A DNA stretch of 64,000 nucleotides from Octopus vulgaris (taxonomy: Eukaryota): NCBI GenBank assembly GCA_951406725.2, contig OX597828.1, forward strand, positions 72,478,001 through 72,542,000, read 5' to 3'. Below, piece by piece: positions 1 to 64,000 of the stretch. The notes beneath the pieces were generated by a model that saw only the letters and a list, made by a program, of their open reading frames with translations, was not told where the DNA came from and made no database searches. A program made the translations under genes and the position numbers. Within the stretch, counting starts at the first letter, position 1, and each line of letters begins with the position of its first letter.

Positions 1-93
1 TGTGTGATATTTAGAATACAATATATTTATATGCACACCACAAATACATGTATATGAACACACACACACATGCATATATATCTATGCATATAC

Positions 94-126
<33 letters not shown>

Positions 127-197
127 CATATATATATGCATGTATATATATATATATGTGTGTATGCATATATACATACAAACATACATATATATAT

Positions 198-263
<66 letters not shown>

Positions 264-270
<7 letters not shown>

Positions 271-725
271 TAAATTAGAGATAAAACCACTATTAGGCAA
301 ATCAAACAGTGAAAATCATAAGCCAATACATAGAAATAAAATTAATTAAAAAAATATAAAATATAAAATATTAAACTTTTAATACTTTTTGATAGTTTAT
401 AAAAAAAAAAAAAATAAAAAAAAAAAATTAAATAAAATAATAATAATAAAAATATATATATATTTATAATTTATAAGTTTAAGTTATTAATTTAAATAAT
501 TTAAAAAATTTTTAACTTTAATTTAAATATTTTAATTGGATTTTTATATTTTATATTTTTTATATATTTTTTAATTAATTTTATTTCTATGTATTGGCTT
601 AAGTTTTTCACTGATTCACCTAATAGTGGTTTTATCTCTAACTTAATATAATATATATTTATACTATAAAATTAGATTTAATCCTAAATCTAATTTTTCC
701 CTGTAAGTTTGGATTAACTCCCAAA

Positions 726-730
<5 letters not shown>
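264..730. mobile_element. TA-embedded fold-back repeat, putative Penelope-like element (PLE) remnant (family X)
   Basis: 264-365 (ttagagataaaaccactattagg...aagccaatacatagaaataaaattaattaaaa) is the reverse complement of ~560-655. The same motifs recur at 23447-23490 and 33365-33820, and the latter copy carries a hammerhead. Confidence 0.6.
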
Positions 731-820
<90 letters not shown>

Positions 821-1321
821 AATATAAGAGAGTGGTCACTATGTGGCTCACTCCTTATTAATTAATTATATATATATATATATATATGCATATATATGTA
901 TATGTGTGTGTGTGTTTGTATATGCATGTATTTGTCGCGTGTGTATAAATATATTGTACTTCAAATTAAATACAGAAGCAACAGATCCAACGTCCTTCGA
1001 ATAATATCTCACAGCCTAGAATAATATCTCACAGCCTAGCAATATGCCGCATCGGTTTTGGTGGTTTTGGATACCTACAAACGTTGACCATGATCAGCTC
1101 TACTATAAAAAAAGCTGACCTTCTAAAAAAAAAATTTGACGACATAACAAAAGCATATATGACCAACACAGCTATTTCATATGATAAAAAAAACAAAAAC
1201 TTTCTCCATTCTATGCTTATATTAAGTTCATGTTGTTCTATCACGGAGGCCAAATTCCATGCATAAAAACAATAAAGAATGCCCGAAAGATTATTGTAGA
1301 AATTAGAGTTGCTTTTCTTAA

Positions 1322-1731
1322 TACTCTTTACTCTTTTACTCTTTTACTTGTTTCAGTCATTTGACTGCGGCCATGCTGGAGCACCACCTTTAATCGAGCA
1401 ACTGAACACCGGGACTTATTCTTTGTAAGCCCGGTACTTATTCTATCAGTCTCTTTTGCCGAACCGCTAAGTGACGAGGACATAAGCACACCAGCATCGG
1501 TTGTCAAACAATGCTAGGGGGACAAACACGGACACACAAACATATATATATATATACGTACATATATACGTTGGGCTTCTTTCAGTTTCCATCTACCAAA
1601 TCCACTCACAAGGCTTTGGTCGGCCCGAGGCTATAATAGAAGACATTTGCCCAAGGTGCCACGCAGTGGGACTGAACCCGGAACCATGTGGTTGGTAAAT
1701 AAGCTACTTACCACACAGCCACTCCTGCGCC
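1322..1731 (-). mobile_element. tRNA-derived SINE family A (CORE-like), full length
   Basis: The minus strand has A-box TGGCTGTGTGG, B-box GGTTCAGTCCC, a CCTTGGGCAA(A/G)TGTCTT CORE-like block and a (GAGTAAAA)n tail. More than 15 related copies occur in the window. Confidence 0.9.
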
Positions 1732-1930
1732 TATCTTCATTCTTTACAATTCTTTAAAAATAGTATTTTTATGATAATGAACGATCTAGTTTCCGTTGAA
1801 AAGTTCTTTCTGTAATTAGTGTTAAAAGGAATTGAGCAGAATTTTCTCCTTTTTAAAAACTTAATGTTATTTTTAATGGAAAAACTCAGCTACAGTCTAC
1901 CTTTCCTTGTATATTTGAATATGTATGTGT

Positions 1931-2121
<191 letters not shown>

Positions 2122-2296
2122 CCAAAGAATACGTTCTGGGGTCTGTTTGCTCGAGTAAAGGCGGTGCTCCAGCATGGCCGTATTCAAATGACTGAAACAA
2201 GTAAAGTGAAGAGATTTATGCATATATAAATATCATATATCATATATATATATGCATAATATTAGTAATAACAATAACGTCGTATTATCATTACGA

Positions 2297-2375
<79 letters not shown>

Positions 2376-2389
2376 CATCATCATCATCA

Positions 2390-2426
<37 letters not shown>

Positions 2427-2434
2427 CATCATCA

Positions 2435-2474
<40 letters not shown>

Positions 2475-2534
2475 CATTATTATTATTATTATTATTGTTG
2501 TTGTTGTTGTTGTTGTTGTTATTATTACTATAAG

Positions 2535-2730
2535 TTGGTGAGCTGGCAGAATCGTTATCACGCTGGACGAAATGCTTAGCGGTATTTTGTCCGCCTATTT
2601 TCGTTCTGAGTTCAAATTCCGCCGAGGTCGACTTTGCCTTTCATCCTTTCGGGATGAAACACTGGGGTCAATGTAATCGGCTGCTCCCCTCCTCAAAAAT
2701 TTCAGGCCTCGTGCATTTAAGAGAAAGGAT
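2535..2730 (+). mobile_element. tRNA-derived SINE family B (Deu/Nin-domain-like)
   Basis: GAGCTGGCAGAATCGTTA head, B-box GAGTTCAAATTC, and a GTCGACTTTGCCTTTCATCCTTTCGGG block resembling the Deu/Nin domain. A diverged copy follows at ~2915-3088. Confidence 0.8.
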
Positions 2731-3666
2731 CGTTATTATTGTTGTATTTTTGCGTTTTATTTCATCTTCCCACCTGGTCTCAACTTGAGACCAGGCCAGA
2801 GACCTGGAATCTCCTGAAAATTTGGGCGTTTGATGTCACCACAATTTGTTTAGTCTTACAAATTGTTGGTTTCATTGTACTATTATTATTATTATTATTA
2901 TTATTATCATATAAAGCAACCAGCTCGAGGAATCGCATATTGCTCAGCGGCATTTCTAAATGTTCTGAGTTCGATTTCCGCTGAGGTCCACTTTACCTTT
3001 TCCCCTTTCGGAGTTAATGGAATAAGTACCAGTTTAATACTGGAGCCCTCCCTCAATATTGCTGGGCTTGTGTTAGAATTTGAACCATTATTAATGTTGT
3101 TTTCCTTGTTCTTTTTGTTATTGCTGCTGTTGTTAACTGGGTTGAGCATTGGTAGAATGACAAAGGATCGTAAAAAAAAATGCCTCGCGTTACATCTTCC
3201 ATTTCTTCCCACTATATTCATATCCGAAGTCAGCTTTGATTTTTATCCCTCCGGGGTCGATAAGAGGAGATTTCAAAAGACTATAAATATCATCCAGGGG
3301 GTTTATTTCAGAGAGATTTGAGGAAAATTCGGCTCCAATTCCTAGTTGTTACAGCAATCACGCACTTCCCACGAGTTTTCAGAATGCGTTTATACTTCCA
3401 TACTTCCTAAGAATGTTTCGGTATGATGCTGTGGCATCTGCATGACATGACACCGATGTACTGTGTAGAAAATGAGAGAAAATACTCTGTCAGAAAGGGG
3501 TTTCCACTCCGAGTTATATACGACTATATATATATATATATACACACACACATCCATATATTCATCTTTATATGTATATATATAACACACACACACATAT
3601 ATATATATATATATCACGTGACCGACCAGACCATCAGATGTTGTTACACATCGCTGGTCACGATGC

Positions 3667-3775
3667 TAGTACTTATTCTATCGGTCTTTTTTTTCCGAAC
3701 CGCTAAGATACGGCGACGTAAACAGACCGCCATCGGATTTCAAGCGATGTTGGCGGGAAAAACACAGACACAAAA

Positions 3776-3853
<78 letters not shown>

Positions 3854-3978
3854 GACGGGCTTCTTTCAGTTTCCCTCTAGCAAACCCACTCACAAGGCTT
3901 TGGTCGGCACGCAGTGGGAATGAACCCGGAACCATGTGGTTTGTAATCAAGCTACTTACTACACAGCCACTCCTGCGC
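3667..3978 (-). mobile_element. SINE family A, partial
   Basis: Matches the 1322-1731 copy with an internal deletion and an expanded (CA)n/(TA)n tract. Confidence 0.85.
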
Positions 3979-3989
3979 TTGTATATATA

Positions 3990-4045
<56 letters not shown>

Positions 4046-4094
4046 TCCAATACAATATATATATTACAATATATATATAAATAAATATAAATAT

Positions 4095-4131
<37 letters not shown>

Positions 4132-4138
4132 TTGTTTG

Positions 4139-4170
<32 letters not shown>

Positions 4171-4230
4171 TACATACATATACATATTATACATATTATA
4201 CATATGATATATTATAATAAAATATAACAT

Positions 4231-4280
<50 letters not shown>

Positions 4281-4560
4281 ATATGCATACTTATTTGAAA
4301 TAAAATAAAATGGTGATATTGTAAATTTGGAGTCCAGAATTGTCCACTTGAAGTATATTCACCGAGCGTTAGGTTTAAGAAAGAAAGAAAGAAGCTGGGT
4401 CTAAAGAAGGTGACAAAGTCTTGATGGATATTAAGCGGGGCATCACAAATTGTGAAGTACTTTACATAAAAGGGCAACTGCAGGTAATGAGGCAGATTAA
4501 GGGCAGTGAACATAAAGTAGGGAACAAATCAAGGGGACAATGTGACAGGAAATACGATGC

Positions 4561-4662
<102 letters not shown>

Positions 4663-4773
4663 GAGTGACTCAAAAGCTGAGAGTACCATGCACTGGCACT
4701 TTCAAATGCATGGCACTCCCTGTTCGTGAGTCAGTCAGTACCTTCTGCCGAATAATGAATGAATCAATACACG

Positions 4774-5455
<682 letters not shown>

Positions 5456-5688
5456 ACAAAACATATACATACACACAAACATATAAACATACATGCATGC
5501 ACACATGCGTGCACACATGCATAAAATTTGAAACGAAAATCAGAACATATATTCACTGGAACCGATATAATTTTGTGAATTCCTGATAAACATTCTTACA
5601 AAACTTTGTTAGATACAATGCAGACAACATGGCGTTATTTCTCTCAACAAAATTTATCCTATGTTTACTATAAGTACATACATACACA

Positions 5689-5779
<91 letters not shown>

Positions 5780-6116
5780 GCATATATATTTATGTGTATA
5801 CATATATATATATATCTATATATATGTATATATGTGTGTATATGCGTATGTATATATTATATATATACATGTATATATTTGGATATATATATTTGCATCT
5901 ATGTATATATATATATATATTTGTATCTCTGTATATATATATATATATATCTATATACATATGTATATATGTATATAGAAATATATATGCATGTGATGTG
6001 TACATATATATATATATATATTCAGAAGAATTCTAACAAAAAAATATTACACCAATTGTTTTTTATGAGTGTTTCAATGTCTTTTTCATTGAAATTTTAC
6101 TGTCGTCTCAAAACAT

Positions 6117-6252
6117 TTGCCTTCCTACCAAACACATAGTTCTGGATTCAGTCTCACTGCATGTCACCATGGGCAATTGTCTTCTGTTGTAGTCTCCGGC
6201 CGACCTGATCCTTGTGGGTGGGTTTCTGTGACAGAAACTGAAAAAAACCCCG

Positions 6253-6308
<56 letters not shown>

Positions 6309-7022
6309 AAAGAAGCAACAAGAATGGATCAATAGATCGGTACATTTTTTCCTGTTTGTAATCACCCCACTTTGTCGCATGGTTAACACTATATAGATTT
6401 CTGGTGCATCCAAGTTAAGTACCATATTCATGTGAATTCATTAGAACTCACTTGAACCTTAATTGTTTAAACCGTATATATATATATATATATATAGAAG
6501 TGGCTGTGTGGTAAATTGCTTGCTTACGAACCACATGGTTCCGGGTTCAGTCCCACTACGTGGCACCTTGGGCAAGTGTCTTCTACTATATATGTATATA
6601 TATTAAGAGGTTGGAGTGGCTGTGTAGTAAGAAGCTTGCTTCCTAACCACATGGTTCAGTCCCACTGCGTGGCATCTTGGGCAAGTGTCCTCTACTGTAG
6701 CCTCGGGCGGACCAAAGCCTTTTGAGTGGATTTGGTGGACGGTAACTGAAAGAAGCCCGTTGTACATATATATGGATACGTATGTATGTAATTGTCTGTG
6801 TTTGTTCAATAATAATAATTTATTTAACTGCGGCCATGCTGGGTTACCACTTTGAAAGGTTTTAGTCGAAATTATTATTATTATTATTGAACAATATATA
6901 TATATATCTGTCAGAGAAACCCACCCACAAGTATCTGGTCGGCCGGAGACTACAACAGAAGACAATTGCCTATGGTGACATGCAGTGAGACTGAGTCCAG
7001 AACTATGTGTTTGGTAGGGAGG
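6117..7022. mobile_element. Cluster of SINE family A fragments (6117-6256 +, 6498-6589 +, 6614-6800 +, 6908-7022 -)
   Basis: Each fragment matches the family A head and CORE-like region. Confidence 0.8.
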
Positions 7023-7182
7023 GCAGAATTTCCATTTATTTCTTAGAAATGGAGCGAAATGTTTTGAGACAACAGTAAAATTTTAATGAAAAAGACATTG
7101 AAACACTCATAAAAAACAATTGCTGTAATATTTTTTGTTAGAATATTTTTTGTTAGAATACACACACACACACACACACATA

Positions 7183-7265
<83 letters not shown>

Positions 7266-7320
7266 AGAGAGAGAGAGAACAAAGTGTACGTACGCCGCTA
7301 TATTTATATATATATATAAA

Positions 7321-7539
7321 AAATACAAAAATGGGACAAGAACGCAAAACATCCAAATAGACGATACAAAAAACACGGACGGGTCATTCGAAGCCTTTAA
7401 TCTTCAGTCAAGAACCGGATCATCCTCGCAATTTCGGCTGATCCGGTTCTGGACTGAAGATTAAAGGCGTCGAATGACCCGTCCGTGTTTTTTGTATCGT
7501 CTATTTGGATGTTTTGCGTTCTTGTCCCATTTTGTATTT
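7321..7539. repeat. ~101-bp-arm fold-back element embedded in (TA)n, probable PLE-type remnant
   Basis: 7321-7422 and 7439-7539 are reverse complements with 2 substitutions and 1 indel. The loop is 16 nt (tcctcgcaatttcggc). Confidence 0.9.
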
Positions 7540-7551
7540 GATATATAAATA

Positions 7552-7666
<115 letters not shown>

Positions 7667-7891
7667 TACATACATATATATATATATGTATACACATATA
7701 TATGTTTATGTATTACATATAAATATATATCTATATCTAAATATTTATATCTTTGTATTTATGTATACATACATATATATATGTATATATGTATAAATGT
7801 TGTATATAATCTATATTACTATCTTACAGATACTCACACACACACATGTATGTATGTATGTATATATGTATGTATATATGTATGTGTATAT

Positions 7892-7948
<57 letters not shown>

Positions 7949-8382
7949 ATATAGTATATACTCGTAGAGACACTGGTGCTGTCTCCTACCTTATGTTATA
8001 ATAAACAATGCTATGTAACCGCTCATCTAAACTCCAGTTTCTTACAAAATAATATAAGTTCGTATTTTTAACCCTCATATAACTATTATAAATATCTGAA
8101 CAAAAACAACATTGCCTGAAACTTGCAATGATAAACGTTTATTTTATTATAATATAGAATGACACCGACAGCATCGTATTGAGAACATATCTGCGCTTGC
8201 AAAAGCCAAACTGCGAAGTCACTATGAACCTTATTTTTGTATAGAAATGTGTTTTATAAGCTACGTGTATTAACTGAAAAGTTGGCCTGTTTAGTGTATG
8301 GTTATAAAAGAAGAACCGCAAGAACACAACATGCCTCTCTGTTCCCCCCCCTCGCTCTCGCTCTCTCTCTACATATATACAT

Positions 8383-8439
<57 letters not shown>

Positions 8440-8500
8440 TAGAGATATAGATATACACACATACAAATATATATATATATACACAAATATATATATATAT

Positions 8501-8531
<31 letters not shown>

Positions 8532-8547
8532 CATACATATATATATG

Positions 8548-8579
<32 letters not shown>

Positions 8580-8591
8580 CATATACACATA

Positions 8592-8663
<72 letters not shown>

Positions 8664-8680
8664 CATACATTCATGCATAC

Positions 8681-8726
<46 letters not shown>

Positions 8727-8728
<2 letters not shown>

Positions 8729-9145
8729 TTCACTCGTTTCGGTCATTAGACTGCGGCCATGCTGGGGTACCGCCCCGAAGAGTTTTAGTCGAACTTTTTT
8801 AAAAGCCTGATAATCATTCTAGCGCTAAGTTACGGGGTCGTAAACAAACCAACACTAGTTGTCAAGTGGTGTTGGGGAACGAGCACAGGCACAAAGACAC
8901 ACACACACATATATATAGATGTGTGTATATATGTATATATAGATGAATGTATATATATAGATGTGTGTGTGTGTGTGTGTGTATACGATGGGCTTCTTTG
9001 ATTTTCCCTCTACAAAATCTACCTACAAGGCTTTGGTTGGCTCGTGGCTACAGTTGACAAAGTACCACGCATTAGGACTGAACCCGGATCTCGGAACTAT
9101 GTGATTGGTAAGGAAACTTCTTGACACCCTGCCACGCCTGCATCT
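8727..9145 (-). mobile_element. SINE family A, diverged
   Basis: Collinear with the 1322-1731 copy. Confidence 0.8.
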
Positions 9146-9333
9146 ACGTGTGTGTGTGTGTGTATGTGTGTGCATGTGTATGTGTGTGTATGTGTATGTG
9201 TGTGTGTGAGTGTGTGTATATATTTTGTCAGTTTATACACACACACACACATATATGTGTATATATATAAGCATACACGCACACACAGGCAACGCTAAAA
9301 CACACACGTATATATATATATATAATGAATGGA

Positions 9334-9400
<67 letters not shown>

Positions 9401-10160
9401 GTGTCTATCTATATCCACAGGGGCTATAGAATTAGACTACCATCTTGGATTAGGTCATATCTTTACATCATATTATCCATTACTGCTATTCTCTCTCCAC
9501 ATTATGTATGTCTATCTCATTATTCTTCCCCTTTTTGTATTCCTTTCTCAACATCCATTGTTCTTTGCTCTTCTACTACATATTTTTTTCCCTTTCTATA
9601 CAATCTGCAACCATATTCTGAAAAAGGCTAATGTCCAAAACCATATTACATCATTTTCCCTTTTGTTGAACGTCAAGTTAAGAACGTCCAAGTACCTAAC
9701 GCAATAAATCTCTTCTTTTGCACAAAATTACCCTTTTCATATGGAAAAGAAAAATCATGCCTGGCAGGACTTGTTGAGAATTCCAAAGAGAAGGGGAGAT
9801 AATTAGTAGATGATAAGTATATAATTCCCTGGAAGTGATGCGAGAGTTATAGACATACGTTTTTGTCTGTTTGAGCTCATCAGTTTAGTAGTTTGTAGCT
9901 GTGAATGTAGAAATATATTTTTTGACGTAAACAAAAGAAACCGATTTATCTATTTCCTGTCTTTCTGTCTGAACATCTCTCCCCCTTTCTCCCCCTTTCT
10001 CCACCCTTCTCTCTCTATGTATATATATATATATATAAACATATATATGAATACATATTTGTGTGTGTGTGTGCAGGTGTGTATGTCTATGTTTGTGTAA
10101 GCACACGTACAAATATACTTATACATAAATAGCTATCATTATATCTCTATGTATGTATGT

Positions 10161-10201
<41 letters not shown>

Positions 10202-10204
10202 CAT

Positions 10205-10251
<47 letters not shown>

Positions 10252-10272
10252 CAAAAATATGTGTGTATACAA

Positions 10273-10309
<37 letters not shown>

Positions 10310-10797
10310 CATACATAAGTGTTTTCACATAATTATGCGCACACACATTCATACATAAATGCATATAATTTCCCACGAAAAAAAAATATATACATATACA
10401 TATGTACAACATATGTATGTGTGTGTATGTGTCTGTGTGTGCATGTGCGTAAACACACATACAGGGTCTGATATACACATACATATATACATCCGCACAA
10501 AATCACTCTCAGTACCGACACGCGCATACATACATACACATATATTCTCGCGAATGTATCCGAAGAATGTCACAAAAACAAAGTTAATAAGATTTTAGGA
10601 TTTAAAATATGAAATTTAAACATTTCCGCAAAATGCAATTCTACATTGGAAATGCTGAAATCCCAGCATATCCCATTCTCTCACCCACTTAAAATCTACC
10701 AAAGACAAAAACCGTATTGTTAACAAAAGGATGTGCTCCAGCATGGTTACAGTAAAAAATGACTGAAACAAGTAAAAGAATAAAACAGTATATATAC

Positions 10798-10856
<59 letters not shown>

Positions 10857-11032
10857 TACATTATATCACTGCCGCGTATGACAAGATCCTTCGATGAAAC
10901 AGAGAATATTTTGTCGGATTCAAGTTCAAGAATTATTTTCATTTATATATAGAAGTATGTGCACTTATGTGTAGAATTACATGTGCACAGACACACATAC
11001 ACACACATATGTACACACACGCACACACACAT

Positions 11033-11088
<56 letters not shown>

Positions 11089-11128
11089 GCATACATATAT
11101 ATGTGTAGGGCGTATATATATATATATA

Positions 11129-11524
11129 CTAGCAGTATCGCCCGGCGTTGCTCGGGTTCGTAAGGGAAATAACTATATAAGCATTTTTAGAGTTATAGCC
11201 AAAAAATAGCAAAAAATGCATTAAAAATGGAAAAAAAATGATGGTAGCTTTTTTTTAAAATCGTTGACTCATCGTAGACATTTTTAGAGAGTTACTTCCC
11301 TTATATGATAGCGAAAAAAATGCATTAAAATGGAAAAAAATGATGGTAATTTTTTTTAAAAATCGGAGACTCATCGTAGACGCGCGCTAATACTCAGAAG
11401 GGCTCGATATGAATCACGACTATAAGATACCCGGTTTTGGTTAAACTGCACCACAAAATGCGGGAGTCGTTAGGAATCTAAATCGTAGGAGAAAGACACA
11501 CAACTCCACTTTTATATATAAAGA
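11129..11524 (-). mobile_element. Non-autonomous Helitron
   Basis: The minus strand starts TC(TTTATATATAAAAG) and ends in CTAG. A GC-rich hairpin (CCCGAGCAACGCCGGG) lies just upstream of the end. The element sits between A and T and has an internal ~110-bp direct repeat. Confidence 0.85.
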
Positions 11525-11615
11525 TATATATGCATGACTGTATGTATGTATATTGCAAATGGATGTTTGCGAGAAAATATTTCATTTGCTCAACGGTTAA
11601 AAGGAAGGCAATGAT

Positions 11616-11650
11616 TCCTAACGTTTCGGTGAAAGTCCGTCATCAGAAGA
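11616..11650 (-). ncRNA. Minimal type I hammerhead ribozyme motif
   Basis: Minus strand: tctt CTGATGA c GG actttca CC GAAA CG TT agga. Stem I is 4 bp (1 G-U), stem II is 2 bp, and stem III is the AACGTT palindrome. Confidence 0.55.
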
Positions 11651-12069
11651 GACCTATATGAAGAAAGCGTAAGAGGGAAAGGGACTGAGATTCACACAGA
11701 TACACACATATAATTGTATAATTCACAGGCAAACGACAATGGTTAAATAGTTGTTATCCGGGACGTCAATAAAAGTTAAGCAACTAAAAGATGAAGGTCA
11801 TTATATTCAAGAAAAACTCTTTGCAATAGATTGAAAATTTGAATAATTGTGATTTGTACAATATTTAAGATTAGATCGTACATCTATACTAGTGGGACGG
11901 TTTACATCCTGCTAGCTTGGCCACTGCCCAGTGCCATACTTTGGTTAATCATGGCAAAAATAGAAATTAACACCTAAATTTAGAATGCATTTTTTTAATA
12001 ACACAAGTGTAATAAAAATAATGATAATGAGGATGATGATGATGATGATATGATGACGGTGTTATCATG

Positions 12070-12570
12070 TACATTGTTTTGTCTTGGTATAAAAGATGGG
12101 CTACAGCAAATATTCTGCTCAATATCACAGATTTGCTTGTCAGTTGTTTGACCGTAACCAGTTAAGCATGTCCCTTAGTGGCTGACGATATGTGCATCTC
12201 TGATCACGAGCAGAAGTAGTGGGGGAGCATCATAGCCATGTGTTGAGAGGGATTCTTTGAGGTTTGAATAATTCACCTCTGGAAACATGGGTGGTTCTTT
12301 CAACATCCTTAAACAACCCTTATTCAGGGACCTTTTGAGCGGGATGGGCTACTCAACCTGAAGAAAATTCTAACTGGGCCCAACCTGCAAGGTCATGTGC
12401 TGTTTATCTTGATATGAGATCACAATGTCGCGCACATATTGTTGTGATGCATGTGCCTGGTGTACCCTTATCAGACGGGTATTCATGATGGGTATATTGG
12501 GCTTCGTATATTTTACCCCAGTGTCACTTTTGATGGCATGCACTGCTCTCTCACTCAATAATAATAATAA
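12070..12570 (+). mobile_element. Retroposon 3' end family D with (TAA)n tail, copy 1
   Basis: About 500 bp, highly similar to 12583-13045 and 57195-57428. Ends ...gcactgctctctcactc(aat)n. Confidence 0.8.
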
Positions 12571-12582
12571 GCAATTATTCAT

Positions 12583-13045
12583 CTTAATACCACAGATTAG
12601 CTTGTCAGTTGCTTGACCTTAACCAGTTGAGCATGTCCCTTATTGGCTGACGATATGTGCATCTCTGATCATGAGCAGAAGTAGTTGGGGAGCATCATAG
12701 CCATGTGTTGAAAGGAATTCTTTGGGGTTTGAATAATTCACCTTTTGGAAACATGGATGTTTTCTTCATCATCTTTAAACAACCCTTATTCAAGGACCTT
12801 TTGAATGGGACGGGCTACTAGACCAGAAGAAAATTTTAACTGGGCTCCACCTGCAAGGTCATGCGCTGTTTATCTTGATATGAGATCACAATCTCACGCA
12901 CATATGGTTGTGATGCATGTGCCTGGTGTACCCTTACCAGACGGGTAGTCATGATGGGCTTTGTATATTTGTACTCCGGTGTCACTTTGGTGGCACGCAC
13001 TGCTCTCTCACTCAATAATAATAATAATAGTAATAGTAATAATAA
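12583..13045 (+). mobile_element. Retroposon 3' end family D, copy 2 (tandem)
   Basis: Collinear with 12120-12570 and has the same (aat)n tail. Confidence 0.8.
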
Positions 13046-13130
13046 TCTTTTCGACGATAGGCACAAATTATTATAAAAATAATGATGATGATGATGATGA
13101 TGACGATGGAAAAATAACAACAACAACAAC

Positions 13131-13194
<64 letters not shown>

Positions 13195-13293
13195 CTTCCA
13201 AACGTGTTTTTCTAATTTCATGTAACAGAAAATCTCAAATGTATCATTCTAGTTACAAAGAACTACAAGGGCGTTATTAAACAGTTATGTATG

Positions 13294-13359
<66 letters not shown>

Positions 13360-13365
<6 letters not shown>

Positions 13366-13567
13366 GTTAATCCAAACAAGAAAACACAAAAAGCAAAAAA
13401 AAAAAAAACCAGCAACGCGAGGACGTGGAACAAATAAAGTATTATTGGACGCTCAGGAAAGAAGGGAAGAAGGAGGGTTTAGCGTTTCGAGCGGAGCTCT
13501 TCGTCGGAAACATAGGAGAAGGAAAGATCCCGAGAAGGGAAGACAGAGGAAAAAAAATCGGCAGCGG

Positions 13568-13570
<3 letters not shown>
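13360..13570 (-). mobile_element. TA-embedded PLE-like remnant carrying a variant hammerhead (13477-13511)
   Basis: Minus strand: gttt CCGACGA a GAGC tcc GCTC GAAA CG CT aaac. Flanked on both sides by (TA)n. Confidence 0.55.
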
Positions 13571-13606
<36 letters not shown>

Positions 13607-13867
13607 GTTGTATGTGCGTGATGTGTGTATGTGTGTGTGTGCGTATATGCAAATATACACATGTATATACATGCATATATATCACACAGTATACAGACAT
13701 GAGGTCTTAAGGGTATATTTCTCCAAAGCACTCCACAAATATTAATTTAAATAGAGAAACGTTTGGGGATAATAAAGTTTATATATCGAAAAGATTTAGG
13801 GAAAGAATGAACTCCTGTTATACTAAATAGAGCATACATGCCCCCATATATATATATATATATACAT

Positions 13868-13934
<67 letters not shown>

Positions 13935-13989
13935 CACTCTTTTACTCGTGTCAGCCATGCAGCCGTGGTCAAGCTGGAGCAACGCAATG

Positions 13990-14310
13990 GTGTTTCTGAC
14001 TTCCTCTACCTGGGTGTTTCACATCACCCCTCCTGTATGTGCCTTTGTCCCAGCTGTTGGTTCATCCGGCATTGTGGCGAGGAGGATGCCTGGTTCCTTT
14101 TTAAAGACCCCTACTTCCACCTTTTGCAAATTTCTTAATTTTTGTGGCGGGGCATTGAAAATTTGTGCACCTTTGAACCCTAGACTATTGCAGAACCTAG
14201 TGCTGAATTCAAAAGGACTGGTGGTAACTTTGGTACATTACAATGGTGGTCTTTTCTGGCATTTGTTCTAACAGTCAATGCAAAGTTAGGTACCAGCCCT
14301 TCTACGATTT
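13990..14310 (-). pseudogene. CR1/L2-type LINE ORF2 C-terminal fragment
   Basis: The minus-strand translation [49 protein letters not shown] resembles the FN.LP..LR...FK..LD..L..PD end of CR1 ORF2. Confidence 0.7.
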
Positions 14311-14613
14311 TCCATATGTATATTATTGCATATATATGTGTAAATACATATAGATCTGTATTTATATGTATGCATATATATGTATGTGTGGAATTGTCAG
14401 TATATATATATACATATATTTATATCTATATTTTATGTCAATCTGTCTGTCTATCTATTTATCTTCATAAATGTAGATTAATAGGCAGAAAGATAGATAT
14501 GTGTCTGAAGATTCGAGAGTTTCACTATGTTAAACAGGTGTCGTTGAAACTTTATTTTTGTCAATATATGAAGCGACACACACTCTTCTATCCCTCCCGT
14601 TTATTCCACCAAG

Positions 14614-14697
<84 letters not shown>

Positions 14698-15829
14698 AAT
14701 ATATATATGTATATACAGATATATATATATATACAGATATATATATAGATACATATATGTGTGTTTAGATGATTTTTACTCCATCGTTGACCATTTCTTA
14801 TTAAATCTTTTCCTTATAATTCGCAGCATCATTTCACACCCAATTTCATATTTTATTATTATGTAGTATAAGAAGATTAAATAACACTTGTAGAAACTAG
14901 ATTTTACTCAGATATTTTACGAAAATATGAACAACATTTCGGTATTACACTCTGTTGAAAATACCAGCCATTTTTTTTCTGAATTGAATAAAAATCAGAT
15001 TTAAAGCAAGAATTTGAAATCAATAAAAATAATGCTAAAAAATAGATGCTTCGATAATTATCTATCTCATGTATTCGATTAGTCACCGATACAGACTTAT
15101 ATACTCAAAATCCAAACACAAATGCATAGATAAATATATAATTATGATATGATATGATAAAATAAAATATAAATATAATATAGTGGAACAGGATGTGGTA
15201 AAATACATGCAATATATATATATATATAAATATATATGTTTGTGTGTGTGTGTGTGTGTATGTGTGTGTGTGTGTATGTGTATATGAGTATCTATGTGCG
15301 TCTGTCTCCCCATATGTACATACTTATACACACGCAGACACGCACATTTATATGCATGTGTCTATGGTAAATTTTCTGTGTTTCAATTGCTTATTGAAAC
15401 TCCTCAGCGGGTAAAAGAGCAGAGTGAACAGATATACAACGCTTATATGTTATACACATAACTACATAGAGTCACCTGTTTATAAATCCCTTAGGCCAAC
15501 GAGCTATGTTTTTTTGATAACCCTACGAAATTTAAATTTACATGGGACCCAACCAAACTGTTTGCAATAATAAATGCATAGATATATATATAAAGCAAAT
15601 AGGTAACAGGGATGTCTAGGTACCCAGATATTAGTGCTTTACGGCCGTTTAAAGCGGCTGCATTTAATTGATCAATGCAAGCATTTTGAATATACTTGAA
15701 CACAAGTAATATCCATGTTACTTATTTGCTCTTCATTCACTTTACTTCGAGCTGTGCAGAAAATACCGAACTGACTTGGTGCCTCAACTTAAGTACCTAA
15801 TTTAACTGAGTCTTAGTTACTACTTCATA

Positions 15830-15836
<7 letters not shown>

Positions 15837-15865
<29 letters not shown>

Positions 15866-16405
15866 TGTATGTATGTATGTATGTATGTATGTATGTATGT
15901 CTGTATGTATGTATGTATGTATGTATGTATGTATGTATGTATGTATGTATGTATGTATGTATGTATGTATGTATGTATGTGTATGTATGTATGTATGTAT
16001 GTATGTATGCATGCATGTATGTATGTATGTATGTATGTATGTACGTACGTACGTATGTATGTATGTATGTCTGTATGTATGTATGTATGTATGTATGTAT
16101 GTATGTATGTATGTATGTATGTGTGTATGTATGTATGTATGTATGTATGTATGTATGCATGCATGTATGTATGTATGTATGTATGTATGTATGTATGTAT
16201 GTATGTATGTATGTATGTATGTATGTATGTATGTATGTATGTATGTATGTATGTATGTATGTGTGTATGTATGTATGTATGTATGTATGCATGCATGTAT
16301 GTATGTATGTATGTATGTATGTATGTATGTATGTATGTGTGTATGTATGTATGTATGTATGTATGCATGTATGTATGCATGTATGTATGTATGTATGTAT
16401 GTATG
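15837..16405. repeat. (TATG)n microsatellite
   Basis: About 570-bp tetranucleotide array. Confidence 0.97.
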
Positions 16406-16590
16406 TATATATATAGACATATGTATATATAATATACATATATTCAAATGTGTGTGTGTTTGGTAGTGTGAATAATACCAAAATGCTGACCATTTTCCCT
16501 TTTTTTCATTGAGGTTTATTTTCCTCTTCATTAGGGATGAGCTTATGTGCTTAACGATTTTAAATTGGCAATACAGGAGGATTATTCATT

Positions 16591-16652
<62 letters not shown>

Positions 16653-16726
16653 TCTCTCTCTCTTACACACATACATATGTCTATGCATTCTGTACATAGA
16701 TACTTCTGAATTCATAAGGTTATAAA

Positions 16727-16775
<49 letters not shown>

Positions 16776-16863
16776 CATGTATATATACACACACATATAT
16801 ATATATACATAAATGTACATATATATATACACTCATACATATGTCTATATATATACATATATA

Positions 16864-16920
<57 letters not shown>

Positions 16921-17116
16921 GTATGTGTTTATATATGTTTGTAGATGTAATGAAAATATATATTCATATACACACACATACATATATATAGATATGTATA
17001 TATATATATATGTATATATAAATATATATATATATACATATATATCTGTATGTATATATATGTATATATACATATACACACACATGTATATATATACATA
17101 CATATATCTATATCTA

Positions 17117-17187
<71 letters not shown>

Positions 17188-17527
17188 ATACGATTGTCAA
17201 AACGGTGCTTTGTTTAATTGTTCCTGAAAATCGTAAGTGGAGAGTCGTAAAAAACATTGACACACGTTGGATTTACCCCACACCTCGCACATACGTAGGC
17301 TTCTATATGAATATATGTGTGTGCGTGTGCATAAATATATATATATATATATGTTTGTGTGAGTATGCATATGCACATACACCCCCCACACATTAATATA
17401 TATATATACACATATATATATATACATACATATATATATATATATATATATTTATATACTCACATGCATACACACACACACATATATTTATATACACATA
17501 TTTCTATTTATATGCATATTTACATAC

Positions 17528-17584
<57 letters not shown>

Positions 17585-17604
17585 TTTCTTTTTTCTATTT
17601 ATCA

Positions 17605-17667
<63 letters not shown>

Positions 17668-17912
17668 AAAAACTAAATCAAGGATAAAAATCATCTTAAA
17701 TGTATGTCAGCATTCAAGTTTCCCAGTTATATCCAGTGTATCAAGGAAAATCAAAGATGTTAGCTTCGCATTCATAGACCAGCGTATATCATTTTTTTTG
17801 ATATTGTTCAGAATTGTATTATGTTAGAAATTTGTGTCTATATGCCAGTTCCTCCGATTTCGTATTCCATACATAAAAAAATAATATATATATATGTATG
17901 TGTTTGTGTGTG

Positions 17913-17981
<69 letters not shown>

Positions 17982-17992
17982 TTGTGTGTGTT

Positions 17993-18028
<36 letters not shown>

Positions 18029-18516
18029 TATATGAATGCATACACGCACACACGCTATAGTATATTCCTGTACATATTTGTAATGATATATTGAATTTTT
18101 CTCCCACCCCATATATTGAATTTGGTTGCTGCCCTCATTCGGAACATAGCATTAAATATACAACAACTTAATATATTTCACAGTCTTTAGAAACGTTTTC
18201 TGAGAATATAGCAAGAAAAGTTTAGGATATTCTTGAAGCAGAGTTGTTTTGTTTTTCTTTTCCTGCTATAAATTTATGCAAAGATTTGAAATTCCTGTAA
18301 AATAATTAAAAATGAATAAATGACATGAAAGTAGATAAACAACAAGAATAATAAACAAAATCTTAGATGTGGAACAGTAGGAAAAAAACACGAAAACGAT
18401 TATTGCAATTTCTTACAAGATGTTCCCTGTATTTGCGATTCTCAGGAAAAGGAAATATACGTTTGCATGTGTATGCTCATATAAATATAAATATAAATAT
18501 AAATATAAATATAAAC

Positions 18517-18593
<77 letters not shown>

Positions 18594-18653
18594 AGTATGT
18601 GTATATATATATATATATATATCTATCTATCTATATCTATATCTATCTATCTA

Positions 18654-18695
<42 letters not shown>

Positions 18696-18798
18696 ATATA
18701 TATTTACATACGTACATACGTATATATATAAATAAAAATGCATATATAAATATATATGCGTGCGTGTGAGTATATATGTGTACATATCGTTTACTTAC

Positions 18799-20063
18799 TA
18801 TTCTTGATGGGCTGGTATTTACATATTGGTATATCCAAAGACTCTTCTGTTGTCTCTCGTTGTTCAAGATTAAGGGAATTATCCTCGCCAATTCTTTTCG
18901 ATGGAATATTGTAATCGGTGCAGTACATGTCTTCTTCGACAGTAGATTTACCTTTGCTTTGCTGACACCAAACTTCGTTCGATCCGCCTCTGCCTTTGTT
19001 TCCCCTTTTGTTTCTCTTGTCCCGATTCGTTACAAAACAATACGAAAATGATAAAAAAAAATAGCAAAAACACCCCAAAATATGGCTTTGTGATCCACCT
19101 AGGACTATATTCCCCACTCTCTTTCTTCTTTCACATTATTTTATCAATGAATTTCTTATCATAATTATTATCATTATCAGCTTCTAAATAATTTCTTAAT
19201 AATATTGATAACAACAACAATAACAGTAACAATAACAATAATACTATTACCAATAGTAGTAGTAATAATAAATTATAATGATAATAATAGTAATCAAAAT
19301 AATGATAATAATAATAATTCCAGTGTATTAATGTTATTACTACTAACGTTAGTTTACGTGGTTGCGTACGATGTTACTCAAACGGCCGATTGAGATAAAA
19401 CCAACACGACGAGGGCATCATTATCATCATCATCATCATCATTATCATCTTTTTCTTTATTATAATTCTAATCCCCATCATCATCATCATAATCATCACG
19501 ATCGTCTATAATAAAAGTGAAGGTACATCTATAAACTATATTCTCGTACAATAAGCAGTCGCATTCAAGTTATTGCAATTTCTTAAACCAGTCCTTCAAC
19601 TCACGCTATGACAACCGCCAGCTATTTTCATACCATTATCCCTCCTAGGTGGGTGCCATCAGCGGCCACAGTGGATGCTATCTCACCACCAATCGTATTT
19701 GGTTCCATTGTAAAAATCTTATTTTTCCCAATATAGTTCACTGGCAATTCTTCTTGTTATATTTCCAGAAAAACCTCTGTAAAATCCTTGTTGAAATATG
19801 ACCAAGCATTCGGTGTTTCTTTAGAACTAATAATAGCAACAGTAGAAGAAGTACAGGCAGTAGTACTAGTAGTTGTAGATGTGGTATTAGTAGTGGTGGT
19901 CAGAGGGTGCTTATGATTTTGGTGGTATGAGTGATATCAGCCAATGCAGTAACAACATTGGTCCCGTTCATTAGTAATGGGGTAAGGTTTTGTAATAACG
20001 CTCGTAATTATCTCATACTTCCTAGTAGTAGTAATAGTAGTAGTAGTAGTAGTAGTAGTAGGT

Positions 20064-20123
<60 letters not shown>

Positions 20124-20388
20124 CAAGTAGTAGCAGTAGTACGTGTAGAGCACTGGTGTCCTATTCTCCGCTGCTACCGTGACGTTATGTCTCGACCAAT
20201 CAACAGCAAACTCTGGAGAGGAAGGTAGGCGTTCTGGACTTCTGGTTCTTCGAACGGTCGTTTTATTCCGATGCAACGTGTTTGACACCGAAATATGATG
20301 GTCATCATGGTTATCCTTTAGAATTATGTTCCTTTTGGCAGCAGTCCGTCGGGTGGTCGGAATCAACAATTATTAGAATGGAAATATC
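18799..20388 (-). other. Candidate exon (largely non-coding, possibly with a short coding 3' part)
   Basis: Non-TE sequence bounded by the acceptor tttccag|G at 20388 and the donor A|GTAAGT at 18799. ORF 19117-18791 stays open to the donor, with an ATG at 18928 (MYCTDYNIPSKRIGEDNSLNLEQRETTEESLDIPICKYQPIKN). No family is recognised. Confidence 0.25.
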
Positions 20389-21093
20389 CTGGAAAGCTTG
20401 GAAATTATGTACAGTTCTTTGAAATTTGTGACTTCATTTTCAAATGAAATAATAGAAATATCGTTAATATACAAGCATTACCTCGGAAAATGTTATGTTT
20501 AAATGGACAATATTCTGATATATATATTCCTCAATACATACACACACCTATAAGTTATATATATATATATATGTCAAGTCTGGCGAGTGTGAACTAGAGA
20601 GAACCAGAAGGAAACCAATGTAGAAGTACGAGGGATTTATAGAAACAACAGAGATCCAGAGAGAGAAAGACAAGGAGAGAGAGGGAGAGAGAGAGATAAA
20701 AAGAGAGAGAGAGAGGTACAGAGATAAAAAGAAAGAGAGGTACAGAGATACGTATATGAATATCAAGAGAGATATACAGAGAAAAACTAAGTGAGAGAGA
20801 GCAGGACAGAGAGAAAAAGATCATAGAAGAGGGAAGAGCAGAGAGAAAGGAAATATAAAGCTGAAGTTAAAAGGGACAAACAATCGGTGTAAAAGCAGCG
20901 CAAAGAGGATCCGGACGATGGCAAGAGACTTGAGAATGTAAAACAAACAAAAGTAGATAAGAGTTTTGAGAACATTGATAAAGGCTTCACTTCGTACATT
21001 AATATATGCCAAACGGGCAAGAGGACAGCCATACACACACACATATACACAGAAACACACAAACACAAATGCATACATACATACATACATACA

Positions 21094-21129
<36 letters not shown>

Positions 21130-21401
21130 CGTATAGACACATATACATACGTACGTACATATACACATGCATAATACATATATATATGTGTATATTGACA
21201 CATAAACACATACTTGTAAACAGAGATATTGACTTACGTACGTATATATAATGTCACGAAAATCTCGAGTGCTCACACAAACATATGCACACTTATGAAT
21301 TTATAAATACATATATCTACACAACTAGATGAGCATGTACATACACACACGCACCCTAATGCATACACGCACACAAACACATACCATAAATATATTCATA
21401 T

Positions 21402-21454
<53 letters not shown>

Positions 21455-21681
21455 ATGAATATATACATTTACACACTTGTACATATGCACGAATACAGTG
21501 ACATACATTGATATATATGATATATTCATACGTTATACACGCCTAATTATGTGTGTGTGTATATATATTTTGTGGCAGCCTTCCAAAGTCAACATAAAAT
21601 GAAGGTAATCAGATCAAGGGGACATTCACGGAAAATAAATGTGTTCAATTTAGAACCCTTATATATGCATATATACATCTA

Positions 21682-21739
<58 letters not shown>

Positions 21740-21983
21740 ATATATGTATATATATATGTATAAATGTATGTATATATATGTATGTATATTTGTATATTTG
21801 TATATATATATATATATATACACTATACGGCCCTTCGCAAGTCCCGGTTTGTATATTGGAATTGTCAAATAGCATATTTTATAAATGATTATGATTGTAT
21901 AAAACATTTATGCTCACACAAACTTATACACACACTTGCAAATAACGATCTCTCTCTCTGTGTCTCCGTCTCTCAGTCATCTC

Positions 21984-22064
<81 letters not shown>

Positions 22065-22077
22065 GTATGTTTTGTAT

Positions 22078-22415
22078 TTTTCTTGTTTCAGTCATTAGAC
22101 TATGACCATGCCGGGGCACGATCTTGAAGATCTTTTAGTCGAAGAAATCGACTCCATTATTCATTTCGTATAAAGCCTGCTACTTTGTCTATCGGGTCCT
22201 TATTTCGAACCGCTAGGTTGTCAGACGTACACACACCAACACCGGTTCTCAAAGCGGTAGTGGAGGAAAAAAACAGACAGACACAAAAACACACACACAC
22301 ACACACATACATACATACATAAACATAGAACGGACAACCTTCAGTTTCCATCTTTCAAACACACATTGGGTCTGAACTCGGAACCATGTACTTGAGAAAC
22401 AAACTTCTTACCACA
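22078..22415 (-). mobile_element. SINE family A, diverged and deleted
   Basis: Collinear with the family A copies. Confidence 0.75.
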
Positions 22416-23021
22416 TACATACATACATACATACATACATACATACATACATACATACATACATACATACATACATACATACTTACATACATACATACAT
22501 ACATACATACTTACATACATACATACATACATACATACAATCATGCATACATACATACATGCATGCATACATACATACATACATACATGCATACATACAT
22601 ACATACATACATACATGCATACATGCATACATACATACATGCATACATACATACATGCATACATGCATACATACATACATACATACATACATACATACAT
22701 GCATACATGCATACATACATACATACAGACAGACAGACATACATACATACATACATACATACATGCATACATACATAAATACATACATACATACATACAT
22801 ACATACATACATACATGCATACATACATACATACATACATACATGCATACATACATACATACATACATATATACATGCATACATACATACATACATACAG
22901 ACAGACAGACATGCATGCATACATACATACACTACATACATACATACATACATACATACATACATACATACATACATACATACATACATACATACATGCA
23001 TACATACATACATACATGCAT

Positions 23022-23050
<29 letters not shown>
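22413..23050. repeat. (CATA)n microsatellite
   Basis: About 630-bp imperfect tetranucleotide array. Confidence 0.95.
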
Positions 23051-23052
<2 letters not shown>

Positions 23053-23061
23053 CACACATAG

Positions 23062-23103
<42 letters not shown>

Positions 23104-23106
<3 letters not shown>

Positions 23107-23294
23107 GTTGGCCAAAAGTCACCGAACAACAAGTCAAAATTATTTCACATGACACTTTGCTAATAGACAAATGTTGAAAGAAATCTCACAGAATTCAATT
23201 ATCAAACATTCATAATTGGAATGAATAAACAAAATTGAATATGAAATATTTATGAAATTTTGAAATACTGTCGAGTGACTTTTCGCCAACCCTG
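23104..23294. mobile_element. Tc1/mariner-type MITE
   Basis: Imperfect TIRs (catgttggccaaaagtcaccgaaca and tgtcgagtgacttttcgccaaccctg), each flanked by TA. Confidence 0.75.
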
Positions 23295-23719
23295 TATATA
23301 TATATATATATATAAACAACTTTTAAATCTTTTACTTTTAAAGGTATTTTAATATGCTGCCACTTTTTTGATGAAATTGTTTTCTGTAAAAAACTTCATC
23401 CTATATTAGGAGTAGTAGTAGTAGTAGTATATATATATATATAATATTAGGGAGTATATCCTAATAGTGGTTTTATCTCTAATTTAATTTATATATATAT
23501 ATATATACTGATGACGTCTTGTAAATTTTCGAGACCATGTAAAAAAAAAAATACTTTCCTGGAAGCAGTGGATCCTGAAGAACACATATATCTCTAAATT
23601 ATCGCAAGTATATATGGAATTGAAAAATGGTCTTGCACAGAGAGAATCGAAGACTGCCCAATATTACATGGCATTATTTAAAGCTTTATGTGTGCTTTGA
23701 GATCCACTGATCCAAAAAA

Positions 23720-23759
<40 letters not shown>

Positions 23760-23904
23760 CATATACATCATATCATATATACATACATATATATACATAT
23801 ATCATATACATCGTATCATATATATGTATATATGCCTATATATATATGCATGTATGCATGTATGTATGTATGTATGTATGTATATATATATATGCATATA
23901 CCAG

Positions 23905-24065
23905 AGTAAACACATAAATTCGAAGCAAGGTGGAAAAAATAGTACTCGAATACCAGAGGTAGAGTAATGTACTTTATTAAAAAGCAGCAAAAATATCACA
24001 AAAACTGTTACTCAGAGTTTCACGTTCCCAGAGTAACAGTTTTAGTGATATTTTGTTGCTTATTT
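23905..24065 (-). mobile_element. PLE-like remnant family Y, folded back at a half hammerhead
   Basis: Shares agtactcgaataccagagg with 26282 and, inverted, with 30898-30916. Arms are 23982-24013 and 24031-24061. The minus strand reads GAAA CTC T GAG TA acag. Confidence 0.6.
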
Positions 24066-24080
24066 ATGAAATATATATGC

Positions 24081-24159
<79 letters not shown>

Positions 24160-24203
24160 TATATACACACATATGCATATATATACATATAAATATATAC
24201 GTA

Positions 24204-24278
<75 letters not shown>

Positions 24279-24492
24279 ACACATATATTTATGTATGTAT
24301 CTATAATTGATTGTGGGAACATTGTATATCGGATTGCAACGAAGCGGAAGTAACAGCTACATATTCGCTGCTATTTGCGTGAATCATCGACTTTAGGATG
24401 CAAAATAAATAAGCTTTATTACGTGTATTGAGTACTCTTCCCCTTCATCTCCATTTCAAACCGTAAATATGTGTTTGTGTGTGTCTACGTGC

Positions 24493-24563
<71 letters not shown>

Positions 24564-24758
24564 TGTATATATGTACGTAATGCTTGAAATGAGGAGTAGA
24601 TAGACAGCCAACAATTGATGAAGGGTCGTTCTTTGTGTTACTTGACTTGTTTTCTGTTTGTTTCTCTCGTTGTTTGCCTATTGAACTCATTTGTTTTAGT
24701 ATTTCATGTTGTTTACTGTTTGTGATCTCCTGTACCCATATGTATATATATAGATATA

Positions 24759-24815
<57 letters not shown>

Positions 24816-24852
24816 ATAAATGTATATATATATATATATTTATATATATATG

Positions 24853-24894
<42 letters not shown>

Positions 24895-25173
24895 TGTATG
24901 TAGAGTGTGTGTATTTATGTAGATGTGTGTGCATAGTTGTTCTTTTTATTTCAATCATTCGTTAACGATGTCTGTCTTGATTCTTATCCATCAAAAATCT
25001 CCATTAGTACTATATTCTTGCTTCCTCTCTACTCCTCTTTCTCCTCCCCCGCTCTCTCATCATCATCATCATCATCATCTGCTGCTGCTGCTCTTCTGCT
25101 GCTGTTTGTTTGCAAACACCCGGTTTGCTCGGTGGGCGAAGTAAAGCAAACAATACGTAAATAAATAAATAAA

Positions 25174-25231
<58 letters not shown>

Positions 25232-25874
25232 TAATAATAATAATAATAATAATAAGTGGATAGATAATTAAATAAGTAAGTAAATAAAAAGGAAACTAAA
25301 CAAAGGTGGCAGATAAGAAAAGCAGAAAGATCTGTTGGTGGTGAGGTTAGCAAAATTTCTTATCTCGAACTGGACGTGTCACGTGCTACATTCACGATCA
25401 TCAACAAACGTGGCTCATCAAAATGGCGTTTGGCTTTGTTGTTTCCTACAACACCACGCATCTGCCATGTGAGTTTCAAAATGTCTACCTCTAATCTCCC
25501 TCCCTCCCTCCTCCCTTTCTAGCTTTCTTCTTTGCTCTTTCTCTCCTTCCCTCTTTCTGTTCGTCTCTATCACAAATTATCTCCGTCGTTTTCTTTGTCT
25601 CTTTAAAGACTCAGCTTTCAGTTGTTGTTTCTTTTTTTTTGCAATATCATGTAACTTAATCGATGAATTGGAAATCTGTTAAAAAAATTGAGAAATACGT
25701 TGAGTGAGAATCAGATTATAAGTGAAAGAGGGAGAGAGCGAGAGAGAAAAAGAAAGAAAGAGACAGAGACAGAAGAAGAAAGGGTAATACATACAGAAAG
25801 GGAAATAGTCGGTGTAGTAAATAAAGAACTGCTGAGCAAATATTTTTTTCTGCTGTAGGTGCAATGCTTGAAAT

Positions 25875-26060
25875 GGGAGGAGATTGGATGATTGCATCGA
25901 CCCTAGCGCTCAACTGGTACTCATTTTGTCGACCCGGATGGGCTGAAAGGCAAAGTCGTCCTCGGCGACCGGCATTTGAACTCAGGACGCAAAGTCGGAA
26001 GAAATACTGTTGAGCCTTTTTTTTCCGACCCTCGAACCGTACTGCCTGCTCGCCGTCCTC
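25875..26060 (-). mobile_element. SINE family B, diverged
   Basis: Reverse complement of the family B head and Deu/Nin-like block. Confidence 0.75.
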
Positions 26061-26140
26061 GAAATAGAAATAAATAATTGTTAGTAATTTAGGGAGAAAG
26101 AAAGGATAATAAAATCAAGTGAGACAAAGAGAGGGAGAAA

Positions 26141-26182
<42 letters not shown>

Positions 26183-26244
26183 GGATGACAGTAAAGTAGT
26201 TTCAAGACCAGATGATGAATATTAAAATAAATGAATATATATAT

Positions 26245-26430
26245 AAGTAAGCACATAAATGTGAAACAAGGTGGGAAAAATAGTACTCGAATACCAGAGG
26301 TAGAGCAATAAGCTTTATTATTATTAAATCTACAAAAACATCACGAAAATATCGCAAAAAACGGCTACGACGAAACTCTGAGTAGCAGATTTTTGTGATT
26401 TTTCTTGATGTTTTTGTACCTTTAATAATA
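26245..26430. mobile_element. PLE-like remnant family Y, fold-back
   Basis: Same body as 23905-24065. Arms are ~26320-26368 and 26382-26430, around gacGAAACTCTGAGTA. Confidence 0.6.
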
Positions 26431-26627
26431 GTAATGATAATACACACGTGTATATGTAAACATATATTTAGATATACATGCATGCATACATACATACATA
26501 CATACATACATACATACATACATACAAACATACATACATACATACATACATACATACATACATGCATACATATATATATATATTTAGATATACATGCATA
26601 CATACATACATACATACATACATACAT

Positions 26628-26960
26628 CCAGGTTCAGTCCCATCGAGTGGCACTTCTACTGTAGCCTCGGGCCGACCAATGCCTTGTGAGTGGATTTGGT
26701 AGACGGAAACAGAGAGAAGCTCAACATATATATATTATATATCCTATGATTGTGAGTGTGTGTTTGTCAGTGTTTGCCCCTACCACTACTTCAGAACCGG
26801 TGCTGGTGTGTTTACGTCCCAGTAACATAGTAGTTCAGGAAAAGACGCCGATAGAGTAAAAAGAAAGTACTGAGGTCGATTCAATGTACTAAAAATTCTT
26901 CAAGTCGTTGCCCCAGGATGGCCGTAGTTGAAAGACTGAAACAAATAAAATATAAAAAGG
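26628..26960 (+). mobile_element. SINE family A, diverged
   Basis: Spans the B-box through the 3' tail. Confidence 0.8.
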
Positions 26961-27059
26961 CAAGAAGATATATACATATCTATTTTACACTTCCCGGTGC
27001 CAGCCATTGGGCTGCGAACATCATCCAACGAACAAACACTGTTATTCAGAATCGCTAAA

Positions 27060-27935
27060 GGCGGCGAGCTGGCAGAATGGTTAGCACGCCGGGCGAAATG
27101 CTTAGAAGTATTTCGTCTGCCGCTATGTTCTGATTTCAAATCTAGTCAAGGTCGACTTTGCCTTTCATCATTTCGGAGTCGATAAATTAAGTACCTATTT
27201 CTTTATTACCCACAAGGGGCTAAACACAGAGGGGACAAGCAAGGACAGACATAGGTATTAAGTCGATTACATCGACCCCAGGGCGTAACTGGTACTTAAT
27301 TTATCGACCCCGAAAGGATGAAAGGCAAAGTCGACCTCGGTGGATTTTGAACTCAGAACGTAACGCAGACGAAATACCGTTAAGCATTTCGCCCAGCGTG
27401 CTAACGTTTCTGCCGATAAATTAAGTACCAGTTGCGTACTGGGGTCGATCTAATCGACTGGGCCCCCTTCCCAAAAATTTCGGGCCTTGTGCCTACAGTA
27501 GAAAATCGTTAGCACGCCGGGCGAAATCCTTAGAAGTATTTTGTCTGCCGCTATGTTCTGGTTTCAAATCCCGCCAAGGTCGACTTTGCTTTTCATCCTT
27601 TCAGGATCGATAAATTAAATACCAGTTGTGTACTGGGAGTCGGTGTAATCGACTTAATCGCTTCAGCCAAATTTGGACCTTGTGCTGCAAGTAGAAAGGG
27701 TTATTCACAGTCGTTAAGGTAGCGAACTGGCAAAACCGTTAGCATGTCGGTCAAAAAGATTAGCGGCGTGTCTTCCGGCGCTATATGGTTTAAGTTCAAA
27801 TTCTGCCGAGGTCGACTTTGCCTTTCGTCCTTTCGGGGTCGATAAAATAAAGTATCAGTAAAGCATGGGCGTTCATGTAATCAACGAGCCCCCACCCCTC
27901 AAAACTGCCGACATTTTGCCAAAGTTGAAAAGAAT
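27060..27935 (+). mobile_element. Tandem cluster of family B SINEs with a nested antisense copy (27196-27414)
   Basis: Three plus-strand copies. The first is split by a minus-strand copy flanked by the 15-bp duplication gataaattaagtacc (27181-27195 and 27415-27429). Confidence 0.85.
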
Positions 27936-28043
27936 TATCAGTCTATTCTAATTACATTACCAAAATATTCTTTGTTTTTACAGCTCCGTTGACAATAAAA
28001 ATGCGAGTGCTAAATATTTTCAGAAATATATGACACAAATCTA

Positions 28044-28179
<136 letters not shown>

Positions 28180-28304
28180 AATCTATCTATCTATCTGTCT
28201 GTCTGTCTGTCTGTCTATACCAATATCTGTTCATATGTATACATACATATATACAAACATACATATAAGTACACACACACACACTCACACATACATACAT
28301 ATAC

Positions 28305-28363
<59 letters not shown>

Positions 28364-28617
28364 CATACATATATAAATACATATACATTTATACGTATAT
28401 ATGTGTGCATACATATACGTATATGTATTTATAAGTATATTTGAGAAAAGAAAAAGAATGCCTTCACTTGTAGTTCTAATCAGTTTAATTTATTATTTTT
28501 TCATTTTTTAATAATATAAATTTTAGTTCATAATATATATATATGTGCATATATATGCATGTACATATGTATGCAAGTATGTATGTATGTATGTATGTAT
28601 GTATGTATGTATGTATG

Positions 28618-28660
<43 letters not shown>

Positions 28661-28687
28661 GCATATGTATGCATGTATGTATGTATG

Positions 28688-28735
<48 letters not shown>

Positions 28736-28946
28736 ATATATATATGCATATGTATGTATGTATGTATGAATGTATGTATGTATGTATGTATGTATGTATG
28801 TATGTATGTATGTATGTATGTATGTATGTATGTATGTATCTATCTATCTATCTATCTTTAGACACATGTACATATATATAACATACATACATACACACAC
28901 ACACATACATGCATATATATATTTGTAAATATATATTAAATATATA

Positions 28947-29138
28947 CAAGATGTTCAAAAAGTTTCTCCGCAGTGAATTTTTTTTCTCGAAGATATATTG
29001 CAAAACCTGTGAAGAAGAGTCAATTTATGTATTGAAAATGAAGGATGACACTTTCAACACCTCTTCTAAACGTTTTTAAAGTCTTGTAAAGTCTAATATA
29101 TTCTTCTGTAGTCTTATACCATCTTTTTGAACGTCCTG
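28947..29138. mobile_element. Tc1/mariner-type MITE
   Basis: TIRs caagatgttcaaaaag and ctttttgaacgtcctg, with TA at the left flank. Confidence 0.65.
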
Positions 29139-29267
<129 letters not shown>

Positions 29268-29284
29268 GTATATATATATATATT

Positions 29285-29330
<46 letters not shown>

Positions 29331-29383
29331 CATACATACGCATACACATGCACACACATATATAAACATACACACACACACAC

Positions 29384-29437
<54 letters not shown>

Positions 29438-29559
29438 TTAGACAAATCACACACACGCGCGCACGCAGACACACATGCATGTTCAAGCATATATGTCATT
29501 TTATCTATGTAAGCATGTATGTATGCAAGTATTTATGAATACAATATATGCATATATAT

Positions 29560-29592
<33 letters not shown>

Positions 29593-30315
29593 CACACAAA
29601 ACATATATATATGTATATATACATATATATATTATATATAAATATACATATATATAAATTTATATACACATATGTATTGTATATGCGTACGCATGTGTAT
29701 AGGAGTAGAAATTGTATAAAGTGTACAGAGTAGTGTTTGTATATATAATGTGTATACATATATAGACTAGTATATCTATGTATGTCTCCCGTCTCTGTGC
29801 ATATATATGTGTGTATATATATGTGTGTATATACATATGTATATATATTCATATACATATATACACACACATATATACATATATGCACATATGTATATAT
29901 ATCTGTGTGTGTATTTGCTAAAATATAACTGTATATGAGTGTATAAAATATGAAAATTGAAGTATAACATATCAACATTACACGCATAAAATGGAAGATT
30001 GTAGATGCTGTAAATGCCTCAACAATGGCCACAATAATATCAACACCAATAACATCAATCATAATCAGCACCTCAGGTGAGGATAGAATTCGATCTGATC
30101 CCAACTTCTCAATTTCTCTCAGAGACCATACATTCACATATATTTATATACATAAGCACATACTTATATACTTATATTTATACACACACACGGAAATATA
30201 TATATATATATATACACATACTTATATACACATATATACTTATATAATGTATGTCTGTTATACAGACGTACATACATACACAAACATATACATACATACA
30301 TACATAGATATACGC

Positions 30316-30447
30316 ACACCCTGATGTAATCTCCAGGGATACAGGCATCCAGCAACAGGACCTCCGTGATGCTATGATGGACCGTGAAGTCTGGCGTAGC
30401 ATGGTAAATTCCATTGTCTCGACCACGGTTGAACAATGATGATGATA
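30316..30447 (+). mobile_element. RTE-clade LINE 3' end
   Basis: Translates PDVISRDTGIQQQDLRDAMMDREVWRSMVNSIVSTTVEQ*, with the DR..WR motif of RTE C-termini. Followed by a (TGA)n tail. Confidence 0.75.
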
Positions 30448-30815
30448 TGCATAAATGTATACATGCATACATACTCATAGATGTAAGCACATACGCACAC
30501 ACGCGTATATACATATATATACATACACACATACATACATCTGACATACACACATACATACATTTCACATACATGTATATGTATACACACATATATGTAT
30601 ACACACATATATACACACATACATAAAAAGTTATATTGCTTGCATTCAAAATGTCAGAATATCAATGTTTATTGTTTATTGTTTATTCCTTCATTCTAGT
30701 ATATACATATAAATATATTTGTAAGTATATGAACGTATGTATAACACCCCCCCCACACACACACACTCACACACACACACGCACACACAATTTGATTCTG
30801 CAGTGTTATCACAAA

Positions 30816-30955
30816 TGTCTGACGATCAATCACGTGAAACTCCGGGTGAGGTTTTGTGAAGGTTTCTTCAGCTTTACAAAAACAATATATTACTCTTCCT
30901 CTGGTATTCGAGTACTACTCTTTCTACCTTGCTTTGCACCTATCTGCATACTTAC
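30816..30955 (+). mobile_element. PLE-like remnant family Y with a decayed full hammerhead core
   Basis: tgt CTGACGA tcaatcacgt GAAA CTC cgggtg, followed by the family Y body. Confidence 0.5.
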
Positions 30956-30975
30956 GCATGTGTGTATACGTAAGT

Positions 30976-31094
<119 letters not shown>

Positions 31095-31108
31095 TATATA
31101 TAATATTA

Positions 31109-31227
<119 letters not shown>

Positions 31228-31262
31228 ATGTATATGCGTACATATGTATTCTATACACACAA

Positions 31263-31295
<33 letters not shown>

Positions 31296-31991
31296 CATAT
31301 GCACACACATGCACACACACATATATACATATATGCATATAAATATATATACATATATATATATACACACACATATATATAGGCATAAACATATATACAT
31401 ATAGAGGCATACACACACACTCACACTCACACACACATATATATCAACTACAATGAGTTAAGAGAAAATAGCAATAACCAAAATGAGCGAAAGGCTGTGA
31501 TGAATGCCGCGCATGACAGATTGCTCTTTATTAAAAGTAACCTTTTGATGATTGTTCCAAAGACTGAATAGGCAAGGGAGATAACTGAAAAACCATTAAA
31601 CACAAAACATTGTCTAAGTTCTTGCTTTGCAAAGATAAAAAAGAAAACAGTTTCATTTTCGTTTGGAAGCTGGATGAGTTACGGACACATGAGTTTCTGC
31701 CGCTATAAGCGTCATTAGCATAGCATTGGCCTTTGTAACTGAAATTAGACATGTGACATATACCATGGTCAAAAAGGTGACTGACTTATAAAGACGGCGG
31801 AGCGTTGTAGCCATGCAGTGTGAGATAAATTCCTAATGTTTAAGTAAATTTCTTACAGACTAAAACATGACAAAGCACATTTATATATACTCATACATTC
31901 TCACATGCATAGATGCACTTATATATATTTATATAGATGAGTACATACATACATGCATACAAGAACGTGCACACACATACAAACATATATG

Positions 31992-32054
<63 letters not shown>

Positions 32055-32543
32055 ATATATATAATATGCATTTTTATGTATATATTCGTGTGTATGTAAA
32101 GTGTGATTGGGAGAGAGAGCGAGAAAGAGAAAGAGAATGAGATAAAGATAGAGATAGATAGATAGGTAGAGAGAGAGAGAGATAGAGAGAGAAATGGAAA
32201 GGACAAAAGAGAGATGCTTGTGTGATAATTTGATCTATTATAGATAACTATCTGTAGAAGAAATATAATAAACTCCGGTAGGAATCGAATCTCAATTCTT
32301 TTATTGATCGGGGAAACATGTTAGAAATGGCACGACGGGATTGTCTCGGCTTTTGATTCGGATTTCAGTAGGTTGGTAGGATTTCACTGCAAATTTTATA
32401 TGGTTCACATAGCCCGACCTCATTAGAATACATATATACATATACATATACACACACACATATACACATACATACATACATGCATACATACATACATACA
32501 CACATACCTACATACATACATACATTCATATGCATATATTTAA

Positions 32544-32592
<49 letters not shown>

Positions 32593-32634
32593 CTTATATG
32601 TGTATATATGTATATATGTATATATATATATGTA

Positions 32635-32674
<40 letters not shown>

Positions 32675-32698
32675 TACATCTAGCTCTTTCTCTCTCTC

Positions 32699-32791
<93 letters not shown>

Positions 32792-32822
32792 ATACATACT
32801 TGCACATACATACATGCATGCG

Positions 32823-32876
<54 letters not shown>

Positions 32877-33292
32877 CACATATATATATATCTATATGCC
32901 AGTGTGTGTGGGTGTTTTATCGATTAAATATCTTGATCACATGATTAAAATCAGTTGTGGTGTCTGCCAGAAGAATCTCTTGGAAAAAATCTCATAGACG
33001 AATCAGCTTTCAATCGAAGCTGAAATTTCAGAAGCCTACACTCAGAATCTCTCGTTGGCGATCTTCGGACGATTGGGAAAAACAGGAACATGAAATTTAG
33101 TATTCAATGACCATGCATTAAACTATTTCGAGAACAAAGTAAAAGCTGATCACTTAATATGAAATTACTATATATATATATTACTTATATATATATATAT
33201 ACATATATTATATAAACATATATATATATAAGCGCAGGCATGGGCGTGTAGTAAGAGGCATGCTTCCCATCTACAGGGTTCCGGGTTGTATG

Positions 33293-33363
<71 letters not shown>

Positions 33364-33364
33364 A

Positions 33365-33820
33365 TAAATATTAGGGAATGAATCCAAAATTACAGGGATA
33401 AATCAGATTTTTGTTTTTTGTTTTTTTGTTTTTTGCTTGTTGTTTTTTGGTTTTTGTACATTTTTAAATATGAGAACTTTTATAATAGGTTTTTATATTC
33501 AATTGTTTATAGGGTTTATTTTAGATTATTTTAGATTATATATTGATTATATATAGATTATATATAGATTATATATAGATTATATTTTATTTTTTTATAT
33601 TCTTTCATTGATAATTTTATTATTTTATTATTTTAAATTATTTTAAATTATATTTTAAAATATTGATATTTTTAGATCGAAAATCCACCTGAAGATTGTC
33701 GGTAGCAGACATGAAACATTTGTAGTGGCGGTTTATTTAATTTATATTAAAATTTTATGTATTGATTAAGTCTTTCCTTGTTTGGTTTTAAAATAGTGGT
33801 TTTGTCTCGAATTATATTAT
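33365..33820 (+). mobile_element. PLE-like family X copy with hammerhead
   Basis: The left end is the inverted family X terminus (compare 690-730) and the right end matches 580-655. Flanked by (TA)n. Confidence 0.6.
33685..33728 (+). ncRNA. Minimal type I hammerhead ribozyme
   Basis: CCAC CTGAAGA t TGTC ggtagca GACA t GAAA CA tt TG TA GTGG. The core is intact, stem I is 4 bp and stem II is 4 bp. The GUA cleavage site falls after 33724. Confidence 0.75.
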
Positions 33821-33838
33821 ATATATATATATATATAA

Positions 33839-34416
33839 AATTGAGGGTAAAATTAATTAATTATTAATCAATTTCACCAAGTGTTCAGTATGCAAAGGGA
33901 CCATTTAAGGCGAATTCAAATTATTACATTATATAAAAGGGCTTAGTAAAATAAATTACTTCGCCGCATACTGAACTCATTAGAAATAGCAGCTAAAAAC
34001 TTTTTAAAGCTATTTCTAATACTTAAAGAAATCTCTCTCATATATAGCGTTTGCTTAATTCAACTCACAAAAGTTTGGGGTAAGGACATTAAAAATCAAA
34101 TGCTAAGGTTATTTGAGTACGTACGTTTCAAGATTAGTCAAAGCAACATTTCTCTCTTCAGCTCATAAATTCCTTGGTTTGGATTTGGAAACACTGAAAG
34201 TAAGAACTTACCCTTTCGAAGATCCGCTCTCAACTACCAGTGCCAACGAATCCAAATAAGCAAGTGAATCATTTCTGCTCTCCCTTTCCACCAGCATGGG
34301 TTAAAATCATCAAACGCTATGCTTATTTCGGTAAAATCCGAAGCATTAATTAGAGGGAGATTAATTATAATTTCAACAATTGAGGGTAAAATTAATTAAT
34401 TATTAATCAATTTCAC
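33839..34416 (-). mobile_element. 539-bp non-coding retrozyme-like unit with 39-bp terminal direct repeat
   Basis: aattgagggtaaaattaattaattattaatcaatttcac occurs at 33839-33877 and 34378-34416. The unit has an internal hammerhead, no ORF in the track, and (TA)n flanks. Confidence 0.7.
34114..34165 (-). ncRNA. Minimal type I hammerhead ribozyme
   Basis: Minus strand: TGAG CTGAAGA GAGA aatgttgctttgactaa TCTT GAAA CGTACG TA CTCA. Intact core, palindromic stem III, GUA site. Confidence 0.8.
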
Positions 34417-34421
34417 ATATA

Positions 34422-34469
<48 letters not shown>

Positions 34470-34474
<5 letters not shown>

Positions 34475-34680
34475 CACGTTGCTCCAGTCCACTCAGCTGG
34501 CAAAAATGAGTTGTACTTGTATTTCAAAGGGTCAGCCTTGTCACTCTCTGTGTCACGCTGATTATCCCCGAGAACTACGTTAAGGGTACACGTGTCTGTG
34601 GAATGCACGTTAATTTCATGAGCAAGCTGTTCCGTTGATCGTATCAGCTGGGACCCTCGTCGTCGTAACCGGCGGAGTCT
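34470..34680 (+). mobile_element. SINE family C (Meta-like), 5' truncated
   Basis: Matches 38943-39168. Confidence 0.8.
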
Positions 34681-35387
34681 TTATATATATATATATATAT
34701 ATCTGTTTGTGCCTTTGTGTCTGTTTATCACCTCATCACCGCTTGACAACTGGTGTTCGTGTGTTTACGTCCCCATCACCTGGTGGCTCGGCAAAAATAT
34801 GATCTGGGGTCGATTTGTTCAACTAAAACCCTTCAAAGTCGTGCTTCAGCATGGCCGCAGTCAAATGACTGAAACAAGTAAAAGAATAAAAGAATATATA
34901 TATATAAATATACACACACATACTTATATACATACATATACATACATGATGATGATGATTGCCGACGTTCAGGAACATTGTGCGCTCTATGACTAACTTA
35001 TACATGCATACATACATACATACATACATACATACATACATACATACATACATACATACATACATACATAGCATATAGACATCGTTACAATCCATGCTGT
35101 ATCGTCTTGGACACATCAGTTTCTTCAGTTCTCAAAAATTGTATGTAGTTGTTATATTTGGGTGAGTTGAAAATACTAGGAAATATTTTTTGCAGGTTAA
35201 TTACATGTTAAAACAGGAGATTAGAAAAAAAAATGGTTTTATTTATTCACCATTACACGTGTTTCGTTTACTAATAGGACTCACAAAATTATGTGATTCT
35301 CTGTCTGAAGCATTTCTAGTAAAATATATCTTACATGTTTTTTCTACATTACAATTTTGTAAATTCTAGTAGCAAATGAACCACGTA

Positions 35388-35770
35388 GGTGCAGGAGTGG
35401 CTGTGTGGTAAGTAACTTGCTTACCAACCACATGGTTCCGGGTTCAGTACCACTGCGTGGCACCTTGGGAAAGTGTCTTCTACTGTAGCTTCGGGCCGAC
35501 CAAAGCCTTGTGAGTGGATCTGGTAGACGGAAATAGAAAGAAGCCCGTCGTATATATGTATATATGTGTGTGTGTGTGTGTGTGGATACATATGCTTATG
35601 TGTCTGTGTTTGTCCCCCACCACCATCGCTTGACAACCGATACTGGCGTGTTTACGTCCCCGTAACTTCGCGGTTCGGCTAAGTAACCGATAGGATAAGT
35701 ACTAAGCTTACAAAGAATGGGGTCGATTTGTTCGACTAAAAGCGGTGCTTTAGCATGGCCGCATTCAAAT
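35388..35770 (+). mobile_element. SINE family A, near full length
   Basis: Has A/B boxes, the CORE-like block and the 3' body. A further 3' fragment lies at ~34704-34894. Confidence 0.9.
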
Positions 35771-35788
35771 GATATACATATTGCATCA

Positions 35789-35840
<52 letters not shown>

Positions 35841-35843
<3 letters not shown>

Positions 35844-36225
35844 TTATATATAAAATCCGTTCTGTCTGTCTGTGTGTCTTCTAGGATCTCGGGCATCCTC
35901 CATCCGATTGCGCTCAAATTTGTATATGTAGATACCGACGGTATTAGAGCGTGTATAAGTCTTGAAAAAATTACAAAAATCGATTCCAGGTGAGAATGCG
36001 ATCGATAAAGCCGTGGGAACGTACATTTGTACGCGCAAGTACATCAGCTGTTGCGATCGATACTACGTGTACGCGAGAAATATGCAGGTGCAGTTTGCGC
36101 AAAGAAAGCAAGCTGGCTTGAAATAATGCCACAAAATGGGACGGTCGGACAAGTTGCTTTGAGAAAATTTAGTTTAAATGTTTGACAGCTCAGCACCGTC
36201 CATTGGACGGGGGGCGTTTTGCTCG
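35841..36225 (+). mobile_element. Non-autonomous Helitron (second family)
   Basis: Starts TATTTATATATAAAA..(CTGT)n. The 3' hairpin CCGTCC-ATT-GGACGG lies 11 nt before a CTCG|T terminus. Confidence 0.7.
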
Positions 36226-36736
36226 TATAAATATATATAAATTTAAGCTGGCATATATAAAATTTTTATATACGTTTATATGAACGTACGTATATTTTAT
36301 GTATATAGGTATGTTGGTATGTATATATGTGCATCATCAATCACATATATGATTTGATATTTCTATGTATTTAAAAACAGTAATAGTTCAAGTGAAATGT
36401 TTCGTGACGATAATATTTCTTCTTCGAGTGGAGTTAAAATAATCTGAAATTAGTGTCCAATTTTTCCAACTTTTGTACAGTTTGGGGTTTAGAGCAGCCA
36501 TTTAGAAGCATATAATTTCAGAATAATTACTTCAGAGCATGCCCGCAGAAGCCGGTTATTTCTGAATGCTTATTCTATCCATTGTCATTCTGAAATAATA
36601 CCAATAATTTTTTGAACAGAGCTTTTATACTCACGTAATTGTCAGCATATTAGCTTATGCATACAAGCATGCGTACATACACACGTTTTTGTATACCTAC
36701 ATATATACATACATGCATTCATTCATACAATTACGT

Positions 36737-36787
<51 letters not shown>

Positions 36788-36912
36788 CATACGTATACAC
36801 ACACGCATATATATATATATACACACACATTATACATACATATATTACAATTATACAAACATATATGCACAAATACATGCATACATACATACATATATAT
36901 ATATATATACAT

Positions 36913-36946
<34 letters not shown>

Positions 36947-36947
<1 letters not shown>

Positions 36948-37360
36948 AGTGGCTGTGTGGTAAGTAGCTTGCTTACCAACCACACAGTTCCGGGTTCAGT
37001 CCCACTGCGTGGCACCTTGGGCAAGTGTCTTCTACTATAGCCTCGGGCCGACCAAAGCCTTGTGAGTGGATTTGGTAGACGGAAACTGAAAGAAGCCCGT
37101 CGTATATATATATATGTATATATATGTGTGTGTGTGTGTGTGTTTGTGTGTCTGTGTTTGTGTCACCAACATCACTTGACAACCGATGCTGGTGTGTTTA
37201 CGTCCCCGTTACTTAGCGGTTCGGCAAAAGAGACCGATAGGATAAGTACTGGGCTTACAAAAGAATAAGACCCGGGGTCGATTTGCTCGACTGAGGGCGG
37301 TGCTCCAGCATGGCCGCAGTCAAATGACTGAAACAAGTAAAAGAGTAAAAGAGTAAAGAG
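36947..37360 (+). mobile_element. SINE family A, young near full-length copy
   Basis: Nearly identical to 1322-1731 and 60468-60856, with a (GAGTAAAA)n tail. Confidence 0.92.
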
Positions 37361-37384
37361 TATATAAATATATATACATACACA

Positions 37385-37425
<41 letters not shown>

Positions 37426-37893
37426 GCATAATTACATAAACGAATATATATTTCTTTTTCATATCAGCTAAAACTGAATCCAAACAGATTGACGACTGGC
37501 TCCCATTATTTCGTCCTGAGCCCTGTTTAAAACACGACCAATCATCTTTCACTGTTTCAAGATTTTAGGGTTATCTCTAAATATTCTATAGAACGTATAA
37601 CCAGCACAGTTTGTAAAGTACACATTATAAGACCCATAGAAGCTTTAAGCACTTAAAAGATTTTGGTGCCCAAATATAGATCTAATTCAAAATATAAACA
37701 ATAAAATGAATTTTGTTTCAAAACTAACATTACGATGGAAAATCATGTTTATTTTTGTATAATTCCGCTTTATTTCTATTTGGAAAATTTTCTTCCACCT
37801 TTTTTTAACAGTAAAGCCTTTGATAATAATTATTATCACACCATGGTATTATATTTCGATCATATCAACCATTTTGATCATATAAACCACTTA

Positions 37894-38237
37894 GGAGGCG
37901 CAATGGCCCAGTGGTTAGGGCAGCGGACTCGCGGTCGTAGGATCGCGGTTTCGATTCCCAGACCGGGCGTTGTGAGTGTTTATTGAGCGAAAACACCTAA
38001 AGCTCCACGAGGCTCCGGCAGGGATGGTGGTGATCCCTGCTGTACTCTTTCACCACAACTTTCTCTCACTCTTACTTCCTGTTTCTGTTGTACCTGTATT
38101 TCAAAGGGCTGGCCTTGTCACTCTGTGTCACGCTGAATATCCCCGAGAACTACGTTAAGGGTACACATGTCTGTGGAGTGCTCAGCCACTCACACGTTAA
38201 TTTCATGAGCAGGCTGTTCCGACGGAGTGCTTCCACC
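37894..38237 (+). mobile_element. tRNA-derived SINE (alternative head, family C tail) with 12-bp TSD
   Basis: A-box TGGCCCAGTGG and B-box GGTTTCGATTCC. The TSD ataaaccactta is at 37882-37893 and 38238-38249. Confidence 0.88.
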
Positions 38238-38844
38238 ATAAACCACTTACCATTTTTGTGGTGCCCTCCTTCTCTTGATGTCCTAAGCACGTACTTATTT
38301 AGCTTAATGGTTAATTCAGCGCTGTTCATCTGGTTTGTTGCAGATATTCTTAGTTCTATAATTTTGTTGGTATTTATCCATGTCTTACAGGCATAATTCC
38401 TTGTTGCTATGACGGTGGACGGGTACAGGTGGAATTTGTGCCTTGATAGAAAACTAAGACCAAACGTAATTTAGGCGTTGGAAGATAGTCACAGTTTTGT
38501 AGGTTCTCTTCACATTAAATTCAGTTTTGCTACCCGCACTGATGTTACTTTTGAAATACCAGGAGTCAACGATTTCCAAGCTTTGGTCCTTCAGCACGAC
38601 TGGCTGTTGCTAGACTTTTCGAAACCCTCACCAAAAAAAAAAAAAACCCAACAAAAAACAAAAACAAAAACAAAAAAGGGAAATACTGAGTCGGTAAAGT
38701 AAGATACACACGGACACATATATACACATATTAGTAGAAATATTAAATATATAACACATACATAGATATGTGTGTGTGTTTGTGTGTACGTATATACGTA
38801 CATAAAAAACTCATACACACACATATATGTATGTATGCATATGT

Positions 38845-39170
38845 GGAGGCGCGTGGCTTAGTGGTTAGAGTATTCGGCTCACGATTGTAAGGTTGTGAGT
38901 TCAATTCCCGGCAACGCGTTTTGTCCTTGAGCAAGACACTTTATTTCACGTTGGTCCAGTCCACTCATCTGGCAAAAATGAGTTGTAACTGTATTTCAAA
39001 GGGGCCAGTCTTGTCGCACTCTGTGTCACGCTGAATATCCCCTGAGAACTAAGTTAAGGGTACACGTGTCTGTGGAGTGCTCAGCCACTTGCACGTTAAT
39101 TTCAGGAGCAATCGTTACCGTTGATCGTATCAGTTTGAGACCGTCGTCGTCGTAACCGTCGGAGTGCTCC
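38845..39170 (+). mobile_element. SINE family C (Meta-domain-like), full length
   Basis: A-box TGGCTTAGTGG, B-box GAGTTCAATTCC, and a GTCCTTGAGCAAGACACTTT...CCAGTCCACTCA block. Confidence 0.85.
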
Positions 39171-39210
39171 CTCTCATGTAAGCATATATATGTATATATA
39201 TATATATATA

Positions 39211-39520
<310 letters not shown>

Positions 39521-39542
39521 TCGATATATATATATAATTATA

Positions 39543-39643
<101 letters not shown>

Positions 39644-39661
39644 GTATATATATTTGTGTAT

Positions 39662-39694
<33 letters not shown>

Positions 39695-39696
<2 letters not shown>

Positions 39697-40089
39697 AAAA
39701 TAAGTAACAACGATATCCAAGGCAGTGTAGTACAATCGTTTCATGCTACTTCATTTAATTAAACAATGCAAGTATTACATCAGTTTTAAAATGTAGAACA
39801 ATCTTCAGCTGCATATGTAATTTTTTTAGTTAAATTGACAAGAAACATTTTTATACTTATTCTATTTGCCAACATTACAAAGAGGGTAGGTATATAGACA
39901 GAGAGGTAAATCCCATCATCAGAAACATGAAGTAGCATGAAACGATCGTACTGCACTATCTTTGGATATCCTTGTTGCTTATTTTGATTATAATCACCCC
40001 ATTTGATTTATATGGATAATACCATACCAAATTCTGGTGCCTTTAACTTAAGTACCATATTCATCTGAATCTAAAGTCTGTTGAACTTA

Positions 40090-40095
<6 letters not shown>
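39695..40095. mobile_element. PLE-like fold-back (family Z) with a full hammerhead on the minus strand (39726-39813) and a half copy on the plus strand (39927-39955)
   Basis: 39695-39755 and 39927-39990 are inverted. Minus strand: TGCAG CTGAAGA ttgttctac..gtagcat GAAA CGATTG TA ctaca. Plus strand: gtagcat GAAA CGATCG TA CTGCA. The tail motifs (taatcacccca, ttctggtgc, ttaagtaccatattcat) recur at 6360-6460. Confidence 0.65.
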
Positions 40096-40149
<54 letters not shown>

Positions 40150-40347
40150 GTATAGAGTAAAATAAAGAATCATTGAAATGTGTAGGTACTTTATTTTATG
40201 GGGCTTTATTTTACAAACCCACGAAGGAATGAAAGATTAAGTTTTTCATTGAAGGGAGTTCAGCTTGGAACATTTGGGTTTGCAGCAAAATACCACAAGA
40301 CATTTCTCGTTGTCGCTGTCCCATTTCCCGTTTCCTTGCATCCTCTC

Positions 40348-40565
40348 GCGGCGAACTGGCAGAATCGTTAGCATGCCGGTCAAAATGCTTGACAGTATTT
40401 CGTCCGTCTTTACATTCTGAGTTCAAATTCCGCCGAGTCCGACTTCGCCTTTCATTCCTTAGGAGTCAATAACAATAAGTACCAGTTGAACACTGGGGTC
40501 GATGTAATCGATTTAGCCCCTCCCCCACCCAGTCTTGCTGGCCTTGTGCTAAAATTTGAAAGCCA
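40348..40565 (+). mobile_element. SINE family B
   Basis: Has the head, B-box and Deu/Nin-like block. Another fragment lies at ~41805-41940. Confidence 0.85.
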
Positions 40566-40739
40566 AATTATTTCCTATCGCCATTTTGTTGCATGAATAA
40601 ATGTTAGATTCTAAATGTAAATTACCCCATCAAGTATTGACACAATAGTTAATTTGTTCGATACACACTCACTTTCACATATACACACATACACTCATGA
40701 AGACCCCGTAGTGTTAATGTAATTTCTGAACACACACAG

Positions 40740-40798
<59 letters not shown>

Positions 40799-42354
40799 TA
40801 TAGTAACTATTATTTCATTCGTCAGAATTCAATTAATAATGTTTTTTTCCTCCTGTACACATCATACTGTCCTCAAATATCAAAGGAAATGTTTTTACTT
40901 CTAATGGTTTCTAAACCGGCAATTACTTCCAACAGTTTCTCTTAAAAAAAAAACTGATATGTTTGCCTGTCTGTCTGACCACCTGTCTGTCTGTCTGTCT
41001 GTTTATGTCTCTTTCCTTCTAGCACACACATGCATACACATACATACATATACACGCGTACATTCACCAGCATCTCACAGATACCTCTCGCATACAAGAG
41101 CTTGTGCATGGTCGTTCAGCCTACAAGAAATAACAGTGAAATCACTGTCTTAGAAGAGGATTCATCAGAAAATGTAGTACCAGGACCATTGTACATAGAA
41201 AACAGGCAAGTTCATATAAAAACTCTGTAGTTATAATGGTCAAAGTGCGACAAAAGCATCTACTCAGTAGTAAGCTAAATTTCGTATTCACTGTTAGTTC
41301 TAATACAATTTGTTAAACACAGTAAAATCTATAATTAGATTCTACATTTTGCTCACAAATATGTCTCCACATACTACTGTTTACACTACTATCACAATAG
41401 TAAAATGGTACATTTTCATTCCTCATTATATAAGCAGTTTAATTATAGATTCATCAATTTTCGTGTAAAGGACAAAAGCATGTTAACATTATGTCAAAGT
41501 TTTTACTCCTTCAAATAGTCGTGATTGAATTATTTAAAACCTTATTTTGTTATATATTTAATACTTCATATTTGTTTTACATATATATAGACAGCCTGTT
41601 TCTGAATTTTGTGTATCATCAGTATTAAGTAATAAATCAATACAATGTAAATTAAATAATTATATTATATTCAAACAGTGTATTCAAATAATTGTTGTCT
41701 TTTCTGATCAGAAAGAAAGAAAAGGTAAGTGTAAAACAACGAGATAGTGCCAAATATTTTTTGAGACGGAAATGATACTGAACGTACGGAAGACATTCTG
41801 TTTATCTGCCGGGGTCGACTTTGCCTTTCATCCTGTCGGGAACGATAAAATAAATACCAGTTGAGCACTGGCGTCGATGTAATCGTCTTACTCCTTCCAC
41901 AAAAATTGCTGGCCTTGTGTAAAAATTTGAAACCAGTATTTAAAGCTAGGAGTAAAAGAAAAAGGCAAAACATATTAGCCCAGTAAAGAAAATAGAATCA
42001 TTCATGGCGGTCAACTGTGTAAGGCAGTCAAATATAATCTTCTTAAAGAGGTAACGTATTTCTAATGTAGGATAAAATTTGTCCTGCAGTATAAGCACGC
42101 ACGTATTGTTCACAAACCTTATTTTAAATATTTGGCATGAGAGCTCGATCACTGCTGATGGATGTTGTTGAAAGACGAATGCTGCTTGATAAAAATCTAA
42201 AACTGCTTCTATAACAAACAATATTGTTATCTGCGGTTTGTCTCTATTGTCCCACATAATCTCTGCTTGATTTGATAATGATGTATTCAACATGAATCCC
42301 TGGCGTCTGCTGTTGGGCTGCTATCAACAACATATCTTTTGTCTTCTTTCTTTG

Positions 42355-42772
42355 CATTGTTTTCATCATTGGACTACGGCCATCATGGGGCACTGCATTG
42401 AAGGGTTTATATTATTTTAATTCTGGTACTCATCTTACCGGCTGCTACATTATGGGAACGCAAACAAACCGACACCTCGGGACAGATAAAAGCATGAAGA
42501 CACACACACACATATCTATATATATGTATATACTTAAATACATATATACATACGTATACACACACACACACAAACACATACACGCATACACGCACACTCA
42601 CGCATAAACACACGTACGCACACACATTCATGAAAACGAGCGTCTTTCAGCTTTCTTCTTCCAAATCCACTCACAAGGATTTAGTCGGCTGAAAGCTAAA
42701 GAAGAAAGCACTTGCCCAGCGTGTCACGCAGTGGGACTGAACCCGGAACCATGTCGTACCACGCAGCCACAC
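42355..42772 (-). mobile_element. SINE family A, diverged
   Basis: Collinear with family A. Confidence 0.7.
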
Positions 42773-43224
42773 TTGTGAAGAGTAAATAAATACCAACATA
42801 AAATCCGTTTAGTTATATATGTTTCCTATTATTTCGGATCATATCTGAGTTATCATTTCATGCGTCGGGAGTAACGCTTTACAAAAATTGTCATATTTTT
42901 CGTTCATCAAGCTAAAAATAAATGTGTATGCGAGGAGGAACTGAAAATAAAGGTCTATGTTTGTATAAACGGGGGGAAAAAACAATCAACGAAATCAGGT
43001 AGAAAACAAATGGAGGATTAAAGGTAAGCATCCTTTTAAAGTTTATCAACTTAGATAAACACATTTTGTGACCGCGATTCATTTGTGTTGACTTCGACTA
43101 AAAAGGAACGTTTTACAGGTTACATCTCCACACCAGATTCCTTAGATTATCAATATACTCTTACACATACATACATATATATATACATACATATATATAT
43201 ATATATATACATACGTATATATAC

Positions 43225-43267
<43 letters not shown>

Positions 43268-43539
43268 TACACACCTTTATACACATATGTGTGAGTGTAT
43301 GAGTGAGCTTGTGTGTTCATGTATATATATATATGCATATATACATATATGCATGTGTCTGTCTGTCTGTCTGAATATATGTGTATATATATATACATAT
43401 ATATATATGTGTGTGTGCGTACGTGTGTTTATGCGTGAGTGTGCGTGTATGCGTGTGTGTGTTTGTGTGTGTGTGTTTGTATATATATATATATATATAT
43501 ATATATACGCACATACACGCACACTCACGCATACACACG

Positions 43540-43575
<36 letters not shown>

Positions 43576-43757
43576 TTCAGACAGACAGACAGACACATGC
43601 ATATATGTATATATGCATATATATATATACATGAACACACAAGCTCACTCATACACTCACACATATGTGTATAAAGGTGTGTATATATATATATGTATAT
43701 ATATATACACATGTAAATACACACATACATGTATGTATACACACTTATACATGCATA

Positions 43758-44273
43758 CGAGGTGGTATCAAAGGGTTCCCGTGTTATGTTCAATAAAGAA
43801 ATAACTTATTTACCAAATTTTTAACATCATCTCTTTCGAAAGAGTCCCCTTGCACAGCAATACACCAGTCCAGTCGTTCCTGCCGCTTTTGGAATCCGGT
43901 CTGGAAGTCGATTTCCTTCTGCAATTCACTGTAGATCTCGATAACGGTGCTAAAACGACGACCTTTTCATCTTGGGAGAGAGAGATAGAAGTACGCAGGT
44001 GCTGAATCAAGTGAATAGGGCAGGTGCAGAAGCGATGCCATGTTGTTTTTGGCTTGAAACAAACGAGTGAGAAGAACTCGGCGATAGGATGCATTGTCAT
44101 TGTGAAGAATCTAGATGCTAGGATTACTTGCATGGACCCACACGACAGGCCTTACAAAACCAGCAATGTCGTTGATTGTCCTTCGACAATCCTCATGCAC
44201 AAACCGATGAATTATGTCCATATTTCCGAGGGTGACGCTCGTGGCAGGTCTTCCAGAACTCTCATCGTCTTCA
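43758..44273 (-). pseudogene. Decayed mariner transposon (D,D34D transposase remnants, one TIR)
   Basis: Minus-strand pieces read EDDE.SGRP (HTH region), LHNDNAS, LLHLPYSLDSAPAYFYLSPKMK (the YSPDLAP motif) and FQKRQERLDWCIAVQGDSFE. A TA plus CGAGG.GG TIR is at 43756. Confidence 0.85.
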
Positions 44274-46413
44274 TACTCTCTACTACCATTGACACTGACT
44301 GACAGTATTTATAACTACCAACACATACCACTCGTCTCGTGGGAGGGGTGTCCCAAAAATTACTATTATCCCCATAACATCTCTCCTTTTAAGTTTTCCT
44401 TTTTTTTTTCTTAGGGAATATAATTTTATTTCTTTTAATAGCTATAATTTTTACATTACCCCATCTCCCATTTTTGAGATTTTTCTTTCGTTTTTTTTAT
44501 ACAATTACAAATTTAATATTTTTTTCGTTTGGCATCCACTTCCAGGAACTCCGTAATTTTCTTTTTCTTACGCTTTTGCGTCTGGATTCAATTATTCGTA
44601 GTGGCGTTGGTACTTGAAAAGTATGATATAACCATTCCATTGGTTCTTCCATTCTCTTGGGTTCGCTCTCAACGAATGTATATCAAGTATGATAATCATG
44701 CCATCTTCCCAATTTTGATTTCCGTTCTTATATGCCCTAACAAATATCTTTTCACCAGTTTTGAAATCTCTTGCTGTATTTTCTCTTCCAATTTTTCTTT
44801 TCTTGCCAGGCAGCAAGTTGTCGAAGACTGTTGTTATTTTCCTTGCAAACATTAACTCCGCTGGTGACATGTCTGCTAGTGAGGTTGGTTTTGGTGTCAC
44901 GCGGTATACTTTTAAGAATTGTTGTAGAGTTACCTCATCTGTGACTTCCTTATTTGACTTTCTTAGGGCTCTCTTGAACGTATCAACAAAGCGTTCTGCT
45001 TGTCCGTCAGATCTGGGATCGTATGGCGCTGTGGTTACATGTTCTACAGCGAATGTTTTACAAAACTTTTTAAACTCGAAAGACACAAATTGCTTTCCAT
45101 TGTCAGGCAATGTTGGTTGAGAAGGTTGGATTTTTGCCCTTATAAATTTCTCGCCATTTGTCGAACTGCATTTTTAAACTTATATTTTCAATTTACACAT
45201 TTACAAATTTCTTCTTTGTTATATTACTAATTTCTTTCAACAAAATCTTGTTTATTCTGTTTTCTTTATTCCAAAGTTTTGTCATCTTGGTTCTACAGTG
45301 CTCTTTTCAGTGTCAAATTTCTCCACAGCGGAAACATTCCGCTTTCTTAAATGGGCAGTTTTTTCTCCGGTGTAGAACTCCACATGCAAAATATAGTTTT
45401 GTTTCCTGATGCTTGTCCTGTTCGTACTATATTTTAGTACACACTTGATTTCTATTCTTCGCACTTGGGAGCAATTTTTATGTTCAATTTTCTGTGTCGT
45501 GTCTTAAATTTACTCTTCTTTCACACTCTTCTAACTTCTTGTAAGGTTCCCGCCTGGTTTTGTTCCACCTTGGCGAGAATTCTTGTTCTTCTGCTTTTTT
45601 TTCTGCAGTTAGTCCCTGAGCAAATATCAGGCATTTGAACATATCTGACGTTGACTCGTCCGGTTTGAACTTTTTACATCCTCTGTTATCTCTACCAGCA
45701 TATGTGATGTAGTCCTCCACCTTGTTGCTCTTTTCTAGGTTCAAACCTTTCCAGCCTGTATTGAACGACGAGCTTTTATCGCTAAAAGGTTTATGCAGTA
45801 TGTCAATTGTAATTTTCAAGTTTATGTCAGAAGGTTTTTTTCGGGAGTACGTAATTGTTGTAACGCACTCTTTATCAAAGATTTGTTCGTATTTTCTATA
45901 GCAAGCCTCGAGGGTAACTCCTTCATCTGGATCATACCTAAACTCTGTTATTGAGTTTTAAACATAATCTGTGGAGAACTTTCTTTTAGCATTTTCTGAC
46001 CACTCACTATTCGTTAATTGCAGCATTTGACGCTGTAATAGTAATCGTTGTTGTTGTTGCTGCTTCTGCTGTCGTTCTTTCAGTTGTTGTTGTTGCTGTT
46101 TTTGCAACTCGAGCAAACCGGTCAATAAATCTTCTTCCACAATTTTACGATTTGGTATACCCTAAAATTCGCAGAAAAAACTTTTGTGAGCTTCATAACC
46201 CCTTGTGAGTTTGTTAATTCCTCGTCGCTACTGTTCTAATCCGCTGTCGGACTGTTGTAGCGCCCACTGCCGAATAGCAGTATAGTAAGTTAGACAAGTA
46301 AGACCTCCACTATCTAATCCGTACTCTCTACTACCACTGACACTGACTGGCAATATTTATAACTACTAGCGCATACCAGTCGTCATTGTCCCTATAAAAT
46401 TATCCCTGTAACA
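44274..46413 (-). mobile_element. Internally deleted Gypsy/Ty3 LTR retrotransposon
   Basis: The 5' LTR (46413-46232, TG...CA) is followed by PBS-like TAGCGACGAGG. The PPT AAAAGGAGAGA precedes a truncated 3' LTR at 44379-44274. Gag remnants at 45120-46140 are joined to integrase, with PR/RT/RH not seen. Confidence 0.85.
44592..45110 (-). pseudogene. Retroviral-type integrase core fragment
   Basis: DNGKQFVSFEFKKFC...HVTTAPYDPRSDGQAERFVDTFKRAL...YRVTP...SPAELMFARKI. Confidence 0.92.
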
Positions 46414-46757
46414 CAGAATCTATGATAGAAAACTTTTGCTCAAAGAGTCGAGTGGTGGAAAAGAACCTGAAACCGCATGGTTGCAAAACGAATCTCTTAA
46501 CCACAGTGCCATACACCGACCATATGAAATATGTGATTGCAAATCGTGTGAGAGCAATAAAAAAACCCAGCTTCTTGGCTTGCTTCCAAGACACACGAGC
46601 CACAATAGATAAATATGGCATGAAATCGGTTTATTGAAATATCAATACAATTCCATTGTTTTGTACCAAAATTAAGTGGCTCTGTCTGTGTTGTTTACAA
46701 AGAAAGGAATCTGTGTATTTTACGGCAAAATTGGTTGTGTTTTTATCGGTTTTATTT

Positions 46758-47120
46758 GCGCATGCGTGACTGTGTGGTAAAGCGCTTGTTTCCCGACCAC
46801 ATGGTTCCGAGTTCAGTCCCGCTGCGTGGCAACTTAGGAAAGTGTATTCTACTATATCCTCGGGTCGATCAAAGCCTTGTGAGTGTTTTTGGTAGACGGA
46901 AACTGAAAGAAGCCCATCGTATGTATATATATATGTATGTCTGTGTGTGTGCGTACGTGTGTGTATGCGAACACATATGTGTCCGTGTCCCTCACCACTG
47001 CTTGAAACCGGTTTTGGTATGTTTACGTTCCCGTGTCTTAGTCGTCCAGGCTTCAAAAATTATTCAAAGGGGTGCCCTAGCATGGCCGCAGTCCAATAAC
47101 CGAAAGAAATAAAAGAACAA
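46758..47120 (+). mobile_element. SINE family A, diverged
   Basis: Collinear with family A. Confidence 0.8.
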
Positions 47121-47390
47121 AAGACAAACCGTTGGTTAAGACAGATCTAAAAGAGGATGAAAGTTCGACCAGTTAGAGAAATCAAAATTTCTCTCAAGGA
47201 CGATTTAATATAAATATGTTATAAAAACTGCTTTAAAACAAAGTGATGTTATGTTGCCAACTTAATGTGGCAGTCCCATGAAAGGGAAGAATGCTACTGC
47301 TATTTAGCCCTAGGAAACATCGTTTCGTGTTGGACTTGACACATTTCCTGTGTCCTCATGTTTTCGAAGTGGAGACAAGCACCTCCACCC

Positions 47391-47460
47391 AGCAAAGCCA
47401 GCACCAGAGACTAGTTTCAGAGTCATTGCTCATCATCAGTCTGGAGTAGAATGGCTTGCT
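47391..47460 (-). ncRNA. Type I hammerhead ribozyme with extended stem I
   Basis: Minus strand: AGCAAGCCA ttctact CCAGA CTGATGA t GAG caatga CTC t GAAA CTAG TC TCTGG tgc TGGCTTTGCT. The GUC site falls between 47409 and 47408. Confidence 0.85.
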
Positions 47461-47777
47461 AGAATTCGATGAGTATTCGTCTTTGACAACATAAATATTT
47501 CAAGTGAAATGCATTCACTGATTGCCTTAAAACAATTTACCTGAAAATAACACCTAATAAGCGAAAGTTACTTTAAATATTCAAATGAGAGCATCGTAGT
47601 ATAACAGACACACACTGGATAACGCAGTTCAAGATGGAAGACGGAAAAAGAAAAGAAAAAGAAAACTTTCTCTCTCTCTCACACACACGCACACGCGCAT
47701 TCACACACGCACAAAGAGATGGTGTGATCATGGCTAGACTATCTGTGATCATAGGTCAAACCTGGAGCTCAACATCA

Positions 47778-47844
<67 letters not shown>

Positions 47845-47916
47845 GTGATCACCATCATTAACAACAACTATAAGAACAAGAACCACGACGACGACAGCAG
47901 CAACAGCAGCAGCAAC

Positions 47917-47950
<34 letters not shown>

Positions 47951-49974
47951 ACAACAACAACAACCACAGCTACAGCCACACCAACAACGACCTTTGCTAC
48001 ATTTCGACATGCAGCTGTGTAGCTAGAATTCCGAAGTTGCATCAATAATGAGTTTGTTTAAGGATAAAGGAATTAGACTTATCTCTCTTGGCTGACAAAA
48101 CTGTAGGATTGATAGCAGTCGAATAGAATTAGTAAACCATTGTTTTATAATTTAGTTTGAAGATGGCGAGCCATGCCCATAACTAATCTCGATCAGCGAA
48201 ATTTGTAAGTTTGTAAATGTTTTTATGCTGTAGAGAGAAAGTGGAATCTGATGTTTTGGGATTGACTTGTTGTCTTAGAGAAAGTTCTATGCAAATTTTA
48301 CAAAAGAGCTTCACGGTAGAATAATATTTTTATAGTCGCGGGCCATTGTCAGCTTTTCTTTTATGACAGAAGTAAATTTTTATGTACTATTTTAAACTAG
48401 TGACTCTCAAGACAGGAAGTACATGGCTCCGAAGGAAGAATTTTAAAGGAATTTTAAAACGGTCAAATTTTAATAATGGGAAGAAATCCAAGCTGGAATT
48501 GTGCACACTGAAACGGTAATGTCAATAGTGTATGGTCTATACAATTAAAATTGACATGGACGATTCTTTCTTGTATTGGGATTCACGGTCAAACGCCTGG
48601 GTGGAATTGCGCGAAAAATTACACAGATGTATAGAATGATCCGGTGGTGATGCTGGGTTTTGTATTTTTGTCATAGCTCCCATGGTTACCGATATTATCT
48701 ACTATAGTAATACTCTTGTGTTTATGAATAAGGAAGGAAGAGGTGCTGTCATGCTTGGTAGTGGGATGATGAAAACTGTACGCTGAAAAAATAAATCAAA
48801 CAACGTTTCAACTCTGTGTGAGTATATGTGTGTGTATGTAAGGAGGGGAGGTATGTGTGTGTTTGTTTGTGTTTGTATGTGTTTTTGTGTGTGTGTGCGT
48901 GTGCGTATGCAATGGCAGTGGGATGGTTCATCTTTGTTCGCTCAGTATTTGGGTTTATTTTTTGATTTGGTTGAATCTTGGTTGTTTTTTTTTCTTGTTG
49001 GTCAGTTATTTTTAGCGTTTTGACAGAAAAATGTCATTCTAAAATTATATTTTGACGTAAGCGTGCCCAAACAAGTCGAATGCTTATACAGAGCAGGTTT
49101 TACAGCCACATCATCCAAACCGATCGGGTGAAACCGGGCTTAGCTGCCAGTTAAATATAAAACGAACGTCTATAAACACATCTGAATAAAAGCGATCACG
49201 AGTCAACATTTCACCGTAAATAATTGTCATAATAAAACTCCAAGAGCACGATTAAAGGCGAGAATGAAAACGAAGACATCGAAATTCATCCATTTTGCTT
49301 TCCAGCAGATCCGAACGTGAATATGTTAATTGTTGATGTGCTTCGTCACTGGAGAACCTCTGCTTTCCGACGAATGAGCGTTCATAACATACTCGCCTCA
49401 TTAGCGTAAGAGGACTTCGTGGCGACAGATGCTTCGATATCTTTGTGTCTCCTCTGCCCAAAGCTATCTCGGAATAATGAATTTAACAAGAATTTGCAGC
49501 TCTTATAAATTTAGTTAAACAAATTATTTGCTGCTGCGTGCTGACACCCGCCAAATGATAACAAATGGTTATGTTCAGAACCGTTAATAAATGTCATTTT
49601 ACACTTAATTCCGTTTAGAGAATATTTAATTATTGAGTTTAAAAATGTCGTCCATATTAATATAATTCTCGACAGACTATTAACAGTTCTGGTTGTTACA
49701 AGTTGCTCTTTCCCAAGGTATAATGTACCTGTATAATGTTGTTACATACATTGACTAAAGTACGAAGACGCCTTAACATTTGTGTGAGATAACCTTAGAG
49801 AAAAACTAACAGGGTTTCTTCTTCGGTTTTCTAGCCTAGTTTTGCTGTATACAGGCCACAGTAGATATTAAAGCAAATAGAAATTATTATCCTCTTTTAT
49901 TTTCTGATGGCTGTCCCAAAGACATGCTTAGGCATTCAGTCAATTATAAACAAGGATTTCTTTTCTCATTTCGT

Positions 49975-50370
49975 TGCATCCCAACCACATGGTTCCGGGT
50001 TCAGTCCTGCTGCATGGCACTTTGGGAAAATATCTTCTGTACTAGTCTCGGGCCGACCAAAGCCTTGTGAGTGGATTTGGAAGATGGAAACTGAAAGAAA
50101 CCCATTGTATACATACACCGGTGTGTGTTGCGTGCGTGTGTGCCTGTGTGTGTCTTTGCGTCTCCCCACCACCGATTGACGACCGGTGTTGGTGTATTTA
50201 CGTCTCCGTAATCTAGCGGTTTGACAAAACAATCTGGTAGAATAAGGACCAGACTAAAAAAAAGAATTATAAATACTGGAGTAAGTCGATACTTTCGACT
50301 AAAATTCTTCAAGGCGAGGCTCCAGCATGGCTACAGTCTAATGACTGGAAGAAGTAAAAGATAAAAAATA
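49975..50370 (+). mobile_element. SINE family A, diverged
   Basis: Collinear with family A. Confidence 0.8.
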
Positions 50371-50447
50371 AAAGACAGATTGTTCCAATAATTAGTACTG
50401 AATGAGTAAAATGGTGAAAAAGATTCCTTCGTGACTGTTTTCATCAA

Positions 50448-50523
50448 GGGGGAAATGGAACAAAACTGGGGGGGAAATGGAACAAAACTGGGGGGAAATG
50501 GAACAAAACTGGGGGGGGAAATG
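50448..50523 (+). repeat. Tandem (Gn-AAATGGAACAAAACT) x3
   Basis: G5, G7, G6 and G8 runs separated by an identical 15-mer. Confidence 0.9.
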
Positions 50524-51124
50524 TTGGAACTAAAAGAAAACAAATATAACCTGTGACCGTAAGAATTTCTTTTCTAAACCATTTTATATTGATGTAGGTA
50601 GGATTGAAGTTAAGTAAAATGAATGAAATTCATATGGTTAATGATGAACTTGAAACTTGTAAGGAAATAATTGAAGGGCCGGATGATATATGAGCAACAT
50701 CCAGGAAACGCTTTTGCCAAATATTTAGTTCTGAGCCTTGGAGAAAGTCTTTTGGAAGTAATGGAAATGCCATTTGTTTTCCATGATTTTTTCCCTTTGT
50801 TAGGCATAAGAGGGGGATTGCGGAGCAGCCATTTCGAAGAGGTTGATCGAAAGAATATTGAGTTAGAAAACAAAGATGTCGATAAGTTGATCAAGTGATA
50901 TCTAAGGATGACAGAATAGCAGAATGGCTGAATGGCAGAATGGCAGATATAATCAACGGAAAGAAATTGAAGAAAGATTCTAGAATTAATAGGTTTGTCA
51001 AAACACGTGATCAAATTTATGTTTCATTTCATGGTAGAGTGAATATATTCTTCAGGAATCATCTAACAAATATAGAGACTTAGTGAGTCATTATGACAGT
51101 ATCTGCCTGTCTGTCTGTTTGTCT

Positions 51125-51463
<339 letters not shown>

Positions 51464-51732
51464 CTACACCCTGTCAAGATTATCTCTCTGTGGCATTATC
51501 GACCTTCGTCCTAATCGTCCTGTCTTTAAGAGACAGAAAACATTTATTTTCCAGCGAATAATTTGCAGTATCAGTCGGTTCACCTTTTGAAAAAAACTGT
51601 CAGGATTTTATTTTGATAGTTTCTTCGACATATTAAATAAACCCAGAGCTTCTCATGTTTGCTTACGAATATAAATTCTATAATTGCTCTTTTCTTTCGT
51701 TTCTGGAATGAAACACCCACCCCAACACACAC

Positions 51733-51794
<62 letters not shown>

Positions 51795-52342
51795 TAATGT
51801 TTGTTTTTATGTTCATACATAATAAAAGCAATTTTGTTTGTATTAAACTGAGGGAGTTACTCTATACTTTAGTCGAGTAAAAATTCGTTATTCTTATATA
51901 AGATTGTTGTTGACATTGACTTCAAAATTTCTGCCAGCTAAGTCACTATCAATAATAATATTGTTTAAGAATGATATATAAATTACAAGGGAAAATGTGA
52001 GCAAGAGAAATAATATTCTTAAGAACTTTTCCAAGTTCTTAAGAATTTGTCTTTTACTTTTCCAGTTTTATAATTTTCAGAATATTATTTCTCTTGCTCG
52101 CATTTTCCGTGTAATCTATGTTTCTTTCCAGGCTATGCTAATTATGCTAATTAATTATGTGCCAAATGTGTCAATAAGCGGTGTTGTTGATATTTTTTCC
52201 TGACCTCAATGACGCCGGTGACATATATTAAAAGTCCCCTTATAGAACTATATTCATAAAAAGGTATAAAACTATATTATCACTCTCAAATTTGAGAAAC
52301 AAACACTTAAAATCCTTAAAAATCCTTAAAAATGTTTTAGCC

Positions 52343-52612
52343 CGAAGAATTTCATGATATCAATCTCATGCAATGAAGTTTTAAAAGAAGAAAGTTATGA
52401 GTGCCACGTATCAGAGGTGGATTCACATATTAGTGTAGCTCATTGTTTTACAAAAACAACAAAAATATTTTTTAAATTTTCTTGTTTAATTTTTGTTGTT
52501 TTTGTAAAACAATGAGCTACACTAATATGTGAATCCACCTCTGATACGTGGCACTCATAACTTTTTTCTTTTAAAACTTCATTGTATGAGATTGATATTA
52601 TGAAATTCTTCG
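52343..52612. repeat. 124-bp-arm inverted repeat with 22-nt loop
   Basis: 52343-52466 pairs with 52489-52612, with 3 mismatches and no indels. Confidence 0.95.
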
Positions 52613-53098
52613 AATTGAGCTCTATCATTTAAGCTTAATTAAAATAATTTGTTTTCAAAATAAAAAAAAGTTAATTATACTTAAATCAAATTTTTTGCCT
52701 TATATTGTTTTCATGATATTTTATATCACAACTTTTTTGATACACATTTTTGTTGCATGGGAACAAAACTATATAATTCTTCATGCTTTCTTCTATCATT
52801 GAAGCAAAAATAAATACATTTTGCTTTTAAAATAAAAATATAATTTGGACCTAAACTTGATTGGTGGCTTTACTTACTCTCCTATAACTTACTCTCCTAC
52901 TGGATCAAATCTCAATTTCTTTTATGCCAAAATATAGCTAGAGACCAAATTAACAGTTTTTAATTTGGTTGAGAAGTGAATTAGCGAAAAGCACTGAAAG
53001 CGCTGCGTGTGAGTAAATTGCAGCCTTAAGAATATTATTCAACTACGGCGGTAGTTGAATGATATATACACATGTATGTATGTATGTATGTATGTATG

Positions 53099-53132
<34 letters not shown>

Positions 53133-53136
53133 TGCG

Positions 53137-53185
<49 letters not shown>

Positions 53186-54475
53186 GTGTGTGTATGTATG
53201 AGTGTGTGTGTTAGTGTGAGTGTGTGTGTATATATGTATACACTTCCTTTTTGGAACGATAAATCTCGAAGCCTTCGACTTTATATAAAAGAGCTTTTAA
53301 ACCTATTCTTTGCAAGCTTTTATTCAGAGATTTATGTGCTTCGACTTTCCCTGTTCCAAAAGAAAGAATTATTTCACGTTCCCTCGAAAGTTCATAAATT
53401 CTAACGACGTTAACATGCATGCATACTTACAATGCACACACACACACACGCACACACACACACACACACACACGCGCGCGCACACATACATACATACATA
53501 CATACGCACACGCACGCATACATACATACTCACATAACTGCATGCATATATACATACACGCACACACACACGTTTCATATATATCTACATAAGTCTTTGT
53601 CTCTCTTGTAAATGTCAAGTTCAAATGTAATTACAAGATAATTGTCTTAAATTTGTCGTTAACTGAAATAAAATATTTCGGTTCAGACCTAGGTCGAGGT
53701 TGCGTAACCCGAAGAACATTATAGAATTAAAGTGATCGTCGAAATGTTGACCAGATTAGACATATCGAATGATGAGTTCCATATTCCGATGACCATATTC
53801 CTGCATCTAGATTATCTGATCGGAACTATTCCATTATGTCTTCTGTAGACTACAACAACATCTTCCTCTTGCTATTTCTCCCTTTGAAAATAAAGAACAG
53901 AATTCCACACATTGTCTTAAACGAAATTCATCCCAAGAAATCTGTTGATAATTGCTTACTTAAGTCATGTAAATTGTGTTTTAAGAGACAAAGGAGCCAA
54001 AGAGCCTTGATTATATTTGTGCGGTTTAATGAAAATATTTTACGTGATTTAATTAGAAGAGGAAGAACCACATTCAGGATTCAGCTAAGGGCCCTTAAAA
54101 TCTGAGAGAGTGAGGAATGAAAGAGGAAAATATCCTCAGACCAAAAATGCTCGAAACAATGATTTCTGCTAAAAGCCCCTTAGCAAAGCCAAACCTAGAT
54201 TTACTAGTCGTTTGGGTTACAGAAATTGTGAGGTTGAGGAATATTTTCCAAAGACAAAAAGGTATTGTCAAAATTAAATATAATGCCTATTTTTGTATTC
54301 CTCAAACAGACCAGTCAAATTCCTGAAGTGAAGAATTTCTGGCAGAAATTCAGGTCTGGTGTTATCTGAGTAGATCTTGTGAGATTTGGCCTGTTGTTGA
54401 AATGTCCTTATCATTTATTAATGGAAATTCGACCAGGAAACGAAGCAAGGAATCAATATTTTCCTAAGCTTCATA

Positions 54476-54890
54476 GGCGGTGAGCTGACAGAATCGTTAC
54501 CACGCTGGACAGCGGCGTTTCTTCCGACTTCACGTTCTGTGTTCAAATGCTGCCTCGGTCGACTTCACATTTCATTATTTCGGCTTCGATAAAATAAGTA
54601 CCAGTTGAATACTGGGGTCGATGTAATCGACTTACTCCTTCCCTCGAACTTGCTCGCCATGTGCTAAAATTTTAAACATTTAAGGTAACAGAATCGTTAC
54701 AACGCCGAGCAAAAAGCGCAGCGGCATTTCGTCCGTTTTTACGTTCTGAGTTCAAATGCCATCGAGGTCAACTTTGCCTTTCATTCTTTCGGGGTCGATA
54801 AAATAAATGCCAGTTGTAGTATGGGGTCGATATAATAAATTTTTCTCTTCAAGCGAACTTGCCGGTGCCGTGCCAAAGTTTGAACTCCAT
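54476..54890 (+). mobile_element. Two tandem family B SINEs
   Basis: Heads near 54476 and 54685. A diverged minus-strand copy lies at ~55395-55605. Confidence 0.8.
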
Positions 54891-56084
54891 ATTTATCTCA
54901 TCCGCAATACAATGAGAAAGAGCTGATAATATATTGTCTATGATGGGTCGATACTCTTAAACTTTTCTCTTTTCTACAGACCAGGATTGTTGACTTACAT
55001 TCGTTTTCTGTTCCAATGCTTTCGTCGGTTTTGTTCATCACAGTATTTCTACATTTTGCACTGATCCAGCAGCTTAGATGAAAAAAAAAAAAATAGATAG
55101 ATAAAATCAAAAATCAAAATCAAGATATAGTTTTAAGAAGTCCAATCTTTTTTAAATCGAAAGCACGCATTAGCGGGTGCGATTTGTATTGCCTATTCGC
55201 CAGGAAGAGTGTTTTGTGTCTATGGCTCGCTAATTCGCAAAAACATCATTGTTTTCAGTCGTAAAGACAAAACCATGCGGCGCCGGCTTTCTGTGTCTTT
55301 CTGGAGTATTAAAGTGAAACAAAATCGCGTCCGCAGTGGATTTGAAGAGTTAATAACAAATCCAAGTTCCATTGCTGTACAAGATTAACCTTTGCTTCTG
55401 TAGGCACAAAGCTTGAAAATTTTGGAGAAGAGGTGAATCAAATATATCGACCCCAGTGCTTAACTGGTGCTTATTTTATCGACTTCGAAAGGACAAAAGG
55501 CAGAGTCGACTACAGCGAAATTTGAACATGAGCTCAGAACGTATATCCGGAAGAAATGCAGTTAATTATTTTGTCCGGCAAGCCAACGATACTGCCACCT
55601 CACCACATTATTGTAGAATGTTAATACTCAATACTACCCTGGCAAAATACACAAGATCGATACCAACCTTCATTCAGACATAATTAAAACATGACAAAAT
55701 TTAATTCATACATAAAAGAATGCAGGCTCTTGTCGATAGACTTGGCAAGTTGAAAATATACTACGAGACATTTACACTTCAAGTAATTATTTATGATTTA
55801 TTACTGGGTATCCTGTCTTAAACTCCCATCACAAATTAATCACAACAGTCAAAAGTTCATTATATATGAGATATCTAATTACACACAATAATTACTAATT
55901 TATTGCAGTAAATTTAATAGGCAACGTCAGTGTGCTCATTATTCGTATTTCGCACTCTTCCGTGTTGTGTTCGAGAAGACATTTATTGTGTTATAATTCA
56001 ACACCATTTTCATCCCTTACTCCCCCCCGGTACACAATACAGCATTTCTTTTTGTTTTGTTTTTGCCGTAGTAGTTTTAGCTTT

Positions 56085-56400
56085 CTGGCACTCCGTCGTT
56101 GACGACGACGAGTACCCCCGATCAATGATCCGATCAATGGAATAGTCTGCCCATGAAATTAATGTGCAAGTGGTTGAACGCTCCATTGACACCACCCTCT
56201 CTCTCTCTTTTACTCTTTTACTTGTTTCAGTCATTTGACTGTGGCCATGCTGGAGCACCGCCTTTAGTCGAGCAAATCGACCCCAGCACTTATTCTTTGT
56301 AAGCCTAGTACTTATTCTATCGGTGCCTTTTGCCGAACCGCTAAGTTACGGGGACGTAAACACACCAGCACCGGTTATCAAACGATGTTGGGGGGGACAC

Positions 56401-56405
<5 letters not shown>
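56085..56405 (-). mobile_element. 3' fragments of SINE families C (56085-56190) and A (56205-56405)
   Basis: Reverse complements of the respective tails. Confidence 0.8.
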
Positions 56406-56444
<39 letters not shown>

Positions 56445-56649
56445 ATTCACATAAAAATATCGTGTACATTAGAACACATTAAGAAGCTCCCAAATAGGAA
56501 AGCCTTGTGCTAGAAAGAGCAGTAGAAAACTCAAACCACTAATTATGGATAAATTCTCGAAAGGATTGAAAATTAAAAACGTTGAACTATGTAAAATGTT
56601 AGGAAAAGAGACCTCGCTATTTCTTGCAATACATACCAATACATACATC

Positions 56650-56770
56650 TAAAGAAACATTTTTTCAGGGGCCCTTAAAATAATATTATGGATCCCTAAT
56701 TTACTATATTCTTGTGGGGATCCCGCCAAAATATAACATGGTCCCTCTGGAGCTCGGTTGAGAACCACTG
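56650..56770. mobile_element. hAT-type MITE end (also ~60860-61188)
   Basis: Ends GGTTGAGAACCACTG, the reverse complement of the CAGTGGTTCTCAACC hAT/Charlie-type TIR. It shares ttttcagggg and the terminal motif with 61060-61188. Confidence 0.6.
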
Positions 56771-56829
56771 TTTTAGATGGAAAGGTCATAAATAGCGTCA
56801 GAGTGTCACATTTAAATCCTTCACAGCAA

Positions 56830-56960
56830 ATTTAGCACCGGTAAGAGATCAAGTGGGTGACCCATGTAACGCTACAAAGACCAACTGAAACAGGCGATGA
56901 AGAACGGCAGCATGGACCCTAAACGCAGCAGAAAGAATGGATCAGCATCACATCATCAAA
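56830..56960 (+). pseudogene. Decayed RTE LINE C-terminal fragment
   Basis: KRSSG*PM*RYKDQLKQAMK resembles the R..G...RYKD.LK motif. Confidence 0.5.
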
Positions 56961-57136
56961 TCTAGGCGTAGAACATTTTGAACAACATCGTCAAAGAAAT
57001 GAAAATAGTCGGCAGCGACGAAAGACTTCCCGAAAAACCGTTCCATTTTATATACAGCTTATTCATACATACATACATACATACATACATACATACATAC
57101 ATACATACATACATACATACATACATAAATAATCTA

Positions 57137-57428
57137 TGGCATGCACTGCTCTCTCATTCAATAATATATATATATATATACACATACATCTTATTATTGA
57201 ATGAGAGAGCATTGGATGACACCAAATTGACACTGGGGTAAATATACGAAGCTCAGTATACCCATCATGACTGACTCTCTGATAAGGGTACACCGTGCAC
57301 ATGCACCACAACCATCTGTGCGTGACATGCTGATCTCATATCAAGATTCACAGTGCATGGCCTTGCAGGTGGGGCCCAGTTAGAATTTTCTTCAGGTCGA
57401 GAAGCCCATCCCGCTCAAAAGGTCCCTG
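57137..57428 (-). mobile_element. Family D copies tail-to-tail
   Basis: 57137-57165 is a plus-strand terminus and 57192-57428 is a minus-strand copy. Confidence 0.8.
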
Positions 57429-57544
57429 TATGCATGTATGTATGTATGTATGTATGTATGTATGTATGTATGTATGTATGTATGTATGTATGAATGTATG
57501 TATGTATGTTCTTCTCTTCCTCTTTTTTAATTTTAGAGGAAATT

Positions 57545-58400
57545 TGATTGCCCACTTTCTTGGTAGCAAGGCTGGCTGTGAAAGAAGGCAGCTTGTTTTA
57601 ATCATCATCCTTTAAATCTTAAGTAGGTCTTGCAGATTTTTATAGTCCAAGATATCCTGATCATTTGTGGTATATGAATCAGGTATTTGCATTCTCTCCC
57701 CAGGATCTCAAGTTCAGCCATACTCTGCCCCAGTAATAAGTATGAAGCTGAAAGTGTATCTTGGGTACTATATTTTCAAATTCCTTATCAATGGTCTTCA
57801 GATGTCCTTTTTCTCTTGTATTTTTTAAACCGCATTCGTGGTTTCCACAAGAGAACCTATTTCTTCTTTGTGATTTCACACAACGATACTTAGCCGGTTG
57901 TGTTTTAACTTGGAGGCTGTTTTGATCTTTAAGTTCCACCAATATTCTTTTGACCCATCGGTCTCAATATGGTCAACTGCATTTGTAGGTGTTTTTTTTT
58001 GTGATCATGTTCCAGGCCGTTCTGACCACCGCATTATGCCTCATGGAAAGATAATGTTTGGATAGTAATTCTCTCACATTTGGCAACAACATGGCTAATG
58101 TCTTTAGTACTGGATCTTGCACAGCCTACATTTGCTGCCTGTCAACGTTTAATGCTTTTTATGCCTTTAGGTACTTGATGGTGATCTTTTGTTCTTGGAT
58201 TGCACAGATGTAACCTTCAAAGTGGGATGTCATAAAATTGTCGATACTCCATGACAAGCTTTTGACATGATCACTCCATTCTACTATGGCTTGTATTTTA
58301 CGTGCCAAGTACCCACGCTCTATCTTCTCAGTGAAGTCGTCCATTTTTTAGTGTTCTGGTACATAGATTCTACCAACGCTTCTTGAGGAGAGTTCTGTAT
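57545..58400 (-). pseudogene. R4/Dong-like (RLE-type) non-LTR retrotransposon 3' ORF remnant
   Basis: Reads EGYICAIQEQKITIKYL, then the CCHC knuckle CRLC..ISHVVAKC..RHNAV, then EYWWNLKIKT..KHNRLSIVV (a degenerate restriction-like endonuclease PD motif), ending TIKICKTYLRF. Many frameshifts and stops. Confidence 0.8.
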
Positions 58401-59542
58401 TAGTTATCATTTCATACCTCTCCTCAAGTTCATTAGTCATCCTGATTATGTTGTTGGTTTGGTGATCACAAACTTGGGCAAGACACTTGACTCTTTCCTC
58501 TGCTGCAGATGTCGTTTCAGTGTCACTAACCGTACTTCAAAACACATCAATGCAGAAAGTATATCTCCACTGATTTGAAGTTTTCTGTAACATTGAGCAC
58601 CTTTCGAGTACTTACACGCATACATGTATGTATGTATGTATGTATGTATGTATGTATGTATGTATGTATGTATGTATGTATGTATGTATTTATGTTTGTA
58701 TGTACGTATGTGTGTATGTATGTATGAATAAGCAGTATATAAAATGAAACGGTTTTTATAAAGATAATTTAGAGTTTATATTCATCGATTCGTTATTTAC
58801 AAATGAAATAGCCATTCTCAAGTATCTAGAGGTCTTTGGAGTCCATCCATTAAGGCCCAATTCTTAATCCAACGTAATCCATGAGCCAGATGGAAATTTT
58901 AAACTGGGCGGCGGAGTAAGTTTATCACCTAAAAAATACTCCAAATAAACAGAAGCAAAAATAAGGAATTGTACTACTAACAGGCTTCCATACACTTTCC
59001 ATTTCTTAAATTTAGCCTCCACGGTATTGGTCGACCAAAAATTATGGTAAAAATGTCTTGTCTGTGGCGCTACGAAGTGGGATTGTTTTTGTAAAGGTAA
59101 GCATTCTTGAATATATCTTAATGCTATATTATTCAACTCTCGTCCCAGCGGGGAAGCTGTCATAATATAGCTATACATAGAAATATGAATGCAATATAGC
59201 AAATGTGTACACACACACACGCATGCACACATACACACACACATACACATACACGCATGCACACACACATACACTCACACACACACACGCACACACACGC
59301 ATGCACTCACACACACACACACACACACGCATACACAGACAGACAGACAGACACACACATACACATACAGATACACGCATGAACACACGCATGCATACGT
59401 ACATACACACGCACACGTATACACGCGTATTACTCCCTCTTTATATATACATATATATATATATATATATACACATTGATATATATATATATATACATAG
59501 ATACATACATACACATACATATGTTATTTATATGTTTGTATG

Positions 59543-59603
<61 letters not shown>

Positions 59604-59656
59604 TTATATGCATATCTATCTATATTTATATATGGCTATCTATACATACATACAGC

Positions 59657-59692
<36 letters not shown>

Positions 59693-60265
59693 GATAATTT
59701 ATAATGTATATATAAATACACATTCATAATATATATACTCACATACACTCACACACACGCGCGCACACACACGCACACACACGCACAAATACACACACGC
59801 GCGCACACACACTAGCGCGCTCGCGCTCATATTGTAACATTTGCAAATTTCCGACAGAGCTGCTTTGTGCTGTGTTGGCATTGATAAGCCGTATCATATT
59901 TATCATTATTTATCATGTTGATCACGATTTTCGTGTTCGATATAACTTCGTAATTTGTTTTTAGATTGTGAGGTGATACAATATAACGCCTCACCGAATC
60001 ATACAAAGTTGCTTCTGTTGCAATGAAACCGGAAAATATAGATCGGGCTTTTGTTGTAAGGGGGAGATAAGCAATCTCTCAAAACTGCTTTTAATATGCC
60101 AGAAGTTCGTCAGACACATCTGTGTAGAGCTCTTTATTGGGTACACATACTACGGTGTGTGGCTTTAGAGGGACGAAATAAGCGGCATCCATATTGATGT
60201 GGTATTTATTAAAGCGCACAAGACAAAGTCAGAAATAGAAAGAGTGTTCCTAATTTATCTTTTAA

Positions 60266-60392
60266 TCTTCTTCTTCTTCTTCTTCTTCTTCTTCTTCTTC
60301 TTCTTCTTCTTCTTCTTCTTCTTCTTCTTCTTCTTCTTCTTCTTCTTCTTCTTCTTCTTCTTCTTCTTCTTCTTCTTCTTCTTCTTCTTCTT
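60266..60392. repeat. (TTC)n microsatellite
   Basis: About 42 perfect units. Confidence 0.98.
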
Positions 60393-60467
60393 CCAGTCAT
60401 TCGATTGCGGTCATGCTGGATCACCGCCTTAAGAGATTAGTCCAGGGGTTCATTTTTTTTATATCAA

Positions 60468-60856
60468 CCGACCACATGGTTCCGGGTTCAGTCCCACTGC
60501 GTGGCATCTTGGGCAAGTGTCTTCTGCTATAGCCCCGGGCCGACCAATGCCTTGTGAGTGGATTTGGTAGACGGAAACTGAAAGAAGCCTGTCGTATATA
60601 TGTATATATATATAAGTGTGCGTGTATATGTTTGTGTGTCTGTGTTTGCCCCCCTAGCATTGCTTGACAACCGATGCTGTTGTGTTTACGTCCCCGTTAC
60701 TTAGCGGTTCGGCAAAAGAGACCGATAGAATAAGTACTGGGCTTACAAAAAATAAGTCCCGGGGTCGATTTGCTCGACTAAAGGCGGTGCTCCAGCATGG
60801 CCGCAGTCAAATGACTGAAACAAGTAAAAGAGTAAAAGAGTAAAAGAGTAAAGAGT
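60468..60856 (+). mobile_element. SINE family A, young copy lacking the A-box
   Basis: Nearly identical to 36975-37360. A diverged minus-strand copy lies at ~61190-61540. Confidence 0.92.
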
Positions 60857-61597
60857 ATAGACCCCTTGGATTATTATTTCATTCTGGTGGACCCTCAAAG
60901 CTATTCGATGTATTAAAGCTGGTTTATAGAAACGTTCTTCAAAATCTCTATTTTGTTAAACATACAGTATCTTGTGAAGGTTGGACTGTGTAAAATGTTC
61001 CAGAAAGAAATCAAGCTGTTTCCGGCTATTTACACCAATACAAACATCTGAAGCAAAATCTTTTCAGGGGCTCTCAAAATGCTATTGCGCATGTCCGACT
61101 TACAATTTTGTTGATGGATACCCCGCCCCGCACCCCCAAATCTTATATGGACCCTCAGGGACCATGAAACCCTCAGTTGAGAACCAATGATTTAGTCGAC
61201 CGAATAATTTTCTTTTTAAGCCTTGTAATTTTATTATCGGTCTGTATTGTCGAACGGCTGTATTACGGGAACACAAATAAACTAACACCGTTTGTCAGAC
61301 ACAAACGCAAGGATTCATGCACACACCCGCGCGCACACACACATACACACAAGCACGCACACACACACATACATGCACACACACACATATATATAAACGA
61401 GCGATTTATTTTAGTGTCCGTCTACTAAATCCATTGATAAGGTTTTGGTCGACCCAGGGCTATAATAGAAGATAGAAGATAGTGGGATTGAACCTAGAGC
61501 CATGCAGCTGAGAAGCAGACTTCTTATATCACATCCACCCCCAGGAGCAGTGACAGCATTTTTGTGGCGCAGAGGTGAGCCGATTACATCGATAATA

Positions 61598-62050
61598 GTA
61601 CGTTCTGAGTTCAAATTGCCTCTCATCCTTTCGGGGTCGATAAATTAAGTACCAGTTGCGTACTGGGGTGGATCTAATCGACTGGCACCCTCCCCCAAAA
61701 TTTTGGGCCTTGGTCTGGAGTAGAAAAGAATAGTATTTCTCTTTTACTCCAACTTAAAGATCACAGAATGATGAAAAGCGAAATTGATCTCAGCGGATTT
61801 GAAACTGGAATATAATGAGTCAGAAGAAATACAGCAACGAATTTTGTCCGACGCTCTAACGGTTCGGCCGATACACCACACTTAAAAAGATTTAATACAC
61901 GGCGTATCTCTGAGTTCAAAATCCGCCGAGGTCGACTTTACCTTTCATTCATTCAGGGTCGATAAATTAAGTACCAGTGAAACACTGGGATTAATACAAT
62001 CGACTAGTCCTCTCCCCCAAATTTCAAGCCCTATGCTTATAGTAGAAAGA
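61598..62050. mobile_element. Cluster of family B SINE fragments (+, -, +)
   Basis: Deu/Nin-like blocks at ~61620, ~61770 (inverted) and ~61930. Confidence 0.75.
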
Positions 62051-62324
62051 AATATTTTTTTGTACGTCCCGTGATGAAGAAGTTGAGCAGAAATATGGCC
62101 GTATGGTAAAGAAATTCACTTTGTAACTATGTTGTTTTAGGATCGATTCCATCTTGTGGAAGATTTTTTTGCAGAATTTTAAGGACATGAGTTTAGTGAA
62201 CAGGAATACTTGAGTATGATTTATTAAGGAAGTAAGGGTCCCAAATTGAATAATATTGAAAGTCAGGCATTGGGTACTCATTGTTACACACCATGTTCAA
62301 AGTGCTTGTGTAGGTATGTATGCA

Positions 62325-62360
<36 letters not shown>

Positions 62361-62578
62361 AATCATATATATATTATATATTTGCATATATATGTATATA
62401 TATATATATATAAACATATATAAAAATCACACTTATATATTATATATTTGTATATATATGCATATATATATACGCATATATATCATATACACATACGTCT
62501 GTGTATATTTATGTTTGTATATATATATATAGACATATATACACGCATATATATATGATATACACATATATTTATATC

Positions 62579-62630
<52 letters not shown>

Positions 62631-62661
62631 CTTTCCCCCTGTCTGTTTGTCTCTCTCTCTG

Positions 62662-62789
<128 letters not shown>

Positions 62790-63199
62790 GTTCTTACTGA
62801 ATCCTTCTTCTTCTATTTTGCAACACTTGTTATCGTAGCGTGACATATTTTCGTTTCCACGAACATTTCATCGGCAGAAAGGAAACTCTCAAGATTTTGA
62901 CGTCGATCGTTGTATTTCGGGCGTCACCTCTGCTACCTTCTCCCATCCCAGTATTATGTCGAACCCAACGAGTAAACACTCTTATCTACGAACACATGGA
63001 GGCCATATCGTGCTGCGCTGCCAATCGCAATGTAGTGCACAGCGCGTAATTATCATTTTCATCATCATCATCATCATCATCATAATCGTCATTATTATTG
63101 TTGATGTTGTTGTTGTTATTGTTGTTGTTGTCGTTCTTGTTCTTGTCGTTGCTGCTGCTGTTCCTCCTACTACTTATTGTTATAATAATAACAATGATT

Positions 63200-64000
<801 letters not shown>

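Follow-up and report, generated by a model that had tools for sequence, protein, structure and literature searches.

The closest described systems are the non-LTR retrozymes of animals and the Penelope-like elements (PLEs). In the available text of Cervera & de la Pena 2020 (PMC7229834), PLEs are proposed to mobilise retrozymes and circles to be the templates of reverse transcription (RT), and Li, Clavereau & Pollet 2026 (bioRxiv 10.64898/2026.07.22.740005) propose PLE mobilisation together with local tandem growth and leave the mechanism to be elucidated. For the PLEs themselves, insertions with partial tandems, a 5' copy in inverted orientation and, often at one end only, a tail are described in the available portions of Craig et al. 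2021 (PMC8557442). The anole PLE Poseidon PAc, as presented in the accessible sections of Frangieh et al. 2024 (PMC11167929), cuts and extends both target strands in vitro, starting RT at two sites inside the RNA whose spacing equals the PLE tail, and a dimer is predicted. More-than-unit copying of PLE circles was suggested already in 2014 (PMC4209133, available excerpt). The retrozyme as a kind and the idea of copying round PLE circles are thus known, and both the movement of retrozymes and the origin of tandem, inverted and tailed PLE insertions are stated as open in these papers.

The insertion described here lies in a 64,000-nt stretch of the Octopus vulgaris genome, the window, where it occupies positions 33839..34416 on the minus strand as a single arm of 578 nt, or 1.07 units. 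A full unit (33878..34416, minus strand) is followed by a 39-nt overshoot into a second round (33839..33877, minus strand), which holds hairpin H3 and copies the 39 nt with which the inserted unit begins (34378..34416, minus strand). The resulting direct repeat, reported in an initial annotation of this DNA, is exact at a spacing of 539, and 200 base shuffles of the region gave no exact repeat of more than 13 nt. The unit length of 539 nt given there is true of the window copy, whereas the family unit, as seen in sister copies, measures 545 nt; relative to an observed sister unit, the window copy has six one-base deletions and, in addition, two substitutions, and part of these differences may come from errors in the assembly. 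The RNA-3' end of the insertion coincides with site A (33839) and the 5' end is truncated at 34416 (minus strand), from which the q numbering used below starts and runs along the hammerhead strand. The unit contains about 33% GC over 492 aligned bases, lacks an LTR pair and is ORF-less as annotated, its longest stop-to-stop frame reaching 72 aa. The insertion sits between a left (TA)n target tract (33816..33838), which doubles as the flank of a neighbouring Hydra-type insertion, and a right one (34417..34472); these flanks are (TA)n as first described but, owing to single interruptions, not pure. No target-site duplication (TSD) is discernible within (TA)n. A TSD or a fixed PLE tail was considered as the source of the 39-nt repeat and rejected, the terminal pair being found in no other copy examined. 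Since RNA-3' ends are fixed at two sites across the family and only 5' ends vary, the redundancy is particular to the window copy, and it is likely incidental, copying having stopped after 1.07 rounds. The right neighbour between (TA)n tracts (34473-34680) has a relative in another locus (L088) and is therefore, judged by sequence, another dispersed repeat. Frames at window 44592-45957 (minus strand) look by eye, in the ORF list, like an LTR-retrotransposon integrase and gag.

A minimal type I hammerhead motif occupies 34114..34165 on the minus strand. Read from 34165 to 34114, its elements are stem I (UGAG/CUCA), CUGAAGA, stem II, GAAA and the GUA triplet; stem I has 4 bp, stem II is interrupted and closed by a G-U pair in the window copy, and stem III consists of 2 bp with a GUAC loop. 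The initial annotation called this mid-unit ribozyme intact, which holds for the complete core but overstates a motif that is minimal and short-stemmed. Cleavage is predicted between 34118 and 34117, which places the new 5' end at 34117 on the minus strand, as the annotation had it. The isolated motif folds poorly (z +1.25; monomer fold -1.0 kcal/mol), and the hammerhead is predicted to be weak as a monomer. Rfam, in gathering and E-value modes, detects no hammerhead and no other real family in the unit, and the hammerhead pattern returns one motif only, on the minus strand. Across the family, the core is intact in 274 of the 284 units that cover it. The stem III strand (34119..34126, minus strand) is a perfect 8-nt palindrome with an inter-copy duplex of -9.8 kcal/mol, and the palindrome is longer in the older subfamily. 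Modelling predicts that this palindrome pairs between two copies to form a double hammerhead, and such a dimeric arrangement is described for PLE hammerheads (PMC4209133, available excerpt).

Both hairpins named in the initial annotation are present, namely H1 (33980..34019), which is kept with compensatory changes between subfamilies (helix 15), and H2 (33883..33976), whose arms at 33883-33893 and 33966-33976 enclose site B. The whole minus strand is far better folded than shuffled sequences (z -7.8 as a linear molecule), and the unit as a circle gives z -6.4. In the older subfamily, the hammerhead strand alone folds well (z -4.0 versus -1.0), and fold quality in both subfamilies is good for the hammerhead strand only, which agrees with the strand that the ends, pointing outward, imply. 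A long rod with a hammerhead branch and hairpins H1-H3 is kept across 17 monomers from the subfamilies, with pairing retained in 98.4% of cells and two-sided changes in 16 of 126 predicted pairs, where slid controls show 1-4. The same related sequences served to derive the structure and the two or three subfamilies represent few independent events, so that the modelled covariation supports, rather than proves, RNA-level selection on structure.

The insertion is a copy of a young, non-coding, hammerhead-bearing repeat family. In the 2.8-Gb genome, many copies are 95-99% identical and lie mostly in head-to-tail arrays with a period of ~545 bp, as seen in the best 40 of 1,086 candidates; tandem multimers, which the initial annotation had proposed looking for, thus exist. 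An exact hammerhead pattern has 253 matches genome-wide (control, 0), and a 14-nt site-A end motif has 4,268 (control, 4), the latter including internal units, the older subfamily and passenger copies, with a minority of the matches inspected. The older subfamily has a 560-nt unit and 75-80% identity. Ends were analysed in 125 loci, 40 of them best-scoring and 85 taken from hammerhead-pattern lists, a choice by score or pattern that favours long arrays; 121 of the 125 contained hits, yielding 126 insertions of at least 100 nt. No ORF is attached to a copy in any of the 125 loci, and multi-unit arms run on into a further copy of the 545-nt unit. One array of at least 13 identical units (L067:1454-8406) lies between two assembly gaps and may be longer, and it was left out of the variant and arm-length counts. 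Three copies within 110 kb on C24 (L061, L137 and L138) share the same 5' end and the same non-TA flank and, on this sequence evidence, likely reflect segmental duplication. No RNA data set is recorded as carrying the unit. Contigs from four runs presumed to be RNA cover it, and two contigs bridge the unit junction, as tandem DNA or tandem transcripts would too, so that these contigs are not counted as evidence. The terms 'ribozyme', 'hammerhead' and 'retrozyme' are each absent from an Octopus vulgaris repeat annotation, and the family is undescribed in the literature searched, although repeat libraries or supplements may carry it under another name.

The outer RNA-3' ends of these insertions fall at two sites, with 196 of 210 located at A or B. 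Site A (34366..34378, minus strand, about q39-51) accounts for 102 of the 210 ends and site B, in the loop of H2 (33914..33935, minus strand, about q482-505), for 94; in the window copy these sequences are internal. The two sites lie ~100 nt apart with hairpins H2 and H3 between them, and the outer ends are nearly always joined to (TA)n. Eighty-three of the 126 insertions are two-armed and inverted, their arms pointing apart, while 41 are one-armed and 2 complex. Both ends could be typed as A or B in 73 of the 83 two-armed insertions, and all 73 combine one A with one B, none being A+A or B+B; in the remaining 10, one end lies elsewhere. In the older subfamilies, where both ends are typable in 15 of 62 loci, 14 of the 15 are A+B, the lone A+A case being L286. 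The two start sites leave a tail of about 100 nt at one end only. The 5' ends are spread round the unit, so that the circular permutation of start points, which the initial annotation had proposed testing, applies to the 5' ends but not to the RNA-3' ends, which are fixed at two sites.

The inner junctions of the two-armed insertions show an overlap of 1-5 nt in 39 of 83 cases, and the lengths of the two arms do not correlate (rho 0.004, n = 72). All 83 junction pairs are distinct, which indicates that none was inherited from a parent. In 18 of the 83, the two arms meet at unit positions that lie within 15 nt of each other, against 5.2 expected by chance and a maximum of 16 in 20,000 permutations, and 5 of these 18 have arms that differ by whole units. 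Such same-position junctions would arise through cDNA fold-back or, alternatively, if a single break in a template shared by the two RTs made both of them run off.

Arms longer than one unit make up 54 of 100 A arms and 42 of 93 B arms in this sample, which is biased to long arrays; the longest reaches 5,330 nt, or 9.8 units, with a roughly constant drop per unit under the same bias. Only 5 of 206 5' ends fall in a 12-nt interval round the cleavage site, where about 4.5 are expected, and this lack of a pile-up, together with the high proportion of intact hammerheads, makes a cleaved linear monomer unlikely as the template. Among 159 segments from the first 40 loci, units of the same arm diverge by 0.14%, units of the two opposite arms by 0.37% and units of different loci by 2.2%. 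Seventeen locus-private substitutions are fixed in all covering units, 8 of them across both arms. The haplogroup of the window copy was listed and retrieved in full (48 hammerheads in 15 loci); within it, private variants mark all covering units of L034, of L038 and of L039, and none of these three haplotypes was found at a longer locus of this assembly. The L034 variant occurs in all 7 of its segments and in alternate units of L036, so that the two are not linear copies of each other. Such haplotype uniformity is what is expected from copying round one monomer (or dimer) circle. Mixed arrays also occur, with a period of 2 in L036, 3 in L063 and 4 in L128 and a block pattern in L138, and they count against a pure monomer circle, which would not give them. 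In addition, the second units of the two arms of L053 have a concordant variant, and L049 has a duplicated 5' end.

The 8.3-unit arm of L128 (L128:2126-6634) alternates core-mutated and intact hammerheads two by two, a pattern that would reflect a tetramer circle, block duplication or an assembly artefact. An 84%-identical subfamily array (L092:1398-7688) has two arms of different haplotype and carries a B end and the locus's own right flank inside both arms at equal distance from the priming unit; the presence of its own flank there means that DNA-level or read-through events occur too. Array homogeneity could be inflated by assembly polishing, and parent arrays are possibly missing from this assembly. 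RNA editing was rejected as the source of the private variants, the spectra (17 fixed, 83 single-unit) being small and without A>G skew. Modified-base misreading at three-state sites was likewise set aside, as it is indistinguishable from homopolymer or methylation-related assembly error.

The genome also contains PLEs of a kind that could supply the missing enzymes. An intact 709-aa PLE carries RWK, DKT, CxCX5C, CxxC and CxH, the Hydra-clade hallmarks listed in the available portion of Craig et al. 2021 (PMC8557442). Copies of its family are 97-100% identical, lie in (TA)n and extend over more than one round; across 30 loci, they show two ends 63 nt apart, one of each in all 10 loci in which both ends are visible. 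This one-each end geometry, common to the retrozyme and the Hydra-clade PLE, makes the retrozyme footprint a PLE footprint. Three Hydra-type families were seen in the genome, one of which was checked for the one-each end rule. The young Hydra-clade family (L102:1009-3135, L097-L126) has many intact 709-aa frames and two-armed insertions, and the Hydra clade has so far been described from few molluscan families. A search for helper ends in four PLE families, three Hydra-type and one Neptune-like, found no ends homologous to the unit, the only hits being a weak 19/21 match at E 0.14 and one passenger piece.

Further PLE-related sequences occur in and beyond the window. The left neighbour (33354..33815, plus strand) is a separate element, a short two-armed remnant of an autonomous Hydra-clade PLE family, and contains its own minimal hammerhead motif (33685-33729, plus strand); identical copies exist elsewhere, the longer of the family's copies code for an RT-endonuclease that contains an asparagine-rich insert, and the retrozyme is inserted into the (TA)n flank of this remnant. 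Minimal hammerhead-like motifs whose stem I is short also lie at window 41626 and 47443 (minus strand) and are probably ends of other PLE families. A second young family (L299-L313), which we take to be Neptune-like, has frames of up to 1,312 aa with a C-terminal GIY-YIG domain; its 3' UTR contains a hammerhead-like motif, and its copies end at two positions in (TA)n. A sublineage of a second Hydra-type family (L235:4538-4750, L237-L266) spreads a short two-armed retrozyme fixed in its 3' UTR, which is microsatellite-like and, in other copies of the family, free of the passenger. A retrozyme-PLE link at L235 was considered and rejected on that account, the retrozyme there being nested as a passenger that other copies of this Hydra family lack.

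We interpret the family as a 545-nt non-LTR retrozyme mobilised in trans by a PLE, probably through a Hydra-clade RT/GIY-YIG protein and probably from a circular RNA template, and assign this reading a probability of roughly 0.6. Of its parts, PLE-type mobilisation is very probable and a circular template reasonably so. The retrozyme reading of the initial annotation agrees with the tandem, non-coding, low-GC units, each with a type I hammerhead and without an LTR pair, and its proposal that a circular or multimeric RNA was reverse-transcribed through slightly more than one round fits the family data, including the ~545-bp tandems. In this scheme, tandem copies would be transcribed, two hammerheads would pair via the palindromic stem III and then cleave, and the monomer would be ligated into a circle. 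A helper protein would bind the conserved H1-H2-H3 hairpin block and cut both strands of a (TA)n tract, whereupon one DNA end would prime cDNA at site A and the other end at site B; the RTs would each travel round the template until drop-off, and the two cDNA ends would be joined by microhomology. A single surviving arm would give a copy of the window type, in which priming at A and 1.07 rounds would produce the 39-nt repeat. Tentatively, a Penelope-type protein dimer may sit on one RNA circle, its RT domains parked at A and B and rolling bidirectionally, each domain being assigned to one end of the (TA)n double-strand cut and the templates being monomer and sometimes oligomer circles. If this is true, one bidirectional rolling-circle TPRT would yield the PLE tail as well as the partial tandems and inverted arm.

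The circle could be dispensed with if the same PLE machinery, primed at A and B, copied an uncleaved linear multimeric transcript of existing arrays, the arrays being lengthened or homogenised later at the DNA level by unequal crossover or conversion. Unprocessed RNA is the main template of the anole PLE, for which cleavage is dispensable (PMC11167929, accessible sections), local tandem amplification is proposed by Li et al. 2026, and the periodic or block variants of L036, L063, L128 and L138, the concordant second-unit variant of L053, the own-flank junctions of L092 and the duplicated 5' end of L049 all suit such an origin. It nevertheless appears unlikely, because inner junctions are shared in 0 of 83 cases, complex insertions number only 2 of 126 though arms often exceed one unit, and multimers in the near-identical cohort carry private variants in every unit while a longer parent is absent from the assembly; moreover, L034 and L036 are not mutual linear copies. 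The haplotype patterns speak more for a monomer bottleneck at insertion than for satellite growth afterwards. A single priming event is harder still to sustain, whether as self-priming of a folded-back cDNA that makes the inverted arm and is then resolved at the other site, or as copying of a cleaved linear monomer with precise end-to-end jumps. Self-priming has been proposed for head-to-head PLE inversions (PMC3846280, available excerpt) and would account for the 18 same-position junctions, but the other 65 of 83 are not of this kind, the arm lengths show no correlation, fold-back itself does not forbid A+A or B+B, and a shared template break met by both RTs gives the same junction excess. 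End-to-end jumps should leave scars at the cleavage site, yet 274 of 284 hammerheads are intact.

The unit could also be the terminal piece (pLTR) of a long coding PLE left by 5' truncation, the alternative raised in the initial annotation. The left neighbour at 33354-33815 is exactly such a fragment, only a minority of the 4,268 site-A motif matches was inspected, and many frog retrozymes have pLTR homology (Li et al. 2026). The insertion geometry is indeed that of a PLE, but no examined copy is attached to a coding element. The annotation's own check, whether all copies are fixed-end fragments of a coding PLE, returned 0 of 125 loci in which a copy continues into an ORF. Hydra-like fragments occur in 9 of the 125 loci, and the two closest same-strand cases are separated from the retrozyme by a microsatellite. 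Moreover, arms longer than one unit pass into another copy of the same unit, and the Hydra sublineage holds its short retrozyme piece only as a 3' UTR passenger. A truncated coding element is accordingly very improbable, and trans-mobilisation of a non-coding retrozyme remains the preferred reading.

What appears new here is the family itself, the strict one-A-one-B end count and the per-insertion uniformity of haplotypes, none of the three having been found described in the literature searched. Because the class is already known, the value of these observations is mechanistic rather than categorical. The family is small, young and numerous and thereby forms a natural assay of the insertion mechanism, its population footprint constituting unusually direct evidence on retrozyme movement. 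In vitro work can also draw on it for an RNA of 545 nt with two mapped sites and for candidate helper proteins.

Compared with known systems, the family resembles the animal non-LTR retrozymes in its non-coding, low-GC head-to-tail units, which range from monomers to multimers and each carry a type I hammerhead, and in the mobilisation by PLE RT from circles proposed for both. Its unit of 545-560 nt exceeds the 170-400 nt given for retrozymes in the available text of the 2020 paper (PMC7229834) but falls within the 51-972 bp of the 2026 preprint (10.64898/2026.07.22.740005). The hammerhead is minimal here and canonical in animal non-LTR retrozymes, and for this family circular RNA is a prediction. 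Two-armed inverted insertions with fixed A/B ends were not found described for retrozymes in the available text of these two sources (PMC7229834, 10.64898/2026.07.22.740005), and the word 'inverted' has 0 occurrences in that of Cervera & de la Pena 2020 (PMC7229834). Two other classes were considered and rejected: plant LTR retrozymes, which have a type III hammerhead in LTRs and a 4-bp TSD, in contrast to the type I motif, missing LTR pair and indiscernible TSD seen here, and viroid-like or delta-like RNA replicons, which have ribozymes in both polarities rather than one motif on the minus strand only.

The likeness extends to the EN+ Hydra-clade PLEs as described in the available portions of Craig et al. 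2021 (PMC8557442), which share the partial tandems, the inverted 5'-truncated arm, the one-end tail, the (TA)n targets (a Hydra/Naiad bias) and a hammerhead upstream of the ends. Unlike these elements, the retrozyme has no ORF for an RT carrying a GIY-YIG endonuclease at its C-terminus; its A-B spacing is ~100 nt, versus 30-40 in Hydra-clade PLEs according to the same portions (PMC8557442) and 63 nt in the local Hydra family, and its ends lack sequence homology to those of the four PLE families checked. In being a non-coding PLE parasite with multicopy head-to-tail insertions, it resembles MRC1 of Chlamys; as far as the available portions go, however, Chlamys non-autonomous elements such as MRC1 have 3' sequence in common with their helpers, and a canonical hammerhead is missing from most Chlamys elements (PMC8557442). 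Finally, as with Poseidon PAc in the accessible sections (PMC11167929), two RT start sites are used whose spacing gives the tail. Start sites are alike on both strands for Poseidon PAc in vitro, whereas here there is one of each (73 of 73 and 14 of 15), a strict one-A-one-B rule that is common to the retrozyme and the intact Hydra-clade element of the same genome.

What the first reader, a model, noticed from the sequence alone, without database searches (positions are those of the whole stretch)
47391..47460. Best-formed hammerhead: GUC site and extended stem I with internal loop
Seen: a perfect core, a 5-bp proximal stem I (CCAGA/TCTGG), an asymmetric internal loop, a further ~9-bp helix, stem II GAG/CTC with a 6-nt loop, and ACTAGT as stem III. 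Known: loop 2 docking into a stem I internal loop activates Schistosoma-type HHRs at low Mg2+. Inference: this is the most likely catalytically competent copy, and it would cut any minus-strand pre-mRNA crossing it.
Basis: partly seen in the sequence, partly recalled or inferred. Interest (0 to 1): 0.75.

Follow-up and report, generated by a model that had tools for sequence, protein, structure and literature searches.

The report
Worn hammerhead in LINE-targeted mobile repeat
This is a real hammerhead-ribozyme sequence, but it sits in one worn, solitary copy of a small mobile repeat with hundreds of copies, and this copy is predicted to cut poorly; the more interesting part is the family, which was likely spread by Penelope-type enzymes and is hit again and again by another jumping gene at its likely transcription start.

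Summary
The type I hammerhead is in the sequence (1 match; 0.01 expected by chance; cut after 47409). It is not a special copy. It lies in a 281-bp truncated, solo copy (47522-47242, minus strand, 13-bp target duplication) of a 346-nt repeat with 247 intact-core copies in this octopus-like genome. Stems covary across three related families (61-66% alike), so the source elements were very likely active. This copy lacks one stem I base and is predicted to misfold (0.8% correct register against 47% for an intact copy); its palindromic stem III probably needs a second hammerhead. No host exon was seen. Family copies carry Penelope marks (inverted truncated partner with a one-sided tail, 19 of 29), an ATCAGT box shared with U2 genes 56-61 nt upstream of one site, and L1/Tx1-type LINEs inserted at that site with 11-16-bp duplications; a 79% identical LINE sits at U2 +1. 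The scan noted this LINE targeting before on other DNA; my searches found it in no paper. Verdict: a non-LTR retrozyme, decayed here, with a new LINE target class.

The parts
47242..47522 (-). 5'-truncated solo copy of the 346-nt hammerhead repeat (family A); lacks the optional ~54-nt tail and has no inverted partner
   Evidence: Homology to 29 other loci begins and ends here; unit length from a natural dimer
47523..47535 (-). Left target-site duplication, TTGTTTTAAGGCA
   Evidence: 13 bp, one mismatch to the right copy
47229..47241 (-). Right target-site duplication, TTGTTTTAAAGCA
47517..47522 (-). ATCAGT box, likely the proximal element of an snRNA-type promoter, 58 nt before the predicted +1
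   Evidence: Same box 57-61 nt before +1 in 18 of 20 U2 loci of this genome; function inferred
47464..47464 (-). Predicted +1 and LINE target position; A in the family, T in this copy, one of three adjacent changes; no LINE inserted here
47452..47462 (-). Distal stem I, 5' strand (CTAGCAAGCCA)
47445..47451 (-). Internal loop, 5' side (TTCTACT); family has TGCTAC plus a paired T
47440..47444 (-). Proximal stem I, 5' strand (CCAGA)
47433..47439 (-). Core CUGAUGA (C3-A9)
47419..47432 (-). U.U opposition, stem II GAG/CTC and loop 2 CAAUGA
   Evidence: U.U in 27 of 30 family A copies, C.A in 9 of 12 family B copies
47415..47418 (-). Core GAAA (G12-A15.1)
47410..47415 (-). Palindromic stem III, ACUAGU
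   Evidence: 30 of 30 family A copies
47408..47409 (-). Predicted cleavage site, after C17 of GUC
   Evidence: Position follows from the hammerhead consensus; cleavage not shown
47404..47408 (-). Proximal stem I, 3' strand (TCTGG); the sixth base is deleted between 47404 and 47403
   Evidence: other copies show an extra base at 47403
47389..47403 (-). Internal loop 3' side (TGC) and distal stem I 3' strand

Best explanation
The hammerhead lies in a truncated, solitary copy of a 346-nt multicopy repeat that is likely a non-LTR retrozyme mobilised by Penelope-like enzymes, and this copy is predicted to be a weak or dead remnant rather than a working switch. Inferred life cycle of the source elements: an snRNA-type promoter inside the unit starts RNA at the base of stem I; read-through of head-to-tail units gives two hammerheads that complete each other's palindromic stem III, cut, and release a unit-length RNA that is likely circularised; a Penelope-type RT/endonuclease copies it from a fixed internal start, across the cleavage site and into the promoter, giving dispersed copies with a 5'-truncated inverted partner, a one-sided tail and 11-13-bp target duplications. 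L1/Tx1-type LINEs insert at the predicted +1 of these units and of U2 genes, likely to borrow the promoter. Shown: sequence anatomy, copy numbers, covariation, insertion geometry, LINE junctions and duplications, the shared box. Inferred: cleavage, dimer action, transcription start, circles, the identity of the mobilising enzyme.
For: Multicopy: 1837 candidates, 85 exact 39-nt cores, 247 intact-core matches against 1 control. Unit 346 nt, closing on itself, within the 170-400-nt range of animal retrozymes (PMC7229834). Fold under selection: the six proximal stem I pairs are kept in families A (23-29 of 30), C (14-15 of 15) and D (13-18 of 20) while 5 of the 6 pairs change on both sides between families; U:UNY loop, loop 2 ending in A and a palindromic stem III recur, as in the Schistosoma motif (PMC2632901). 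U.U at the base of stem II is known from axolotl HHR_Amex2, which cuts 22% in an hour alone and far better as a dimer. Penelope marks: 19 of 29 loci have an inverted 5'-truncated partner and in 19 of those 19 the tail is on exactly one end, as described for PLEs. Endonuclease-bearing PLEs are abundant here. This copy: deletion in stem I, 0.8% against 47% correct register, changed +1. LINE; box and U2 link.
Against: No cleavage, start site or circle was observed. Rfam models did not recognise the motif. Only 1 locus has two intact family A cores one unit apart, unlike the tandem arrays that define non-LTR retrozymes, although family C has a trimer. No autonomous PLE sharing sequence with the unit was found: the one family examined does not match. 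The folding model cannot form a 2-nt loop or tertiary contacts, and even intact copies split about evenly between the two registers, so the ranking is only a guide. The box is weak in family D (7 of 19, scattered), and copies within a family share it by descent, so the test counts families, not loci. Copies crossing the cut site fit an uncut linear template as well as a circle; for an anole PLE uncut RNA was the main substrate.
Confidence: 0.78

Rival explanations
1. The unit is the solo pseudo-LTR of an autonomous Penelope-like element; the hammerhead served that element and the short copies are only its 5'-truncated ends, with no RNA circle of their own.
For: Fixed 3' end, tail and inverted partners are PLE features; retrozymes resemble pLTRs in Xenopus (10.64898/2026.07.22.740005); tandems are rare in family A.
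Against: Where copies run beyond one unit they continue into the same unit (L006, L020, L036, L060, L068), never into a PLE frame in the loci read; family C forms a 350-bp trimer; PLE hammerheads are usually minimal whereas this one is extended.
Confidence: 0.12
2. One reading: this copy is a competent ribozyme that cuts a minus-strand host pre-mRNA.
For: All core letters and all remaining stem pairs are intact; tertiary contacts, proteins or a second copy in trans could rescue the fold; the promoter box is intact.
Against: Stem I deletion moves the loop 1 U that pairs with the last A of loop 2; shifted register favoured by about 7 kcal/mol; single copy with a two-pair stem III; no host exon seen; divergence is that of an unselected old copy.
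Confidence: 0.06
3. The LINE and the hammerhead unit are one composite element: the hammerhead forms the LINE's processed 3' end and travels with it.
For: Some LINE-plus-unit composites were moved together with inverted partners (L065, L067); the cut would fall about 55 nt behind the LINE end.
Against: LINEs are flanked by 11-16-bp duplications with the unit on both sides, stack in tandem at the same site, precede different hammerhead families and also U2 genes; none of the 30 ends read stops cleanly at the cleavage site.
Confidence: 0.04

Closest known systems
Metazoan non-LTR retrozymes, above all axolotl Rtz_353 with HHR_Amex2 and mussel 350-390-bp repeats (Cervera and de la Pena 2020, PMC7229834; passages and section 15 read)
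   Same: Type I hammerhead in a non-coding unit of about 350 nt, low G+C, U.U at the base of stem II, weak stem III, target duplications longer than 4 bp.
   Different: Mostly dispersed single copies with inverted partners and tails rather than tandem arrays; stem III is a 6-nt palindrome with a 2-nt loop; circles and cleavage not shown here.
Schistosoma mansoni extended hammerhead (described in Dufour et al., PMC2632901; passages read)
   Same: Internal loop 1 with a 5' U opposite UAC, 6-nt loop 2 with a C.A opposition and 3' A (CAAUGA against CAAAUA).
   Different: Extra U.U in front of stem II, three-pair stem II; in the window copy the loop U is moved one step towards the core by a deletion.
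Penelope-like elements and their pseudo-LTRs (PMC8557442, PMC11167929, passages; bioRxiv 10.64898/2026.07.22.740005, parts 1-3 of 5 read)
   Same: 5' truncation, inverted 5'-truncated partner, optional tail on one end, fixed internal 3' end.
   Different: No open frame; tail about 54 nt against 30-40; extended, not minimal, hammerhead; partner element not identified.
Newt satellite 2 (snRNA-type promoter; seen only as a citing sentence in PMC2220036, the original was not held)
   Same: Hammerhead repeat with an internal snRNA-type promoter.
   Different: Here inferred from a box shared with U2 genes, not measured.
Target-specific Tx1-clade LINEs: Tx1 in Tx1D, Keno in U2, Tx1-Mar in Mariner-N4 (PMC4494074, passages read)
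   Same: APE-RT-zinc finger LINE, fixed site in a multicopy target, tandem stacking.
   Different: Targets are several hammerhead families only 61-66% alike plus U2 +1, all at the same distance from one box; clade membership not tested with a tree.

Membership tests
Type I hammerhead ribozyme | CUGANGA and GAAA core, NUH triplet, stem I open | tested here: met
Type I hammerhead ribozyme | Three stems supported by changed pairs in relatives | tested here: met
   Families A, C, D: 5 of 6 proximal stem I pairs change on both sides; stems II and III differ in sequence and stay paired
Type I hammerhead ribozyme | G10.1-C11.1 directly next to the core | tested here: inconclusive
   A U.U (A), C.A (B) or A.G (C) opposition intervenes, then G-C or G-U; a natural precedent exists
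Type I hammerhead ribozyme | Match to an Rfam hammerhead model | tested here: not met
Type I hammerhead ribozyme | Self-cleavage | not testable with these tools
   Only contigs were available
Extended (Schistosoma-type) hammerhead | Loop 1 5' U, extrahelical pyrimidine, loop 2 3' A, 6-bp proximal stem | tested here: inconclusive
   Met in the family (U 29 of 30, TAC 28 of 30); in the window copy the stem is 5 bp through a deletion
Non-LTR retrozyme | Non-coding unit of 170-400 nt with one type I hammerhead, many copies | tested here: met
   346 nt; 247 intact cores
Non-LTR retrozyme | Head-to-tail repeats with at least two hammerheads | tested here: inconclusive
   1 family A locus with two intact cores; family C trimer; the window copy is a monomer fragment
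Non-LTR retrozyme | Linear and circular unit-length RNA | not testable with these tools
   Tail-to-head joints in contigs of four runs also exist in DNA and the runs are only guessed to be RNA
PLE-mobilised element | Inverted 5'-truncated partner and one-sided tail | tested here: met
   19 of 29 loci; tail on exactly one end in 19 of 19
PLE-mobilised element | Autonomous PLE sharing the termini | tested here: inconclusive
   One PLE family examined (30 loci), no shared sequence; other families not searched
Target-specific Tx1-clade LINE (the inserted element) | ORF1 with zinc knuckle, ORF2 of APE-RT-zf type | tested here: met
Target-specific Tx1-clade LINE (the inserted element) | More than 20% of flanks in one target, with duplications | tested here: met
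   CTAGC-like motif behind 27 of 30 ends (4.5% background), strict hammerhead behind 8 of 30 (0.055%); duplications in 8 of 13 examined
Target-specific Tx1-clade LINE (the inserted element) | RT groups with Tx1 in a tree | not tested
   No labelled Tx1 references among the 120 relatives listed

The most novel reading that the evidence does not exclude
Octopod hammerhead retrozymes are self-promoting circles copied by Penelope machinery, and one group of L1/Tx1-type LINEs finds its targets not by a long DNA word but by the snRNA-type promoter itself, landing 57-60 nt behind the ATCAGT box at +1 of U2 genes and of at least three retrozyme families: a transposon guided by the host's snRNA transcription complex, with retrozymes as a spreading safe harbour.
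Probability: 0.3. Interest if true: 0.8.

Novelty: new variant of a known kind. Interest (0 to 1): 0.48.

Why it matters
The copy itself matters little: it is a worn insertion. The family gives direct insertion-geometry evidence for an idea that the papers read support by co-occurrence and pLTR likeness only, namely that Penelope-like enzymes move animal retrozymes. It also offers a natural set for a long-open question, how Tx1-type LINEs choose and switch targets: related LINEs sit at the same distance from one promoter box in targets that share little else, so promoter-guided and sequence-guided targeting make different, testable predictions.

Tried and rejected
Rfam at gathering score and at E up to 10: no hammerhead family. 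Expression: no RNA holder listed; contigs of runs guessed to be RNA cover the unit but cannot show starts, ends, strand or circles, and none bridged this copy to its flanks. Host gene: no exon recognised. Autonomous partner: one abundant PLE family with its own minimal hammerhead shares no sequence with the unit. Tandem arrays of family A: 1 match. My first idea that the LINE recognises the CTAGC word or the hairpin base was weakened: the junction lies 2-3 nt before CTAG in A and 4 nt in C and D but 58-59 nt from the box in A and C. A constrained dimer fold crashed; one search gives only the duplex energy of two ACUAGU strands (-4.8 kcal/mol). The active-fold energies are invalid because of the 2-nt loop and were not used. 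The family D block was mis-anchored and redone. Literature: 'Tx1'+'retrozyme' 0 papers; 'A9 and G10.1' search 0; (listings) showed no paper on octopus retrozymes or on LINEs targeting them; the O. vulgaris repeat paper PMC13282606 has 0 occurrences of ribozyme, retrozyme or target; the giant squid paper only counts 235 hammerheads. Repbase entries and subscription papers were not searchable, and no supplements were read; the supplements of PMC7229834 and PMC4494074 and the closed bioRxiv tables may list these families. PMC4447102 and PMC308520 were not held.

Full report
Observation. On the minus strand, 47462-47389 reads as a type I hammerhead: distal helix, 7x3 internal loop, CCAGA/TCTGG, CUGAUGA, stem II GAG/CTC with loop CAAUGA, GAAA, ACUAGU, GUC, cut between 47409 and 47408. 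The generic pattern occurs once in the window against 0.01 expected (with the stem). Rfam does not recognise it.

What it sits in. The 191 nt around it match a dispersed repeat: 1837 candidates, 40 scored; 85 exact 39-nt cores; 247 intact-core matches against 1 control. The window (G000:C15, 2.8-Gb genome; octopus-like by inference, the best named relative of a neighbouring LINE protein being from Argonauta) holds one copy, 47522-47242, between 13-bp duplications with one mismatch; 3 of 8 other solo loci show perfect 11-13-bp duplications. The unit closes on itself: 346 nt between two cleavage sites in the only locus with two intact cores. Copies share a 3' end, an optional tail of about 54 nt and variable 5' ends. 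Of 29 loci, 19 have an inverted 5'-truncated partner; in all 19 the tail is on exactly one end (13 left, 6 right); of the other 10, 4 have a tail. These are the marks described for Penelope-like elements (PMC8557442; PMC11167929; passages). An endonuclease-bearing PLE family is abundant here (4536 candidates) but shares no sequence with the unit, so the partner is unnamed.

Is the fold real? Within family A conservation is by descent, so I looked for diverged families: B (60 matches), C (2277 candidates, with a 350-bp trimer) and D (1127 candidates); A, C and D are 61-66% alike. Proximal stem I is TCCAGA/TCTGGA in A, TCTGTG/CACAGA in C, CCAGCA/TGCTGG in D, paired in 23-29 of 30, 14-15 of 15 and 13-18 of 20 copies; 5 of 6 pairs change on both sides. 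All keep a U opposite a UNY bulge, a loop 2 ending in A and a palindromic or near-palindromic stem III. That matches the Schistosoma loop-loop motif (PMC2632901). The U.U (27 of 30 in A; C.A in 9 of 12 in B) has a precedent in axolotl HHR_Amex2, which cut 22% in an hour as a monomer and much better as a dimer (PMC7229834 section 15). I infer that the source elements were active, probably as double hammerheads.

Is this copy the competent one? Probably not. It is 7.7% from the family majority, 29th of 30 loci (the others were picked as its best matches). It lacks the sixth base of the 3' strand of stem I (shared by 1 of 30) and has a G-to-T change in the loop (1 of 30), which moves the loop 1 U that should pair with the last A of loop 2. 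Sampling puts 0.8% of its ensemble in the correct register against 47% for intact L029; the shifted fold wins by about 7 kcal/mol; it ranks 45th of 82, and 29 of 82 exceed 20%. The model ignores tertiary contacts and cannot form stem III, so this is a guide only. The copy has no tandem partner and no host exon was recognised. RNA evidence was uninformative.

A LINE targets the family. Seven of 30 exact-core loci began at the base of stem I, directly behind AATAAAGAATT-like ends. Longer loci show L1/Tx1-type elements (zinc-knuckle ORF1; APE, RT, zf-RVT in L094) with the unit on both sides and an 11-12-bp duplication (L063, L075, L091, L094), often stacked in tandem. The junction pattern gave 17 matches against 0. 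Starting from the LINE end alone (76 matches, 0 control; 30 read), 27 of 30 are followed by a CTAGC-like motif (4.5% background) and 8 of 30 by a strict hammerhead 18-32 nt on (0.055%); by eye 16 of 30 lead into a hammerhead unit (7 A, 4 C, 5 D-like), most others into another LINE, and one (L173) fits neither clearly. Duplications were seen in 8 of 13 further cases; 5 had none. The window copy has no LINE, and its site is changed.

Promoter. Earlier notes of this scan (unchecked AI notes on other DNA) had already reported such LINEs and suggested that the site is an snRNA-type start. I tested that in part. An ATCAGT box lies 57-61 nt before +1 in 18 of 20 U2 loci; the other 2 have a LINE end there instead. 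The box lies 56-59 nt before the LINE junction in 26 of 29 A loci and 57-59 nt in 10 of 14 C loci, but in only 7 of 19 D loci at scattered distances; background 0.08% exact, 2.2% with one mismatch. The LINE in front of U2 is 79% identical over 1.2 kb to the one in family A. Newt satellite 2 is cited as having an snRNA promoter (PMC2220036). Since copies carry sequence upstream of the predicted +1 and run across the cut site, the template must have been a re-ligated circle or an uncut multimer; I favour the circle by analogy to PMC7229834, while uncut RNA was the main substrate for an anole PLE.

Comparison and verdict. It works like, and by the testable features belongs with, animal non-LTR retrozymes; tandem organisation is rare in family A and circles are unshown. 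Hammerheads in cephalopods have been counted and the PLE origin of retrozymes proposed, so the ribozyme is a new member of a known kind. The PLE insertion geometry, the U2-type box and a LINE group using +1 of both U2 and several retrozyme families make the system a new variant; my searches found no paper on it, but Repbase and supplements were not seen. Interest 0.48: an ordinary, decayed copy of a family whose biology is worth testing.

Noticed in passing
window 11646 (minus), about 11560-11660: CTGATGA..CCGAAACGTT, a minimal Penelope-type hammerhead-like motif with decayed stem I.
   Followed up: no
window 12105-13027: Two head-to-tail copies of a 466-bp unit, 88% alike, containing CTGACGA..CACGAG; possibly another ribozyme-bearing repeat.
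   Followed up: no
window 44592-45957 (minus): Decayed LTR-retrotransposon piece with an integrase core match.
   Followed up: partly
window about 46760-47125: Common SINE-like repeat right behind the element, present in many fetched loci.
   Followed up: no
L126, L145, L150 (G000:C5, C1, C4): Young, abundant PLE (RT then GIY-YIG-like domain, 4536 candidates) whose 3' region has a minimal hammerhead with a CUGAUGC core variant.
   Followed up: partly
L065 8644-9711; L067 5016-5410; L096; L097: LINE-end plus hammerhead composites that were moved again as one piece with an inverted partner, so PLE machinery carries LINE fragments.
   Followed up: partly
L093 3897-5601; L091; L092: ORF1-only LINE derivatives of about 1.7-1.8 kb that keep the same target as the full-length element.
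   Followed up: partly
L234-L253: U2 genes of this genome fall into three unrelated upstream types that share only the ATCAGT box; one type is dispersed over several chromosomes with near-identical flanks.
   Followed up: partly
L005 flanks (G000:C3:62798929-62802120): The family A copy is inserted inside a run of minimal hammerhead repeats, next to CCGAAACG.
   Followed up: no
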